From Acidobacteriota bacterium (GTDB taxonomy: Bacteria > Acidobacteriota > UBA890 > WLXD01): a DNA stretch of 64,000 nucleotides. Positions 1 through 64,000 of this stretch are shown here, piece after piece (within the stretch, counting starts at the first letter, position 1; each line of letters opens with the position of its first letter). The notes under the pieces are model-generated. The model worked only from the letters and a program-made list of their open reading frames with translations. It searched no databases and was not told where the DNA came from. Location of the stretch: contig CBDFKD010000002.1 in the NCBI GenBank assembly GCA_965248695.1, positions 3,360,001 to 3,424,000 of the forward strand, written 5' to 3'. The translations under genes were made by a program, and so were the position numbers.

Positions 1-3000
1 GCACGCGCCGCGCAGATCAACGTCCTGGGTATCGACGAGGCATTCGCCGAAATGTTTGCCGAGCCGACCACGTCCGAGGTGTTTCAGCACCAGACCGGCG
101 TCACCCCGCCTGCATTGAGCTTCGCGCGCGCCAGCGGCCAGTTATTCCCATCGATCGTCATCAACACAGCGCTGCAGCGCGAGCTCGGAGCCGAGCTCGG
201 CGACCAGCTGCTGGTTCGCTTCCGGCTCGGAAGTGAGGTGCCGAGAGACACGCTGCTCGGTAGCCGCGAGACCGAGGATGTCGTCGGAACGATACGCACG
301 AGCCTGATACGGGTCGTGCCCGATCGTGGGATCGGTCGTTTCGACCTCAACCCCCATCAGGCCTCTCCGCTAAGCGCGTTCCTGTCGCTCGATGATCTAC
401 AAACCGCGCTCGAGCAGGAGGGACGTGTCAACTCGTTGTTGCTGGACCGGCGTGGGGACAGCAACACCGATGCGGATCTGCTGCTGGTGGACACGCTGAC
501 CCTCGCTGATGTCGGGCTCGAGCTACGCCCGATCGAGCAGCCATCGGGGACGACGCTCATCGAGATCGAGAGCGACGGGTTCGTCCTTCGGCCAGCTCTG
601 GTCGACACCATCGAGGCCACCGCGGTGGACCTCGGCGCATCCGCGCAGCGTCTGCAGCTGTACATGTCGAACGGCCTGACAATCGCTGACCGGCAGACGC
701 CGTACTCGATGGTGCTGGCGATGGAGATCGTGGACGACGCGACACCGTTTGACGGTCTCCAGCTGGCTGGTGGCGGGCCGGTGCCGGCACTGGCAGACGA
801 CGAGATTCTGCTCAACGAATGGACCGCTACCGACCTCGGCGCTGAGGTGGGTGACGAGCTGCGAATGACCTACTACGTCGTCGGGCTCGACGAGCAGCTA
901 CGGTCCGAAGAGACCGCCTTTCGAGTTGCCGGCGTCGTCGCGATGCACGGGCTGGCGGTCGACAACGAGCTCACCCCCGAGTATCCGGGCATCGAGGGGG
1001 TCGACAACATTGCCGACTGGGAGCCACCGTTCCCCGTCGATCTGAGCGTCATCCGCGACGTCGACGAGGAGTACTGGGACGCCTACCGTGGTACGCCGAA
1101 GTCCTTCGTTACCGCCAGCACCGGCAGGCGGCTGTGGAGCACGCGCTACGGTGCCACGACCACCGTCCGGGTGGCGCTACCCGCGGGCGCCGATGCCGCG
1201 ACGTTTGCCACCGAGCTGGGCTCGAAGCTGCTGCAACGACTGCAACCCGCCGACTACGGTTTCAGGTTCGTCGACATCAAGGCGCAGGGTCTCGAGGCGG
1301 CGGCGGGGGCTAACGACTTCGGCCAACTGTTCCTCGCCTTCAGCTTCTTCCTCATCCTGTCGGCGCTAATGATCGTCGGCCTGCTGTTCACGCTCGGCAT
1401 CGAACGGCGCGGCAAGGAGATCGGACTGCTGCTGTCGGTCGGTTATCCGCTCAAGAGGGTGCAGCGGAGATTCCTCGTCGAGGGGACGGTGATCGCGCTG
1501 CTGGGCGGCGCCGCCGGGCTGGGCGCGGCAGTGTTGTACGGCAACCTCATGCTGTGGGGGTTGCGGACGATCTGGCTGGCGGCGGTGGGCTCGCCGCTCC
1601 TGTACCTGCACGTGTTGCCGGCCACACTTCTCGTCGGGCTCGTTATTTCCACCATGGCCGCTGTCGGCTCGATCTGGACAGCCGTGCGTCGTTTGCGGCG
1701 CCTGCCGCCGACCCGACTTCTAAGCGGCGTCACCCGCCTGCCTGCCGCCCAGCTCACGCAGCGGCGCCGGCCTTGGCTGGCGGCGACCTGCTTCGTCGCC
1801 GCGCTGGCGCTGCTGGCCTTCGCGCTCGCCGCTGGCCAGACGGCCAACCCGGCCATCGCTTTCGGCATCGGGGCGTTGCTGCTGATCGGCGGGCTGGCGA
1901 CGTTCGCAGCCTGGTGTCGGCGCCCGCACGGCCGCCTCAGCAGCGCCCGATTCGCGGCCGTCGGCATGGCAGTTCGGAGCAGTTCGTGGAACCCGAGCCG
2001 CAGCATCCTCAGTGTGGCGCTGGTGGCGTCGGCGTGCTTTGTCATCGTCACCGTGGCTGGCAACACGCGCGACCCGGGCCGCGAGGCCCACGTCATCGAG
2101 GAGGGTGCCGGCGGCTACGAGCTGATGGCAGTCGCCGACGTCCCGGTTCATCAGAACCTCAACGACGCCGCGGGACGCTTCGATCTCGGTTTCGACGCTG
2201 ATGCCGAGACGTACATGGACGCCGTGCGCATAGAGCAACTCCGGCTGGTGCCGGGCGACGACGCTAGCTGCCTCAACCTGTACCAACCGCGTCGACCGCG
2301 ATTGCTCGGGGTCCCGGACAGCCACATCGATCGAGGCGGCTTCCGATTCGCACAAGTGAGCGCCGACCTGGATTCGACCGGCAACCCATGGGAGCTACTA
2401 CGCACCGACCTGGGCCCCGGTGTGATCCCCGCCATCGGCGACGCCAACTCGATGCAGTGGATTCTCAAGCTACCGGTCGACGGTGAGCTGATGATCGAGG
2501 ACGAGCACGGCGAGCCGCTAATGCTACGACTGGTCGGAACGGTGCAGGAGAGCATCTTCCAGAGCGAGCTGCTGATCTCCGAGGCCAACCTGTTGCGCTA
2601 CTTCCCGAGTCGAAGTGGCTTCTCGTACTTCCTCATCGATACGCCCGCCGGGCGCCACTCGGAGGTCACCGCGGCGCTGGAGGACCGGCTCGACCGGTTC
2701 GGTTTCGACGTCACCCGAACGGCCGACAGGATTGCCGGCTTCCTGGTAGTGCAGAACACCTACCTGTCGACATTCCAGGCGCTGGGAGGGCTAGGCTTGC
2801 TGCTCGGCACCATGGGACTGGGCATCGTCCTGGTGCGCAACGTGATCGAGCGCCGCGGTGAGCTCGCCACGCTGCGCGCCTTCGGGTTCCGGCGTGCTTT
2901 TCTGTCGCGCATGGTGCTCGCAGAAAACGCGTTTCTGCTCACCGTTGGCACGCTGATCGGCACCGTGGCGGCGCTGCTGGCGATCGCCCCGCGGTTCGCC

Positions 3001-3141
3001 CTCGGGACGTCCGAGCTACCGTGGGCCGCCCTGCTACCGACCCTGGCTGCAGTCCTCGTGGTCGGCATGCTCGCAAGCCTGGTTGCCGTGCTCGGCGCGC
3101 TGCGCGTGCCGCTGCTCCCGGCCCTCAAGGCGGAGCGTTGA
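1..3141 (+). CDS. ABC transporter permease, FtsX/MacB-like with two FtsX domains (5' partial)
   Basis: Frame open from base 1. Two FtsX signatures (IERRGKEIGLLLSVG; IERRGELATLRAFG), each followed by 3 TM helices, separated by large periplasmic domains. Confidence 0.9.
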   Translation, partial: ARAAQINVLGIDEAFAEMFAEPTTSEVFQHQTGVTPPALSFARASGQLFPSIVINTALQRELGAELGDQLLVRFRLGSEVPRDTLLGSRETEDVVGTIRTSLIRVVPDRGIGRFDLNPHQASPLSAFLSLDDLQTALEQEGRVNSLLLDRRGDSNTDADLLLVDTLTLADVGLELRPIEQPSGTTLIEIESDGFVLRPALVDTIEATAVDLGASAQRLQLYMSNGLTIADRQTPYSMVLAMEIVDDATPFDGLQLAGGGPVPALADDEILLNEWTATDLGAEVGDELRMTYYVVGLDEQLRSEETAFRVAGVVAMHGLAVDNELTPEYPGIEGVDNIADWEPPFPVDLSVIRDVDEEYWDAYRGTPKSFVTASTGRRLWSTRYGATTTVRVALPAGADAATFATELGSKLLQRLQPADYGFRFVDIKAQGLEAAAGANDFGQLFLAFSFFLILSALMIVGLLFTLGIERRGKEIGLLLSVGYPLKRVQRRFLVEGTVIALLGGAAGLGAAVLYGNLMLWGLRTIWLAAVGSPLLYLHVLPATLLVGLVISTMAAVGSIWTAVRRLRRLPPTRLLSGVTRLPAAQLTQRRRPWLAATCFVAALALLAFALAAGQTANPAIAFGIGALLLIGGLATFAAWCRRPHGRLSSARFAAVGMAVRSSSWNPSRSILSVALVASACFVIVTVAGNTRDPGREAHVIEEGAGGYELMAVADVPVHQNLNDAAGRFDLGFDADAETYMDAVRIEQLRLVPGDDASCLNLYQPRRPRLLGVPDSHIDRGGFRFAQVSADLDSTGNPWELLRTDLGPGVIPAIGDANSMQWILKLPVDGELMIEDEHGEPLMLRLVGTVQESIFQSELLISEANLLRYFPSRSGFSYFLIDTPAGRHSEVTAALEDRLDRFGFDVTRTADRIAGFLVVQNTYLSTFQALGGLGLLLGTMGLGIVLVRNVIERRGELATLRAFGFRRAFLSRMVLAENAFLLTVGTLIGTVAALLAIAPRFALGTSELPWAALLPTLAAVLVVGMLASLVAVLGALRVPLLPALKAER

Positions 3142-3470
3142 TGACCGGCGACGAACCGAGCGCCTGGCACGAGGTATACGACATCGTGCGGCAGATCCCC
3201 TCCGGGCGAGTGATGAACTACGGTCAGGTGGCCGAGCTTCATTCGCGGCCATTGACCCCGCGCGCTGTCGGCTGGGCCATGCACGACTGCCCGGACGACG
3301 TTCCGTGGCATCGAGTCGTGAACGTGCGCGGAGAGTGCTCGACCGACCGCGTCACACCAACTGCCCCGGGGCGCCAGCGGGGGCGACTGGAAGCCGAGGG
3401 GGTGCGGTTCGGTACCGATGGACGGGTCGACATGGCGTGTCACCGCTGGCGACCGGACGACGACCTCTAG
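3141..3470 (+). CDS. Alkyltransferase-like (ATL, YbaZ/Atl1-type) O6-alkylguanine-binding protein
   Basis: VRQIPSGRVMNYGQVA..PRAVGWAM..VPWHRVVN; Trp replaces the catalytic Cys of PCHR. ATG overlaps the permease stop (TGATG). True start is 3141, not 3021. Confidence 0.9.
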   Translation: MTGDEPSAWHEVYDIVRQIPSGRVMNYGQVAELHSRPLTPRAVGWAMHDCPDDVPWHRVVNVRGECSTDRVTPTAPGRQRGRLEAEGVRFGTDGRVDMACHRWRPDDDL

Positions 3471-4933
3471 TGGCCTGTATCTTTCGATGGCAGACGTACC
3501 GATTCGTCGCCGGGCGTGGCCGGCTCGTCGCTGATCTCAGTCAAGGCGCGATCGAACGCAACCACGGTGGCGTCGATATCGGCGGAGCTCGTGCGGTAGT
3601 TGCAGATGCAGGCACGCACCACCTCCGCCCCGCTCGGCAACCGAACCGTCGAGGCCCAGGCCTGGCCCGAGGCAACGACCCGCGCCACCACCTCGGACGC
3701 CGTGACAAGCCCCGATTCAATCCGAGGATGGCTGAAGCAGACCAGCGGCAGCGGCGTACGGTTGCACAACAACCAGCCGGACTCCTGCAGCCGCTCCCGT
3801 AGCCTCTGGCCCATTTCGGCCTGGTGGTCGACGCGCTCACCGTAGCCCTGCAGTCCGACCTCGGCCAGCGCCATGAACACCTTCAACCCGATGAACCGCC
3901 GACTCCATTGCCAAGAAACCATGTACGGGTCGTCGGCACCCTCGGGGCTGGGCGGTATGTACGTTGCGTCGACCTCGAAAGCCGCCCGTACCGCCGCCGG
4001 GCGGCGGCTGAAGAACATGCCCGCGGCCATCGGCACCGAGAGCCACTTGTGGGCGTCCCAGGTCATCGAATCCGCCGACTCGATTCCGGCGAGTACCGGC
4101 CTGAGACGCTCCGACAGCAAAGCCCCACCACCCCAGGCAGCGTCGGCGTGCATCCAGAGATGCTCTTCGCGGGCGATCTCAGCGATCGATTCGAGCGGAT
4201 CAATCACTCCCGTCGAGGTCGTACCAGCGGTGGCAACCACCAGAAACGGATGCTCGCCGCGCGCCCGGTCTCGGCGCAGCTGCTCGCGCAGCGCCGACAC
4301 ATCCATGCGGAAGTCGTCGTCGACCGGAACCCGCCGCACCGCGTTGCGGCCCAGGCCGCAGGCCACGGCGATCTTCGGAAAGCTATCGTGACCCTGTGTC
4401 GAGAGATACAGGGTCGGCTGCGCCGGTAGCGCCCGCAGCCCGGTCTTCGGCAGCGACGGGAAGGCGGCAACCAGCGCCGCAAGGGTTGCAGTCCCGTTTG
4501 CCTCGGCCCCGCCGCTGGTGAAATGGGCCATGCCACCATCGAGATCGAGGTCGAAGAGTCGCCCCAGCGCCACGAGTACCAAGCGCTCGATCTCCTGGGC
4601 AGCGGGCGAATGGTCCCACGCTGCGAGCTGTGGATTGAACAGCGCCACGAGCGCGTCGGCAACCACCGTGATCGCTGGTACCGCCGGATTGAACAGGCCG
4701 AAATAGCGCGGGTGCGTCACCTGCACCGTCTCGGCCTTCAGACGCTCGATCACCCGCGTGACGAGCTCGTCGACGGAGGTCGGGCGCGACAGGTCGAAGA
4801 GAGCGCCGATCCGGGATCGAACCTCGTGCACGGCGCGCGGCTCGGAGACCGGCCCCTCAGCGACCTTCGCGTTCGTCGCCGACACGACCTGGCGCAGGCG
4901 CCGCAGCGCCGCCGCCAGCTCTGCCTCAGACAT
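3467..4933 (-). CDS. Group II pyridoxal-phosphate-dependent (aromatic amino acid/glutamate-type) decarboxylase
   Basis: HPRYFGLF, FTSGGAEAN, ATAGTTSTGVIDP, HADAAWGG, DAHKW (PLP lysine). Start ATG 4933 overlaps the Ada stop by 8 nt. Confidence 0.88.
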   Translation of the reverse strand: MSEAELAAALRRLRQVVSATNAKVAEGPVSEPRAVHEVRSRIGALFDLSRPTSVDELVTRVIERLKAETVQVTHPRYFGLFNPAVPAITVVADALVALFNPQLAAWDHSPAAQEIERLVLVALGRLFDLDLDGGMAHFTSGGAEANGTATLAALVAAFPSLPKTGLRALPAQPTLYLSTQGHDSFPKIAVACGLGRNAVRRVPVDDDFRMDVSALREQLRRDRARGEHPFLVVATAGTTSTGVIDPLESIAEIAREEHLWMHADAAWGGGALLSERLRPVLAGIESADSMTWDAHKWLSVPMAAGMFFSRRPAAVRAAFEVDATYIPPSPEGADDPYMVSWQWSRRFIGLKVFMALAEVGLQGYGERVDHQAEMGQRLRERLQESGWLLCNRTPLPLVCFSHPRIESGLVTASEVVARVVASGQAWASTVRLPSGAEVVRACICNYRTSSADIDATVVAFDRALTEISDEPATPGDESVRLPSKDTGH

Positions 4934-5792
4934 ACCCGGCCGCCAGCTCGCTGTCAGCCACGTACGGCGGCCTGTGGGCGGCTTCCCAGCCGAGCATCGC
5001 GATCTTACGGGCCGGGTCCCAGCGGTAGCCACCGAAGTCACCGTCGGCGCGCAAAACGCGATGGCAGGGAATCAGAAAGGCGATCCGGTTGCTGGCGATT
5101 GCGCTCGCTACTGCGCGCCGTGCCGTGGGCTTGCCGATCGCCGTCGCGACGTCGCCGTACGATACGACCGAGCCGTGCGGAACTGCCAGCAAAGCGCTCC
5201 ACACCTGGATCTGGAAATTGGTACCGCGCAGCAGCAGCCGAACCGGAGACTCGGTGCGATCGAAGGCGAACGCCCGAGATGCCGCCGTCGCGGTGCCGGC
5301 ATCGTCACGCAGCAGCTCCGCTGCCCGCCAGTCGCCGGCAAGATCGTCGACCGCAGCGCCGCGCCCGCGATCATCGATGAACGTCAGGGCCACGATTCCA
5401 CGTTCGCTCGCGGCGATCAGAAAATCGCCGAAGCTGGATTCATGGAACCCGTAGCGCAGCTCCAGACCGGCACCGCCAGACTTGTATTCACCGGGTGTGA
5501 CCGCTTCGGCGCTGACGAACAGGTCGTGCAGCCTGGAGGGCCCGGAAAGACCGGTCTCGAACGACGCCTCGAGCACCGACGCCGATTCGCGCAGGAGCCG
5601 CTTGGCGTGCTGCACGGTGACGAACTGGAGGAAGCGCTTTGGCGACACGCCGGCCCAATGCCGGAACAACCGCTGGAAATGGAACTTGCTGAGCCCGACG
5701 TGCGCCGCGACGTCGTCCAGCTGAGGCTGCTCGTCGGCGTGAGCGCGCAGATAGCGGATGGCTTCCTGAATGCGGCAATAATCGGCGTTCAT
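4926..5792 (-). CDS. ada: Bifunctional AraC-type HTH / methylated-DNA-protein-cysteine methyltransferase (Ada-like, no N-terminal Zn domain)
   Basis: LSKFHFQRLFRHWAGVSPK HTH; GTNFQIQVW, SYGDVA, IPCHRV active site. GGGGA RBS before ATG 5792 (alternative GTG 5816). Confidence 0.88.
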   Translation of the reverse strand: MNADYCRIQEAIRYLRAHADEQPQLDDVAAHVGLSKFHFQRLFRHWAGVSPKRFLQFVTVQHAKRLLRESASVLEASFETGLSGPSRLHDLFVSAEAVTPGEYKSGGAGLELRYGFHESSFGDFLIAASERGIVALTFIDDRGRGAAVDDLAGDWRAAELLRDDAGTATAASRAFAFDRTESPVRLLLRGTNFQIQVWSALLAVPHGSVVSYGDVATAIGKPTARRAVASAIASNRIAFLIPCHRVLRADGDFGGYRWDPARKIAMLGWEAAHRPPYVADSELAAGYV

Positions 5793-5944
5793 CGCGTCCC
5801 CGTCCGGAAATGTCACGTTGTCAGAATGAAGCCTACGCTAAGCCCGACGCCGATTGAGAGCGACCCGATAGTTGCTTCTTGCGAGGGTTAACGTCGACGG
5901 GCTGAAACTTCCACCGCTGTTTGCGCGAATAAGTAGATACGGGA

Positions 5945-5973
5945 GCAACCGAAACCGCTGCTCGCGCGTCTAA
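5945..5973 (+). promoter_or_regulatory. Putative ECF sigma-factor promoter (GCAAC-N17-CGTC)
   Basis: GCAACC at 5945-5950, 16-nt spacer, CGTCTAA at 5967-5973; matches the general ECF AAC...CGT pattern. Confidence 0.45.
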
Positions 5974-6003
5974 CACGACAGGAAAGGCAATCAGACTACG
6001 AAG

Positions 6004-6046
6004 CCCGGGTCGTCGGGCCGGAGCACGGGGGGCTCGACGACCCGGG
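6004..6046 (+). other. 16-bp GC-rich stem-loop in a putative 5' leader or sRNA
   Basis: cccgggtcgtcgggcc / ggctcgacgacccggg (15 Watson-Crick pairs + 1 G-U on the + strand), loop ggagcacgggg, no U-tract. Confidence 0.6.
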
Positions 6047-6064
6047 ACATGAAGGACTAGTGAA

Positions 6065-6211
6065 ATGGTAGATCAGGTCATCCCACTGGCACTCGCGGCG
6101 CTGGCGCTATGGTCCGGCTGGACCGTTGTCAGAACAGCGATCGAGTTGCGCCGTGAGCTGGCGGGGGTGCAGGTTCGGCGCGCGTCGCGACTTCCTGGTC
6201 GCCTGCGCTAA
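6065..6211 (+). CDS. Small membrane protein, 48 aa (below the ORF-track cutoff)
   Basis: AAGGA 8 nt before ATG. MVDQVIPLALAALALWSGWTVVRTAIELRRELAGVQVRRASRLPGRLR*: hydrophobic helix plus Arg-rich tail. Stop overlaps the stop of the convergent gene. Confidence 0.55.
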   Translation: MVDQVIPLALAALALWSGWTVVRTAIELRRELAGVQVRRASRLPGRLR

Positions 6212-7611
6212 CCGGCAGCCTGCGTCGGCAGGCCTGCCTGGTTCCAGGCTGCCATCCCGCCGTCGACGTTGAGCACACCAGAGCGCCCGTGGCGCTCTAG
6301 CAGGCTGGCTACCACGGTGGACTGAAACCCGGTGCTGCACACAACGGCCACCGGCGCATTGCCGTTCGGCACCTCGTCGAGCCGGCGCGCAACGCGTCCC
6401 GCCGGGATGTTGGCAGCCTGGTTGATATGCCCCGCACCCCAAACCGCCTCACCGCGCACGTCGAGCACGGCCACGCCGCCGTCCGCGAGCTTGGCGGCCA
6501 GCACGTCGGGCTCGATCTGGGCAGTTGCCGCGACCGGAAAGGCCGAAGCGCTCCAGGCGTCGACACCACCCTCCAAGTAGCCTCGGACGTCATCGAGACC
6601 CACCCGAACCAGTCCTCGATACCAGGCATCGTTGGCGTGTCCCGCGTCGTCGACCATGAGCAGCAGCGGGGTGTCGTAGGGAACCGTCAAGGCCGCCCAC
6701 ATGCCCGGCCGATGGCCGACGAAGTACGAGCCCGGCACGTGGCCGGCGGCAAAAGCCTCTTTCGTTCGCAAGTCCACCACCGCATGGCCCTGGTCGCGCA
6801 ACTCCGCGAAACGACAGGCGCCCATGGCCGGTACTGGCGGCGAATCGAGCAAGCTCGCCGGACCGTCGGCGTTGAGTTGCTTCATCCGCCGGTAGTAGTT
6901 CGGGAAGAGCGGCACCTCGTCCAGCACCTTGGTGACGAACTGGTCGCGCTGCATCGGTTGAAGGTAGGGATTCGCCAGTCGCTCGTATCCGAGCGTCGAC
7001 AGCGGGCGCCCGCTAATGCCGGCGCCGCACATCGAACCCGAGCCATGTCCGGGGTGCACCTCGATCCCGTCCGGCAACCCCGGAAGCACGTTGGTGATGC
7101 TCTCGTACAGCTGATTGGCGAGGCCGATCTTGGCCTCCTCACCGAGCAGGTCAGGGCGACCGACCGATCCCACGAACACGAAGTCGCCACTCAGGAACAA
7201 CTGCGGCACTTCGCTGGAGCGGGCGCCGTCGAACACCAGAAAGGCCATGTGCTCGGGCGTATGCCCGGGCGTGTGCAGGGCACGAAATCCGACGACACCG
7301 AGGTTGAACGTATCGCCGTCGCGCAGCTCCGTATGCGGAAAGCTGACGTCGTACAGCTCGCCGGCGTCGTACGCCGAAAGCATGAGCTCGGCCCCGGTAG
7401 CCGCGGCCAGCTCTCGTGCTCCGGAGGCGAAGTCGGCGTGGATGTGGGTCTCCAACACGTAGGCGATGCGCAGATCATGCTGGCGGGCGAAACTCAGGTA
7501 GAGATCGACATCGCGTCGCGGATCGACGACCGCGACCCGGCCGTCGGCCGGGCATCCGACGACGTACGACATCTGCGACAAGTCAACGTCTTCGAAGCGT
7601 TCGAACAGCAT
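6208..7611 (-). CDS. MBL-fold persulfide dioxygenase-like hydrolase with two rhodanese domains (CstB/Blh-like)
   Basis: ETHIHADF, TPGHTPEH, SGDFVFVGSVGRPDL, PGHGSGSMCG; C-terminal rhodanese VCSTGFQS; GGAGG RBS. Confidence 0.9.
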   Translation of the reverse strand: MLFERFEDVDLSQMSYVVGCPADGRVAVVDPRRDVDLYLSFARQHDLRIAYVLETHIHADFASGARELAAATGAELMLSAYDAGELYDVSFPHTELRDGDTFNLGVVGFRALHTPGHTPEHMAFLVFDGARSSEVPQLFLSGDFVFVGSVGRPDLLGEEAKIGLANQLYESITNVLPGLPDGIEVHPGHGSGSMCGAGISGRPLSTLGYERLANPYLQPMQRDQFVTKVLDEVPLFPNYYRRMKQLNADGPASLLDSPPVPAMGACRFAELRDQGHAVVDLRTKEAFAAGHVPGSYFVGHRPGMWAALTVPYDTPLLLMVDDAGHANDAWYRGLVRVGLDDVRGYLEGGVDAWSASAFPVAATAQIEPDVLAAKLADGGVAVLDVRGEAVWGAGHINQAANIPAGRVARRLDEVPNGNAPVAVVCSTGFQSTVVASLLERHGRSGVLNVDGGMAAWNQAGLPTQAAG

Positions 7612-7688
7612 TTCGCCTTCCTCCCGAATGAGAGGTTGATTCTATCCGAGCATCGGCGCCGCAGCCGCCGTCCAGGCAGGCCGTGGTG

Positions 7689-7784
7689 CTAGCAGGCCGT
7701 GGTGAAAGTGTGCGTCAGGCTGCCTCGCATCTGGCCCCAACTCGCCGTAACCAGACCCACCACACTTTCACCACGGCCTGCTAG
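7689..7784. mobile_element. MITE-like element (family A), 96 bp with a perfect 24-bp terminal inverted repeat including CTAG ends
   Basis: ctagcaggccgtggtgaaagtgtg (7689-7712) is the exact reverse complement of cacactttcaccacggcctgctag (7761-7784). Intergenic; partial copies at 7676, 10702, 11962 and 36719. Confidence 0.75.
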
Positions 7785-7795
7785 AGTCTCGGCCC

Positions 7796-8047
7796 ATGGC
7801 GCGTTACGAGATCGAGCTCAGCGACGACACCGTCATCGAGGCGGACGACGCCCGCTTCCTGTGCGACGGCAAGTTCATCGAGCTCATACCGCGCAAGACT
7901 GCCGCCATCGAAGGCGAGCCGGCGACGGTCGTGATCAACAGCTCCCACGTGGTCGCCATCGAGCACAAGAAGATCGGCTTCAGCGGCGGCTATCGGTTCG
8001 GCGGCGACAAGGATTCCTCGTTCGCCAAGACCGAGGGCTCGGTCTGA
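7796..8047 (+). CDS. Hypothetical protein, 83 aa
   Basis: Strong GC3 codon bias, beta-rich pattern, fills the gap between genes; no RBS, possibly leaderless. Confidence 0.7.
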   Translation: MARYEIELSDDTVIEADDARFLCDGKFIELIPRKTAAIEGEPATVVINSSHVVAIEHKKIGFSGGYRFGGDKDSSFAKTEGSV

Positions 8048-8113
8048 CCTCCGCGCACGAGTGCACTGCCCGCTCGAGGCCCGGTCGGTAGGTGTACGCC
8101 ACTGCCCGGGATG

Positions 8114-9085
8114 TCAGCGAACGCCGACGAAGCGCACCTCGAAGAGGCGCGGCCAGAGCTTGCCGGTGATGAACGTCCGACCGCTCGCTGCGTCGTAGGC
8201 GATACCGTTGAGCACCGCTTCGGGGTCGCGGATCAGGTCGGCGTCGATGATCCCCGACATGTCGATCCGTCCGAGCACCTCGCCGGTTCGCGGCGAGACC
8301 CGCAAGATATCGTCGCTATGCCAAACGTTGGCATATATCTCGCCGTCGATGTACTCGAGCTCGTTAATCTGATCGACTGGGGTGCCATCGTCCCGGACCT
8401 CGAGCTGCCGCACCGGCGACACGGTCTCGGGATCGAGGAAGTAGAGGAAGGCGCTACCGTCGCTCATGATCAGCTGTGCGCCATCATGGGTCAGGCCCCA
8501 ACCCTCGGTGAACTGCCGAAACCGCCCCACGGTTGAGAAGCTCTCGAGGTCGTAGACAAAACCGACGCCCGATTGCCAGGTGAGCTGATAAACGCGCTGC
8601 CCGAGGATGGCGATTCCCTCACCGAAAAACGACGGCGCCAGCTCGACGGCTTCGAGCACGCGACCGGTCTCCAGCTCGACTTTGCGAAGTGCTGATTCGC
8701 CCCGGCGCCCGGTTCCCTCGTACAAGTACCCGGCGTGAAACACGAGCCCCTGCGTGAACGCGTCCGGATCATGAGGATAGCTGCGGACTACCTCGTAGGT
8801 CTGCTTGCGAGCAGCGGTGGCGACTTGCCGGGGCGACGCAGACTCGGCATCGCTGTCGGCGCCGGCATGCACGCTCAACACTGCAGGGGGCGGATCAACC
8901 TCCGCCGGTATCGCCTGGTCGCCGCTGTTGGAGGCCGCCGAGCACCCGAGCAAGCTCAGCGCCAGCACTGACGCGCCGACTCGAGCCGGGCCGTTCCGAG
9001 CGACGGTGCCGCTGTCGCCGACCATCCGTTCGACGTGGTCCAACCGGCCGTGGAACCGCTGGCGCTTCCTGTTCGTGCGGATCAT
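8114..9085 (-). CDS. Glutaminyl-peptide cyclotransferase (type I, beta-propeller), probable lipoprotein
   Basis: YPHDPDAFTQGL, EGTG, FGEG, EGWG, SDGS, NELE, NVW, LNGIA motifs; lipobox-like LLGC. ATG 9085 overlaps the upstream stop (ATGA); alternative start 9025. Confidence 0.9.
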   Translation of the reverse strand: MIRTNRKRQRFHGRLDHVERMVGDSGTVARNGPARVGASVLALSLLGCSAASNSGDQAIPAEVDPPPAVLSVHAGADSDAESASPRQVATAARKQTYEVVRSYPHDPDAFTQGLVFHAGYLYEGTGRRGESALRKVELETGRVLEAVELAPSFFGEGIAILGQRVYQLTWQSGVGFVYDLESFSTVGRFRQFTEGWGLTHDGAQLIMSDGSAFLYFLDPETVSPVRQLEVRDDGTPVDQINELEYIDGEIYANVWHSDDILRVSPRTGEVLGRIDMSGIIDADLIRDPEAVLNGIAYDAASGRTFITGKLWPRLFEVRFVGVR

Positions 9086-9507
9086 CCATCCAGTATGCCG
9101 GCTCGACGCATCGGTTGCCTCGTCGGACGGATCGTTGAGCGCTCCAGGCACCGCCACAGGTGCGCCCGCAGCCCGCGGGCCTGGGCACGTACACCTGCCG
9201 CATAGCATCCCAGTGCCGCCGGGCATGCTTCCATGTACATGGTGCGGAAAGTGCACAAGGCGAGCAAGATGCCTGCACCGATGAAACGGTGGCGCAACGC
9301 CCCGTCGCGGTCCAGCCGTGGATCGGCGGCCTCGAGCTCCACACGTACCTGGTCCAGGACCGCCGCCAAGGTCGTGTAACACCGATCGACATCATCCAGC
9401 GCCGCGGCCGGAATCAGCCCGGCGTCGACGTCGCGTTCCAGACAGATACGGCATCGCGCGAGAACCCTTCGCGCGCTGGCAAACGAGCTACTCACACCGG
9501 TCTCCAC
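9082..9507 (-). CDS. Hypothetical protein, about 141 aa
   Basis: Helical-looking ORF from GTG 9507; stop coupled (ATGA) to the glutaminyl cyclase start; fills the gap before the divergent fbp. Confidence 0.5.
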
Positions 9508-9649
9508 GGTTCGGTTCGTCCTGCAAGCCCTCCACCGAGATGAGACGGGCTGCAGCTGCTTGATTTCGGCTGGAGGCAAGCGAGAATTGCTGGACCGTGT
9601 ACCTTGTACAGAGCTTCCCCCCACTCCAGTGGGCACTCGGAGGACGCTC

Positions 9650-10699
9650 ATGCCCAGCCGTTCGGCCGCAGCGCTGAAGACACCGATCGTCACGCGGCCA
9701 AACCAGATCGTCACCATCGAGCGGCACATCCTCGATCGTCAGGCGTCGCATCCGGATGCCAGCGGTGCCCTATCGCGCCTGCTGTACGACATCGCTCTCA
9801 CCGGCAAGTTGATTGCCCGCGAGGTCACCAAGGCCGGGCTGGTCGACATTCTCGGTGAAACCGGGACGACGAACATTCAGGGCGAGCGTGTACAGAAGCT
9901 CGACGAGTTCGCCAACGAATGCTTCATCAAGAACTTCGACCATGGAGGCATACTGTGCCTCATGGGCTCGGAAGAAGTCGACGACCCGATTCCGATCCCG
10001 GACAAGTTCGCCACCGGCGAGTACGTCCTGCTCTTCGACCCTCTGGACGGGTCCTCGAACATCGACGCCAATGTTTCGATCGGCTCGATCTGGTCCATCT
10101 ACCGCCGCGTCACCGAGCCCGGACACGGAAGCCTGGTCGATCTGCTACGCAAGGGTGCAGAACAGGTGGCGGCCGGGTACATCCTCTACGGCTCGAGCAC
10201 CATGCTGGTGTACACGACCGGCGACGGCGTCTACGGTTTCACGCTCGACCCGAGCCTCGGCGAGTTTCTCCTCTCGCATCCGCGCATCGAGATTCCCAAG
10301 AAGGGCAACGTCTACAGCGTCAACGAGGGCTATCGGAACGTGTTCTTCGAGAGCACTCGACGTTTCCTGGATCATCTCCAGGAAGACGACGCCGCAACCG
10401 GCAGACCGTACTCCGGCCGGTACATCGGTTCGATGGTCGCTGACGTGCACCGCACGCTGCTGTACGGCGGCCTGTTCATGTACCCGGCAACCCAGAGGGC
10501 ACCGGGCGGCAAGCTCCGGCTGATGTACGAGGCGAACCCCATGGGGATGGTCATCGAAGAGGCCGGCGGCATGGCCTCGACCGGTACCGAGCGTATCCTC
10601 GACGTGCAATCCACCGAGTTGCACCAACGTGTACCGCTGTACATGGGGTCGGAGGAAGACGTCCGGTTGGCGGTGGAGTTCGAGACCGGAGTGCGCTAG
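9650..10699 (+). CDS. fbp: Fructose-1,6-bisphosphatase class I
   Basis: [48 protein letters not shown]; GGAGGA RBS before ATG 9650. Confidence 0.96.
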
Positions 10700-10701
10700 C
10701 G

Positions 10702-10737
10702 AGCCCGCCGTGGTGACGGTGTGGCGAGTCCGGTACG
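10702..10737. repeat. Degenerate end of family-A MITE
   Basis: gccgtggtgacggtgtggcgagtccggtac aligns with gccgtggtgaaagtgtggtgggtctggttac; lies just after the fbp CTAG stop. Confidence 0.45.
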
Positions 10738-10814
10738 CGCCGCGACCATCGCGCCCTCCTTGCAGCTCTTGACAGCCGGCCGCAAAGGGTAGGAACCTCC
10801 AACCCATACTCATA

Positions 10815-10842
10815 ATTTTCCGTACCCTATTTTCCGTACCCT
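10815..10842. repeat. Perfect 14-bp tandem duplication (ATTTTCCGTACCCT x2)
   Basis: Units at 10815-10828 and 10829-10842, upstream of fabH. Confidence 0.85.
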
Positions 10843-10921
10843 TCCATCATCCGCGCCATGCTCTCATCCTGCGCGGTAACTGACCGCGGGCTCCTCGTGC
10901 GCCCCCGGCTACAGGCACGAC

Positions 10922-11965
10922 ATGAAGCCGGATCTCGCGATCGGCTACGTGGGCTTTGGTGCCTACGTGCCTTCCACCGTTCTCACCAACCACGACCTCG
11001 AACAGATCGTCGACACCACCGACGAATGGATCCAGCGTCGGACCGGGATCCGTGAGCGGCATATCCTGGCCGAGGACGAGACGATCCTCGACATGGCGGT
11101 GGCGACCGCCCAGCAAGCGCTCGACGACGCCGGCCTGACGGCGGAGCAGATCGGCGACATCCGTGTCGGGGTGAACACCTGGGCGCGCTTCCCGAGCCTC
11201 GCGACCCAGGTGCAGGCGGCAATCGGCGCCACCGGTGCGTCGGCGGCCGACGTCTCCGCCGGCTGCGCCGGGTTCGTCTACGCCGTCGAGGAGGCGTACA
11301 ACAAGATCTACGTCTCGAAGAGGCGCGACGGAGAAGACCTCATCTCGTTGGTGATCGGAGTCGACGGTCTGTCACACATCACCAACTGGAAGGATCGCGG
11401 AACCTGCGTCTTGCTGGGAGACGGTGCCGGCGCCGTGGTCATGCGCCAGGTCGACCGCGGCGGCATTCTGTCGATCCACACGCATGCCGACGGGCGCTAC
11501 GGCGACTACCTGTACTCGGACTCCGTGCTCGAGACGCAGTGGGACCCGGGTGCTCCCGAGCCGTTCTCCAACAAGAAGAAAGGCGTACGTCCCTATCTGC
11601 ACATGAACGGCCGCAAAGTGTACGGCGTCGCGGTACGCACAATGGTGAACGACATCCACGCGGTGGTCGAGAAGTACAATCGCGACAACCCCGACCCCGT
11701 CAGCCTCGACGACGTGAGCTTCGTCTATCCACACCAGGCCAACCTGCGCATCATCGAGAGCGTCGCCAGCAAGCTCGGGATGCCGCTCGACCGCGTTTAC
11801 ACCAACGGGATCATGCACTTCGGCAACACATCGACCGCCTCGATCCCGATCGGGTATCTCGACGTCGACGCGCGTACCAACGGTGCGCCGCGGCGAGGAA
11901 TCGAGATCGACGTCGCCTTCGGCGCCGGGTTCGCCTCCGGGGCGATCCTCCGCGAGGTCGCCTAG
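10922..11965 (+). CDS. fabH: 3-oxoacyl-ACP synthase III family protein
   Basis: DTTDEWIQRRTGIRER, AGCAGF (Cys), GDGAGA, PHQAN (His), GNTSTASIP (Asn), AFGAGF. Confidence 0.9.
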   Translation: MKPDLAIGYVGFGAYVPSTVLTNHDLEQIVDTTDEWIQRRTGIRERHILAEDETILDMAVATAQQALDDAGLTAEQIGDIRVGVNTWARFPSLATQVQAAIGATGASAADVSAGCAGFVYAVEEAYNKIYVSKRRDGEDLISLVIGVDGLSHITNWKDRGTCVLLGDGAGAVVMRQVDRGGILSIHTHADGRYGDYLYSDSVLETQWDPGAPEPFSNKKKGVRPYLHMNGRKVYGVAVRTMVNDIHAVVEKYNRDNPDPVSLDDVSFVYPHQANLRIIESVASKLGMPLDRVYTNGIMHFGNTSTASIPIGYLDVDARTNGAPRRGIEIDVAFGAGFASGAILREVA

Positions 11966-12453
11966 CAGGCCGTGCGTGAGGCAGTGTGGGAGATCGATCC
12001 GCGGCTGCCGATCGCCAACATGCAGCCGTTCGGGCGACTGGTTTCCGAATCGTTGTTGCGCACTTCATTCACCCGCGTGATGCTCGGAGTCGTGGCCCTT
12101 GTGGCGCTGCTGCTCGGCGCGATCGGCATTTATGGCGTCATCGCGTACATCGTCAGCGAGCGCACGCAAGAGATCGGGGTGCGCATCGCCCTGGGTTCGT
12201 CTCGACGGGGAGTCCAGGCGATGGTGGTCTGCCGGGGTCTGGTGCTGGCGGCCGTGGGAATCGCCGTCGGGCTGGGCGCGTCGATAGCCGTCAGCAGCGT
12301 GTTGACGTCGTGCTGTACGAGGTCGACGCGACCGATCCGACGACCTATGCGGGTGTGGTCACTGCACTCGGACTGGTAGCCTTGATCGCCAGCTGGCTAC
12401 CCGCGGTCCGCGCCTCGAGCGTCGACCCCGTAGTAGCCTTACGCGCCGACTGA
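11966..12453 (+). pseudogene. C-terminal remnant of an ADOP/FtsX-type ABC permease, N-terminally truncated and frameshifted
   Basis: GIYGVIAYIVSERTQEIGVRIALG lies in one frame and LYEVDATDP...PAVRASSVDPVVALRAD* in another; 1-nt deficit near 12310; no RBS or N-terminal part. Confidence 0.8.
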
Positions 12454-12479
12454 GTTCCCCGTTCCGTGGACGACCATCG

Positions 12480-13292
12480 ATGCCGAAGCCGACTCGCTTT
12501 CACCACAAGACCGCTGCGTTTGTGGCGACCCTCGCCACCGTCCTGATTGGTGCCGCTGCCGCTGGTGAGCCGCCGCGAGCCGCAGGCCAGGATCGAGCCG
12601 TCAGCTCGCGTGCCGACTGGGAGTATCCGGACGACGGAACCTGGGCCGAGGACTTCCCCAGCTGCGGCCTCCGACACCAGTCACCGATCGACATCGCTCG
12701 TCAGGACATCAACTCGACGCTGCGTCGGCCGCTGGCATTCCACTACGAGACCACCGACTTCACCGCCTTTAACAACGGCCACACGATCGAGCTCGAGGCC
12801 GACGAGGCCATCAACTATATCGAGGCGCGCGGCATCAAGTTCTGGCTGCTGCAGTTCCATTTCCACAGCGCGGCCGAACATCGCGTCCCGGCGCGCGGCG
12901 TAGCGCGGGGCGCCGAACGCACCCACGGGGCAATGGTGACACACCTGGTACATCAGTCGGATACCGGGATCCTGGCGGTGGTTGCGCGCGTTTTCGCCCT
13001 CGGCGACGCGAACCCGACGGTCGACGAGATCTGGCGTCCCAGGCTCCGAAACCAGGACGTCAACGTGCACCTGCGGCTGAACCCTGAAGACCTGCTACCG
13101 CGAGATCGCAGCGTGTACCAATACAACGGGTCGCTGACCACCCCGCCGTGCACCCAGCAGGTCCGCTGGAACGTAATCCGCAAGCTAGGACAGGTCGATC
13201 AGGATCAGGTCGATTTCTTCACGGGGATCTTCCCGCTGAGCACCCGCAACCTGCAGCCGTTGAACTCGCGCGCGATCTTCCGGACGCAGTAG
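12480..13292 (+). CDS. Alpha-class carbonic anhydrase, secreted
   Basis: Signal peptide; QSPIDI, NNGHT, QFHFH, EH, HLVH, YNGSLTTPPC. Confidence 0.88.
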   Translation: MPKPTRFHHKTAAFVATLATVLIGAAAAGEPPRAAGQDRAVSSRADWEYPDDGTWAEDFPSCGLRHQSPIDIARQDINSTLRRPLAFHYETTDFTAFNNGHTIELEADEAINYIEARGIKFWLLQFHFHSAAEHRVPARGVARGAERTHGAMVTHLVHQSDTGILAVVARVFALGDANPTVDEIWRPRLRNQDVNVHLRLNPEDLLPRDRSVYQYNGSLTTPPCTQQVRWNVIRKLGQVDQDQVDFFTGIFPLSTRNLQPLNSRAIFRTQ

Positions 13293-13294
13293 GG

Positions 13295-14740
13295 TCAGCT
13301 CAGCCCGAAGGCGTAGAGCGTGCCGCGAGTGCGTACATAGATCCGACCGTCGGCGATCGCAGGCGTGGCGTAGCACAGGTCGTCGAGATCCGACACGGAG
13401 ACCGGCTCCAGCCCTCCGTCCGGCTCGAGCACGGACAGCATACCGAGCTCCGACAGCATGAAGACCTTGCCGTCGGCGGCGATGGGCGAGGCGTAGTACT
13501 GATCGACGGCCCCCTTCAAACGGCCTTGCTTGATCACCTCACCGGTCTGCGGATTGAACGATGTAACGATGCCACCATCGTTCACCATGTACAGAACATC
13601 GTTGTAGATGAGCGGTGACGGCAGCTGGGGGACGGCGCGGTTGTACTCCCAGAGCAGATTCTCCTCGGTCATGTCGCCGCGGCCGCCCAGACGGATCGCC
13701 AGCATGCCGTTGCGGCTCTCCAGCGCCGCCCGCAGGTACGCCCATTCCTCCGCATCGAGAGTCTCGTTGAGGTTCAGATCAGCGAGATAGAACCAGTTCC
13801 GAGCTCGGTTCGCCGGCATTTCCTGGCTGTTGATCACCTCGTCGCCGTCGGCATCAAGCTCGGCCACAACCTCGGCGAACGGCGCCAGGAAGACCTGGTT
13901 GCCGGGCTGGTTGATCGGCGCACCATAGCCGTTGATGTACGCGACATCGTCCAGGATCACCGGCGTCGACTTGATCTCGAACGACAGGCCCCGAACCCAC
14001 CAGATCTTCTCGCCGGTGTCCGGATCGTAGGAGTCGAGCAAGAAGGAGCCCGGCAAGATCAGCTGCGTATCGCCCTCCGGCGACTTCCATAGCACTGGCG
14101 TCGAATGCCCGCTCTTGGCTTCGGGACGCTGAACCTCCCAGATCGTCTCGCCGGTGTCCTTGTGCACAGCGAGCATGAAGGATCCGACGTTCTGGTCGCA
14201 CACCAGAATCACCTTGTCGTCGACGACCACCGGCGATGCGCCCATTCCATAGATGTTGTTGAACGGCCCCAGGGGCACGCGCCAGCGCTCCTCACCGTCG
14301 AACGTGTACGACAGCAGGCCAAAGTCGGGAAAGAACACGTATATCGAGCCGTCGGCGATCGCAGGGCTCGGCGACGCCGCGTTGTTGCGATTGTCGAAGA
14401 AGTCGGCCCGCGGTCGCGGCGCCTCGCGCTGCCACAGCACCGCACCGCTCTCGCGATCGAGCGCCATCGTCAACAGACGCTCGTCCTCGGTGGCGGTCAG
14501 GAAGATCCGTCGCTCCGACAGTACCGGCGACGAATGGCCCTCCGCTAATTCGGTTTTCCAGATGACGTTGGTGTCGGGCCCGAAGGTCGTCGGCAGCGCA
14601 CCGGTCTCGACTACGCCCGACCCGTTCGGACCGCGAAACCGCGTCCAGTCCTCGTTTGCCGCCACTGGGCGTGCGCCGATCGCGGCGGGGAGGGCAGCCA
14701 ACAGCAGCATCGCCGTAAGAGTCGTGCGCATCGGTGTCAT
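13295..14740 (-). CDS. PQQ-binding-like (BamB-like) beta-propeller protein with EF-hand-like insert
   Basis: Signal peptide; WTRFRGPNGSG; repeated SSP/STP..G...W blades; DADGDEVINSQE and DLNLNETLDAEE loops. Confidence 0.85.
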   Translation of the reverse strand: MTPMRTTLTAMLLLAALPAAIGARPVAANEDWTRFRGPNGSGVVETGALPTTFGPDTNVIWKTELAEGHSSPVLSERRIFLTATEDERLLTMALDRESGAVLWQREAPRPRADFFDNRNNAASPSPAIADGSIYVFFPDFGLLSYTFDGEERWRVPLGPFNNIYGMGASPVVVDDKVILVCDQNVGSFMLAVHKDTGETIWEVQRPEAKSGHSTPVLWKSPEGDTQLILPGSFLLDSYDPDTGEKIWWVRGLSFEIKSTPVILDDVAYINGYGAPINQPGNQVFLAPFAEVVAELDADGDEVINSQEMPANRARNWFYLADLNLNETLDAEEWAYLRAALESRNGMLAIRLGGRGDMTEENLLWEYNRAVPQLPSPLIYNDVLYMVNDGGIVTSFNPQTGEVIKQGRLKGAVDQYYASPIAADGKVFMLSELGMLSVLEPDGGLEPVSVSDLDDLCYATPAIADGRIYVRTRGTLYAFGLS

Positions 14741-14823
14741 CCGTTGTCGCCGGAGACATCGGCCACGGTTTGCGCCGAGGACACCAGCCGTTGCTGGGAG
14801 CGAGTTGACTGTATCATCGGGCG

Positions 14824-15102
14824 ATGGGTAGCCGCAGGGGTCTTTTTGTGGCGGTCGGGGCGCTCGTTGCCGGCCTGCTGGCGTTGATCATCTATTCGAG
14901 CCTGGGCCTGGCGCAGGTCACGGGCGAGATCTGCTTCACCTTCAACGGCCGCACCGAATGCCGCGTCGCGTCGGGAACGACGCGTGAGGAGACCATACGG
15001 ACGGCCGCCGAGATGGCCTGCTCCGCGATCGCGTCGGGTATGACGGAACGCATCAACTGCACGCAGTCACGACCCACCCGCATCGAGTGGAGTGGCGAAT
15101 AG
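14824..15102 (+). CDS. Small membrane-anchored protein with four cysteines, 92 aa
   Basis: N-terminal TM helix, then C..FNGRTEC...AC..IASG....C; TATCAT 6 nt before ATG. Confidence 0.75.
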   Translation: MGSRRGLFVAVGALVAGLLALIIYSSLGLAQVTGEICFTFNGRTECRVASGTTREETIRTAAEMACSAIASGMTERINCTQSRPTRIEWSGE

Positions 15103-15120
15103 CCTGGATCGACTAGTGGC

Positions 15121-16755
15121 CTAGCGCCCGCTGCCGGCCCGCATTCTGGCGCTGAGATCGCGGCCATCCAGGTCACCAGGCGCTCGGATTCCGAGCAGCG
15201 CGGCAAGCGTCGGTGCGAGATCCGCAGTAGAGGCAACCTCGTCGTGCTGGCCGGCAGCGACGCCGGGACCGGCGATGATCATCGGCACATGCGAGTCGTA
15301 GTCGAACACGCTTCCGTGGGTCGTGCCCATCGACGGATCGTCCAGCACGTAGTCGTGATACTGAACAACGAGGTCAGGACTGCGGCGCGGAAAGTAGTTG
15401 TTCCGATAACGCTGGGTCTGTGCATCAGCGACGCTGCTGGCGCGGATCAGCTCTGTCGACGTCCAGACGCGCTCGACCACGGCACACTCGCTCAGGATCT
15501 CGGCAAGCTCTCGCTCCACGTCGGCCTTATCGCGTAGCTGCCGCTCGATCACCGACTCGTCCAGATAGAAGTCGCTCTCGATCCAGGGGTGATCACCGAG
15601 CCTGTCGCGTAGTCGCGCACCGGCCTGCTGGACGCACAGAAGATCGTCACCGCCGAGCCGCTTGCCCTCCCTACCCTGCGACGCTTCATACTCCGGCATC
15701 AGCTGAACACCATGATCGGCGCTCAGCGCCATCATCACGTGATCGGAGCCGATGCGCTCGTCGATGAACTCGAACAGCTCGCCGAGGCGCAGGTCGAGCC
15801 GGAACAGGATGTCGAGAACTTCCGGCGCGTTGGGCCCATAGGAGTGGCCGACGTAGTCGAGCGATGAGAACGACAGGCCCAGAAAATCGATGCTGGCGTC
15901 CGTCCCGAGATCCTCCTGGACGATCATCTCCTCGGCCAGCTCTGCCAGATACCAGTCGCCCCAAGGGCTTTCCGGGATTCGCGCGTAGAACTCGATGCCC
16001 GGATCCGGATACGACCAGCCGAGCACGTGCGGAAACCCCAGCGCGAAGCCCCCGGTGTCGATCTGCTCGACGTCGACCTCCGACCAGAGACGCTCGAGGA
16101 TCGCGGGTTCCCAAGCCGTCCCATAGAACTGGCGCAGCCGTTCCTCGTCGTTGAACTCCTGCACCCAGAGCCGATCCGCGGCGCCGTAGTAGCTGCTGCT
16201 CGTCCAGCCACCGGTGCTGCCGTCGTACCAGAACGCGCCGTCGGCGTTCTGGCCCCCCAGCATGACCGCGGAGCGATCCTTGATGCTGGCGGTGAACACC
16301 TTCGTCCGCGGATCCGCCGCTTTCATCCAGTCTCCGATCGCCGTCCCATGCAGGTGTACCGGCGAACGCTGCGACGCGGGCCCCGCGGCGTAGACCGAGA
16401 CGTTGCTCCGACGGTCGTACCACGAGTTGCCGACGATGCCCGATCTCGCCGGCTCGAGCCCGGTGGAGATCGTCGCGTGCCCCGGCGCCGTCGCCGTCAT
16501 CGAATGGTTCTGGTGCGCGTCGGTAAACACCGCGCCGGTATCGAGCAGGCGCGCGAGCCCACCGGTAAGGAATGGCCGGAACCGAACCAGGTAGTCGTAG
16601 CGCGCCTGGTCGATGGCGATGATCAGCAGCAACGAGGGCCCGTCGCCCCGCGGCGTCGGCGCCGGCACGGGCGTCGGGGCTGAGGCACATCGCACCATCA
16701 GCAGCGGCACCATACAGACGAGCACGAAGCGCAGAACGATCGGTTTGCGAAGCAA
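15121..16755 (-). CDS. Alkaline phosphatase superfamily protein (PafA/NPP-like, Thr nucleophile)
   Basis: IAIDQARYD, TAPGHAT, KDRSA, DYVGH, SADHG, THGS..YD; signal peptide; exact start uncertain. Confidence 0.88.
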   Translation of the reverse strand: MLRKPIVLRFVLVCMVPLLMVRCASAPTPVPAPTPRGDGPSLLLIIAIDQARYDYLVRFRPFLTGGLARLLDTGAVFTDAHQNHSMTATAPGHATISTGLEPARSGIVGNSWYDRRSNVSVYAAGPASQRSPVHLHGTAIGDWMKAADPRTKVFTASIKDRSAVMLGGQNADGAFWYDGSTGGWTSSSYYGAADRLWVQEFNDEERLRQFYGTAWEPAILERLWSEVDVEQIDTGGFALGFPHVLGWSYPDPGIEFYARIPESPWGDWYLAELAEEMIVQEDLGTDASIDFLGLSFSSLDYVGHSYGPNAPEVLDILFRLDLRLGELFEFIDERIGSDHVMMALSADHGVQLMPEYEASQGREGKRLGGDDLLCVQQAGARLRDRLGDHPWIESDFYLDESVIERQLRDKADVERELAEILSECAVVERVWTSTELIRASSVADAQTQRYRNNYFPRRSPDLVVQYHDYVLDDPSMGTTHGSVFDYDSHVPMIIAGPGVAAGQHDEVASTADLAPTLAALLGIRAPGDLDGRDLSARMRAGSGR

Positions 16756-16786
16756 GTAGGCGGGCTCGCGGGTAGCTTGGACGCGG

Positions 16787-19126
16787 CTAGAAGTCGAACG
16801 ACCGCGTCATCTTGGCGATCACGGCCTGATCCATCAATCCGTAGAATTCCGGATCGTAGCGTACGGTCGACTTGTAGACCAGAAAGAGATCGTCGCCCGT
16901 ACGGTGAATGAAATTCAGGCGCGCGAAGATCGCAAGCCGATCCGCGATGCTGTTGTATTGCACCAGCGCGCTCGTCAGCCAGCGCTCGCTGAAGTTGTAC
17001 GACGCTCGCATGCTAGCCACATGGGTGTCGAAAGCGTCGGCCGGCAGCTGAATCTTGTTGAAGTCGTATCGCGGCGACAGCGACAGCTTCTCGTTGAAGC
17101 GCATCGCCAGGCTGCCACCGTAGGAGCGCCTCGTGCCGTCGAAGAAGCCGCCGCCGCTAGCATTCACGCGACCGCTGAGCCGCCGCGCCCGGTAGGTCTC
17201 GAACGACACTCGCCACACATTGGTGCTGTAGTCGCCGACTCCGATCTCAGCCTGGTCGGAAACCTCGAACGGTGTGCGAATGCGCTCGAAGCTCCGCTGC
17301 ACCATGATGCTCGCGGAGTCTCCCGACTCGAGCTGATAACGAGTCCACAGGGTGTTCTCGCGCGTCTCCAGGTTTCCGGCAGTGTCGGTGGTGTACTCGA
17401 CGTTGGCGAAGACCATTATCTGGCGCATCCACGACCAGCTCGGTCGAGGCTTCCAGCCCAGCCGATACGCCTGGCGAATCATGTCATGGCGACGGATAAA
17501 GCCCATATCGGTGACGAAGTCCGGATCGACGTACGCGTAGCTCGCCTGGGCGCTCCAAAGATCGCTGTCCCAGCCGGCGTCGAACGCGCCGACATACTTT
17601 GCGGTGCCGACCTCGGAGTCGTGCGCCCGCGCGACGTAGCCGCGCACGCTCATGTGATCGAAGAATCGGAAGCTGGCATCAACCCCGCCGACGCGATTGT
17701 GCGCCCCGCCGCCCTGGACGTTGGTGAGGATCACTCCCACCGAGGAACGCTCGAGGATGTCCTGCTTGAGCCGCAAGGTCGTGTGGTTACGGCCTATGTA
17801 GCCGAGATCGCCGTTGCTGCCCGTCTGCGCGTTGATGAAACCGATGCTGGTGTTGCCCATCTTGCCGGTCAGCTTGGCGCCGTACCGCATGGTGACGGGC
17901 GTCCCGTCGAACAATCCGATGTTGCGGGAGTGGTACAGGAGGGTGTTCGATCCGCCGCGCCCCCGTTCTCCGCCGCCGCCAAACGCGAACTTGTCCGACC
18001 CTTCCAGAAAGAACTCTCGCCGTTCCGGGAAAAAGAGCGGAAAGCGCGTCAGGTTGACGCGCTCCTCGTCGTCCTCCACCTGGGCGAAGTCGGTGTTGAC
18101 GGTGAGATCCGCGGTCAGATTGGGGGAGATCTGTACCTTGAAGTCCTCGATACCGAAATCGCCAGTGCCCTCGGTGAACGGAGAGTCCGAGGCGTCGAGC
18201 GCCGTGTAGCCGCCGGTGGCATACGGCTTCAAGCGATAACGGCCGGTGAGCTTCAGGCTTCGAAGACCGAGCAGATGGCCACCCTGGGAGATATTGCGGA
18301 AGTCGAAGCCGCGCCGGTAGTTGCTCCAGTTGACCTCCTCGTTGGTGCGACGGATCTCGCGCTTGAAGTCGATGCCCCATACGTGCGCCCCGGCATCGAA
18401 CCGCAGTGCCTTGAACGGAATCTGCATCTCCGCCTCCCACCCCTTGGGTGTGACGCGTGCGGCCGCCTCCCACTTCTCGTCCCACTGCGAGTTGAGGTTG
18501 CGCTCGCCTTGCAGTGTGGCGTCGTACTTCGTGCCCAGAGCGTTGACGCGGAACAGGAAGCCGTTGCGGTGATCGTGGAAGGTGTCCAGCAGCACGGCGA
18601 TGGTGTCGTCGGTCTCCAGGCGACTGTCGCGGCGCAGCTCGGTGGCAACGATACGGTCGGGCTCGTCGTCGTACATGACGAAGCCGAGATACAGGTAGTC
18701 ATCGTCGAAGAGAATCCTGACCTCGGTACGCTGGGACGGGACTCCCGCCTCGACGGGCTCGCGTTGTAGGAAATCGGTGACCACCTCCGCTAGCTTCCAG
18801 ACGTCGTCGTCGACGTGCCCGTCGATACGCGGCGGGGTCGGCGCCTCGGTCGCCGCCATGCGCTTGCCGCCGGGGCCGATCTCGATTTCTTCCGCCGGCG
18901 TTGGCGCCCGCTTCGACGCGATCGCCGCGGGGTCAGCCGCCGCAGCTTCCAGAGCCTCGCGTAGCTCCTGCGCAGCCTCGTCACGTTGTTGCTCGGCGAG
19001 AGCCTGCAGCGCGGCAACGGCCTCGGTCGGTGCTGCCGCGAGAATCACCGCGGTCATTGCAGCGCCCACGAGCATCGATCGCAGCGCGCGCCGGTACCCG
19101 CGGCTCGCCGTAGAGTTGATCGTCAA
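16787..19126 (-). CDS. DUF5916 / CBM9-like domain outer-membrane protein
   Basis: PRIDGHVDDDVW, DTFHDHRNGFLF, NTDFAQVE, NLTRFPLFFPERREFFLEG; C-terminal Phe. Start uncertain (TTG 19126 or ATG 19075). Confidence 0.85.
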   Translation of the reverse strand: MTINSTASRGYRRALRSMLVGAAMTAVILAAAPTEAVAALQALAEQQRDEAAQELREALEAAAADPAAIASKRAPTPAEEIEIGPGGKRMAATEAPTPPRIDGHVDDDVWKLAEVVTDFLQREPVEAGVPSQRTEVRILFDDDYLYLGFVMYDDEPDRIVATELRRDSRLETDDTIAVLLDTFHDHRNGFLFRVNALGTKYDATLQGERNLNSQWDEKWEAAARVTPKGWEAEMQIPFKALRFDAGAHVWGIDFKREIRRTNEEVNWSNYRRGFDFRNISQGGHLLGLRSLKLTGRYRLKPYATGGYTALDASDSPFTEGTGDFGIEDFKVQISPNLTADLTVNTDFAQVEDDEERVNLTRFPLFFPERREFFLEGSDKFAFGGGGERGRGGSNTLLYHSRNIGLFDGTPVTMRYGAKLTGKMGNTSIGFINAQTGSNGDLGYIGRNHTTLRLKQDILERSSVGVILTNVQGGGAHNRVGGVDASFRFFDHMSVRGYVARAHDSEVGTAKYVGAFDAGWDSDLWSAQASYAYVDPDFVTDMGFIRRHDMIRQAYRLGWKPRPSWSWMRQIMVFANVEYTTDTAGNLETRENTLWTRYQLESGDSASIMVQRSFERIRTPFEVSDQAEIGVGDYSTNVWRVSFETYRARRLSGRVNASGGGFFDGTRRSYGGSLAMRFNEKLSLSPRYDFNKIQLPADAFDTHVASMRASYNFSERWLTSALVQYNSIADRLAIFARLNFIHRTGDDLFLVYKSTVRYDPEFYGLMDQAVIAKMTRSFDF

Positions 19127-19380
19127 GTGTATTCTCGGCCTCTGAAGCGCCCCCACGGCGACCAGGAAAGTGGCGCCCGAGCGTTCCATTCCACTGTAGC
19201 GATCCGACATCAGCCCAACAATGCGAAAACGCCCGTCTCGCAAGTTCTTACCGTGCTCCTGACACTCCTTTACCGGCGCCTCGCCAGGCCACCGTGCGGC
19301 ACCGGAACCACCGCGACTTCGAAGGGCGCCCGTGGCACAGTCTAGGCATTGGATCGGCTCCTCCGCCCCAACCGGAAAAG

Positions 19381-21441
19381 ATGATGAACTGCAAGGCAAG
19401 CGTCGTACTGTTGGTGACGGTCTCGCTTCTGTCGTTGACCGCGCCCACGCAAGCCAACCAGCAAGAAGCTCCGACGGTACCGGCCAGCATCGAGGTCAGC
19501 CCCGACCGCGTCATTCTCGAGGTCGGCAGCACGGCAAGCCTGACGGCGGTAGTGCGCGACGCCGACGGCAACGTGCTGGACGACATCCAGATCGTTTATC
19601 TGTCCCGTTCGCGGCGTAGCGTCGGGGTCAACCCTGCCGGCACGATAGAGGCCTACCAGCCGGGCGATGTCGAGGTAGTAGCGATCGTCCCGAGCTCACC
19701 GGATGTCGACCCGCGCCGGGACGATGAGGCCTTGCGAGCGATTACCGAGGTCCACGTGCCGGTGCCGCCGCTGGCATCCGTTGCTTTCGCCGACATGCCG
19801 GGGCGCTACTACGCCGGGACGACGGTTCGTCCCGAGTTCGAGGCGACGGATAACTCGGGCGCCGAGCGGACCGGCGTCAGACCGGCGCTCGAAAGCAGCG
19901 ACACAGCGGTCGTCGAGATCGACCACGTCGGGTCGCTACGCCTCGTTGGGCACGGCACTGCAGTGATCACTGCCAGGGCCGAGGACGTGACCGACAGCAT
20001 CGAGGTAGCGGTTGCCGCGGACCCGACAGCGTCGGTACGGCTCATCTCGAGCGCCAGCGAGGTGCGCACCGGCGACGTCGTGCACATCAGCGCCACACCG
20101 CTGGCTGCCGACGGCAAGCCGGTGCCTGAAATGCCCGTGGTGTACGCGCTCCGCGCCCGTACGGATCAGCACGGTCTCGGCGAGCCGCCGTCCGGTCTGG
20201 TGACCGGCGACGGCCGCTTCGTCGCCGACTTGCCGGGTGAGTACACGATCCTCGCGACCGCCGGTGAGCACTGGGCGTCAACGACCGTCATGGCGACCGA
20301 CCGTGGAGTGAAGCGCGAGATCGAGCTCCTCGGGCACGGTAGGGTCGCCGACCGGAAGACCTCCGACCTTTGGGTCTGGGAGGCGCCGGACAGTCGCGAC
20401 TACGCGATCACCGGAACCTGGGGCGCTGCCGGTCATGCCTACATCTGGGACGTGACCGATCCGCGCAACATCCAGCTCATCGACATGGTCAAGGTCGACG
20501 CGCGCACGGTCAACGACGTCAAGGTGTCGGAAGACGGCAGCATCGCAGTGATTAGCCGCGAGGGCGCGTCGGACCGCCGCAACGGGCTGGTGCTCCTCGA
20601 CGTGTCGAGTCCGCGCGACGGGGTCAAGGTGCTGGCACGCTACGACGACCAGATGACCGGCGGCGTGCACAACGTATACATCCATGAGGATCATCTATAC
20701 GCCCTCTCGGGCGGGCGTCGGTACGACATCCTCAACATCGAGGATCCGCGCAACCCGTACCGCGTCGGGCGGTTCGAGCTCGATTCACCGGGCCGATCGA
20801 TTCACGATGTCTGGGTAATCGACGGCGTCGCCGTGTCATCCAACTGGGACGACGGAGTCGTCCTCGTCGACGTCGGCGGCGGCGGCATGGGAGGGTCGCC
20901 GAACAGTCCGGTGGAGATGGGCCGCTACGCGTATCCGAGCGGGTGGAACCATGCCGCCTGGCCGCACAAGAGCGAGTCGAGCGGCAAGTTCTACGTCATC
21001 GCCGGCGACGAGGCTTTCCCGGCCGATCGCAACCCGATGGGACTGGATCGATTCGAGGGACCGCCGGTACAGGCCGCCGGCTGGATTCACTTCATCGAGT
21101 TCGACGATCTGAATGAACCGCGCGAAGTGGCCCGATACCAGGTGCCGTACGGCGGCACACACAACTTCTGGGTCGATGGCGACACGCTCTATGTCGCGTA
21201 CTACAACGGCGGGCTACGGGTGGTCGATATCTCCGGTGAGCTGCTCGGTGATCTGTATCGCCAGGGACGCGAGATCGGCTACTTCCTGGCCGACGATCCG
21301 CAGGGGTTCAAGCCCAACGCGCGCCGTACGTGGGGAGCGATGACCCACAAGGGAAACATCTTCTTTGCCGACAACAACTCGGGGCTGTGGGCCGTGCGCC
21401 TGAAGCCGGAGGTCGATGCCGATGCGGCCGGTCCCGAATGA
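19381..21441 (+). CDS. Secreted LVIVD-repeat protein with N-terminal Ig-like domains
   Basis: Signal peptide; SIEVSP..VILEVG and ESSDTAVVEID Ig-like units; YIWDVTDP, LVLLDVSSP, GLRVVDIS repeats; several His-containing loops. Confidence 0.82.
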   Translation: MMNCKASVVLLVTVSLLSLTAPTQANQQEAPTVPASIEVSPDRVILEVGSTASLTAVVRDADGNVLDDIQIVYLSRSRRSVGVNPAGTIEAYQPGDVEVVAIVPSSPDVDPRRDDEALRAITEVHVPVPPLASVAFADMPGRYYAGTTVRPEFEATDNSGAERTGVRPALESSDTAVVEIDHVGSLRLVGHGTAVITARAEDVTDSIEVAVAADPTASVRLISSASEVRTGDVVHISATPLAADGKPVPEMPVVYALRARTDQHGLGEPPSGLVTGDGRFVADLPGEYTILATAGEHWASTTVMATDRGVKREIELLGHGRVADRKTSDLWVWEAPDSRDYAITGTWGAAGHAYIWDVTDPRNIQLIDMVKVDARTVNDVKVSEDGSIAVISREGASDRRNGLVLLDVSSPRDGVKVLARYDDQMTGGVHNVYIHEDHLYALSGGRRYDILNIEDPRNPYRVGRFELDSPGRSIHDVWVIDGVAVSSNWDDGVVLVDVGGGGMGGSPNSPVEMGRYAYPSGWNHAAWPHKSESSGKFYVIAGDEAFPADRNPMGLDRFEGPPVQAAGWIHFIEFDDLNEPREVARYQVPYGGTHNFWVDGDTLYVAYYNGGLRVVDISGELLGDLYRQGREIGYFLADDPQGFKPNARRTWGAMTHKGNIFFADNNSGLWAVRLKPEVDADAAGPE

Positions 21442-21505
21442 GGCGATGACCGGACCCGCGGTGTGAGAAGGATGGGTTGACGGCTGTCGGTGACGGTCCC
21501 GGCGG

Positions 21506-22675
21506 TCAACCGTTCTTCAGATCGTCCAGCCGGTAGAAGGTGCCGCGCCAGTAGATCCCTCCACGCCATAGCGCCAGAACCGCGGCCCGGGCGAAGCAGG
21601 CCTGCGTGAGCAACACGCCCAGAGGCAACAACGGCACGGTCCACAGCCGCAGGCGCGTCTCCCTCAGCATTGCGGTCTGGATCGACACGATGATCGCTAC
21701 CACCAAGACGTTCAGCCATCGGGTGGTGCCCGCCGTCATCAGCACGGCAACGAATGGCCAGACCACCATCACGAGCTGCGCTAGACCGCCTGCGGCGAGC
21801 AACGGCACGGAGTAGTTGACTGCGCCGAGGGTGTTCTTTTCCAGACCTCGGAACGCCGCCCCCAGACTCGGGTACCACTCGACGCAGAGGAAGGGCCCAG
21901 CCACGGTGCAGTGCGCCTTGGCGCCGCTTGCCTTCAGATTGACCGCTAGCCGCACGTCGTCGAGCGGGTCCATCGCCAGCGCCGCATGTGTTCCGGCGCG
22001 CTCGTAGGCCGCGCGGCGCACGAGGTTGAAGGAGCCGAATCCCACCGCCGCAGAGCTGCTCGGGTCGCTGACACGCCACGGCCGAAAATAGCCGTTGAAC
22101 AGCAGAGCGAACGCGGACACGAACAGCTCCAGCGCCGCGCTAGTCACCTTGACGTCCGCCGGCATGGTCAGGTGATCGTACCCCTGCGTGACCATGTAGT
22201 GAACCACCCGGCTCAGCACTGTGGGCTCGAAGACTACGTCGGCATCGGTAAACAACAAGAGGTCGCCGGACGCAACCTCCGCGGCGCGCTGCAGTGCGTG
22301 GTTCTTGCCGAGCCAGCCGGCCGGTAGCTCGGCAATGTGGATGACCTGCAATCGCGGTTCCGCGGCCGCGAACTCGTCGAGCACTCTGCCGGTGGCGTCG
22401 TCGGACCGATCGTTCACCGCGATGACCTCGAGGTCACGGTAGTCGAGGCTCAGCACGGAACGCAGCGCCGGACCGACGGTAGTGCCTTCGTTGCGCGCCG
22501 GTACGATGACGCTGACGCGCGGCAGGGTGAGCCGCGCTGCGGCATCCGGCATCGGCATATCGCGGACGAAGCTCATGGCGCCGCGGCCGCGCACCAGATC
22601 GATCGCGAACACCGTCCAGGCCACACAGCTAGCTGCGGCAAGCACCAGCAGGCCGGTCTCGAAGGAGGATGGCAT
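21506..22675 (-). CDS. Glycosyltransferase family 2 (CrtQ/HpnB-like)
   Basis: VIVPARNE, NDRSDD, GWLGKNHA, FTDADV, DDV, C-terminal TM helices and WRG motifs. Start ATG 22675 or GTG 22678. Confidence 0.88.
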   Translation of the reverse strand: MPSSFETGLLVLAAASCVAWTVFAIDLVRGRGAMSFVRDMPMPDAAARLTLPRVSVIVPARNEGTTVGPALRSVLSLDYRDLEVIAVNDRSDDATGRVLDEFAAAEPRLQVIHIAELPAGWLGKNHALQRAAEVASGDLLLFTDADVVFEPTVLSRVVHYMVTQGYDHLTMPADVKVTSAALELFVSAFALLFNGYFRPWRVSDPSSSAAVGFGSFNLVRRAAYERAGTHAALAMDPLDDVRLAVNLKASGAKAHCTVAGPFLCVEWYPSLGAAFRGLEKNTLGAVNYSVPLLAAGGLAQLVMVVWPFVAVLMTAGTTRWLNVLVVAIIVSIQTAMLRETRLRLWTVPLLPLGVLLTQACFARAAVLALWRGGIYWRGTFYRLDDLKNG

Positions 22676-22691
22676 CACCAGGAACACTATG

Positions 22692-22710
22692 GGCCTGTAA
22701 CCGGCCACTA
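22692..22710. repeat. Collapsed remnant of family-B repeat (GGCCTGTAAC joined to the inverted end GGCCACTA)
   Basis: ggcctgtaac-c-ggccacta contains the family-B core and the reverse complement of TAGTGGCC. Confidence 0.4.
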
Positions 22711-22793
22711 ACCCCCGATTGGAGAGGATCGCTGCAACTCGGCCCAGCCCCGGCTACCGAAGCCGTCGGAACGACGCGGTGGCCGGCATCTCA

Positions 22794-23777
22794 TCAGTCG
22801 ACGCCGCGCCAATCATGGAGAAACCGCAGCAGGACGGTTGCTGAGTTGTCCGCCGCCAGTCGCCCGAACGTGCGGATCTGGTTGCCGCCCGACCCGCCAC
22901 CGGCAAGGTCCGATAACGATCGGAAGGCCAGGAAGCGCACTGCGTTGATCGCCGCCACCTGGGCCACCGCGGCGGTCTCCATGTCGACTGCATCGGCCGC
23001 GAACGTATCCCAGATCCATTCGCGGAAGGCAGTATTGTCCAGGAACGTAGGGCCGGACACGCCGTTGCCGCCAACCACCAGACGCGGCGCCTCGTCGAGG
23101 CACTCACCGATGTCGATACAACGCCGCAACGCGAGGTCTCCGGCGATCCGCCTGGCTCGCGCCAACATGCGCTCATCGACCGCGAACCAGAAGCGTCGTT
23201 CGCGTCCCTCCGAGCCCGATCCGGATGGCATGAGCTGCCCCCGCGGAAACATCATGCCGAAGTTGCCGAACTCACCGGCGCGCCCGCCGGTCTCCCAGCC
23301 GTCCGGCGTCTGACGTGCGAACACCATCTCCTGGTGCTGACCCCAGCGAGCGGGGACGGTCACGTCACCGACGTTCAATGCCGGATTGGCGCCCCCGGCA
23401 ATGCCCGAGAAGATAATCGCTCCGACATCGAAGTGATCGATCACCGCCTGGGTGGCGGCGGCGGCATTGACCAGGCTGACGCCACCGAGGAACAGCACCA
23501 CCGGGTGGCCTTCCAGATTGCCTACGTAATGCAAGCGTCCGGCGAACTCCCGGGTGTCATCGATGCGCGCTGCCGCCAGGAGCTTTTGGAGCTCCGATTC
23601 GACCGCGCACATGATGACCACGCGGACAGGCTCGCGCGTTCCGAACGACGGACGTCCACTGCCTGGGCCCCCTGTTGGCGGCTCGACGACCCGCACGTTG
23701 GCGCACGAGACACCGGCGCATCCCGCCAGAAGCCAGGCGACGACGAGCCGAGTCCGCACCGGGCTAGCGCTGATCAT
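22794..23777 (-). CDS. 5'-methylthioadenosine/S-adenosylhomocysteine nucleosidase family protein with export signal
   Basis: GVSLVNAA, FSGIAG, VGDV, DMETAAVAQVA, RSLSDLAGG; N-terminal hydrophobic segment with LAGC. Confidence 0.85.
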   Translation of the reverse strand: MISASPVRTRLVVAWLLAGCAGVSCANVRVVEPPTGGPGSGRPSFGTREPVRVVIMCAVESELQKLLAAARIDDTREFAGRLHYVGNLEGHPVVLFLGGVSLVNAAAATQAVIDHFDVGAIIFSGIAGGANPALNVGDVTVPARWGQHQEMVFARQTPDGWETGGRAGEFGNFGMMFPRGQLMPSGSGSEGRERRFWFAVDERMLARARRIAGDLALRRCIDIGECLDEAPRLVVGGNGVSGPTFLDNTAFREWIWDTFAADAVDMETAAVAQVAAINAVRFLAFRSLSDLAGGGSGGNQIRTFGRLAADNSATVLLRFLHDWRGVD

Positions 23778-23839
23778 GAGTACGGTGACTTCGCAGGAAC
23801 ACCCGCCTCCCGACCGTCGTCGACCGAGTTCCCGGCCGT

Positions 23840-24736
23840 CTACTGTGCCGTCACCGAATCGCCCTCGGCGGCGGCGCCGTCGACTAGCCGGCAAATCGCC
23901 GATTGGCCGAGAACTCGTGTGACCTCGAGCAGGCCGACGCGATCCGTGATGCGGTCGAGCACGTTGCCCTGCGCGTCCTTGATCTCGTCGACGACGCGCA
24001 TGACGGCAAACTGCTGGCCCACCGTCACGCCGAAATTGTCGCCGCGGTCGATGTAGTAATCGTCGCCGCGGTTGCCGACGATCGTTGCGGGCGGCATCAC
24101 CGGCTTCAGCCCTGCGAAGCTGCCGGACTGCTCGGCGATTTGCTCCACCGCCTCTTCGATCGCCGGGCGAAGTGCTTCCTGGGCCAGCCCCTCGTCGAAG
24201 TTCTGCTCGAAGCTGACGCTATTTATCTGGATGCCACCGAGACGCTTCTTCCCCTTGCCCTCGGCGACCACCAAGATCTCGCTGGTCACCGTGTTCACCA
24301 CGCGCACATCCACGATGCTCTCGGCCTCGGTAAAGCGGCCGCCGATGCCGCCGATCCCGGCACGCTTGCTCTCCACCGAGAACTGCGTGATCGACCCGGT
24401 GACCATCAGCTGAGCGCCGAGCACCTTGCCCATCTGCGCCGCGGTCGAGGCGTTGACGCGACCGCTAGCGCCGAAGTCTTGCTCGCCGAGAATCGCCTGG
24501 ATCTCCCGGCGCTCGATCACCGAGAACTTGCCGGACTTCACCAGCTGGGTTGCCAGCTCGTCAGCAGCGGCTTCTCCGAGGCGTCCGCCCCAGAAGCTCC
24601 AGCTGCTGTTGTTGTAGAAGTTCATCACCGCCACCCTGACCCTGTCCTGCGCCTGGACCGGCGCCGGCGCCACGACTGAGAAAGCGGCGAGGATTACGAC
24701 GGCAATAGCGGCGACTCTAGAAACACGATTGCTCAC
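23840..24736 (-). CDS. CsgG/HfaB family protein
   Basis: Signal peptide; LVKSGKFSVIERREIQAILGEQ, AAQMGKVLGAQLMVTGSITQF, VDVRVVN; C-terminal beta domain. GAGG before GTG 24736. Confidence 0.82.
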   Translation of the reverse strand: MSNRVSRVAAIAVVILAAFSVVAPAPVQAQDRVRVAVMNFYNNSSWSFWGGRLGEAAADELATQLVKSGKFSVIERREIQAILGEQDFGASGRVNASTAAQMGKVLGAQLMVTGSITQFSVESKRAGIGGIGGRFTEAESIVDVRVVNTVTSEILVVAEGKGKKRLGGIQINSVSFEQNFDEGLAQEALRPAIEEAVEQIAEQSGSFAGLKPVMPPATIVGNRGDDYYIDRGDNFGVTVGQQFAVMRVVDEIKDAQGNVLDRITDRVGLLEVTRVLGQSAICRLVDGAAAEGDSVTAQ

Positions 24737-24836
24737 GGGTGCCTCGCAGTTTGTCTGGGGAAATACTGCGCTCAGTGTATTGCAGATCACCGCGTCGGCG
24801 CATCTGAGCAATAGTCTGCCGAAGGGTCGTGCGACC

Positions 24837-25241
24837 TCAGTGGGTCGACGGCGTGCTGAACGAGATCGTGCCGCGGATCGGGTGCCCGTCGCCGCTCGAG
24901 GTTCGCCAGGCGATAACGTGGTCACCGGGCTCGAGATCGCCCTGCACCTCGACGAACAGCGTGTTCTCTGCGCCGGCCTCGAGTGCACCGAGCTCCTCGG
25001 TCTCGTGGCAGCTCAAGGCGATACGACTCACCGCCAGCTCCGGTGTCAACGAGAACCAGAGTCGTACTTCGGCAGGCGACGCCTCCAGGACGGCGTCCTT
25101 CTCCGGGGAGCTGCCGGTCAAGCGCAGATGCCTCACGGGCGGCGCCGCGGCCAGCAGGGTCAAGAGCGCCAGGGCGACGAATACCACCAGGATCCGATTG
25201 TCGATGCGCTGGTCACCAAAGCGCTTTTGCGCGTCTCTCAC
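24837..25241 (-). CDS. copC: Copper resistance protein CopC
   Basis: Signal peptide, then H..L..SSP.....L..SP..VRLWFS and WRTSSGDGHPIRG. Confidence 0.85.
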   Translation of the reverse strand: MRDAQKRFGDQRIDNRILVVFVALALLTLLAAAPPVRHLRLTGSSPEKDAVLEASPAEVRLWFSLTPELAVSRIALSCHETEELGALEAGAENTLFVEVQGDLEPGDHVIAWRTSSGDGHPIRGTISFSTPSTH

Positions 25242-25348
25242 CGCTCGCCTTTCGGTCGTTGGCCGTGCTTGCGTTCCCTGCAAGGGAATCTACGGGTCGT
25301 CCCGAGCCAGTGCAACCTGCACCGGCCAAACGAGCACGCATCCGTGCC

Positions 25349-26761
25349 TTACTGAATACCGACCTGCCCGCGCACCGACTCGAGGAGCGCCGCGGAGTCG
25401 TAGCCGACGCCGTTCTTGAACACCAGCGTCACGTTGCGGATGTCGCTCGGGTTGGCGAGCGGATTGCCGTCGAGAACCACCAGGTCGGCCTGCTTCCCGG
25501 CTTCCACCGAACCGACCTCGTCGTAAATACCCAGGACCTTGGCACCGTTCGCGGTGAGCACCTGGATTGCCTCTATCGGCGTGAAATCGGTTTCTAGCAG
25601 GAGCTCGAAGTTGCGTTGGTCGCCAAAGCCAGCCAGCGCGGCACCGTAGCCGGTCGGATCGACCCCGGCCGCCAGCAAGCCGCCGGATTCTGAGAACTTG
25701 TAGGCATAGTGCAGCCCCTTGAGGAACAGCTCCGGGGGTATCGAGCCCTGTACCTCGATGCGCGCCGCTGCCGCCTCCACCTCTTCCAGCGCTCCGGGCG
25801 CCAGCGCCTCGCGCACCCGCGGGTCGAGCTCGGTACGCCCCTTGACGAACATCTCGTTCACCACCGGTGTGGTGGTCATCGCCACCCCCGCGTCGATCAT
25901 CTCGCGAAAGGTAGTCGCCACCTCGTCGCTCGACAGATCGAGCTCGGTAACGCTCTGCATGAGGTTGCGCGAACACTCGTCGGCGGTGCGCGTCTCGTCA
26001 TAGTCGCTGTTGGTCAGCAGGCCGTGCTCGATGTTGTCGATGCCGGCCTCCACCGCCTCACGGAAGCTCACCGAGCACAGGTGAGCGGTTACCTTGAGGC
26101 CGTGCCGGTGCGCCTCGTCGATCGCCGCCGCGAGCTCCGCGCGCCCGATCCAGGTGTAGGCCTTGAACCAGTCGACGCCCTCCTCGGCCCAGTAGCTCAC
26201 CACACGGCGGGCGTGTTCTGGATCGGAGAGCTTCGACATGTTCATGAACTGCGCCTGTTCGCCGGTTAGGTAGGGGCCGGTGACGAACATGCGGGGCCCC
26301 GGGACCTCGCCCGCCTCGATCGACTTCTTGAGGCTGATCTCGGCGTATGGGTACTCGCTGCCGGTGGTACGGATGGTGGTCACTCCGGCGGCCAGATAGA
26401 GCCGCGGAGATGTGTAGTTCGACTGCACTGCACGGCGTGAGGTGGTGTAGTAGCTGTGATCGTGCAGGCCTACGAGTCCGGGAAGCACCGTATGGCCGCC
26501 CAGATCCAACACCTCGGCCTCGGCTCCCACGTCGACCGAGTCGCTACCGCCAACCGCGACTATGCGCCCATCACGGATCACGATTGTCTGGTCCTCGCGC
26601 GCCGGCGCGCCGGTGCCGTCCACCACTCGGACGTGCGTGAGCGCCACTTCCCCGGCCCGAACAGCGACGTACTCGAGAACCTCGTCCGACAGCGTCTGCG
26701 GCATCGAAGCCGCGGCGATAAGGGCCAGGGCTGCAGCGGCGACTGAAACCGACTTGATCAT
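25349..26761 (-). CDS. Secreted amidohydrolase family protein
   Basis: VVDGTG, PGLVGLHDH, GVTTIR, VTAHL, IEHG, GSVEAGKQADLVVLDGNP; AGGAG RBS. Confidence 0.88.
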   Translation of the reverse strand: MIKSVSVAAAALALIAAASMPQTLSDEVLEYVAVRAGEVALTHVRVVDGTGAPAREDQTIVIRDGRIVAVGGSDSVDVGAEAEVLDLGGHTVLPGLVGLHDHSYYTTSRRAVQSNYTSPRLYLAAGVTTIRTTGSEYPYAEISLKKSIEAGEVPGPRMFVTGPYLTGEQAQFMNMSKLSDPEHARRVVSYWAEEGVDWFKAYTWIGRAELAAAIDEAHRHGLKVTAHLCSVSFREAVEAGIDNIEHGLLTNSDYDETRTADECSRNLMQSVTELDLSSDEVATTFREMIDAGVAMTTTPVVNEMFVKGRTELDPRVREALAPGALEEVEAAAARIEVQGSIPPELFLKGLHYAYKFSESGGLLAAGVDPTGYGAALAGFGDQRNFELLLETDFTPIEAIQVLTANGAKVLGIYDEVGSVEAGKQADLVVLDGNPLANPSDIRNVTLVFKNGVGYDSAALLESVRGQVGIQ

Positions 26762-26772
26762 CCGAACTTCTC

Positions 26773-29034
26773 CTAGCGTGGCTCGTGAGGCGATGGCGTG
26801 GGGGCGTCGTCGACCGTGAAGATCATCTTCATGCCCGACTCCAGGTGCTCGGCGATGTGGCAGTGAACCATCCAGCGCCCCGGGTTGGACAGCTCCAGCA
26901 GGAGATCGGTGGTCGAGGCCACTGGTAGCAACACAGTGTCCTTCCACGCCAGATTATCGTTCGCCACGCCGTCCTGCTCGAGTACGAGGAAGCGCTGGCC
27001 GTGGAAATGGATCGGATGCTGCATGGCGTGAAACGAGCCCCGATCGTTGATGATTCGAATCTTGACGACGTCACCGACCGCGAAGTTCCAGTCGTCGATG
27101 TCCGTATTTCGGTTGCCTGTACGCGGATCGATCAGCAGCCACTCGATCTGCTCGCCAGTGCTGATCCAGTTCATCATCGGCATCGTCCCGGCCCACTCAG
27201 CGGGATTGAAGTACACGCGATCGAGCGCCATCAGCTGGTCGATTACGAGCGGCAGCTCTCCGGCCTCCAACCGCAGGACGAGCTCGCGATCGGGCGGACG
27301 ATCGAAGTGTTCACGATAGGCCTCGATATCCGCCGTAACATCCGCGTTCGTCCGCAGCACCGAGTGGCTCTCGACGAGGTCGGTGTCGACTCGATCGGCA
27401 GCGACCCTCACAACGCCTAGCTCCGTCGACTCGGTAAAGAACGTCCCGGCGCGATGATTGATTCCCTGCACCACATTCACCACGCGAACGGCACCAGGCT
27501 GCGCGAAACGGACGTCGACGATGTATCGCTCCGCTGGTGCAATGACCAGACTGTCGGCCCACACTTCTCGCTGGTATCGCGATACGTCCGTCGCTACCGC
27601 CTTCATTGGCAGCGGCGTCGTCGCGCCATCGTGCCGGAAGCTCAGGTTGAAGGTGCGCGTGTTGGCAACGTTGGTAAAGAAAAACCTCACGACCTCACCA
27701 CGCATTACCTCGAGCTCGTAGTCGGGCTCGCCGTTCACGAGAAACAGGTTGCCGAACCTCCCCATGAGCATGAAGTTGGCCGACTCGGCGCCGTAGGGTA
27801 CCAGGCCCTGCGCGCCCACCAGCAGGTCGTCGAGCATGAGCACCTGTTCAGTGTTCACCGGTCCGTAGACATCCGCAGCCAGCGGATCGACGAGCATGTT
27901 GCCGTACAGACCGAGATCCTGTGCGATGTCCTCGCGGTGGTGTGGGTGATACCAGTAGAGTCCCGCGTCGCGGAAGTACACCTGGTAGCGGAAGCCCTCC
28001 CCCGGGAGGACCGGGTCCTGGGTCACCCCGGGGACGCCGTCGTAACGATTGTCGAGCCGAACGCCATGCCAGTGCACCGCGGTGGGCAACGCGGTGCGGT
28101 TCTCGAAGTTGACGAAGATCGTCGCCTTCTCCGGAACATGGATCAGCGGCCCGGGTATCTGGCCATTGAAGCCGTACATCAGATAGGTGCGACCAGCCAG
28201 CTGCCGGCGCACGAGGCCGGCTTCGAGATCGAGCGTGCCGCCGTCGCCCAGGCGAACGATCTGACGGCGCCGAGCCAACGGCACGCCCTCGGGATCGGCT
28301 GCTGCAGGTAGCCAGGGCGTGGCGTCCGGGCGCAGCGCAGCCAACCCCGGCATCATCGGCACCGCCGGGTGCATGGGTGGCGCTATGTCCTCGTCACGCT
28401 GGTCCGCATCCGGCGCACTGCCATGCTCGCCGGTCCCGCTCGGGGCAACCAGCGCCAACGGCGCCTGCGTGATCAGGTCCTCGGCACTCATGCGCGAGCT
28501 CGGCGACCTGCCCCGAAGGACCAGGCGTCCGCCGCGGGCCAGTGCCTCCGCCACGGGCTCGGCACTGATCCATATCGAGAATTTGTTGTGGCTCACCTCG
28601 CCCAGATCGTTGAGCCCGTTGTGCACTTCGCCCAGCCGGGTGACCGGATCCAACCACGGGGTCGTCACCCAGGCGACGTAGGCCGCCGATCCGAGCTCGG
28701 CCGGGTCCGGAAGGCCTTCGATCCACACCCTGAGGTCATACCGGTGCCGGCCCTCTGCGGTCACCGCAATGCCGAACGGTGAGCGCACTCGTCCGAGCTC
28801 GACCAGGCCACGCGCGTCCCCGGCGCGGGCGGTCGGAAACAGCTCCATGCAGCCCAGATCCGCCGAAGTGGCAATCATCGAAGCAGAAAAGGCACATCGG
28901 AAACCGGCGGCCGGTGGCGCCAAGCCCGTAGCGGTCGTTTGCTCCGATGCCTCGACCCCCGCGAACGGCGCTGCCGCCATCGCCAAGAGGATCCATCTCG
29001 CAGCCAGCCATGCGTGGGTGCCGTGCGGCTTCAT
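26773..29034 (-). CDS. Multicopper oxidase with an additional N-terminal domain
   Basis: All four Cu motifs: HWHG, WYHPH, HPIHFHG, HCHIAEHLESGM; signal peptide. Confidence 0.93.
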   Translation of the reverse strand: MKPHGTHAWLAARWILLAMAAAPFAGVEASEQTTATGLAPPAAGFRCAFSASMIATSADLGCMELFPTARAGDARGLVELGRVRSPFGIAVTAEGRHRYDLRVWIEGLPDPAELGSAAYVAWVTTPWLDPVTRLGEVHNGLNDLGEVSHNKFSIWISAEPVAEALARGGRLVLRGRSPSSRMSAEDLITQAPLALVAPSGTGEHGSAPDADQRDEDIAPPMHPAVPMMPGLAALRPDATPWLPAAADPEGVPLARRRQIVRLGDGGTLDLEAGLVRRQLAGRTYLMYGFNGQIPGPLIHVPEKATIFVNFENRTALPTAVHWHGVRLDNRYDGVPGVTQDPVLPGEGFRYQVYFRDAGLYWYHPHHREDIAQDLGLYGNMLVDPLAADVYGPVNTEQVLMLDDLLVGAQGLVPYGAESANFMLMGRFGNLFLVNGEPDYELEVMRGEVVRFFFTNVANTRTFNLSFRHDGATTPLPMKAVATDVSRYQREVWADSLVIAPAERYIVDVRFAQPGAVRVVNVVQGINHRAGTFFTESTELGVVRVAADRVDTDLVESHSVLRTNADVTADIEAYREHFDRPPDRELVLRLEAGELPLVIDQLMALDRVYFNPAEWAGTMPMMNWISTGEQIEWLLIDPRTGNRNTDIDDWNFAVGDVVKIRIINDRGSFHAMQHPIHFHGQRFLVLEQDGVANDNLAWKDTVLLPVASTTDLLLELSNPGRWMVHCHIAEHLESGMKMIFTVDDAPTPSPHEPR

Positions 29035-29105
29035 TCAGGCACGATACGCGGCCGCCAGCCCGCATCGCAATTCTGGCCGACGGACGCGAGCGCAGAGGTC
29101 CGAGC

Positions 29106-32100
29106 TCAGCGCCGGCGGGCGCCTTCCCAGCGACTACCGGCGAGCAGCCCAGGGCGCGCCACATACACCGGTCCAGCGTAGAGTCGCTGTACCGCCGCGG
29201 CGCGCGGCGAGATCGCGTGCTGCTCGAGATGATCCGACGTGGCGGCGTCGATGCCTGCCGCCGGGCGAACGCCGTTGGCCGGCGCCTCGGTGCGGTCGGT
29301 GCGGTCGGTGCGGTCGTCGTCCACCGCGCGAGGGTCGCTCCGGCGCACCTGCGGCGGGGCCATCACCGTGATGTAATCGTAGAGTCGGGGCCGCAACGGC
29401 GACGCCGCCACGATCGGCGCCGGCGCCGTCTCCACCAGCTCTGCTATCGGCGGCAAGGAGGCAGTCACGGTTATCTGGTCGACCACGCGCGGCGGAATCC
29501 CTTTGACCCACTCGGTCACCGTCACGTACTCGTACAACCGCGGTCGCAGCAACGCTACTCGGCCCGCCGACGGGGGTCCGACCGGTACCAGTTCCGAGGC
29601 CTCCGGAGCCGCCGCGACGACCGTCTCCCGCACGCTCAGAGACACCGTGCCGTCGTTGTCCGCCGGCGCAACGGGGTCGGCGATCCGTACGTCGGCGGTG
29701 GCTTTCAGAGGCTTCTCGAGTGGTCCTACCGCGGCAACGGTGAGAGACGGCCAGGGAAGCAGCATCAGCGGCGGCGCGGTGGCCGTAGCAACCGCGTGAA
29801 GGCCAGTGCCCGACGACGGAGCCGGGCGCTCGGGCGGCGACGCCGAAACCGCGAATAACCGACTTGCGATAGAGCTCGGGTTCGTCCGCGGCGCTGTCGA
29901 CGGGTCGACGGCGGCGGCCGTCCTCGATGCGTCGGTCGTAGTGTCGACATGGGCGATCACGCGCTCGGCTCCGGCCGAAATCTCCAGCGACAAGTCCTGA
30001 TCGAAAATGAAGTCATCGATCACCTCTACCGGGCGACTCGGCCATTCAATGTCTGCATCGGGAGCGTTGTCGGGAGATAGCCGCAGGGTGTAGCTACCGA
30101 TCGGAACTCCGTCGATGCGGAACAGTCCGAAACGGTCGGTCGCTGCCCGTGCCACGACGTCTCCTCGACGGTCGACGAGCTCGACCATCAGCCCTGGAAG
30201 CTTGCGACCGCCAACGAGCACCCGGCCGGCAATGCCGAACTCGACGTCGAGGGTGAAATCGGCTCGGGTTATTGCCCCGGCCGCAACCTCGACCATGCGC
30301 TTGCGCTCTCGCGGCGACAGCTCGATCGGCAGGCGATCCGGATCGTATTCGACACGATGCACGCCCTCGTCGAGATTGGTCAACAGGTACTTGCCACCAC
30401 GAGTGGTCCGGGTCGCCGGTCGCCCGTTCACCAGAATGGGAAGCCCGGCGAGTTGCTCGGCATCGACCTTGTAGCCGTCGGCGACGCGAATGCGTCCGGC
30501 AATACCGCCGGTGGAGCCGTAGTTGCCCAGTGACCGTCCCGGAACGACACGACTGCCAGCAAAGGCAAGATCGCCGACCAGAGCAAACGACAGCGTGGCG
30601 CCACTCTCGCGGCCCTCCTCTGCCAACAGAGACTTCGTCTGATAGGTAGCCGCCAGGAGCATTCCGGGCATCACCGCGGCCTGCACACCGAGGGCGACTC
30701 CCAGCTGGCCATTGGTGAGCATCGGGCCGCCGATCAAGGCCGGTTGCCAGCGGCCTTTGCCGACCCACGACAGGCGCAGGGCCTGGCTGTGGCCGGCCCC
30801 TTGAACGATCTGGCCAAGCAGTGAGGCGCGAAGCCGGGCAGCTGGCTGCCATGTGAGGTCCAGCATGGCGTTGGGACCGCTCCGAGTCGCGCCCACGCGC
30901 CACCGCGACCCGGGCGACCACATCAGATCGAGGCGATACTCACCGTGGTAGTCGGGGCGAGCACGCATCGACATGCCGCGCCAGGGTCGGAACGACACTG
31001 CCGGGAGCAGGAACGTCTGATCACCGGTCTGCGACCGTCGATAGCGACCGACGACGCCGACCTCCCAGGTGCCGCTGACGCTCCGCCGTGAGAAATCGAC
31101 GAAATGGTCGGTGAACCGCTCACTGCCGAGCTGAAAGCCCGCCTCACGACCCTGCGAGCTGGCGAGGAAGCGCCACCGCCCAGCGTACGCCTCGATATCG
31201 CCCAGATAGCCGAACCGGCCTCCCGAGCCGGCACCGGCGAACGATGCCACGACGCCGCTGGCGAGCTGGCTGACAGCACCGACGACGAACTGGCGCCGGG
31301 CGCCGTCCTGCTGCATCGCCGTCTCCAGCGTCAGCTTGCTTGATACGCCGAATCTGCCTTGAGCGAAGCCGGCGGTGCCCGACAACTGTTGCGCCGGGTG
31401 AAGCGCATTGCCTTGCTGACCGAACCCACCCTGCATCATGAGCGCGCCGGAAGGCAGCATCTGCTGTGAGGCGCTGCGCGAGTGGTCGTGGATATCAATC
31501 GGCACCGTGGGAATGCCACGGTCGTAAATCAGTACCTCGACGCGATTGGCGCGCGATGTCGACAGTCGTACTTCGCGAAAATCATAGAGACCGTCGAGAC
31601 CCATCGTTTGCGCCGCCACATTCCGGTCGTTGACCCGGAGGACCGCGGTGCCCGCTGGAACGCCGACCCCGCTGATCGGAGCGCATCTGGCGGGGCAACA
31701 GCTCGGTGCCGCTGGCATTGACGCTGAACAGCTCGAACGGCTGATTCGTCCAGGCCCCCTGAAGGCCGGTCATCTCGATGCCGCTGAGCATGGGGTGGAG
31801 GCTGACGCGCTGGTATCCCGCCATCACCAGCTTGTCGTCGAAGCGACGCAACCAGGCGTATTCCGACAACCGCCGGCGCTCGGCAAACGACTCATCGTAG
31901 CGAATGCGCCACTGCCCCCCAGCGGCGCGGCCCGACAAGACCGTGTCCGCCGATGAAACGCCCAAATCCCGTCGCTGCGATCTGCGAGCCCGGATTTGCG
32001 CGGTCGACAGCGCCAGGCTGGGTGCGAAGGTATCGGCTACGGGGTCGGCCCGGCGGGCCGTCGTCTCACCGAAACGCGGCCCGACCCAGGGGATGTCGAG

Positions 32101-32550
32101 TAGCAACGCCAGGCGACTCGAGCTATAGGACACACGCATCGCCAGGCGATCGATCATGGCGCGCTCGCGAAGGTGAGCGACGCCCTCACTGGCCACGATG
32201 TCAGCCGGCTGCAGTATGACGTTGCCCAGCGGCGTCTCGATGGTGATTTGGTCGCCATCCTGGGTCAGCTGACAGCTGCAGACGGCGAGGAAATCGTCCA
32301 GCGGTAGCAAGAACTCGTTGCCGTCGAAGTACACCTCCGAGGCAGACAGCTCACGGTTGTCGACCACCAGGCCGAGGAGCATGCGCTGTGGATCGTCAGG
32401 GCGTGGCCCCTCCGATCCCGACGCCAACGGCGCTAACGTGAGCGCTGCCACCACGACTACGGCAACTCGCCAGGCTCGCCGCTCGCCACGCCCAAGGCGC
32501 ACCTGGCCTGGCTTGGCCGCGTTTGGCCGTTCGCGAGGCGAGATACGCAC
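29106..32550 (-). pseudogene. Fimbrial usher-like outer-membrane protein with carboxypeptidase-regulatory-like domains, split by a frameshift at about 31677
   Basis: ORF 31582-32550 (signal peptide, beta-strands, ...ELLPRQMRS) continues out of frame into ISGVGVPAGTAVLRVND of ORF 29106-31718; GGIAGRI, DPDRLPIEL and TDRFGLFRIDGVPIGSYTL domains. May be an assembly error. Confidence 0.65.
29288..29314. repeat. 9-bp tandem repeat (CGGTGCGGT)x3 in the usher tail
   Basis: Encodes DRTDRTDRT on the minus strand. Confidence 0.7.
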
Positions 32551-32574
32551 CGAGGTCGCTCCTGGGAATCGTGA

Positions 32575-32928
32575 TCAGCGCTGCGAGCCGTCGTCGGGCT
32601 GCTGCTGTTGTTGCTGTTGCTGGTCCGCTGCAACCGCCACGTCGGGGGCGGGAGGAACACTGAACTCGGTGGCGTCGCGAAATCGCTGCCCGTCGAGCTC
32701 ACCCTGGAATGCGAGCATGTAGCGTCCGGTGGGCAACGCATGCGGCTGAGCCAGCAGCAGCTCCCGGCGGGTGCCACCGAGCACCGGCGTGGTCGGCAGG
32801 CTGCCGTATTGAAGCAGGCCGGCGGGAGTTACCTCGGCTCCTGCCGACCACGACGAGCTCCGCGCAACGCTCGCCAGTGCTGCCCGGTCGGAGGTGTCCG
32901 CCTCAGGTAACGCCGGCGCGTTAGCTGT
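32575..32928 (-). pseudogene. N-terminally truncated gene, probably the C-terminal Ig domain of a pilus chaperone, with a poly-Gln tail
   Basis: Open frame without a credible start (GSLPTTPVLGGTRRELLL...LPTGRYML..GEL); lies directly upstream of the usher and 14 nt from the kinase stop. Confidence 0.45.
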
Positions 32929-32942
32929 TTAGCGGGCGGCGT

Positions 32943-33860
32943 TCAGCAGCCGCGCGTGACCGCCAACAGAATCGCGACAACCACCACCCCGCCGACGGCG
33001 AGCAGCACGGTACGGTTGCGCGCCGTGGCCTGAACGCGCGCCGCGGCTCCTTCGCCAATCCGTCCTTGCCGCGCCGGTACGCGCAGCTCGAGATCGTCGA
33101 GCGCAGCGACCAGGGCGCGCGGATCGGTGAAGCGTTCCCGCGGATCCTCGGCCAGGCAACGGAGGATCAGCGGATCGATCTCCGGCGGCACGTCAGCGCG
33201 TACCTGGCTCGGGATACGGAAGCTGCCCACCGGCACCGTGCCGGTGAGCAATTCGTAGCCCACAACCCCGAGGGAATACACCAGTGCGGCGGCGCCCGGA
33301 GCGGCGCTAGGATCGGCCATGCGCTCGGGCGCCAGATAGCGCACCGAGCCGAGCGAATGCACCGTCGCGGTCGAACCGGCATCCATCCCCAGTGGCGCCA
33401 GCGGCATCCCGACGTCGAGGACCTTCACCGCATGCCCCTCGCCGTGGACCAGGATCCGGTCCGGGTCGACACCCTCGCACGGCAGCCCCTTGCCATGCGC
33501 GTGACCCAGCGCCTTCGCGGTTCCACGCAGTACGTCGAGAACGTCGCGGGTGTCGAGGCGACGATGCGCCAGCACCTTGCGAAGCGACGAGCCCTTGACG
33601 AACTCCATTACCGCGTAGACGCGACCATCCACCTCGCCGCTATCCACAACGCGCACAATGTTCTCGTTGTCGATCCCTCGCGTCGCCGAGAGAACTTCGA
33701 GCCGCCGGCTGCGCAGCACGTCGGCCTCACCCCCCGCGTACAGCTTGATGGCCAACCCGAGCCCATCGGCGTCCACGGCCTTGTAGATGCCGCCAGCGCC
33801 GGCTTGGTCCAGGCGCGCCTCGATGCGATAGCCGCCGATCTGCTCGGGTACGTCAGTCAT
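32943..33860 (-). CDS. Hanks-type Ser/Thr protein kinase homolog, predicted pseudokinase, with C-terminal TM anchor
   Basis: GYRI..., LAIK, NIVRV, VMEFVKG, YLAPE, YSLGVVGYELLTG, RCLAEDPRERF. HRDxKxxN is replaced by CEGVDPDR, DFG by DVG, and the subdomain-IX Asp is lost. Confidence 0.88.
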   Translation of the reverse strand: MTDVPEQIGGYRIEARLDQAGAGGIYKAVDADGLGLAIKLYAGGEADVLRSRRLEVLSATRGIDNENIVRVVDSGEVDGRVYAVMEFVKGSSLRKVLAHRRLDTRDVLDVLRGTAKALGHAHGKGLPCEGVDPDRILVHGEGHAVKVLDVGMPLAPLGMDAGSTATVHSLGSVRYLAPERMADPSAAPGAAALVYSLGVVGYELLTGTVPVGSFRIPSQVRADVPPEIDPLILRCLAEDPRERFTDPRALVAALDDLELRVPARQGRIGEGAAARVQATARNRTVLLAVGGVVVVAILLAVTRGC

Positions 33861-35145
33861 CGATCTCGATCACCAGAGTGGCGGCACCGACCTGCAGCTT
33901 GTCGAGGTCGCGCAGCACGCCCGCGTCCACCGGCTCGCCATTGAGCTGCGTCCCGTGTGTGCTGCCAAGGTCCCGGACGTGGAACGCCTCATCTTCCCAT
34001 ACGATGCTCAGGTGCCGCTTGCTGGCTGCCGGGTCGGCTACGACCAGGTCACACCCCTCGTCGCGACCGACAACCATCTCGCTGGAACCGAGCTCGAGCG
34101 TGTCCCCGGAGCCCGCGCCGTCGCACACGACGAGCCTGGCGGACGGACGGGATCCCGCCTCCGGCTTCGAGCCAGCGCGCGGCGAGATCTCGAGAGTACG
34201 GATCGGGAACGGGATGACGATATCTCGGCGGCGGAAGTGCTCCCAGATCTCCGTCCGTAGCGTGCTCTCGATGCGCCGCAATGGACCCATGTCGTCGACC
34301 CAGGCGCGCAGCTCGTAGGTGATCGAGCTCTCGTCGAAGTTGCTGACATAGACCTCGGCAGACGGCCGTGCCAGCACGCCATCAACGGAGCTAGCGGCGG
34401 CCAGCATTGCCGCCTTGACCTTGTGAGGCGGCGTCAGAAAGTGAGCTCCGACGTAGATACGCGACATGTGCAGCGGGTGGGGATACAGGTAGTTGGTAAG
34501 CGTTTCTCGCGCCATATTGGCGTTCGGGAAGATCACCGTGTCGTTCTGGCGTGTACGGATCGAGGTCGTGCGCCAGGTGATCTGGGTAACGCGCCCCTCG
34601 TGCTCGCCGACCTGGATCCAGTCGTTGATGCGGAACGGGCGTTCGAGGGCGATCACTACACCGGCGAAGAAATTCGTCAGGATCGGTTGCAGCGCCAGAC
34701 CGAGCACCAGCGAGGTGACGGCACTGGTGGCCAGCAGCGGGCCGACGTTATCTTCCGGAAACGCCACCGAAACGATAATCACGCCTGACACCACGTAGAT
34801 GAAGAACCTCGTCACCCGTGGCAGCAACGGCGGCACCGAGATGTCCCACTGCCGCCGCAGCAGGACCTCGAAGCCGAAATAGGTGATTCCGCGAATCACC
34901 ATGACGACGACGAAGAGCCAGACCGTCGTCACCAACACGCCACCGCCGCGCCCCATGTCGCCGACCCCGAGGGCATTGGCGGCCGCAACACCGATGGCGA
35001 AAGCAAGCAAGGATATCGGCAACCCCAGCGCCCGCATCAGCGGATGGCGGCGGCGTAGAGCCAGCAGCGCGATGTAGACCACGACCGCGGGCACACCGCC
35101 GGCGAGCAGGGTTGCCGCCAGCGTCCCGCTAAAGGCGGTGGGCAT
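33853..35145 (-). CDS. MscS-family mechanosensitive channel fused to a C-terminal FHA domain
   Basis: LLATSAV..LVLGLALQ..LTNFFAG, RPFRINDWI, GRVTQITWRTT, FPN, IPFP; then an FHA domain with VVGR, ASKRH, DLGSTHGTQLNG, D.LQVG. Confidence 0.92.
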   Translation of the reverse strand: MPTAFSGTLAATLLAGGVPAVVVYIALLALRRRHPLMRALGLPISLLAFAIGVAAANALGVGDMGRGGGVLVTTVWLFVVVMVIRGITYFGFEVLLRRQWDISVPPLLPRVTRFFIYVVSGVIIVSVAFPEDNVGPLLATSAVTSLVLGLALQPILTNFFAGVVIALERPFRINDWIQVGEHEGRVTQITWRTTSIRTRQNDTVIFPNANMARETLTNYLYPHPLHMSRIYVGAHFLTPPHKVKAAMLAAASSVDGVLARPSAEVYVSNFDESSITYELRAWVDDMGPLRRIESTLRTEIWEHFRRRDIVIPFPIRTLEISPRAGSKPEAGSRPSARLVVCDGAGSGDTLELGSSEMVVGRDEGCDLVVADPAASKRHLSIVWEDEAFHVRDLGSTHGTQLNGEPVDAGVLRDLDKLQVGAATLVIEIDD

Positions 35146-35148
35146 GAT

Positions 35149-35187
35149 TAGTGGCCTGTAACAGATGATCGTTGCATATCGCAGATG
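35149..35187. repeat. Family-B dispersed repeat copy
   Basis: tagtggcctgtaacagatgatcgttgcatatcgcagatgg; near-identical to the copies at 45664 and 56429. Confidence 0.75.
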
Positions 35188-35275
35188 GGATTTGCGGGTG
35201 AGATCGAGGCGCGCGGAGGATGTCGATACGAATCGGCGCGATTCTAACAGGGCGCCGGCGAAGAACGCCCGCGAC

Positions 35276-36253
35276 TCAATCGTCCAGCAAGCCGTGCTCG
35301 CGCATCCACGTCTCGTTGAGCTTGGACAGATAGCGCTCGCCGGAATCCGGAAGCAAGGTCACCACCAGCGCGTCATCCGGGGCACTTCGTGCCACCCGGC
35401 GCGCCCCGACAACCGCCGCCCCTCCGGACGATCCAGTGAAGATCGCCTCGGTGCGCGCCAGCTCCAGGACGGCGCGATACGCCTCAGGATCGTCTACCGT
35501 GATGACCTCGTCGATAGTCTCCCACCACACGGTCTCCGGCATGAAGTCCTCGCCGATACCGTCGATCAGGTACTGGTGGATCTGCTCCTGCGGCGGCACC
35601 TGACCGTGCTCTCGGTAGTAGGTGTAGATCGAGCCGACGGTGTCCACTCCGACGACACGGATGTCAGGGTTCTTTTCCTTCAGGTACCTGGCTGCGCCAC
35701 TGATCGTCCCGCCGGTTCCCATTCCCGCGACCCAGTGGGTGATGCGTCCGTCGGTCTGGCGCCAGATCTCCGGACCCGTGCCGAGATAGTGGGCTTGCGG
35801 GTTGGCCTGGTTGTAGTACTGATACGGAAGATAGGCACCCTCCTCATCGCGCAGACGCTCGGCGACCTTGTAGTAGGAGCGCGGATCATCCGCATCGACC
35901 TCGGTCGGGCAGAGGATGACCTCCACCCCGAAAGCATGCAGCAAGGCGACTTTCTCTTTCGGAATCTTGTCGGCAGCGGTGCAGACCATACGATAGCCCT
36001 TGAGAATAGCGGCCATGGCCAAGCCCAATCCGGTGTTTCCGGAGGTGGGCTCCACGATGGTGCCACCGGGCTCGAGCTCGCCGGACTCTTCACCGGCAGC
36101 GATCATTGCCGGTCCGATGCGGTCCTTGACGCTCGATCCGGGATTGAACGACTCGATCTTGGCGACGAGCTCGGCGCCCTCGGGCCAGAAACGCCGCAAC
36201 CGCACCAACGGCGTGTCGCCGAGCGCGTCCAGTATGTCGTCGAGGATGTCCAC
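35276..36253 (-). CDS. Cystathionine beta-synthase / cysteine synthase family PLP enzyme (no CBS regulatory domains)
   Basis: GDTPLVRL, NPGSSVKDR, EPTSGNTG, GMGTGGT, GIG, PDSGERYLSK. Confidence 0.92.
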   Translation of the reverse strand: MDILDDILDALGDTPLVRLRRFWPEGAELVAKIESFNPGSSVKDRIGPAMIAAGEESGELEPGGTIVEPTSGNTGLGLAMAAILKGYRMVCTAADKIPKEKVALLHAFGVEVILCPTEVDADDPRSYYKVAERLRDEEGAYLPYQYYNQANPQAHYLGTGPEIWRQTDGRITHWVAGMGTGGTISGAARYLKEKNPDIRVVGVDTVGSIYTYYREHGQVPPQEQIHQYLIDGIGEDFMPETVWWETIDEVITVDDPEAYRAVLELARTEAIFTGSSGGAAVVGARRVARSAPDDALVVTLLPDSGERYLSKLNETWMREHGLLDD

Positions 36254-36378
36254 CGGCTCGCTACTCCAGGCGCCACTGACTATCGAGGATGCGGGTATAG
36301 TGCCCCCGAGCGCACTCCCGGCCGACGCCAGCCAAGGTCGGAGGCAGAAGTTACCATGACAGCAGAGACCGCATTGTC

Positions 36379-36702
36379 ATGCGCAAGTCACTCGACACCA
36401 TCGACGCATCGGAGCTACTCGAGCGCCTGACGGCCGAGGAAGAGACCGTCATTCTCGACGTTCGCTCGCGTTGGGAGTTCCGCCGCGGGCACTTGCCGGG
36501 CGCCCGCCGCACACCGCTCTGGAGAGCGTTCTTGGCATCGACTGCGGCGTCACTCGACCACGCGCCGGCGATCGTTGCGTACTGCGAGCTCGGACCGCGA
36601 GCCTGGCTGGCAGGCAAGCTCCTGGAACGCCGTGGGCTGCAAGTGCGCCTGTTGCGCGGCCACATGTCGCGCTGGCGGCGGCACCATCTGCCGATGAGAT
36701 GA
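36379..36702 (+). CDS. Single-domain rhodanese-like protein
   Basis: ILDVRS..EF..GHLPGA, YCELGPR active loop, LRGHMSRW. Confidence 0.85.
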   Translation: MRKSLDTIDASELLERLTAEEETVILDVRSRWEFRRGHLPGARRTPLWRAFLASTAASLDHAPAIVAYCELGPRAWLAGKLLERRGLQVRLLRGHMSRWRRHHLPMR

Positions 36703-36718
36703 CACGCGCTGCGACCCG

Positions 36719-36749
36719 CTAGCGGCCGTGGTGGAAGTGTGGTGGGTCT
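36719..36749. repeat. Single end of family-A MITE between convergent genes
   Basis: ctagc-ggccgtggtggaagtgtggtgggtct versus the reverse complement of 7753-7784, ctagcaggccgtggtgaaagtgtggtgggtct (1 gap, 1 mismatch). Confidence 0.75.
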
Positions 36750-37716
36750 AGCCTGCGATCTGGAACGCGACCTCCTGGGTCGCCTCGGTGCCGGCGCTGA
36801 GGTCCTTGACCACGATCTCGAAGCGATAGGTCTTGCCGGCTTCGAGTTGCTGGATTTGACCTAGCGGAATGGGCTGCGCGACCGTGTTTCGACTCATCGG
36901 CTGCGGCGGCATGCGTACCACGCTCTGACCGGTCTCGGCGTCGAGGATGCGGTAATTCGCTTCCAGGTTGTAGGCCTGCGTAGCGGGGTCCATCTGGGCC
37001 CCCATGACGACGTACGTCAGGTCCACCTGTGGAGTCCCGATCTCGTATACGCGCTCGACGCGATCATGGAAGGTCGTGGTCAGCACGCGGACACCGTCGT
37101 ACACGGTGTTGGGGCTGAACATGCCGGGCGCTGGTCCGAACCCGTCGGCAACGATGATACTGGTGAGCGTCAGGCCGCCGGCCATGAAGTTCGGGGCCTC
37201 GAACGCGTCGCGGCGACTGCCGGTGACACCGGAGACGCTGTCGCGCACGCCCCATACGAGCTCGTACGATCCCGCCGGCAGGCTGTCGCCGAAGCTGTAC
37301 GTGCCGCTGTGGGTCGCCTCGTTCCGGGCCATCTTGAAGTTGGTGCCGATGCGCCTGATCTCGACCCCGTCTTGCAGGATGGCGCCAAAGAGCTCCATCT
37401 CGGCAACCTCGGGCGCCGCTACTCCGGGCTCGGCGCTGGCATCGACTCCGAACATCACGCCGGTGGTGCCGACGCGGAAGCCCATCATGCACAGCGTGCC
37501 GCCCTGCATCGAGGGATAGAAGAAACCGCGCAGCAATAGCTCTACGTCGCCCTGGTCGGTGCCCGCAAGCGCCGAGTCCAGGGCTGCGGTGGCCTCGGGC
37601 GAGAGAACAGCCTGGCTCACCGGCGGTGCTTGCGACGCAGCTGCCTGCGGCGACGCCACTAGCAGCGCAGCGACGAGACTGAGCGCATGAATCAGGCGGC
37701 GCTTGATCATAGGCAT
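36748..37716 (-). CDS. Secreted hypothetical protein resembling the C-terminal module of GWxTD/VWA proteins
   Basis: AAAGGAG RBS, signal peptide, beta-sandwich pattern (LPAGSYELVWGVRD; YRFEIVVKDLSAG). Confidence 0.8.
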   Translation of the reverse strand: MPMIKRRLIHALSLVAALLVASPQAAASQAPPVSQAVLSPEATAALDSALAGTDQGDVELLLRGFFYPSMQGGTLCMMGFRVGTTGVMFGVDASAEPGVAAPEVAEMELFGAILQDGVEIRRIGTNFKMARNEATHSGTYSFGDSLPAGSYELVWGVRDSVSGVTGSRRDAFEAPNFMAGGLTLTSIIVADGFGPAPGMFSPNTVYDGVRVLTTTFHDRVERVYEIGTPQVDLTYVVMGAQMDPATQAYNLEANYRILDAETGQSVVRMPPQPMSRNTVAQPIPLGQIQQLEAGKTYRFEIVVKDLSAGTEATQEVAFQIAG

Positions 37717-37765
37717 CGGACTCCTTTGTTGACGCGGTGCAGGAAAGCTCCGGGGAAACGCTCGG

Positions 37766-40015
37766 CTAGCGTTGCGGCTCGGTCAGAGGCTCCGCGACCT
37801 GCTCGAGCATTCTTCGAGCTTGCGGTTGCTCCGCGTTCAGCTGCAGTGAGAGCTCCAGGAGCTCGCGGGCTTTGTCCACCCGACCCTCGGCGTGATATTC
37901 GGAGGCCAGCGCGTTGAGGATCTCGGGTGAGTCTTGCTTGGCGACGATACGCGAGCGCTCATAGTAGCGAATCGAATCGTAGTGCTCACCGGACTCGGCG
38001 TGAGCGCGTGCCAGCTCGAGCATGGCCCCGACATCGCGTGGATCGCTCGCCACCACGGGAGTCAGCACATCGATAAGCTCTTCGTACAAACCGGATGCCT
38101 TGAGGAGCTCGACGTGCTGGGCGCGCAGCTGCGAGTTGTCCGGATCGCGAGCCAGCGCGTCGCGCAACCAACGCGCTGCACTGTCGAGGTCACCGAGGAC
38201 GCGGTACTGACGTGCGCGCTCCAGCGCCACCTCGATGTCGGAGGCTGGTGGCGACGGCTGCGCGTTCACGAACGGCAAGGCGGCTCCGGGTGCTGGCGCC
38301 TCGAGCGTGACGGTACGCACGACACTCAGCGCCGGCTCGTCGTCGATAGAAACCTGGATGCGAACCTCGCCCTCGCTCCAGCCTGTCGTGTCGATGCTCC
38401 AAACGAAGGGCATCACGCCGTGTTCGTCGGCGCTCTCCGCAGTGAAGACCTGGCTGTCCTCGCCCAGCACCGAGCCGCTCACATCGCTTACCGCGATGCG
38501 GCCGGTCAACGGCACGATATGACCTTCAGGTAGCAGGATCTGCTGGAACGCCAAGATGGGATTGCCGACGGTCAACGTCTGGTCGACATCGGGGACCATC
38601 GCCAGCTCTCGGTACTGGAACGGATAGCGGCCGGCGTACGGGTCGTAGTCGCTCAGCGGTTGGACGTTCTCGACCAGCACGGGACCGAGCAACCTGACCG
38701 TCGATGGATGCGCGCCCGGAACGTCGATGACCATCTCGGCGCGACCGAACGTGTGGGCCGCCTTGTTCTCGAGCATCAGCGTGAAGCTCATAGACCCCGG
38801 CAGCGTCGGCAGCATGTCCATGTAGATGAAGGGCTGCGACGTGAAGCGGCGAGCCTGCTCTTCCTCGAGGTCACCGGTCATGTTGGCCTCGAAGCTGTGG
38901 AGCACCTTGTGATCCTCGGTGGCGACGCTGCCGACAGCATCGAAAGCGAAGAAGTAGTTGCCGTCGAAATCGCTGACGTTGAGATCCTCGCCGGCGACGC
39001 TGCTGGCGAAGTGGAGAAAGGGCTCGCCGTCGACGTCGAGCAGTGGCTGCGCCATCGCAGTGATCACGAGGGTCTCGAAGCGCACGTCGGAGTCGGCCAC
39101 TCCGGTGAGCACGTTATAGGCCCAGGTGGAATCCGGCATCATCACCTCGCGCACGGCGTCGATCTGACCGATCAGCATCTCCGAACGCAGCGGCGTGATC
39201 CCGTACTCCAGCCCGGCGTCGGCCGGGAAAAGGCTGAACGCGGCGCTGGCCATGTCATAGTCGATCTCGCGAAGCACCGAGTAGATCGCGGAGGAGTCGC
39301 CATAGCCCGTCGGCGAGTACTGGCTGTACTGGTAGGCGGGCTGCTGTTTACGTCGCTCGACCTCCATCTCGCCGGCGCCATTGAGGAGCTTTTCCGCTCC
39401 GTCCGACAGTGGGCTATACAGCTTGTAGTCACCGGCGCCGTACCGCTGGTAAAACATGATGTAGAAGTATGGTGGCAGCCCCAGATCCGGGTCAGCGCTG
39501 TAGAACCACACTTCCAGTGGATAGGTGAGCATATCGCTGGGAAGTCGATTGATGCTCTGCGCTGGTCCAAGCAGGATGTACGTGCGCCCGCGGTCGGTGG
39601 CCCAGGCAGGCGTCGCGGTGCCGCGCCCGAGGTACTTGTTCACGTACGCGAGGCGCTCGTAGTGCGTCTCGCGATTCTCGTTCCGCGGCGTCCCCGGGGT
39701 CGGGTCGCGCACGAACCAGAAGCGCTCCATGAAGCGATCGCGCTTCTTGTCGCTATCGAGCCGCTGCCAGACTCTGGATTCCTCGTCGGTGATTACATGG
39801 CCCACCTCCTCGACAATCCACTTGCGGTAGATCTCCGCCAGCGATTCGTTGTCGAAGGTGGGGTACTCGTCAAGGGTCGCCGCTCGAGTCTGCGTCGGGC
39901 TCTGCGCCAGCGTCGAAGAGGTACCGGTCGCCGCGAGTAGGAGCACGGCAAGGACGCAACAACACGCTACTCGGGTCCAGTTGTGAGACACAACGATCAT
40001 GGGCAAGAACGGCAT
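37766..40015 (-). CDS. GWxTD-domain protein with C-terminal TPR repeats
   Basis: YRKWIVEEV.HVITDEE, FMERFWFVRDPTPGTPRNE, HYERLAYVN, AWATDRGRTYILLG, EVWFY; TPR tail. Start uncertain. Confidence 0.9.
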   Translation of the reverse strand: MPFLPMIVVSHNWTRVACCCVLAVLLLAATGTSSTLAQSPTQTRAATLDEYPTFDNESLAEIYRKWIVEEVGHVITDEESRVWQRLDSDKKRDRFMERFWFVRDPTPGTPRNENRETHYERLAYVNKYLGRGTATPAWATDRGRTYILLGPAQSINRLPSDMLTYPLEVWFYSADPDLGLPPYFYIMFYQRYGAGDYKLYSPLSDGAEKLLNGAGEMEVERRKQQPAYQYSQYSPTGYGDSSAIYSVLREIDYDMASAAFSLFPADAGLEYGITPLRSEMLIGQIDAVREVMMPDSTWAYNVLTGVADSDVRFETLVITAMAQPLLDVDGEPFLHFASSVAGEDLNVSDFDGNYFFAFDAVGSVATEDHKVLHSFEANMTGDLEEEQARRFTSQPFIYMDMLPTLPGSMSFTLMLENKAAHTFGRAEMVIDVPGAHPSTVRLLGPVLVENVQPLSDYDPYAGRYPFQYRELAMVPDVDQTLTVGNPILAFQQILLPEGHIVPLTGRIAVSDVSGSVLGEDSQVFTAESADEHGVMPFVWSIDTTGWSEGEVRIQVSIDDEPALSVVRTVTLEAPAPGAALPFVNAQPSPPASDIEVALERARQYRVLGDLDSAARWLRDALARDPDNSQLRAQHVELLKASGLYEELIDVLTPVVASDPRDVGAMLELARAHAESGEHYDSIRYYERSRIVAKQDSPEILNALASEYHAEGRVDKARELLELSLQLNAEQPQARRMLEQVAEPLTEPQR

Positions 40016-40058
40016 GGGTCAGGGGTGGGATAATCGGTCCAGGGAGCGGAGACGACCA

Positions 40059-41942
40059 GTGCAATTATACGACAGCAGGGGTGCCCGAGCCCGGCGGCCC
40101 AGGTCCTGGACGAGGCGCGCGAGGACGCGATCCAGGTCCTGGAAGAGGGGAGCGAGGACGCGGCTTGCCGCGTGCCTGCTAGCGTGTGCTGCCGCCACGG
40201 GCACCGGCAACACCCTGGCTGCCGCGACTACGTCAAGCGCCACGCAAGTCAGTAGGTCAGGGTCAGCCGACAACGCCGGCAATAACATACAGCTCGTCGA
40301 CGTGAGCGCCGCGATGGGGTTGGACTTCGTGCACTTTGCCGGCACCACGGCCGAGAAGCACATGCCAGAGATCATGGGTGGCGGCGTAGCCTGGATCGAC
40401 TACGACGTCGACGGTCGCTGGGACCTCTACCTTGTTGACGGCGGCCCGCTGCCAGGCCTCGCCCCACTGCAACCCGCGTCGCCGGGCGCCGGTGCCAATG
40501 TGCTGTTTCGCGCCAGGTCGGACGGCGGCTACGAGCGCGCGCCGACCGCCGGCGTCGGCAACCGGGGCTTCGGTATGGGGGTGGCCGCCGGAGACTATGA
40601 CGCCGACGGGTTCGTCGATCTGTTCGTGAGTAATTTCGGCGCCAATGCACTATATCGCAACAACGGCGACGGCACCTACTCCGACGTAACCACGGCGCTT
40701 GGCGTCGGTGACCGGCGATGGGGCAGCAGCTGCGCGTGGGGAGATCTCGATCGAGACGGCTTCCCTGAGCTTTTCGTCGCCAATTACCTGGACTATGACG
40801 TCACCAACGCCCGGGTTTGCGGCGACCTGGCGCGAGGGATCCGCGCCTATTGCCAGCCGGAGCTTTACGATGGCGTCGATGACCTCCTGTACCGGAACAT
40901 CGGCGGCCAGACGTTCGAGGAAATCAGCACCGAAGCCGGCGTCGCCAACGCCGAGGACGGAAAGGGGCTCGGCGTAGCGATCGTCGACATGAACGGCGAT
41001 CGTCTGCCCGACGTTTATGTCGCCAACGATGGCACGCGGAACTTCCTCTACGCCAACCGCGGCCAGCTGCGCTTCGAGGATCAAGGGCTTTTTTCGGGCG
41101 CGGGCCTCAGCATCAACGGAGTACCGCAGTCAGGCATGGGTATCGATGTTGCCGATCTTGACGGCGATGGTATGCCCGAGATCGGCGTCACCAACTTCGA
41201 GACTCAGGCCATCAACATGTACCGATCGACGGCACCCGGCCTTTACACCGACGAGACGTTCCGATTCGGAACCGGGGAGACCACCTGGACCACGCTCGGC
41301 TTCGGTCTCGTATTCGTCGACCTGGACGGCGATGGCGACCGCGATGTCTTGATCGCCAATGGCCATGTACTCGATCATGTTGCCAACTTCGCCCAGCCAA
41401 ACCAGGTGTTCGCGAACCGTCACGCCGAACGTTGGATGGCAGGCTCACCCCACGCTGAAGGCTTGCTCGAGGAGATCATGGACCCCGGCCCGCCTTTCGC
41501 CCCCGCCGACGCCCGCGTCTCGCGCGCTCTCTCGCACGGCGACGCTGACGGAGACGGCTGGCCCGATATCCTGGTATCGAACCTCGGCGGTCCTATCGAG
41601 CTATTGCGCAACGATTCCCGGCGCGAAAACCGACGCCTCGTGATCCGCCTGCGGGGGCGCGACAGCAACCGCGACGCCTTTGGGGCCCGGGTTGTAGTGA
41701 CTACGCACGACGACCGAGATCGACCGTTCCGACAGTACTTCGAGGTGACCAGCGCCAGTTCCTACATCTCGCAAAGCAGCACCGATCTGCACGTCGGCCT
41801 CGGAAGCGCTGCCCACGCAGACATTCTGGTCGAGTGGCCTGACGGGAGCCGCGACGCGATCGGCACTATTGATGCTGGCCAGCTGATACTGGTTCACGAG
41901 GGACACGGCGGTGCGTTCGTAACCAAGGCAATGAGTCCATGA
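40059..41942 (+). CDS. CRTAC1-family protein (FG-GAP repeats plus ASPIC/UnbV domain)
   Basis: Repeated GDYDxDGxxDLFV and LYRNNGDGT motifs; SNRDAFGARV, SYISQS, HVGLG, VEWPDG. GGAG before GTG 40059. Confidence 0.92.
   Translation: MQLYDSRGARARRPRSWTRRARTRSRSWKRGARTRLAACLLACAAATGTGNTLAAATTSSATQVSRSGSADNAGNNIQLVDVSAAMGLDFVHFAGTTAEKHMPEIMGGGVAWIDYDVDGRWDLYLVDGGPLPGLAPLQPASPGAGANVLFRARSDGGYERAPTAGVGNRGFGMGVAAGDYDADGFVDLFVSNFGANALYRNNGDGTYSDVTTALGVGDRRWGSSCAWGDLDRDGFPELFVANYLDYDVTNARVCGDLARGIRAYCQPELYDGVDDLLYRNIGGQTFEEISTEAGVANAEDGKGLGVAIVDMNGDRLPDVYVANDGTRNFLYANRGQLRFEDQGLFSGAGLSINGVPQSGMGIDVADLDGDGMPEIGVTNFETQAINMYRSTAPGLYTDETFRFGTGETTWTTLGFGLVFVDLDGDGDRDVLIANGHVLDHVANFAQPNQVFANRHAERWMAGSPHAEGLLEEIMDPGPPFAPADARVSRALSHGDADGDGWPDILVSNLGGPIELLRNDSRRENRRLVIRLRGRDSNRDAFGARVVVTTHDDRDRPFRQYFEVTSASSYISQSSTDLHVGLGSAAHADILVEWPDGSRDAIGTIDAGQLILVHEGHGGAFVTKAMSP
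40099..40162. repeat. 33-bp-period tandem duplication in the signal n-region
   Basis: ccaggtcctggacgaggcgcgcgaggacgcg / ccaggtcctggaagaggggagcgaggacgcg. Confidence 0.7.
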
Positions 41943-43534
41943 CCTTCTCAGCAGTCGTACTGATCGCGGCGCTGAGCGCGCCGATTCTGGGAGCGCCGGA
42001 GATCTCGACTGAACAGGAGATCACGGCCGACGAACAAGCGGCACGCGAGCATTTCGTCGTCGCCCTGCGGCTGGCAGAACAAGGCCACATCCAGGACGCC
42101 CTGGACACCGCACTCGAGGCCCTGGCGTTGGACGATGGCAACGCCGACGGGCTCAACCTCCTGGGGCAGCTTTACGAGCAGCTGGACCGCGACGCCGAAG
42201 CTGAAGACGCCTACATGCGGGCAACCGCGGCCGACCCCGACTGGGCACTCCCCTATCGAAACCTCGGGGCCTACTACAGTGCGCAAGACCAGTTCTCGCT
42301 GGCGCTGGCACCCTTGTCGCGCGCTGCAGATCTGTGGCCCGACGACCCGCTGACCCACGCGCTGCTGGCCAACTCGCTGCAGGCCACCAGCCGCTTGTCG
42401 GAGGCCATCGAAGCTTTCCGGCGCGCCTGGGAGCTCGATCCCGAGAGCACGGAGCTAGCGATCGACATCGCCAGAACGCAGAGCGCAGCCGGCGATCGCG
42501 CCGCGGCGATCGCTACCGCCGAGGTCGCGGCCGAACGGGCGCCCGAGGACCCCAGACCGTTGACGCTTCTTGCTCAGCTACTGGCCAGAGGCGACTTGGT
42601 GGACGAGCTCGTCCGGGCTCCGGCGATCTACCGGCAGGCGATCGCTCTGGACCCGAAGCACGCGGAGCTGTGGCTAGGGCTAGCATCGGCTTACAACCAG
42701 ATCGCGCTCAGACCGCAAGCGGAGGAAGCGTACCGACGCGCGATCGAGCTCGGGCTCGACACCGCCGAGGTCCGGTACGAGCTCGGGCAGACCCTGTCGC
42801 AGCAGCAGCGATTCGCTCCGGCTTTGGACCAGTTCGGTCGCGCGATCAGCGACCGACCGGAGTTCGCCGCCGCCTACGAAGCTCGCGGCAAAGCGCTTTT
42901 CGAGCTCAATCGCACCTCCGAGGCGCTGGCCGATTTCGAGCGCGCCGTCGAGTTGTCGCCCGGCGATCCAGCCCCGGTGTTGGCGGCGGTGCAGGTCTAC
43001 ATGGTGCAAGGTGACCTGGAATCCTCAGAGCGCCTGCTATCCGGCATCGTTGCCACCGCCTCGAGCCAGCGTGCAGAGATCGCGGTGGCAATCGGCCGCC
43101 TGCGGCTGCGCCAAGATCGCAGCGCGGAGGTTGTGGAGGTCTTGGCGCCGGTACTCAGCGAAGCGCCGGCGCTGATCGAAGCGCGCTACCTGACCGGCCA
43201 GGCGCTGCTGAAGCTAGGGCGCATCGAGGAAGGCCGCACGATGCTGTCGGAATACCAGCGCCGATTCAACGAGATGCGGACGCGCGAGGTCGACCGACTG
43301 CGAATCGGCGTCATGGGTCGCGCCCAAATCTACGTTCTGCGCGGCCGGGTGTTCACCCACGAGGAGCGCTACGACCTGGCCCTCGAGCAGCTGGAGTCGG
43401 CCGCCGAGCTCGCCCCGGACAACGCCGAAGTCTGGCGGGCGCTAGCCGAGCTGCACGATCTTCGCGGCGACCCCGAGGCGGCGGCAGCGGCACTAGAGCG
43501 AGCACGGGCGCTGGCCGAAACCGACACACAATAG
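41939..43534 (+). CDS. Secreted tetratricopeptide-repeat protein
   Basis: Signal peptide, many TPR units; ATGA-coupled to the CRTAC1 gene. Confidence 0.9.
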   Translation: MTFSAVVLIAALSAPILGAPEISTEQEITADEQAAREHFVVALRLAEQGHIQDALDTALEALALDDGNADGLNLLGQLYEQLDRDAEAEDAYMRATAADPDWALPYRNLGAYYSAQDQFSLALAPLSRAADLWPDDPLTHALLANSLQATSRLSEAIEAFRRAWELDPESTELAIDIARTQSAAGDRAAAIATAEVAAERAPEDPRPLTLLAQLLARGDLVDELVRAPAIYRQAIALDPKHAELWLGLASAYNQIALRPQAEEAYRRAIELGLDTAEVRYELGQTLSQQQRFAPALDQFGRAISDRPEFAAAYEARGKALFELNRTSEALADFERAVELSPGDPAPVLAAVQVYMVQGDLESSERLLSGIVATASSQRAEIAVAIGRLRLRQDRSAEVVEVLAPVLSEAPALIEARYLTGQALLKLGRIEEGRTMLSEYQRRFNEMRTREVDRLRIGVMGRAQIYVLRGRVFTHEERYDLALEQLESAAELAPDNAEVWRALAELHDLRGDPEAAAAALERARALAETDTQ

Positions 43535-43546
43535 CGCCAACGCCTG

Positions 43547-45649
43547 CTAGCTGATCCCGTGATCGCGCTTGATCCGCGCCACCATCTCGGTGATCGCGGC
43601 GATCTGGTACTCCCGCTGCTGGGCCGCCGGTACAACGCCGATCAAACGATCGAGGATCCGCACCGCCTCGACGAAGCGATTGAGCTCCACTAACCGGATG
43701 CCCAGGTTGCGCATCGCGTGAAAGTGGCGATCGTCGGCGTCAATGGCGCGTTGCCATCTCCTGATGGCCTCCTCGCTGTCCCCTCGCTGCGCGGCGAGGA
43801 TGCCGAGACCGTTGTGCGCATCGGCGAGCTCCGGATCGTAGCTCAGCGCGGCTTGAAACGCTTCCACGGCAGCTGCCGGGCGATTGGAAAGCAGCATCAT
43901 TCCCCGGTTGGCATGCGTTGCCGGGTGCGTCGGATCGAGCTCCAGAGCGCGGCTCAATAGCTCGGCCGCGGCCTCCCGGTCGCCGAGCTCGATCTGCAGC
44001 GCGCCCAGCAGATTCAGCACATCGAGATTCTCCGGCTCCTCTCCAAGAGCCTGCTCGAGCACGGCGACCGCCTCGACACGCTGACCGGTAACCCTGAGGT
44101 AGGAGCCGAGCTTGGCCTGCAGATCGGCGGCGCCCCAACCGAGCTCCGTCGCCTCGCTGAGTCGAGCAATCGCGGACGTCGTGTCGCCCGATTCGTGCTC
44201 GATCGAAGCCAGCAGCGTCAACGCGATCAAGAAGTCCGGGCGCTGCCGCAATACGCTCTGCAATAGTGCCGTGGCAGTTTCGGTATCGCCGACATCGGCA
44301 GCAACGACCGCACGCTGAACGTCGTTCTCCAGCGCGATGAGGTTCTTCGGGTCGTCTTCTACCCCGAAGTCGCGCGGGTCGGCGGGGACGGCACCACCGA
44401 CGTATCCCAGTGCTCTCAGTCGTCGCAGTGTGGCGGCATCCTCGGTGACGCGCGTGCCGCCGATTGCGGCACTGTCCAGATGGGCGTCCAGCACGGCCTT
44501 GAGCTCGACCATCCAAGTGGCACGCCGGTCCGACAGGTCGTCCTGCTCACCTGGATCGAGGGCGAGATCGTAGAGCTCCGGTAGCGGCAGGTCGATGAAC
44601 TTGAGATCGCCACGAAAGATGCCCGTCAACGGCGCCCAGTTGCGGCTCAGGCTGGGGCCCAGCGACTCGAAGTAAAGCGGCCGCTCTATGTCGTCGGCCT
44701 CCGGGCCGGTCATCGCCGCAACGTGGGAGATTCCCTCGATGCCCTCTTGCCGGGGCATTCCCAGCAACTCCAGCACCGTTGGCAGGATGTCGGCGTGACC
44801 GACGCGCGCGGCCACAGTGCTGCCGGCACGCAGGCGCGGCAGGCCGGCGGCGATCAGCGGCACGCGCAACGTCGCCTCGTAGGCGAAGATCCCGTGGGTA
44901 CGCTCGCCGTGGTCGCCAAGCGCCTCGCCGTGGTCGGACGTCACCACCACGAGGGCGTCGGCGCGCTCGGCGTCATCCAGTAAGGGCGCCAGCGCGGCAT
45001 CGGTGTAGGCGATCTCGCCGGCGTACGGGTCGGCGGCGTATTCGGCGCTGAACGGCGCCGGCGGATCGTAGGGAGCATGCGGATCGTACACATGTACCCA
45101 CACAAACCAGGGGCCCGACTGCGCATCGATCCAGCGTCGGGCCCGCGCCACCACATCCTCGGCGCGACGCTCGACGAAGTAAAAGCTCTCGGCGGCGCTG
45201 TGACCGTAGAAGTCGTCGTACAGGTCGAATCCCTGCGCCAGACCGAACTGCGAATCCAGTGGAAAGCCGCCGACAAACGCGGCGGTGGCGTAGCCGGCGC
45301 GCTGGAAGCGCTCGGCCCAGGTGTCGAGCTCGTCGGGCACCCTGAAGCCGACGTTGTCGTGCACATCGTGACGGCTCGGATCCAGGCCGGTCAGAATCGA
45401 GGTGTGCGACGGCAGCGTCAGCACAGCGTGGGCGACGGCGTTCTCGAATCGGACGCCGCGAGCTGCCAGATCGTCGAGCGCCGGCGTGGCCGCCCGTCCC
45501 CCGTAGCTCCCGAGGCCGTCGCGGCGGAGTGTATCGATGGTGATGAGTAGTACGTCCGGCGATTGCGGTAAGCCTGTCGAGGTCGCCGTCGCCAGCGGCA
45601 GAAAGGCCGCCATACCGGCGGCCACGGCGCACGCTCTCGCGCGCATCAT
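43547..45649 (-). CDS. Sulfatase-like hydrolase/transferase (Thr at the nucleophile position) with C-terminal TPR repeats
   Basis: ITIDTLRRD, TLPSHTSILTG, YDPHAPY, TSDHGE, HGIFAYE, LRALGYV; TPR tail. Start ATG 45649. Confidence 0.9.
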   Translation of the reverse strand: MMRARACAVAAGMAAFLPLATATSTGLPQSPDVLLITIDTLRRDGLGSYGGRAATPALDDLAARGVRFENAVAHAVLTLPSHTSILTGLDPSRHDVHDNVGFRVPDELDTWAERFQRAGYATAAFVGGFPLDSQFGLAQGFDLYDDFYGHSAAESFYFVERRAEDVVARARRWIDAQSGPWFVWVHVYDPHAPYDPPAPFSAEYAADPYAGEIAYTDAALAPLLDDAERADALVVVTSDHGEALGDHGERTHGIFAYEATLRVPLIAAGLPRLRAGSTVAARVGHADILPTVLELLGMPRQEGIEGISHVAAMTGPEADDIERPLYFESLGPSLSRNWAPLTGIFRGDLKFIDLPLPELYDLALDPGEQDDLSDRRATWMVELKAVLDAHLDSAAIGGTRVTEDAATLRRLRALGYVGGAVPADPRDFGVEDDPKNLIALENDVQRAVVAADVGDTETATALLQSVLRQRPDFLIALTLLASIEHESGDTTSAIARLSEATELGWGAADLQAKLGSYLRVTGQRVEAVAVLEQALGEEPENLDVLNLLGALQIELGDREAAAELLSRALELDPTHPATHANRGMMLLSNRPAAAVEAFQAALSYDPELADAHNGLGILAAQRGDSEEAIRRWQRAIDADDRHFHAMRNLGIRLVELNRFVEAVRILDRLIGVVPAAQQREYQIAAITEMVARIKRDHGIS

Positions 45650-45663
45650 ACGGTGAGTCGCCC

Positions 45664-45699
45664 GGCCTGTAACAGATGCCCGTTGCATATCGCAGGTGG
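45664..45699. repeat. Family-B dispersed repeat copy
   Basis: ggcctgtaacagatgcccgttgcatatcgcaggtgg; 33 of 36 nt identical to the 35149 copy. Confidence 0.75.
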
Positions 45700-45702
45700 T
45701 AT

Positions 45703-46701
45703 CTAGCCGATCATCTCGAGGAAGCTTTGCGCATCGGCCGCGTTCTGGGTCTCCGGGGCGAGCTCGATCACCTTCTCCAGATGGACCCGCGACTCCTCCA
45801 TCATTCCCTGCTGGATAAGACACAGTGCCACCTGCAGGTGGGAGTCGACATCGTTCGGGTTCAGTGCCAACGCCCTCTCGAAGTAGCCTTGCGCGGCCGC
45901 CGATTGCCCCTGGCTGAAGAGGAGACTGCCGATATTGTAGAAGATGATCGGATCGGTGACGCGCTGCAGATCGATCTGCTCCAGCTCGGCCATCGCGGCA
46001 TCTACATCGCGCCGCACCATGTGGACCTTGGCAACCCCCATACGAGCTTCGTTGTTGGCCGCATCTACCACCAGCGTCGCCTCGAAGTGCGACGTGGCGA
46101 GGTCGTAGTCCTCCATTTCGAACGCGGCGTTGCCGGCGTTGATGTGCACCAGATGGAGGTTCGGATTGGGGTTCTCCTTCGCCGCCTCCGCGGCCATCAA
46201 CACATCGAGGGCGGCCAGGGCCCCTGCATAATCGCCGGCGTCATACAGCAGGTTTGCCGCGTTGATGCTGTCGCCGAGCTCGCCACCGAAGAGCGTTACC
46301 CCGACAGCGTCCGCTGTCTCGCCGCGCTCCAAGACAACCTCGAAATTCTGATTGCTGCGATCGCGGACGGCGGCCGACATCGCCTTCATCTTGAACCCCG
46401 GCGCGGTGATGTCGACGTTCCAGCGTCCGAATCCCAGGCCACCCTTGCGGAATTCACCCTTGTCGTTAGTGGTGGCCGTCACCACTGCCTGTGTGGACAG
46501 CTGCGTCAGCGTGATGGTGGCGCCGGGAACGGGGTTGCCGTCCTGATCCGTGACAACTCCCCCGAGGCGGCCGTTGCCGACCGGGGTCTGCGCCAGAACG
46601 GACTGCGGAAGCAACAGTAGGGCGGCGGCCAGCAGGGCCAGGTTCGCGGCGCTAGCGGCTCGTGAACAGCCGCCGACAGCTACGCGGGATCGAAAAGCCA
46701 T
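45703..46701 (-). CDS. Carboxypeptidase-regulatory-like domain plus TPR protein
   Basis: Signal peptide; GVVTDQDGNPVPGATI, TTNDKGEF; TPR repeats; AAGGAG RBS. Confidence 0.88.
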   Translation of the reverse strand: MAFRSRVAVGGCSRAASAANLALLAAALLLLPQSVLAQTPVGNGRLGGVVTDQDGNPVPGATITLTQLSTQAVVTATTNDKGEFRKGGLGFGRWNVDITAPGFKMKAMSAAVRDRSNQNFEVVLERGETADAVGVTLFGGELGDSINAANLLYDAGDYAGALAALDVLMAAEAAKENPNPNLHLVHINAGNAAFEMEDYDLATSHFEATLVVDAANNEARMGVAKVHMVRRDVDAAMAELEQIDLQRVTDPIIFYNIGSLLFSQGQSAAAQGYFERALALNPNDVDSHLQVALCLIQQGMMEESRVHLEKVIELAPETQNAADAQSFLEMIG

Positions 46702-46835
46702 CGAATGCTTCTCCTTGGTGTCGCTTCAGGGCTGCGCGTAGCGCTGGGGACGGGCGCCCGCGGGCGCGCTCCTACAGATTAATACGAAGCGGTGCCCCGG
46801 GGCTTGCGGCGCGTCGGTGTGTGCCGAGTCGCACG

Positions 46836-46867
46836 AAGAAAGCCCCCAGGGCCGAAGCCCCGGGGGC
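46836..46867 (-). terminator. Rho-independent terminator or attenuator after the TBDR
   Basis: Minus strand gcccccggggc-ttcg-gccctgggggc-tttctt (cUUCGg loop, U-rich tail). Confidence 0.8.
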
Positions 46868-46926
46868 AATCTCAGGCGTTCGATTCAGGGAACCGCGTCA
46901 GGCGCGGTGTCCCCGGTTCGAGAAGC

Positions 46927-49758
46927 CTAGCGCAGGACCAAGCGAGCGCCGAAGCGGATCGTGCGGCCCTGGACAACGTCTCTGATCTTGCTGTAGGCAG
47001 ACGAGTTGAACTGCCGGTGGCGAGCCAGAACGATGTCGTTGTTGGTGACGTTGAACGCATCCAGGATGATGTGGAGGCGACCGCGGTCGTCGATGTCGAA
47101 CGTCTTCTCTGCTCTGAAATCGAGATTCCAGAACATCGGCAGACGCTCGGTACCGAACGGAGCCAGGTTCGCGTTGACGCGACCGGCACCGTTGGCACGG
47201 TTGTTGGAGCGCACGTAGCGATCCATGATGTGGCCCTCACGCAGCTGCAGGAAGCTAGCTACGCTGATGCCCGCGGGCAGCTGGTACATGCCCGAGAACT
47301 TCGCGAACCACCGCGACGCCGCAGCAGCAGTGCCGCCACGCACCGAGTTGTCCGACGAGTGGAGGCCTGCATTCAGGCTCTCGACGTTGGTCGGATCGGT
47401 GAAACCACCCGGATCGAGGCGCTGCTTCGGGCGTGCCCACGTGAACGACGCGTTGCCCATCCAGTTGTTGGCAAAGCGCTTGTTCAGGTATGCGGTGATG
47501 CCCGTGTAGGACGTGCTGTAGTTGTCCCGCTGCGTGTAGACGGTCGTGCCCGAGCGGGCTCCGACCGGCTGGTAGACCGGCAGGCTTCCGTAGCCGGAGA
47601 CGTCCTGCGTCACCTGCTCCCAGAAGGCCGGATCGTTCTCACCAACACGCGGCTGCCAGGTGAAGTTGCTGTTCTTCTTGTAAACGAAGTCAGCACCGAT
47701 ACCCAGCGAACGGTCGAGCTCGTGCTCGACGCCCACAATGAGCTCGTTGGTCCACGGGGCCGAAGTCTCGTTGACCAGTGTGCTCTTGGGGGCGTTGGGG
47801 TTGTCGATGTCGAAGCCACCGGAGACGAACAGCGGATCGCCGAAAGTCTCGCCAGGATCGATCGTGTTGTTGCCGTTCAGGTCATTCCAGTTCAGGTCGA
47901 CTTCCGGACCGAACGTGGTGTTCGTGACGTGGAACTCGCCGTTGAACTGCTGCGAGTAGTACCGCGCCGCGGACGCCCGGAGGATCGTCGTGCCATTGCC
48001 CGACAGGTCATACGTCAGGCCCAGGCGCGGCGACAACGTGCTCCAGCCGAAGCCAGGATCGAAGCCGTCGAAAGATACGCCCGGGAACAACGCCGGAGCC
48101 AGCACGTGGTCCGTCGTCGAGCTCGGGTTCGACTTGCTCGTCTGGGTGTCGTAGCGCAGACCGAGGTTGGCCGTCAGGCGACCAGCACTGATCGTGTCAC
48201 CGAGATATACGCTGTGACGCTTCCCCTGGTAGTTGTCCAGAGCATCGGCGATCAGCCATGCCTCAACGGCAACGCCAGCATCAAACGCGGCGATGGCGCC
48301 GCCACCAGGACCCCAAACCGACGAGGTCTCGGCGGTGCGGAAGCTGTAGCCGTACTTCAGCTCGTTGTCGACCGACGAGCCAGCGATGTAGCTGTTGCCG
48401 TCGAGACGGCCGTTCTTGAGCGGACGCGTGGTGTCGTACGAGAAGTAGCTCTGACCCCAGAGACCGGTATCGTAGTCGTACGTGACCTGCGTCTCGGTGC
48501 CACCCTGAGCGTTCAGGAAGAAACCGAGGCCGGTGTCGTTGTACGACGCCTCGACGTAGTTGTTGTCGTTGAGGGTGTACTGCAGCTTGACCGTGTGGAT
48601 CGGCGTCGGGCCACCCTGGATGAAGGTGGTTGCCGGCGGACGCGTTGCAGATGCGCCACGACCCTGCTTGGTCTTGTTGGCGTGCACGAAGGTGTAGTTC
48701 AGCACCGCCCTGTCGCCGATGTGAATGTTGGCCTTCGCGTGCCAGTTCAGCAGCTGCGTGTTGTCCGGCGAGATTCCAACGGCCTGGTTGATCTTCTGGA
48801 TGCCGCGGGCGCCCCAGAGGAAGACCCGATCGCGCACCATAGGACCACCGAACTCACCGCCGTAGTCCTGGATCTTCTGGATCGAGTTGCCGATGTAGCC
48901 CGGGAAGAGCTGGTCTTCCGTGAAGCTACCGGTCAAGTCGCCGGTTTCGGGATCGCCGACGTTGCGCGACTGCAGATCACCCTCGGTGAGGTAGTACCGG
49001 CCTGAACCGCGCCAGCTGTTACCACCACGCTTGGTGACGAAGTTGATGCGCACGCCGCCGGTCTGCATCGAAGGATCGTTGCCGCCGGTCGAGATCGAGA
49101 TCTCTTCGAAGGCGTCGAAGTCGTAGTACATGGGCGACGCGCCAAGCGCCGACATGTCCGTAACCTCAGCACCATCGTACGTCCACATGGCGTCGCCGCC
49201 ATTGGCACCGTTGGCACGGAAACCCGACTGCTGACCCGACTCGGAACCACCGATGTTCTCGCGGTCAACCTGCATGCCGGCCGTCTGCTGCATCATGACC
49301 CAGGGGTCACGTGCCGACGGGATCGACTGCATGTATTCCTCGGTGAGGTTCTGACCGGTGCCGGTCTTCTTGACGTCGACGATCGGGGTCGTGCCGGTAA
49401 CGGTCACGGTCTCTTCGATGGTCGACAATTCCATCGCCACGTTGACCTGGCTGTTGCCGCCAACGCGAACGGGAACCGCTTCCTGGATGATCGTCTTGAA
49501 ACCTTCGAGCATGAAGGTAATGACGTAATCATTCCCAGGCGGCAGCACGGGGTAGCGGTAGACACCGTTGGCCTGCGTGTACACGGTCGACGACGGGACC
49601 AAAGAGCTGTCCATCGTCACCGACACGCCCGGCAGCGGTGCTCCATCCGGGTCTGTAGCGACACCCGAGATGGACCCTGTTTCCTGCGCCCACACAGGGG
49701 CGGCAACAAACACGGCCAGTGCGAGGCTCGCGATCAGCGAGCGCTTAAGGATACGCAT
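46927..49758 (-). CDS. TonB-dependent receptor with N-terminal carboxypeptidase-regulatory-like domain (Oar-like)
   Basis: AAGGAGG RBS; signal peptide; GSISGVATDPDGAPLPGV, EETVTVT, plug INFVTKRGGN, NLGLRYD, PRLGLTYD, DAFNVTN. Confidence 0.93.
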   Translation of the reverse strand: MRILKRSLIASLALAVFVAAPVWAQETGSISGVATDPDGAPLPGVSVTMDSSLVPSSTVYTQANGVYRYPVLPPGNDYVITFMLEGFKTIIQEAVPVRVGGNSQVNVAMELSTIEETVTVTGTTPIVDVKKTGTGQNLTEEYMQSIPSARDPWVMMQQTAGMQVDRENIGGSESGQQSGFRANGANGGDAMWTYDGAEVTDMSALGASPMYYDFDAFEEISISTGGNDPSMQTGGVRINFVTKRGGNSWRGSGRYYLTEGDLQSRNVGDPETGDLTGSFTEDQLFPGYIGNSIQKIQDYGGEFGGPMVRDRVFLWGARGIQKINQAVGISPDNTQLLNWHAKANIHIGDRAVLNYTFVHANKTKQGRGASATRPPATTFIQGGPTPIHTVKLQYTLNDNNYVEASYNDTGLGFFLNAQGGTETQVTYDYDTGLWGQSYFSYDTTRPLKNGRLDGNSYIAGSSVDNELKYGYSFRTAETSSVWGPGGGAIAAFDAGVAVEAWLIADALDNYQGKRHSVYLGDTISAGRLTANLGLRYDTQTSKSNPSSTTDHVLAPALFPGVSFDGFDPGFGWSTLSPRLGLTYDLSGNGTTILRASAARYYSQQFNGEFHVTNTTFGPEVDLNWNDLNGNNTIDPGETFGDPLFVSGGFDIDNPNAPKSTLVNETSAPWTNELIVGVEHELDRSLGIGADFVYKKNSNFTWQPRVGENDPAFWEQVTQDVSGYGSLPVYQPVGARSGTTVYTQRDNYSTSYTGITAYLNKRFANNWMGNASFTWARPKQRLDPGGFTDPTNVESLNAGLHSSDNSVRGGTAAAASRWFAKFSGMYQLPAGISVASFLQLREGHIMDRYVRSNNRANGAGRVNANLAPFGTERLPMFWNLDFRAEKTFDIDDRGRLHIILDAFNVTNNDIVLARHRQFNSSAYSKIRDVVQGRTIRFGARLVLR

Positions 49759-49868
49759 TTGCCCTCCTTGGCAAGTGCAACCTCGGGGCCTCGGGGACGT
49801 CCGCATCGTCTCGACCCCGAGAAAGCCGATGCGGAAGGGAAAGGCGGTAGGACGCCATTTGTTGTGAC

Positions 49869-49885
49869 TGCAAAAGGCATGCCCA
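49869..49885 (-). promoter_or_regulatory. Sigma54 (-24/-12) promoter of the TBDR
   Basis: Minus strand TGGGCATGCCTTTTGCA = GG-N10-GC with the TTGCA end, about 110 nt upstream of the ATG. Confidence 0.65.
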
Positions 49886-49940
49886 ATCGGCGTCGCTATC
49901 AGGGGCATCGTGGCGCAGTGTGAAGCGAGTGTCAAACTTA

Positions 49941-50059
49941 TGTAAACGCGAGACTTACAGGAGGCCCTTCTGGAGGCGTCATCGCAGATTGTTCTTGGCG
50001 AACAAAAACGCTGCGCTCGGCTAACAGGTTTTTGGGGCAGCGATCCAATGAATTGGATC
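49941..50059. promoter_or_regulatory. Candidate IHF and upstream activator sites of the sigma54 promoter
   Basis: TGTAA-N9-TTACA (49941-49959), TTGTTC-N5-GAACAA (49989-50005), GATCCAAT-N2-ATTGGATC (50042-50059). Confidence 0.45.
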
Positions 50060-50070
50060 CGGGCTCGCCC

Positions 50071-51576
50071 TTAGCCGGCAATCAACTCGGTCTCCGGGTA
50101 CTGTGCATACCATCCGAACCAGAAGGCACGGAAGGCGTTCAACCGCGGCAGCGCCGCCTCGGGGGAAGCCAGCGGGACCAGCTGGTGGGCGCGCGCTTCC
50201 CATAGACCGCCGTGCTCGTCCTCGATACGGTTGGCGCCCACGAAGCGCACGAACCTCTCTGGCGGTGACGCGTACAAGCGGTTCGCCCCGTCCTCGCTCG
50301 TGACCACCACCAGGCTACGCCCAGCGAAGTTGGCCTGAAACAATCGGTTCTTCTGCAGGAAGGCCGCCGAGATGGCCAGCGCCTGATCGCCGTCGCGACC
50401 GCGGAACCGCAACGCCAGGACCTCGTCCTTGTTCCCGAGCCGGGAGTCACGATGCGACACGGTGAACATCAACTCGTCGGTCGCAAAGTAGTCGGCGTAG
50501 GCGACATTCTCGGAATAGTCACGCTCGAAGCCCGTGTCGAGCGCCAGCACCGTGGTGTCGGGATGTGTCGCCCGCCAATCGCTCCACGTCGTGGTGACCA
50601 CCGGCAGCGGGCTTAGCCGGACCCCGCTGCCGACCATGCGGCCCACGAGCGGCTCGCCGGTGATGCTCGACCACAGGGTCCACGACAGCTCGTCGAACAG
50701 CAACTTGTTGGAACGGAACAGCAAACCCGAGGTGTCGAACTTCACTACCCGGCCGCCGACCTCGCTCTTGTACGGGATCACCGCCCCGCACAACGTGCAG
50801 TACACGAGGGTGATGTCCAGGCCGCCAACGTTGTCTCGCGCCAGCTCGTGCCAGGCGAGAATCCGCTTCGGATAGGCGCGCGCGGCGCCGTCAACCACCA
50901 GGCCGAAGACGATGTTGTCATCGGCCAGGTAAGAGGCCTCGTCCGCGGCGATCGTTGGCGGCTGATCGAGCGCCGGGATACCGGCGGCGCCGACTCGCAC
51001 ACCACCCCAGTCGATCTCGTCGAGGCGCACCGCCGCCGTCCCCTGAAAGAAGCTGCGGAACGTCTGGTCGACGCTGCCGTAGAGGTTGGCCTTGAACACG
51101 CCGATCTGGGCGTGCGTGTCGTAGGGTTGCGCCCACATCCACTGCCGCCACGCGTCGAGGTCGTCGCCGTGCTTCTGTCCGGTTTGACGCTCGAGGAACT
51201 TCAGAATGCGCTCACGGGTCTGCACCCTCGGATCGCGGCGGCTGCCGAAGCGCGAGCCACCCCGCAGCGGGTCGCTGTTGCCTGACGGATCACCACCGCT
51301 GAAGTCCGTATCGAGCACCGCATTTCCGTCGGCACCGAGCCGGGCGGTGTCACCCGCCTTGCCAGACGGGAGGAAGCGCACCCAGTCGAGCAACAGAGCG
51401 GTGTAGCCGTTCTTCCACTGCTCGCCGATCTGCTCGAGCGCGTCCTCGGAGGTGTCCTTGTCGGGTGAGGCGGCCTGGAAGAACAAGGCCAGGCCCGGGT
51501 CGGGTGTCTGCTCGCCTAGCGGCGAGGTGATCACGGCGAGCAGGGCAAGACAGGCGATGGAAGCTCGAAGTCTCAT
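50071..51576 (-). CDS. DUF3179 domain protein (CxxC)
   Basis: GIPALD, RAYP.RIL.WHE, YCTLCG, SGLL..SN.LLFD, TTW..W...HP.T, FWFGW..QYPET; signal peptide. Confidence 0.85.
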   Translation of the reverse strand: MRLRASIACLALLAVITSPLGEQTPDPGLALFFQAASPDKDTSEDALEQIGEQWKNGYTALLLDWVRFLPSGKAGDTARLGADGNAVLDTDFSGGDPSGNSDPLRGGSRFGSRRDPRVQTRERILKFLERQTGQKHGDDLDAWRQWMWAQPYDTHAQIGVFKANLYGSVDQTFRSFFQGTAAVRLDEIDWGGVRVGAAGIPALDQPPTIAADEASYLADDNIVFGLVVDGAARAYPKRILAWHELARDNVGGLDITLVYCTLCGAVIPYKSEVGGRVVKFDTSGLLFRSNKLLFDELSWTLWSSITGEPLVGRMVGSGVRLSPLPVVTTTWSDWRATHPDTTVLALDTGFERDYSENVAYADYFATDELMFTVSHRDSRLGNKDEVLALRFRGRDGDQALAISAAFLQKNRLFQANFAGRSLVVVTSEDGANRLYASPPERFVRFVGANRIEDEHGGLWEARAHQLVPLASPEAALPRLNAFRAFWFGWYAQYPETELIAG

Positions 51577-51709
51577 ACGTTTCTCCCGGGATGGGGCACC
51601 AGAAGACTCCCAGGATACGAACGGGGTCGATTCCGGCGCGGCCCGAACGCGGTGTCGAGCGTATGCATCCTAACCATTTCGCGCCGGTCGTGTCGTCCCG
51701 TTGTCGGTC

Positions 51710-53926
51710 TCAGTCGATGCCGGCGTCGGCTGTAATGAGAAACGGCATGACCTGCTCGACCGTCTGTCCGGCGATCGCATCGACCAGGTCGATCTCCAGC
51801 AGGTAAGCACCCTCGCCGAGACTGTTCGGCAGCACCGCCTCCACCAGCATGCTGGTGGAGTTCTGCTGCGCATCGTAGTGCCGCGCCACCAGGTTGATGC
51901 TGGCGACCGCGTGCGAAGCGCCACTTTCGTCGATCGCCGTGGCATTCAACGACGTCTGAACCTGTCCGGTAAACGGATGGCGGGCCAGATTGTGCGCCAC
52001 GATGAGGAACTGACAAACCCCGCCGGCCGCCGTCAGCGTGTACACCTGGGGCGTCACCTCCTGGTCCCCGACAACGAACGGGTAGGCCACCGGGCCGCCC
52101 TCGCGATGCCGTGGTGGGGCGCTCGGATCGATACCGCGCATCAGCAGACCCGGATGTGCAGCATCGACTGGAACGGGCCCGCTGACGACCACCCCGGTGG
52201 GGTTCTGAAAGCCCGGCACCTCGACAATCTCGGTGCGCGTGCTGAGCCGCCCCGCCTGGACATCGCGTACCAGGACCCGCACCTGCTGCGATCCGGGTAG
52301 CGCCCAGAGCAGGTCGTAGTAGCGGAACGGCAAGCCCTCCATACGACCGGAAAGCTGCTGCATGGTCAACCGCACACGCCGGCTGAACATGTCGCGCATC
52401 TGGCCCTGTGCATCGGTGACGTAGCCGAGGATGTCGAGCTCCGTGGCACCGTCGCCGCGCGCTTCCGCAATCGCCTCAAGCTGCCCGAACGGTATCTCGA
52501 CAACCACCGCCAGCCGGCTGATCCGTCGGTCGCCGGCGAACGCCGTGGCCCGAACATCGAAGATCATGTCCTCTTCTTCGATGCCCTTGCTGATGAACTC
52601 CGATAGCTGCAGCTGCTGCTGCGTCTCGTCCATGTCGACGTATGCCGGTGGCGGCGAGAAACGCTTCGGTGCCGCCAGGATCTGTGCCCCTGGGCCACGC
52701 ACCTCGACATCGAGCTCGACGACCGTGGCGTCATCGTCGTCCTTGGGATAGGCGAGCACGTAGTAGCGCGCGGTCTCTTCAGCCAGAGTAGCCAGTGCCG
52801 GGGTCAGGTCGTTGGCGTTCCAGGTGATCGTGCCGTTGGTTTCCTCCGCAAGGTAGGCGAGCCCCTGTTTGCCGCCCTCGGTCAGCTGGAAGGTGCCGGC
52901 GACGCGCTCATCGCCAAGGCCACCGACGTCAAACGCATGGAAGACGGTGTCGGAAGCGTTCAGGTTTTCCACCGCCTTGGCGAGGCTTTCGCGCAGGTCT
53001 GCGCTACCGAATCGGGTTTCCGAGTTGACCGCCCACGACTGTCCCTGCTGGAGCCGTTGGGTATCCTCCGCAAGTTCGTCGAGCGACTGGCCGGTCAGCA
53101 CCTTGTCGTCGAAACCGGCCGAGAACAACAAGACATGCTTGCGGCCGCGCGTGGCTGTCAACATGTTCCCGAGGCCGACCAGTTGATCGGCGTAGTTCAC
53201 CACCTCGTCGCGGTAGCGGCGAAAGTCCTGGCTGGCGGTGTCGACGTTGGCTGCAAAGAGCGTTGCCTCGATCAACTGCTGCAGCGCGTCCTGCTCGGTG
53301 CCGGTGGCGGCGTCCGTCCGGTTTTCCTGCAGCGTCAGCAAATCGGCGAGGGGCTGCAGAGCGAAACCGGCAGGGTCGACGAGGTACTTGGCGCGATCGA
53401 CCCCGAAGCCACGGATGGCGTTGGCTACCTGCGCCCTGTCGGCGGTAAACGGCGAGACCAGCTTGAGGCCGCCAATGCTCGTGTACGTCGCCACACCGAT
53501 GAGGTCCTTCGGGTGTGTGCGCAACTCCACGAAGTCGAGCGCCGCATCGCGCGCTCGAAGGATGCCGCGCTTGGTGGAAAAGCTGAAGTCGAAGAACATC
53601 AGGAACTGCCGCCAGCCGGCCGGCGGGATGTAATGATCTTCCTCGAACTCGTCGCCGCGGATCTGCCGTAGATCGACCTCGTACACAGCGGTCAGATCGC
53701 GTAGGCGGCCGTCGACACGCAGAACGAAATCGTCGCTCGACAGGTTCGGGATGTGATCACCACGCGAGTCGGCCACCGCCACCTGCAGCTGCACGACCTC
53801 GACCGTGGCGCGGAACTGCGGCCGCTGCGCGCCGTCGACGATGACTGCCGAGCCCGAGACCAGCACGGCACAGATGGCCGTTGGCAGGCATCGCGCGACA
53901 TGCTTCAACCGCATCCTCTGACTCAT
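51710..53926 (-). CDS. VWA-domain protein, acidobacterial type
   Basis: PQFRATVEVVQLQVAVADSRG...L..DDF, DFSFS MIDAS-like motif, GRKHVLLFSAG, LAEETNG, YYVLAY; GGAGG RBS. Confidence 0.88.
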   Translation of the reverse strand: MSQRMRLKHVARCLPTAICAVLVSGSAVIVDGAQRPQFRATVEVVQLQVAVADSRGDHIPNLSSDDFVLRVDGRLRDLTAVYEVDLRQIRGDEFEEDHYIPPAGWRQFLMFFDFSFSTKRGILRARDAALDFVELRTHPKDLIGVATYTSIGGLKLVSPFTADRAQVANAIRGFGVDRAKYLVDPAGFALQPLADLLTLQENRTDAATGTEQDALQQLIEATLFAANVDTASQDFRRYRDEVVNYADQLVGLGNMLTATRGRKHVLLFSAGFDDKVLTGQSLDELAEDTQRLQQGQSWAVNSETRFGSADLRESLAKAVENLNASDTVFHAFDVGGLGDERVAGTFQLTEGGKQGLAYLAEETNGTITWNANDLTPALATLAEETARYYVLAYPKDDDDATVVELDVEVRGPGAQILAAPKRFSPPPAYVDMDETQQQLQLSEFISKGIEEEDMIFDVRATAFAGDRRISRLAVVVEIPFGQLEAIAEARGDGATELDILGYVTDAQGQMRDMFSRRVRLTMQQLSGRMEGLPFRYYDLLWALPGSQQVRVLVRDVQAGRLSTRTEIVEVPGFQNPTGVVVSGPVPVDAAHPGLLMRGIDPSAPPRHREGGPVAYPFVVGDQEVTPQVYTLTAAGGVCQFLIVAHNLARHPFTGQVQTSLNATAIDESGASHAVASINLVARHYDAQQNSTSMLVEAVLPNSLGEGAYLLEIDLVDAIAGQTVEQVMPFLITADAGID

Positions 53927-54100
53927 CACCGCCTCCCTGGACCGAGCTCGGCGTCGCCGACGCGGCTCGGCCGCGCGCACATGCGTCGGTGGGTGGGGGA
54001 GCCAGGGGTTGCTCCCCAAAACCTTGGCGATCTTAGCAGGTCGTTTCGAAGTTCCGGCAGATCAGGCAAGACGGTGTCAGTATACGGGTTTCCGGGACGC

Positions 54101-54712
54101 TCAGTCGATCAGCCCGAGCTTGCGAAGCTGCTCGGGCGGACATCCGTCCCAGGTCGCGACGAAATCATTTCCGATGTATTCGAGATCGTCCACCCCCATC
54201 TTGCTGCTCCAGAAGCCGGTGGCGGTAAGATCACGGAAGGCGTTGAAGAACGCAACGCCGTGGCGCAGCTGTCGCGACGCGCGATCGGGCCAGGCGATGT
54301 CATCGAGCAACTGCTCGCGTTGCGACGCGCTGCACTCCACGAAGCGCTCTCCGAAGCGCTCGTGGGCTTCGTGATCGATCCACGCCAGCCCGCCGCGCAT
54401 CGGCGGCTGGCGTTCCGGCTGATCGTCCATCATGAAGTCCATGAACTCCGGCACCCCGGCGTCGGTGGCGCTGCCTGAGCGCTCGTCGGCCGGAATGATC
54501 ATGTCGACGAGCTGCCGCACGGTGGTGTATTCGTGCGGTGTGAAGAAGCGCGGCGTATAGGAAGTCCCGGCCTGCGCGGCATGAAGCAGCGCGTCGGCGG
54601 CGCGCTCGTGTGCCACCACGGCTTCGGCGGGTGACCATACGAGCCCGGCGGTGACGGACGCCAGCAGACCGAGCGCCTCGCGTCGGCTCAGATCGGGTGT
54701 TCGCTGGCTCAT
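54101..54712 (-). CDS. Gluconate 2-dehydrogenase subunit 3 family (Tat 'hitchhiker' subunit)
   Basis: SRREAL Tat motif; IIPAD..SGSA.DAGV.EFMD; TGFWSS.MG..DL.Y.GN; TGATG coupling. Confidence 0.88.
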   Translation of the reverse strand: MSQRTPDLSRREALGLLASVTAGLVWSPAEAVVAHERAADALLHAAQAGTSYTPRFFTPHEYTTVRQLVDMIIPADERSGSATDAGVPEFMDFMMDDQPERQPPMRGGLAWIDHEAHERFGERFVECSASQREQLLDDIAWPDRASRQLRHGVAFFNAFRDLTATGFWSSKMGVDDLEYIGNDFVATWDGCPPEQLRKLGLID

Positions 54713-56418
54713 CAGAGGCTCCCCTGCTGCATCTGATCGGCGATGTACTCGCTGGTGCGCATGGCGAGCGCCAGGATGGTCCATGTCGGGTTCTTGTGCG
54801 CCTGCGAAACGAAGGGGCCGCCGTCGGCAACGAAGACGTTGGGCGCGTCGTGCGCCTGGCAGAAGGCGTTCAGCGCCGAGCTGTCCGGATCGTTGCCCAT
54901 GCGAACAACCCCGAGCTCGTGGATGATCCGTCCACCCGCCATGATGCCGTATCCCCCAGAAGCGTCCGGCATCGGCGTCAACGGGGTCCCACCCATGGTG
55001 TGGATGATCTCGCGGAAGGTCTGTTGCATGTGCCGCACCTGGCGGATCTCGTGATCGCTCCACTGGAAGTGGAACTTGAGCACCGGGATTCCCCAGCGGT
55101 CCACGATCTGCGGATCGATCTCGCAGTAGCAGTCGTCGTTGGCAACCATCTCCCCGCGACCGGCGAAACCGATCGTGGCGCCATAGACCTCGCGGTACAT
55201 GTTCTTGAGGTCCTGCCCATAGCCACCACCGCCGGGATACCGATGGATACCCGACAGGATCCCGTAGGCGGGCAACGAGCGTCCGCCGCCGATCTCGAGG
55301 TGGTAACCGCGTGGAAAGTCGAGCTTGCTGTTGTCGAGCCACCACGGCATGTAGACGTGCGAGCCGTTGGCGCCGTCCTCGTTGTGGGGCACTCCACCCG
55401 CAAGCGCCGGAACAAACCCGGTGACGCCGGTTCCGGTGCTATCGGTGAGGTACCTGCCGACCACGCCGCTGGAGTTCGCAAGGCCGTCGGGAAACAGTCC
55501 TGATGTCGAATTGAGCAGCAACCGCGCCGACTCGCAGGCACTTGCCGCCAGCACGACGACCCCAGCCCGAACGTGCTCGTCGCGTCCACTGTTCTTGTCG
55601 ACGTACGCCACGCCGTTCGCCCGACCCTGTCCGTCGATCGTTACCTCACGGGCCATTGCTTGCGTGATCACCTCGAGGCGTCCGGTGGCACGCGCCGGCG
55701 GCAACAGCACGGACGGAGTCGAGAAGTTCGACCCGGTGGCGCAGTCGCGGCCGCACTGGCCGCAATAGTGACAGGCCGGCCGGCCATTGAGCGGCCGCGT
55801 CAGGATCGACATGCGCGACGAGACACACGGAATGGAGAGCCCGGTACAGGCTCGCTGCACGAGCTTCTCGAAACAGCGTGGCTCAGGGGGCGGTTGGAAG
55901 ATGCCGTCGGGCTCGTTGGGAATCCCCTCCCTGGAGCCGAACAAACCGATCAGCCGATCGATCTTGTCGTAGAACGGCGCCAGGTCGTCATAGGAGATCG
56001 GCCAGTCGTCGCCAAGGCTGTCGATGCTTCGCCGGCGAAAATCATCGGGGCCGAAGCGTAGCGAGATGCGACCCCAATGATTCGTGCGTCCACCGAGCTG
56101 ACGGACGCGGAACCAATCGAACTCCTCACCGTCCGCCACCGTGTAGGGCTCGCCGTCCAGGGACCAGCCGCCGAGGCCAGCATGGAACTCGCCAAAATGG
56201 CGCTCGGGGGTCGCCGCACCGCGCCGCGGCGAGTCATAGGGCCACTTGAGCATCGCCGAATCGGTGGCCGCATCCCAAGTAGGCCCCGCCTCCAACATGA
56301 CGACGCGCGCCCCGGCCTCGGTGAGTACCTTCGCCGCCATCCCGCCGCCGGCACCCGAACCGATGATGCAAACATCCCATTGCTGGCGGGATTTCATGAT
56401 CTCGGGGGCGCGGCTCAT
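54712..56418 (-). CDS. GMC-family oxidoreductase (glycoside 3-dehydrogenase-like flavoprotein)
   Basis: IGSGAGG, GGRTNHWGR, CHYCGQCGRDC, IHELG, NPTWTILALA. Confidence 0.92.
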   Translation of the reverse strand: MSRAPEIMKSRQQWDVCIIGSGAGGGMAAKVLTEAGARVVMLEAGPTWDAATDSAMLKWPYDSPRRGAATPERHFGEFHAGLGGWSLDGEPYTVADGEEFDWFRVRQLGGRTNHWGRISLRFGPDDFRRRSIDSLGDDWPISYDDLAPFYDKIDRLIGLFGSREGIPNEPDGIFQPPPEPRCFEKLVQRACTGLSIPCVSSRMSILTRPLNGRPACHYCGQCGRDCATGSNFSTPSVLLPPARATGRLEVITQAMAREVTIDGQGRANGVAYVDKNSGRDEHVRAGVVVLAASACESARLLLNSTSGLFPDGLANSSGVVGRYLTDSTGTGVTGFVPALAGGVPHNEDGANGSHVYMPWWLDNSKLDFPRGYHLEIGGGRSLPAYGILSGIHRYPGGGGYGQDLKNMYREVYGATIGFAGRGEMVANDDCYCEIDPQIVDRWGIPVLKFHFQWSDHEIRQVRHMQQTFREIIHTMGGTPLTPMPDASGGYGIMAGGRIIHELGVVRMGNDPDSSALNAFCQAHDAPNVFVADGGPFVSQAHKNPTWTILALAMRTSEYIADQMQQGSL

Positions 56419-56428
56419 GTCGGATCAC

Positions 56429-56563
56429 TAGTGGCCTGTAACAGATGAACGTTGCCTGTCGTGGTGGCGAAATGGGCCTGGATGCCAGGCGTACCGACGA
56501 GACGATGTTTGCCTGTCTTGGAGGAGGAGCAACGCCGCAGACGGGCCGATTTCGCCGCCACTA
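56429..56563. repeat. Longest family-B repeat copy (MITE-like) with an internal inverted repeat
   Basis: Begins tagtggcctgtaacagatgaacgttgc; internal IR 56461-56478 / 56544-56561 (16 of 18 nt). Confidence 0.7.
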
Positions 56564-56587
56564 ACCCGCGTCGACAATCGAGCATCG

Positions 56588-56686
56588 GATCATTCGCGTT
56601 CCTTCATTCGCGGTCATTTAGGCGCGATCATTGGTCGCGATCATCAGGTCGCAGTCATTCAGTCGATTCAGTCAGGCGCGATTCAA
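56588..56686. repeat. Degenerate short tandem repeat tract (TCATT/GATTCA/CGCG units)
   Basis: tcattcgcg, tcattcgcg, tcatttaggcgcg, tcattggtcgcg, tcatcaggtcgc, tcattcagtc, gattcagtc. Confidence 0.55.
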
Positions 56687-58257
56687 TTGCCAGCGCCGCT
56701 GGCGCGGCGGATGACTCGACCCGGTCGAGCGCCGGTCGGCCCCTCAGCGAACTGCACCAGCTCTCCGTTCACCCATACCCGGTTGATACCGAGCGACTCC
56801 ACCTGCGGGTTGTCGGTGGTCGCCCGATCGATGATCACATCGGCATCGAACGCCACCAGGTCGGCCCACATTCCTGGTGCGATGCGTCCCCGGTCGGCAA
56901 TCGCCATGTGCTCAGCGGCGAGGCCGCTAGCCTTGTAGATCGCTTCTTCGAGCGACATTACGCCACGCTCGCGGACGTAGCGACCGAGGACCCGAGTGTA
57001 GCTGCCATAGCCCCTCGGGTGAGCGCCGGCGAGCGCACCATCGGTGCAGAAGTTCGTGTGTGGCCAGCGCATGAGCGCTTCGATGTCGGGCTCGGTCATA
57101 CTAGTGCCGATCATGCTCTCGACGTTCAACGCGGCCTCGTCGACATCGTTGACTGCGACCTGCATCTCCTCGGCCTGTCGGATCAGCTCCAGCAACGCCA
57201 CGGCCGGCTCTTGTGCGCGCCGGTCGGCGATCTCGGTCAGGGTCAGGCTGGCGTACTCCGGTTCAGGGGCGAACGCGGTGACTAGCACGCCGTCTGCCGG
57301 GACGATCTCGTCCAACACTCGCCGGGCCTCGTCGAGGTCTTCGAAATCGCGCGCCGGGAAGAGCACCGTGAGCGTCGACTGCCAGTACGGATAAGGGTAG
57401 ATATCGGCGGTGATGTCGATGCCTTCGGCACGGGCGGCATCGAGCTTGGCGATGAAGCGATCCGCCTGTCCCCAGAGACTCTTTATGGCCAGCTTGATGT
57501 GCGAGATCTGCACGGGAAGATCTGCCTGCCTGCCGATCTCGATGATCTCGTCGATCGCCGCCTCGAAGTAGCGATCCTCGCTGCGCATATGGCTGATGTA
57601 CCGACCCTCGTATTCCGCCGCCACCTTCGCAAGCGTGATCACCTCGGATGGCTCCGAGTAGATGCCCGGGTCGTACTCCAGGCCGGCCGCGAGCCCAAGC
57701 GCCCCGGCATCCATATCGGCGCATAGCATCGCCTCCATGGCAACGATCTCTTCATCGGTGGCCGGGCGCTTGAAGTCCTCGCCGAGAACGTGTGCCCGCA
57801 ACGTGTTGTGGCCGGAATACGAGGCGACATTGATTGTCGCCGGCGTCGTCTCCAGAGCGGCGTAGAAATCCGACAGTGGATAGTGGGAGCCGCCGTCGTT
57901 GCCGACCACCACGGTGGTAATCCCCTGGCTCACTGCCGCCCGAGCGTCGAGACGCTCGAAGATGCCCCAATCGTGATGGCTGTGAGTGTCGATGAAGCCC
58001 GGCGCGAGCACCAAGCCCTCGAGGTCGACCACCTCTTCGCCGCCGAGCGTATCGAGAGCGCCGACCTCGGCGACGCGGCCGTCGACGATCCGTACGGCGA
58101 CGTCGCGCGCCGGCGATCCGGTGCCGTCGATCACCCGCGCGTTGACCAGCAGCACGCTGGAGACCTCCGTCGACGGGACACAGGCGGCGATCACAACGGT
58201 GAGCGTCAGGAGAGCGCCGCGAGCCAATCGCAGCTCTTGCTTTCGATTTCGTTGCAC
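56683..58257 (-). CDS. N-acyl-D-amino-acid deacylase family amidohydrolase, probable lipoprotein
   Basis: VIDGTG, PGFIDTHSHHD, GLEYDPG, SHMRSE, SHIK, HPRGYGSY.RVLG, RGRIAPGMWADLV; IAAC lipobox. Confidence 0.9.
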   Translation of the reverse strand: MQRNRKQELRLARGALLTLTVVIAACVPSTEVSSVLLVNARVIDGTGSPARDVAVRIVDGRVAEVGALDTLGGEEVVDLEGLVLAPGFIDTHSHHDWGIFERLDARAAVSQGITTVVVGNDGGSHYPLSDFYAALETTPATINVASYSGHNTLRAHVLGEDFKRPATDEEIVAMEAMLCADMDAGALGLAAGLEYDPGIYSEPSEVITLAKVAAEYEGRYISHMRSEDRYFEAAIDEIIEIGRQADLPVQISHIKLAIKSLWGQADRFIAKLDAARAEGIDITADIYPYPYWQSTLTVLFPARDFEDLDEARRVLDEIVPADGVLVTAFAPEPEYASLTLTEIADRRAQEPAVALLELIRQAEEMQVAVNDVDEAALNVESMIGTSMTEPDIEALMRWPHTNFCTDGALAGAHPRGYGSYTRVLGRYVRERGVMSLEEAIYKASGLAAEHMAIADRGRIAPGMWADLVAFDADVIIDRATTDNPQVESLGINRVWVNGELVQFAEGPTGARPGRVIRRASGAGN

Positions 58258-58405
58258 GCGTGTCTCCGTCGTCGAATGCCGCGCACGCCTGTGCCACGAT
58301 CCGGCACCTTCGAGCGCACGCCGCCGATGGAATGAGAAGAAGCGTCGTGATACTCCTAGCGGCGCTCATTGTGCGCAAGTTGCCGCGTTTCGCAAGGAGG
58401 GTGCC

Positions 58406-59026
58406 TTGAACCGTCGCGACGCATTGCAGGTCCTCGCGACGACCGCCGCAAGCCCGCTGCTAGGCGTAAGCTCCTTTGAGTTGCTTGTCGAGGTTGGCTA
58501 CGCGGTACGTCAATCCATGACCGGCGACGAGGAGACGCTGCGGGCATTGAGCTCGGACCAGGCGACCTCGGTACAGACGGTCGCGGAGATAATAATTCCG
58601 GCCACGGACACTCCAGGGGCCCGCGAGGCCGGCGTCACCGAGTTCATTGACAGCCTGTTGGCCGACTGGATGCTCGATGCCGAGCGCGACGCCTTCCTTA
58701 GCGGGCTGGCGGATCTCGACGGTCGCGCACGCGCCGGGCATGGCGCCGCCTTCGTCGAGTGCTCCGAAACCCAGCAGGTGGGGCTCATAGCGGCAATGGA
58801 CGCCGAGGTCGCCGAGTTGCTGGCGGCAGACCGCGCGGCGCCCTACGACGCTTACGACGCCGGCAACCGATCGGTACGGACGGCGCCGGAGCATTTCTTC
58901 TACCAGATGAAGCGCTGGACGCTGGTCGGCTACTACACGTCGGAGATCGGGATGGTCGAGGAGTTGCGACACAACTTCCTGCCGGGCGAATGGGATCCGT
59001 GCCGGGTGCTGGAGGAGTCGCGATGA
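58406..59026 (+). CDS. Gluconate 2-dehydrogenase subunit 3 family (Tat subunit)
   Basis: AAGGAGG RBS before TTG; NRRDAL Tat motif; IIPATDTPGA..AGV..FID; TLVGYYTSEIG. Confidence 0.88.
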   Translation: MNRRDALQVLATTAASPLLGVSSFELLVEVGYAVRQSMTGDEETLRALSSDQATSVQTVAEIIIPATDTPGAREAGVTEFIDSLLADWMLDAERDAFLSGLADLDGRARAGHGAAFVECSETQQVGLIAAMDAEVAELLAADRAAPYDAYDAGNRSVRTAPEHFFYQMKRWTLVGYYTSEIGMVEELRHNFLPGEWDPCRVLEESR

Positions 59027-60711
59027 TGGCGCGTCCGAATCAGATCTACGACGCGATCGTCGTCGGCACCGGCATCACCGGCGGATGGGCAGCCAAGGAG
59101 CTCTGCGAGGCGGGGCTGAATACCCTCGTGCTCGAGGCCGGCCCGATGATCGTTCCGGAACGTGACTACGTCGAGCACGTGCCGCCGTTCGAGAAACAGT
59201 TCCGTGGGCTGCGCAACCGACGACGACAATCCGAGCGCCAGGCGATCCAGAAGGAATGCTACGCCTGCGACGAATCGGCCGAGAAGTTCTTCGTCGACGA
59301 TGTCGACAACCCCTATGTGCAGGCTGACGGCAAGCCGTTCGTGTGGATCCGCGGACGCCAGGTGGGCGGTAAGTCGATCGTGTGGGCACGCCAGAGCTAC
59401 CGTCTGTCGGACGTCGACTTCGGGGCCCCTGAGCGCGACGGCTTCGGGATCGACTGGCCGCTGCGCTATGCGGATCTCGCTCCCTGGTACGACCACGTCG
59501 AGCGCTTCGCCGGCATCAGCGGCCAGGCCGAGAATCTCGATCAACTGCCGGACGGTGAGTTCCTGCCGGCGATGCCGCTCAACTGTGTCGAAGCGCACGC
59601 CAGGGAGAAGATCCTGACTGCCTGGGGCGGCGATCGCGTCCTCACCCCTGGCCGCACGGCGGTGCTCACCCAGGACCACAATGGCCGCGCAGCCTGTCAC
59701 TACTGCGGACCCTGCCACCGTGGATGCATCACTCGGTCGTACTTCAGCAGCCTCAACGCCACCCTGCCGGCCGCGGTTGCTACCGGCAACATGACCCTTC
59801 GCCCCGACAGCGTCGCGCGCAGCGTGATCTACGCCGACGACAAGGCGTCGGGCGTGCTGGTGATCGACCGACAGAGCGGCGAATCGATCGAGTTCCGCGC
59901 CCGCGTCGTGGTGCTGGCCGCCGGCGCGCTGGAGTCAACACGCATCCTGCTGAACTCCGCCAACTCGACGTTCCCGGACGGGCTCGGCAACTCGAGCGGC
60001 GCGCTCGGGCGCTACCTGATGGATCACACCATGAGCGTCGGCGCCTCCGGGAGCGTCGACGGATGGTCTGACCGCAATACCACCGGTCACCGTCCTAACG
60101 GCGTCTACATTCCACGATTCCGCAACATCGGTGACCAGCACCCGGATTTCCTGCGCGGCTACGGCTATCAGGGAAGCGCGTCACGCCAGGACTGGCATCG
60201 CGGCATCGGGGAGGCTGGCTTCGGGGCCGACTTCAAACGCGCCATGAGCACGCCGGGTCCGTGGCGAATGCAAATCGGCGCCTGGGGCGAGTGTCTCCCC
60301 TACGAGGACAATCGCGTCGAGCTCGACCCGGACGTCGTCGACGCCTGGGGCATCCCGGTGTTGCGTATCCATATGAGCTGGCGCGACAACGAGATCACCA
60401 TGCAACACGACGCTGCCGAACAGGCTGCCGAGATGCTCGAGGTCGCCGGCGTCAAGAACATCGTCATGAACGCCGTCGGCACACCGCCCGGATTGTGCAT
60501 TCACGAGATGGGTACGACGCGCATGGGACGCGATCCGAGCACGTCGGTGCTCAACGGTCACAACCAGTGCCACGACGTCGACAACCTGTTCGTGGTCGAT
60601 GGAGGAGCGATGGCCACCTCGGCGTGTCAGAACCCGTCGCTCACGTACATGGCGCTCACGGCGCGAGCCTGCAACCACATCGTCGAGCGACTCAAGAGGT
60701 TCGAGCTTTAA
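59023..60711 (+). CDS. GMC-family oxidoreductase (glycoside 3-dehydrogenase-like flavoprotein)
   Basis: VGTGITGGWAAKEL, GGKSIVWARQSYR, CHYCGPCHRGC, IHEMGTTRMG, QNPSLTYMALTARA; ATGA coupling. Confidence 0.93.
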   Translation: MMARPNQIYDAIVVGTGITGGWAAKELCEAGLNTLVLEAGPMIVPERDYVEHVPPFEKQFRGLRNRRRQSERQAIQKECYACDESAEKFFVDDVDNPYVQADGKPFVWIRGRQVGGKSIVWARQSYRLSDVDFGAPERDGFGIDWPLRYADLAPWYDHVERFAGISGQAENLDQLPDGEFLPAMPLNCVEAHAREKILTAWGGDRVLTPGRTAVLTQDHNGRAACHYCGPCHRGCITRSYFSSLNATLPAAVATGNMTLRPDSVARSVIYADDKASGVLVIDRQSGESIEFRARVVVLAAGALESTRILLNSANSTFPDGLGNSSGALGRYLMDHTMSVGASGSVDGWSDRNTTGHRPNGVYIPRFRNIGDQHPDFLRGYGYQGSASRQDWHRGIGEAGFGADFKRAMSTPGPWRMQIGAWGECLPYEDNRVELDPDVVDAWGIPVLRIHMSWRDNEITMQHDAAEQAAEMLEVAGVKNIVMNAVGTPPGLCIHEMGTTRMGRDPSTSVLNGHNQCHDVDNLFVVDGGAMATSACQNPSLTYMALTARACNHIVERLKRFEL

Positions 60712-60779
60712 CCAGCCCGCGTCGATCTCCGGAATCGACCGCTGGCCACGACTGGCGACAGCGTTCGACAGTGGTCGCC

Positions 60780-61907
60780 TCAGCCGGCGAGAAACGGCTC
60801 GATGCGATCCCACTGGGCGCGGGCGTCTTCGAACCCGAGCTCCATGAGCCGTTCGATGTACGGCCGCTCGAACAGCAGGTAGCTGAGAAAATCCGGGGTG
60901 GTGGTTCGCGACGCACCGAGGCCACGTGCCAGCAACCGCAGCGGACGCGGCAGCGCGTCGACCAGGCCGGCCGACAGCTTGCCGAGATCCTGCGACGGGC
61001 GCAGCAGCAGGATCTCGATCGGACGCAGGCGGTCATGTGGCTCGGCACCTGCCGGCAACGCCTGGAGGGTGCGGTTGATGCGCTGCAACCGTTCGGCATC
61101 GTCCTCCAGCGCGTCAATGAACACACCGTGCAGGATCATTCCCAGAATCTGCGCCGGCGGCGGGTAACCGACGGTCTGCGGCTGGACACGCTCGTGCGGA
61201 CCGAGCTCGTAGCGCACCGAGATGGCGAGGATCCGATCGGCGCCGAGGTGGACGGCCGGCGATAGCGGCGCCGACTGGCGAACGCTACCGTCACCGTAGA
61301 ACTCGCTGCCGAGCTGGATGGCCGGAAAGACCACCGGCAATGCCGCCGACGCCATCACGTGGTCGACCGTGATCCGAGCGCGCTCCGAGAGACGTCGGAC
61401 ACGTTGCCAGTCGCGCACCCCCTCCGTCGCCTCAATCGCGGTTACCGTCGAGCCGGTGGAGTACTCGGTCATCGACAGTGCCAGCGCGTGCAACCGACCA
61501 GCGGCTATGTTGTTGCCGATGCCATCGAAATCGATCGCCGACGACAGGTAGGCACGCAACGGACGTGTGTCGAGCAGGCCACGCAGGTCGGTCGGCAGTG
61601 CCCCGCCACTGCCGATCTTGGCCATCCAGCGCATCGCGCTCCAGGCCAGCGTACGGAAGTTGGATCGGAACACGTTCTCGGTGCTGAGCTCGAGCCATGC
61701 CTGCTGCAGCTCACCGGTGGCAGCGGCGAACCCGGCGCGGCTGGCGGCAAGCGCGGCGGCGTTGATTCCTCCGGCAGAAACTCCGGTAACGATCGGGAAG
61801 CAAACCTCGCATCGCGCCTGGTCGGCGATGCCCGCCAGGACACCCGCCTGATACGCCCCACGCGCCCCGCCGCCGGTCAAGACGACAGCTGTCAAACCGG
61901 CGCTCAT
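60780..61907 (-). CDS. Patatin-like phospholipase
   Basis: GGGARG, GVSAG, ASAALP, GDGS motifs. Confidence 0.9.
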   Translation of the reverse strand: MSAGLTAVVLTGGGARGAYQAGVLAGIADQARCEVCFPIVTGVSAGGINAAALAASRAGFAAATGELQQAWLELSTENVFRSNFRTLAWSAMRWMAKIGSGGALPTDLRGLLDTRPLRAYLSSAIDFDGIGNNIAAGRLHALALSMTEYSTGSTVTAIEATEGVRDWQRVRRLSERARITVDHVMASAALPVVFPAIQLGSEFYGDGSVRQSAPLSPAVHLGADRILAISVRYELGPHERVQPQTVGYPPPAQILGMILHGVFIDALEDDAERLQRINRTLQALPAGAEPHDRLRPIEILLLRPSQDLGKLSAGLVDALPRPLRLLARGLGASRTTTPDFLSYLLFERPYIERLMELGFEDARAQWDRIEPFLAG

Positions 61908-62023
61908 GGTCGCTGCTTCATCGGCGTCTCCCGGCGGCCCGTGAACAACGCTGCATTGCACATCGTGGCGTGCGACCGGCGATCGCCCCCGACTTTCCCG
62001 GCCGGCGTGCGAACATTGGGCCG

Positions 62024-62923
62024 ATGCCCGAGTTGCCCGATGTGACGGTCTACGTGGAGTGCCTGCAGCGCCGGCTCACAGGCGAGACGCTGGTGGGCGC
62101 GCGACTGGCCAGCCCGTTCCTGTTGCGCACCTTCGACCCTCCGATCATGGAAACCTACGGCAAGGTCGTGGCCGGCGTCGAGCGTATCGGCAAACGAATC
62201 GTGGTTGCACTAGCGGGCGAGCTGTTCCTGATCTTCCATCTGATGATCGCCGGCCGCTTCCGATGGCTCGATTCCGGCGCACGCGTCCCGGGCAAGATCG
62301 GGCTGGCGGCCTTCGACTTTTCCAGCGGGGCGTTGGTGCTCACCGAGGCGAGCGCCAAGAAACGGGCATCGCTGCACGTCGTCCGAGGGCGAGACGCGCT
62401 CGCGGAGCACGACCCCGGAGGCCTCGAAGTGTTGGACGGTACGTTGGCCGACTTCGCCGCCCGACTCGTTGCCGAGAATCACACCCTGAAGCGCTCCCTG
62501 ACCTCGCCGCGACTGTTCTCCGGCATCGGCAACGCCTACTCGGACGAGATCCTGCACCACGCAGGCCTTTCCCCCATGACGTGGACCTCCCGACTAACGG
62601 ACTCCGAGGTGAAGAAGCTGCACGCCAGCACGGTGACGGTACTCAGCGAGTGGACCGAGCGACTACGGCGGCAGACCGGCGACGGCTTTCCGAAGAAGGT
62701 AACCGCTTTCAGACCCGAGATGGCAGTCCACGGGCGTTACGGCCAGGCCTGTCCGAAATGCGGTGATCCGGTGCAGCGCATCATCTACGGTCGCCGCGAG
62801 ACCAACTATTGTGCCACCTGCCAGACGGGCGGCCAGGTGTACGCCGACAGGGTCCTGTCGCAACTGCTCAAGAAGGACTGGCCGCGCAGCGTCGAGGAGT
62901 GGGAGCAGATTCGTCGGGGTTGA
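62024..62923 (+). CDS. Fpg/Nei family DNA glycosylase
   Basis: N-terminal MPELP, RIGK, HLM, H2TH GIGNAYSDEIL, Zn finger CPKC...CATCQ. Confidence 0.92.
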   Translation: MPELPDVTVYVECLQRRLTGETLVGARLASPFLLRTFDPPIMETYGKVVAGVERIGKRIVVALAGELFLIFHLMIAGRFRWLDSGARVPGKIGLAAFDFSSGALVLTEASAKKRASLHVVRGRDALAEHDPGGLEVLDGTLADFAARLVAENHTLKRSLTSPRLFSGIGNAYSDEILHHAGLSPMTWTSRLTDSEVKKLHASTVTVLSEWTERLRRQTGDGFPKKVTAFRPEMAVHGRYGQACPKCGDPVQRIIYGRRETNYCATCQTGGQVYADRVLSQLLKKDWPRSVEEWEQIRRG

Positions 62924-62959
62924 TGACATCGCACGGTGGGGTTGATGGCATCGCACGGT
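62916..62959. repeat. 22-bp tandem duplication spanning the glycosylase stop codon
   Basis: ggggttgatgacatcgcacggt / ggggttgatggcatcgcacggt (1 mismatch). Confidence 0.8.
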
Positions 62960-63049
62960 TGCGGAAGGATCGGGCGAGAATCCACCTCGCCGGCCCCGTT
63001 GCACCGCCGGCGCCGCCTCGGACACGTTCGATTGAAACGGAGTTTCCCA

Positions 63050-64000
63050 ATGCTGCCTCGCGCCGTGGTGTTGCTGTCGCTCGCCTCCGGATGGCTGGCG
63101 GCGCCTCCGGGGCTACCCGGCACGCAGCAGGACGCCGATGCCCTGCACGCGGCGGCACGCGCCGGAGCCATCGAACGGGTACGCGAGCTACTCGACTCCG
63201 GAGTCCCGGTCAACGCGGAGAACGAGTACGGAACCACGGCGCTGTTCTTCGCCGCCGACCGCGGCCATCTCGACCTCGTCCTCCTGTTGCTGGAGCGGGG
63301 CGCTGATCCGGATCTCAGCGACCGCTTCTACGGCGCCACGCCCATGGTCTGGGCGCTGACGAACGAGCACACCGACGTCGCCGCCCTGTTGCTTCGACAC
63401 GGGGCCAGTGGAGCGATCGACGCCCTGTTCGACGCCATCCGCAACAACAACGCCGAACTGGCCGCGGCCGCGCTCAGCGCTGGCCCGCTGGGACGCGCCG
63501 ACCGCGACCGGGCGCTCGAGCTTGCCGAACAACTGGAGCGCCCGTCGATGGTCGCCGTGCTGCGTGACGCAGCGGTCGCCGAAGTCGACGACACCGAGGA
63601 CGGCTACGCGATCGAGTCGTCGCAGCTGCAACGCTACGTCGGGGTGTTCCGCGACGAGGATACGAACACCATCGTCGATGTGGAGGTCGTCGGTAGGGAG
63701 CTTTCGGTTCGCCTCGGCGACGGTGTGGTCATCCGCCTGCAGGCCATCGGACCGGACGCGTTCGCGAGCGCCGACCGGACGGACTCCATGAGCTTCGGAG
63801 GACGCGCCGGCATCGTGGAGTTCGCCCAACTGCAGCGTCAAGACCAGCGCGTGGAACTTCGACCGGTGGACCCGGAGGAGGCGCACCTGCTGAGAGGTGA
63901 GACGCCCACCTCGACGGCATCGGCAGCCCTTGCCGCCGAGGAGACCGACACCACCCGAACGGACCCGGTCGCGGGCTCCGGGAGCCGATGGCCGTCGTTT
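63050..64000 (+). CDS. Secreted ankyrin-repeat protein, probably continuing into a PQQ-like beta-propeller (3' partial; absent from the ORF track)
   Basis: GGAG RBS; signal peptide; ALHAAARAG, GTTALFFAADRGHLDLVLLLLERGAD, GATPMVWA; LQRYVGVF domain; ends ...RWPSF at the window edge. Confidence 0.85.
   Translation, partial: MLPRAVVLLSLASGWLAAPPGLPGTQQDADALHAAARAGAIERVRELLDSGVPVNAENEYGTTALFFAADRGHLDLVLLLLERGADPDLSDRFYGATPMVWALTNEHTDVAALLLRHGASGAIDALFDAIRNNNAELAAAALSAGPLGRADRDRALELAEQLERPSMVAVLRDAAVAEVDDTEDGYAIESSQLQRYVGVFRDEDTNTIVDVEVVGRELSVRLGDGVVIRLQAIGPDAFASADRTDSMSFGGRAGIVEFAQLQRQDQRVELRPVDPEEAHLLRGETPTSTASAALAAEETDTTRTDPVAGSGSRWPSF

Follow-up and report, generated by a model that had tools for sequence, protein, structure and literature searches.

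How a channel of the MscS family might be placed under the control of protein phosphorylation is the question raised by two overlapping minus-strand genes in this Acidobacteriota window (the whole 64,000-nt stretch of DNA analysed). The first encodes an MscS-type channel that ends in an FHA domain, and the second a tail-anchored homologue of Hanks-type kinases with a degenerate catalytic loop. We give roughly even chances to a reading in which the partner's Thr164, once phosphorylated, would be read by the channel FHA domain, making the partner a regulatory subunit of the channel. The features on which the argument rests are as follows.

33853..35145, minus strand: MscS-FHA channel gene, 430 aa plus stop (ORF, Pfam, PDB sequence matches)
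34642..35145, minus strand: membrane part of the channel, residues 1-168, with five predicted helices, of which the fifth is the pore helix, equivalent to TM3 of MscS (hydropathy scan, AlphaFold2 model)
34213..34641, minus strand: cytoplasmic MscS portion with beta domain and alpha-beta domain, residues 169-311 (Pfam over 155-219 and 237-311, AlphaFold2 model)
34141..34212, minus strand: last element of the MscS fold (PFPIRTLE), then a Pro/Arg-rich linker that varies, residues 312-335 (pLDDT, alignment of relatives)
33856..34140, minus strand: FHA domain, residues 336-430, with G360 R361, S375, H378, S395 T396, G398 T399 and N402 (Pfam, GarA alignment, pLDDT)
33853..33860, minus strand: 8 nt, ATGACTGA, shared by the channel stop and the partner start (sequence; same in four other species of the genus)
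32943..33860, minus strand: tail-anchored pseudokinase gene, 305 aa plus stop (ORF, Pfam, PknB profile match, AlphaFold2 model)
33456..33479, minus strand: degenerate catalytic loop CEGVDPDR, residues 128-135 (alignment to relatives and PknB)
33324..33416, minus strand: activation segment DVG...APE, residues 149-179, with S163 T164 A165 T166 (alignment)
33369-33371, minus strand: T164 codon (coordinates checked)
32946..33020, minus strand: C-terminal membrane anchor, residues 281-305, the end of the protein (hydropathy scan)

The FHA-bearing channel and its kinase-like partner

Pfam matches to MS_channel_2nd (75.2 bits, cut-off 20.2) and MS_channel_3rd (31 bits, cut-off 21) were obtained for the channel protein, MS_channel_1st reaching 17.7 bits, under its 23.1 cut-off. 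Helices span residues 3-31, 36-59, 64-99, 107-128 and 135-168 in the AlphaFold2 model and the beta domains come after the last of these, which is the arrangement of the MscS family, where TM3 lines the pore and leads into the cytoplasmic beta and alpha-beta domains. Sequence matches in the PDB (phmmer) are to MscS over residues 77-320 and to the FHA domains of GarA, FhaA, OdhI and Rv1747 over residues 332-427, and no single entry among these matches covers both parts.

The FHA domain itself is matched by Pfam over residues 358-420 (58.2 bits, cut-off 20.7) and modelled at a pLDDT of 87-96 (AlphaFold2), so that the original prediction of an MscS channel with a C-terminal FHA domain holds for each of its parts. 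GarA is its best match (E 2.4e-17), with GR, S..H, GT and N in register in the profile alignment; the Rv1747 FHA domains are also matched (6cah, 6ccd). FhaA and OdhI complete the set of closest solved relatives, each of which reads phosphothreonine and has a Hanks kinase as partner. Phosphate is contacted in characterised FHA domains by the Arg of GR, the Ser of S-x-x-H and the Thr or Ser before G-T. Among 47 family members G360, R361, H378, S395, G398, T399 and N402 are invariant and S375 is present in at least 90%, and the fold together with its Gly-Arg, Ser-x-x-His and Ser/Thr-x-Gly-Thr loops is that of a phosphothreonine-binding FHA domain, indicative of an intact predicted phosphothreonine pocket. 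In the S-T-N-G-T loop the canonical Asn is replaced here by His397, at a position that varies across the family.

The partner is a Hanks-type kinase by fold, matching Pkinase (Pfam PF00069) with 70.5 bits (cut-off 31.7), and the profile of its family has PknB as its best PDB match (5.6e-64). Its AlphaFold2 model (pLDDT 87.9) finds the PknB kinase domain 6i2p_A as top fold match, this being the PknB chain of a PknB-GarA complex, followed by PknA, Stk1 and PknI. The HRDxKxxN motif has become CEGVDPDR, with Gly130 in place of the HRD Asp and Arg135 in place of the catalytic-loop Asn, and because these replace catalytic residues we class the partner as a pseudokinase, predicted to be an enzyme homologue that cannot catalyse phosphotransfer. 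DFG has changed to DVG, and the VAIK Lys39, alpha-C Glu55, DFG Asp (D149) and APE are retained; judged by sequence only, the elements of an ATP site are present (AGAGG at residues 20-24, K39, E55 and D149). The kinase homologue with a dead catalytic loop and a C-terminal TM anchor described in the original prediction is therefore what the gene encodes. One hydrophobic segment of this kind occurs in every partner, at about residues 285-325 (hydropathy). With the FHA domain placed after the cytoplasmic MscS domains, and the kinase domain ahead of a lone terminal TM segment, both would lie at the cytoplasmic face.

The Ser/Thr-rich segment GSTATVHSLGS, pointed to earlier as a possible phosphorylation site, corresponds to residues 162-172 and contains a Thr kept in 47/50 partners (the T164 column). 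In the profile alignment T164 falls opposite PknB T171; T171 and T173 are phosphosites of PknB. GarA is recruited through the PknB activation loop. Low pLDDT values in the activation segment of the pseudokinase model (72 and 54; AlphaFold2) suggest that this loop is flexible.

Conservation of the pair and loss of catalysis

Both ORFs were recovered with positions 33853-33860 shared, confirming the 8-nt overlap; the channel gene ends ...GAG ATC GAT GAC TGA and the partner ATG lies inside this stretch. Of 25 related genome loci, 21 have a partner start that overlaps the channel stop, by 8-20 nt, and in the other four it follows 5-22 nt later; chance does not explain the overlap. We examined 27 genome loci, two of which had no usable flank, and found a Pkinase homologue directly downstream of MscS-FHA, starting between -19 and +22 nt from the channel stop, in all 25 that were testable. 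In metagenomes, 34 loci had a full FHA match, and a kinase homologue lies downstream in 32 of the 33 that were testable; in both sets the loci come from related organisms and the counts are not independent. The suggested check, whether a kinase or pseudokinase is the conserved downstream neighbour, was thus answered in the affirmative, and on this sequence evidence MscS-FHA and the kinase homologue form one conserved Acidobacteriota module. No phosphatase, kinase or FHA gene was found among the neighbours of the module in the window, and a promoter and terminator scan of 32300-35500 gave nothing above shuffles. A PP2C/SpoIIE-like ORF recognised by eye upstream of the module in one locus (L005) was rejected as a third member, as it has no counterpart in the other loci at E <= 1e-5, most flanks being only 1.5-2.5 kb.

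Only 14/50 partners keep all of the VAIK Lys, HRD Asp, catalytic Asn and DFG Asp, the other 36 being degenerate in more than 10 different motif combinations, and a tree of 48 partners implies at least five changes between canonical and degenerate states. The partner studied here belongs to an all-degenerate clade of seven (SH-aLRT 98) whose members come from two families (f1, f2), indicating that the dead state is old, and full-length genes with the TM anchor and T164 persist in this clade. Some relatives have a canonical partner with a periplasmic TPR domain, so the dead, tail-anchored form of this genome is derived. The pseudokinase evolves under purifying selection, its dN/dS being 0.14-0.19 over 304-305 codons in three full-length copies, near the 0.11-0.13 of the channel. 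Simple decay unique to this genome, named beforehand as grounds for abandoning the idea, is not what we found; the catalytically dead loop is common to the whole genus, and given also the two-family clade and purifying selection, the kinase substitutions are no private decay of this genome.

Within the genus there are also signs of loss, which raise the alternative that the pseudokinase is here a relic being lost, having no present function, with the FHA domain reading other phosphoproteins or nothing. The partner is truncated or stop-bearing in three of five species: its ORF ends at 168 aa in G275 and at 196 aa in G118, homology being gone after about residue 165, and G130 has an in-frame TAA. 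No split or relocated C-terminal half was found in G275 or G118 at E <= 1e-25. The G118 remnant has a dN/dS of 0.51 versus 0.17 for the channel of the same genome pair, indicative of relaxed selection there, and the partner 3' end is a synteny breakpoint, downstream genes differing among this genome, G275 and the group of G069, G130 and G118. As the channel is intact in four of the five species, it can do without the partner, at least in this group. Against this stand the constraint on the full-length copies, a dN/dS of 0.108 for the N-terminal half of the G275 partner compared with this genome, the age of the dead state and the persistence of full-length anchored genes with T164; moreover the G130 channel gene carries a stop too, which resembles joint loss or a sequencing error more than loss of the partner only. 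On balance we regard a functionless relic as unlikely.

Comparison with known systems

The closest precedent is PknF-Rv1747 of Mycobacterium tuberculosis, and among channels the bCNG type is the nearest relative. The ABC transporter Rv1747, which bears FHA domains, shares an operon with PknF and is regulated by this kinase (PMC3138270; PMC3908365; PMC8339232), which phosphorylates it on Thr of an unstructured region beside the FHA domains (PMC8339232). As in that pair, an FHA domain is here fused to a membrane transport protein encoded beside a co-oriented gene for a membrane-anchored Hanks-type kinase homologue. The two differ in that the present transport protein is an MscS-type channel and not an ABC exporter, the channel gene comes first, a single C-terminal FHA domain takes the place of two N-terminal ones, and the partner is catalytically dead both here and in most relatives. 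With its catalytic residues missing, the partner in this genome does not qualify as an active cognate kinase that phosphorylates the transporter.

The MviN (MurJ) pseudokinase of M. tuberculosis, cited as precedent in the original prediction, recruits FhaA once PknB has phosphorylated it in trans (PMC12599244), and it shares with the present pair a membrane pseudokinase domain matched to an FHA domain; it is nevertheless the less close of the two precedents. The fusion is the other way round: in MviN it joins pseudokinase and transporter, leaving the FHA protein on its own, and here it joins FHA domain and channel, leaving the pseudokinase on its own. The MviN phosphosite lies in a C-terminal tail, the candidate here in the activation loop. 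The same review names pseudokinase families ActPs1-3, GLW, CP1, DYD and DLHK without linking them to a channel or to Acidobacteriota, and the terms mechanosensitive, MscS, channel and Acidobacteri do not occur in it (PMC12599244).

The next-best channel relatives in the phylum share 30-38% identity over the core, and all 10 tested carry a cNMP_binding domain where the FHA domain sits. bCNG channels have the same channel core and likewise append a sensor domain after the cytoplasmic alpha-beta domain; the present protein, with no cNMP_binding match in Pfam, differs in that FHA replaces the cNMP-binding domain and a dedicated partner gene lies alongside. An FHA domain in place of a cNMP domain implies that the expected ligand would be a phosphoprotein and not a small molecule. 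According to a 2026 review of MscS-like channels, bCNG relatives gave E. coli no downshock protection, and tension gating therefore cannot be assumed for the MscS-FHA channel. A fourth likeness is to PknB-GarA, as the partner profile and model match PknB best and the FHA domain matches GarA best, although PknB is active and GarA regulates metabolism as a soluble protein, whereas here the FHA domain belongs to a channel and the kinase homologue is inactive.

Proposed mechanism and alternatives

In the mechanism that we propose, the first gene would supply an MscS-type channel, presumably a heptamer as solved MscS is, whose cytoplasmic cage ends in FHA domains, and the second, translationally coupled to it, a PknB-like domain held at the inner membrane face by its C-terminal anchor. 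Thr164 would receive its phosphate from another Hanks kinase of the cell, of which there are many (PF00069 has 38 matches in this genome, 37 above cut-off, some of them pieces of one gene), the channel FHA domains would bind the phosphorylated residue, and the bound partner would alter channel gating, assembly or clustering. In relatives with a canonical TPR-bearing partner, the latter may instead phosphorylate itself on an outside signal. We infer the phosphorylation of Thr164, its contact with the FHA domain and the effect on the channel, and the activation-loop Thr could instead be conserved for structural reasons. A complex prediction of the FHA part with pseudokinase residues 1-270, made with unphosphorylated chains, returned no verdict (score 0.00, mark 0.32) and speaks neither for nor against this contact.

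The FHA domain might alternatively act in cis or between subunits, with a kinase phosphorylating the channel and the FHA domain binding that site, thereby switching or clustering the channel; the adjacent gene product would then not be what the FHA domain binds, but the enzyme or, where catalytically dead, an adaptor for a different kinase. Self-binding of the GarA type, the phosphorylation of Rv1747 by PknF near its FHA domains and the flexible linker ahead of the channel FHA domain (pLDDT 57-60, blocks 311-330) are consistent with such an arrangement. The linker proper, however, has no conserved Thr or Ser position in the alignment of relatives and varies in sequence and in length, from about 17 to 35 residues, and T317 (in IRTLE), the only nearby Thr that is nearly invariant, belongs to the last conserved element of the MscS fold. 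With one or more core catalytic residues missing from 36/50 partners, most modules would in any case depend on a kinase from elsewhere, and we find this arrangement rather improbable. Least probable, and in our view quite doubtful, is that the FHA domain works independently of phosphorylation, as a protein-protein or structural module, the pairing reflecting a constitutive complex or a shared, unrelated function, since the match to the phospho-independent YscD-type FHA family PF16697 (56.1 bits) and the unconserved loop Asn are set against phosphate-binding residues that are invariant or nearly so and closest solved relatives that read phosphothreonine.

Recognition of phosphorylated Thr164 by the channel can be extended to a more general statement, which we offer tentatively and with less confidence than the recognition itself: MscS-FHA may be the phosphoprotein-gated counterpart of bCNG, its ligand being phosphothreonine on a dedicated, co-translated (pseudo)kinase, and repeated, independent loss of catalysis with retention of the Thr may have turned the partner into a pure regulatory subunit.

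[quoted passage not shown] Among the literature matches listed, we found no description of an MscS-FHA fusion or of such a channel-pseudokinase system, in line with the view that this composition is new, and our analysis suggests an undescribed way of tying MscS-type channels to protein-phosphorylation signalling. The module is widespread in Acidobacteriota, a dominant and little-studied soil phylum. If the reading is true, it would be the first link of the MscS channel family to bacterial Ser/Thr phospho-signalling, with a mechanosensitive-type channel plugged into the Ser/Thr kinase network of the cell. Its partners, ranging from canonical TPR-bearing kinases to tail-anchored dead forms beside the same channel, provide a natural kinase-to-pseudokinase series that is useful for asking why bacterial pseudokinases are retained.

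The channel gene and its overlapping partner

In the source genome (G000; Acidobacteriota, 5.89 Mb, 2 contigs), the window (G000:C2:3360001-3424000) encodes an MscS-FHA channel followed directly by a kinase homolog. Open reading frames and Pfam matches confirm the two-gene composition and the overlap as originally predicted:

33853-35145, minus strand: MscS-FHA channel gene, ORF of 430 aa
32943-33860, minus strand: kinase-homolog partner gene, ORF of 305 aa
33853-33860, minus strand: shared 8 nt, ATGACTGA; the channel ends GAT GAC TGA and the partner ATG lies inside

Pfam matches to the channel exceed the cut-offs for MS_channel_2nd (75.2 bits), MS_channel_3rd (31 bits) and FHA (58.2 bits), with MS_channel_1st below cut-off (17.7 bits) and the YscD-type FHA family PF16697 also matching (56.1 bits). 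By hydropathy and in an AlphaFold2 model built from a 47-row alignment (mean pLDDT 85.1), the channel has five membrane helices (3-31, 36-59, 64-99, 107-128 and 135-168), the last of which is modelled as the MscS pore helix, followed by the MscS beta and alpha-beta domains up to ~residue 311, a low confidence linker (pLDDT 57-60) and a confidently modelled FHA domain (336-428). In sequence searches of solved chains, residues 77-320 matched MscS channels and residues 332-427 matched the FHA domains of GarA, FhaA (TB39.8), OdhI and Rv1747; no solved chain spanned both parts. The family FHA profile matches GarA (E 2.4e-17), and the GR, S-x-x-H, G-T and N residues of the two line up. G360, R361, H378, D392, S395, G398, T399 and N402 are invariant in 47 family members and S375 is retained in at least 90% of them; the usual Asn of the S-T-N-G-T loop is His397 in the G000 channel, at a position that varies across the family. 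We assume for these conserved residues the phosphate-binding roles known from Rad53 and mycobacterial FHA domains.

The partner matches Pkinase (70.5 bits). AlphaFold2 models it confidently as a kinase (pLDDT 87.9) whose activation loop is flexible, and the model's fold most closely matches PknB in its complex with GarA (6i2p). Alignment to relatives and PknB shows a catalytic loop of CEGVDPDR against HRDxKxxN, placing Gly130 at the catalytic Asp and Arg135 at the Asn; DFG reads DVG, and the Gly-rich loop (AGAGG), Lys39, Glu55, Asp149 and APE are kept. In a profile alignment T164 and T166 lie opposite PknB T171 and T173, which we take to be activation-loop phosphosites in the loop that also recruits GarA. 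The only hydrophobic stretch, 281-305, closes the protein, so that nothing is left outside the cell. Architecture and topology of the pair are thereby established. In the clade joining the G000 partner to f1 and f2, two families within the Acidobacteriota comparison set, the tail anchors (window 32946-32957; L008, L010-L012, L052, L063) finish with a conserved R-G-C or R-A-C-G, which puts a terminal Cys on the outward-facing side of the membrane.

A PALP enzyme is encoded upstream of the module. Downstream come a 322-aa ORF that matches no Pfam family and the genes of an 870-aa CarboxypepD_reg protein and of a multicopper oxidase; Pfam identified no phosphatase, kinase or FHA gene among these window neighbours. 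In G000 there are 38 matches to Pkinase (37 above cut-off, some being fragments of a single gene), and candidates for a trans-acting kinase are therefore plentiful. Synteny in the genus breaks at the 3' end of the pseudokinase gene (window 29106-32942 vs loci L001-L004), beyond which G000 has the 322-aa and 870-aa genes (GC 0.70 around 28-30 kb), its congeners G069, G130 and G118 an RND efflux pump on the opposite strand, and the congener G275 different genes. One Thermoanaerobaculia MAG encodes, upstream of its module, a membrane protein (L005:1784-3163, minus strand) in which a PP2C/SpoIIE-like motif can be made out by eye; it has no counterpart among the other module loci compared.

Conservation of the gene pair

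Using the channel as query against 401 genomes of the phylum (150 matches listed, 258 weaker ones beyond), we found a match extending to the FHA end in at least 12 genomes among the 150 matches listed; three unpublished genomes in this sample (G049, G024, G152) are counted only as lacking a full-length match. A second sample of 301 genomes, from the class of genome G266, contained 17 with a match at E <= 1e-80, 2 of them already in the first. Of 27 loci fetched, one terminates within the channel gene and one has just 96 nt downstream. In all 25 usable loci a kinase homolog starts -19 to +22 nt from the end of the channel stop, overlapping it by 8-20 nt in 21 and lying 5-22 nt downstream in four. 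Scanning metagenomes with the last 140 residues of the channel gave 80 loci, 34 with the entire FHA part and all but one of these with usable flank. Profile search identified a downstream kinase homolog in 30 of the 33 (five clipped by the contig end) and tblastn in two more, L051 (stop-bearing) and L084. The only testable exception, L082, has an unrelated 259-aa ORF on the opposite strand downstream; a kinase C-lobe sits on the upstream side, ~1.1 kb from the MscS-FHA gene, at the edge of the locus. The pair is thus conserved beyond G000 (25/25 genome and 32/33 metagenome loci); as the organisms are kin, these counts characterise the module and should not be read as a statistical test.

In a protein database search that scored 8000 candidates, 641 were relatives at E <= 1e-10; of the best 120 of these, nearly all carry PF00924 and PF00498, under source names that say merely 'mechanosensitive ion channel'. 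The ESM Atlas has one FHA+MS_channel cluster of 62 members, most commonly from Acidobacteriota. No description of an MscS-FHA fusion was found in the main text of full-text literature outside subscription journals; with both domains already annotated automatically in databases, the fusion has thus been visible but uninterpreted.

After the FHA-bearing family, the most similar channels of the phylum (core identity 30-38%, ORFs of ~470-560 aa) are bCNG-type, 10 of 10 tested having cNMP_binding where G000 has FHA. A partner-kinase neighbour occurs at 1 of 18 bCNG-type loci (1.5 kb flank). At L026 (genome G029) a bCNG-type MscS gene with C-terminal cNMP_binding is followed ~400 nt downstream by a partner-kinase homolog with 34% identity to the G000 partner over 189 residues. 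FHA-bearing channels may not be alone in having kinase neighbours.

Recurrent loss of catalysis and selection on the partner

The VAIK Lys, HRD Asp, catalytic Asn and DFG Asp are all present in 14 of 50 partners (two truncated copies excluded) and the other 36 are degenerate, with CEG/DVG as the motif of G000's genus and HGC/EPG, HGE/GFG, HGS/DAA, HRS or HRN with DLG, HLN, HRR, HEH, HRE, HRT/DFA and HRD/GFG elsewhere. On a tree of 48 partners, built without four copies that are truncated or bear stops, at least five changes between canonical and degenerate states are required, and the G000 partner falls in a wholly degenerate seven-row clade with f1 and f2 loci (SH-aLRT 98). The dead kinase is accordingly not a private decay of this genome. 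The T164 column is Thr in 47/50 partners: catalysis has been lost recurrently with retention of this Thr and of the FHA pocket. Partner form and catalytic state go together, short tail-anchored partners being mostly degenerate (25, against 4 canonical) and long ones evenly divided (10 and 10; one further partner was unassignable); all seven long partners tested have TPR repeats after the TM. Even 'canonical' partners have HRD-L-[N/T/S]-P-R-N in place of HRD-x-K-x-x-N, with the catalytic-loop Lys in only 3/50 partners and Arg before the Asn in most (column at window 33456-33479), a loop that resembles the HRDLAARN motif of tyrosine kinases.

The partner is under purifying selection where intact. 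Among three full-length copies (G000, G069, G130; NG86, dS 0.7-1.2) its dN/dS is 0.14-0.19, against 0.11-0.13 for the channel; between G275 and G000 it is 0.108 over the first 160 partner codons. Truncation of the partner ORF to 168 aa in G275 and 196 aa in G118, with homology gone past ~residue 165, speaks against a simple picture of constraint. No second piece was found elsewhere in either genome at E <= 1e-25; the G118 deletion extends into the adjoining RND-pump gene, and its remnant compared with close relative G069 gives dN/dS of 0.51 (channel 0.17). L010 (G130) and the near-identical metagenome contig L051 share a TAA in the partner, at a conserved Tyr codon that directly follows the VAIK strand, a TAG at a conserved Trp codon in the channel FHA domain, and Leu for the VAIK Lys; these records may derive from the same data, and the stops represent either joint inactivation or sequencing error. 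The dN/dS values and truncations together therefore indicate a partner that is constrained where intact and dispensable in some close relatives. That the partner is a relic in G000's genus seems improbable, if still the likeliest of the alternatives. At L003 and L004 (G118, G069) the RND pump gene adjoining the module is broken into overlapping ORFs and contig names are long-read-like, so some MAG frame breaks may be sequencing errors. At L016 (G153) the channel matches in two frames (query 6-154 and 142-427), a frameshift or assembly error; its partner is full length and degenerate (HGS/DAA; AFE instead of APE).

Proposed mechanism and related systems

The closest system is PknF-Rv1747 of M. 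tuberculosis (PMC3138270, PMC3908365, PMC8339232), the MviN pseudokinase-FhaA system is a mirror image of the present pair (review PMC12599244), and bCNG channels are the closest channels (review PMC13591265). The MscS review (PMC13591265) makes no mention of FHA/forkhead, phosphorylation or kinases, nor does the pseudokinase review (PMC12599244) of mechanosensitive/MscS channels, any channel or Acidobacteriota.

The original prediction of a phosphorylation-gated module is supported in part: its comparative expectations, a conserved pair and kinase substitutions not confined to G000, hold. Phosphorylation of the partner, its contact with the FHA domain and any influence on the channel we infer. 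The FHA domain could instead bind a phosphosite on the channel itself, in cis or between subunits as in Rv1747 or GarA; we consider this unlikely. A phospho-independent FHA domain, for which the variable His397 position might speak, is more doubtful again given the invariant or nearly invariant pocket. We give an even chance to binding by the channel FHA of a trans-phosphorylated, membrane-tethered pseudokinase that then regulates the channel. Thr164 would be phosphorylated in trans, the FHA domains would bind phospho-Thr164 of the co-translated, tethered partner, and the partner, once bound, would serve the channel as a regulatory subunit. Partners that are canonical, TPR-bearing kinases, as in some relatives, would phosphorylate themselves.
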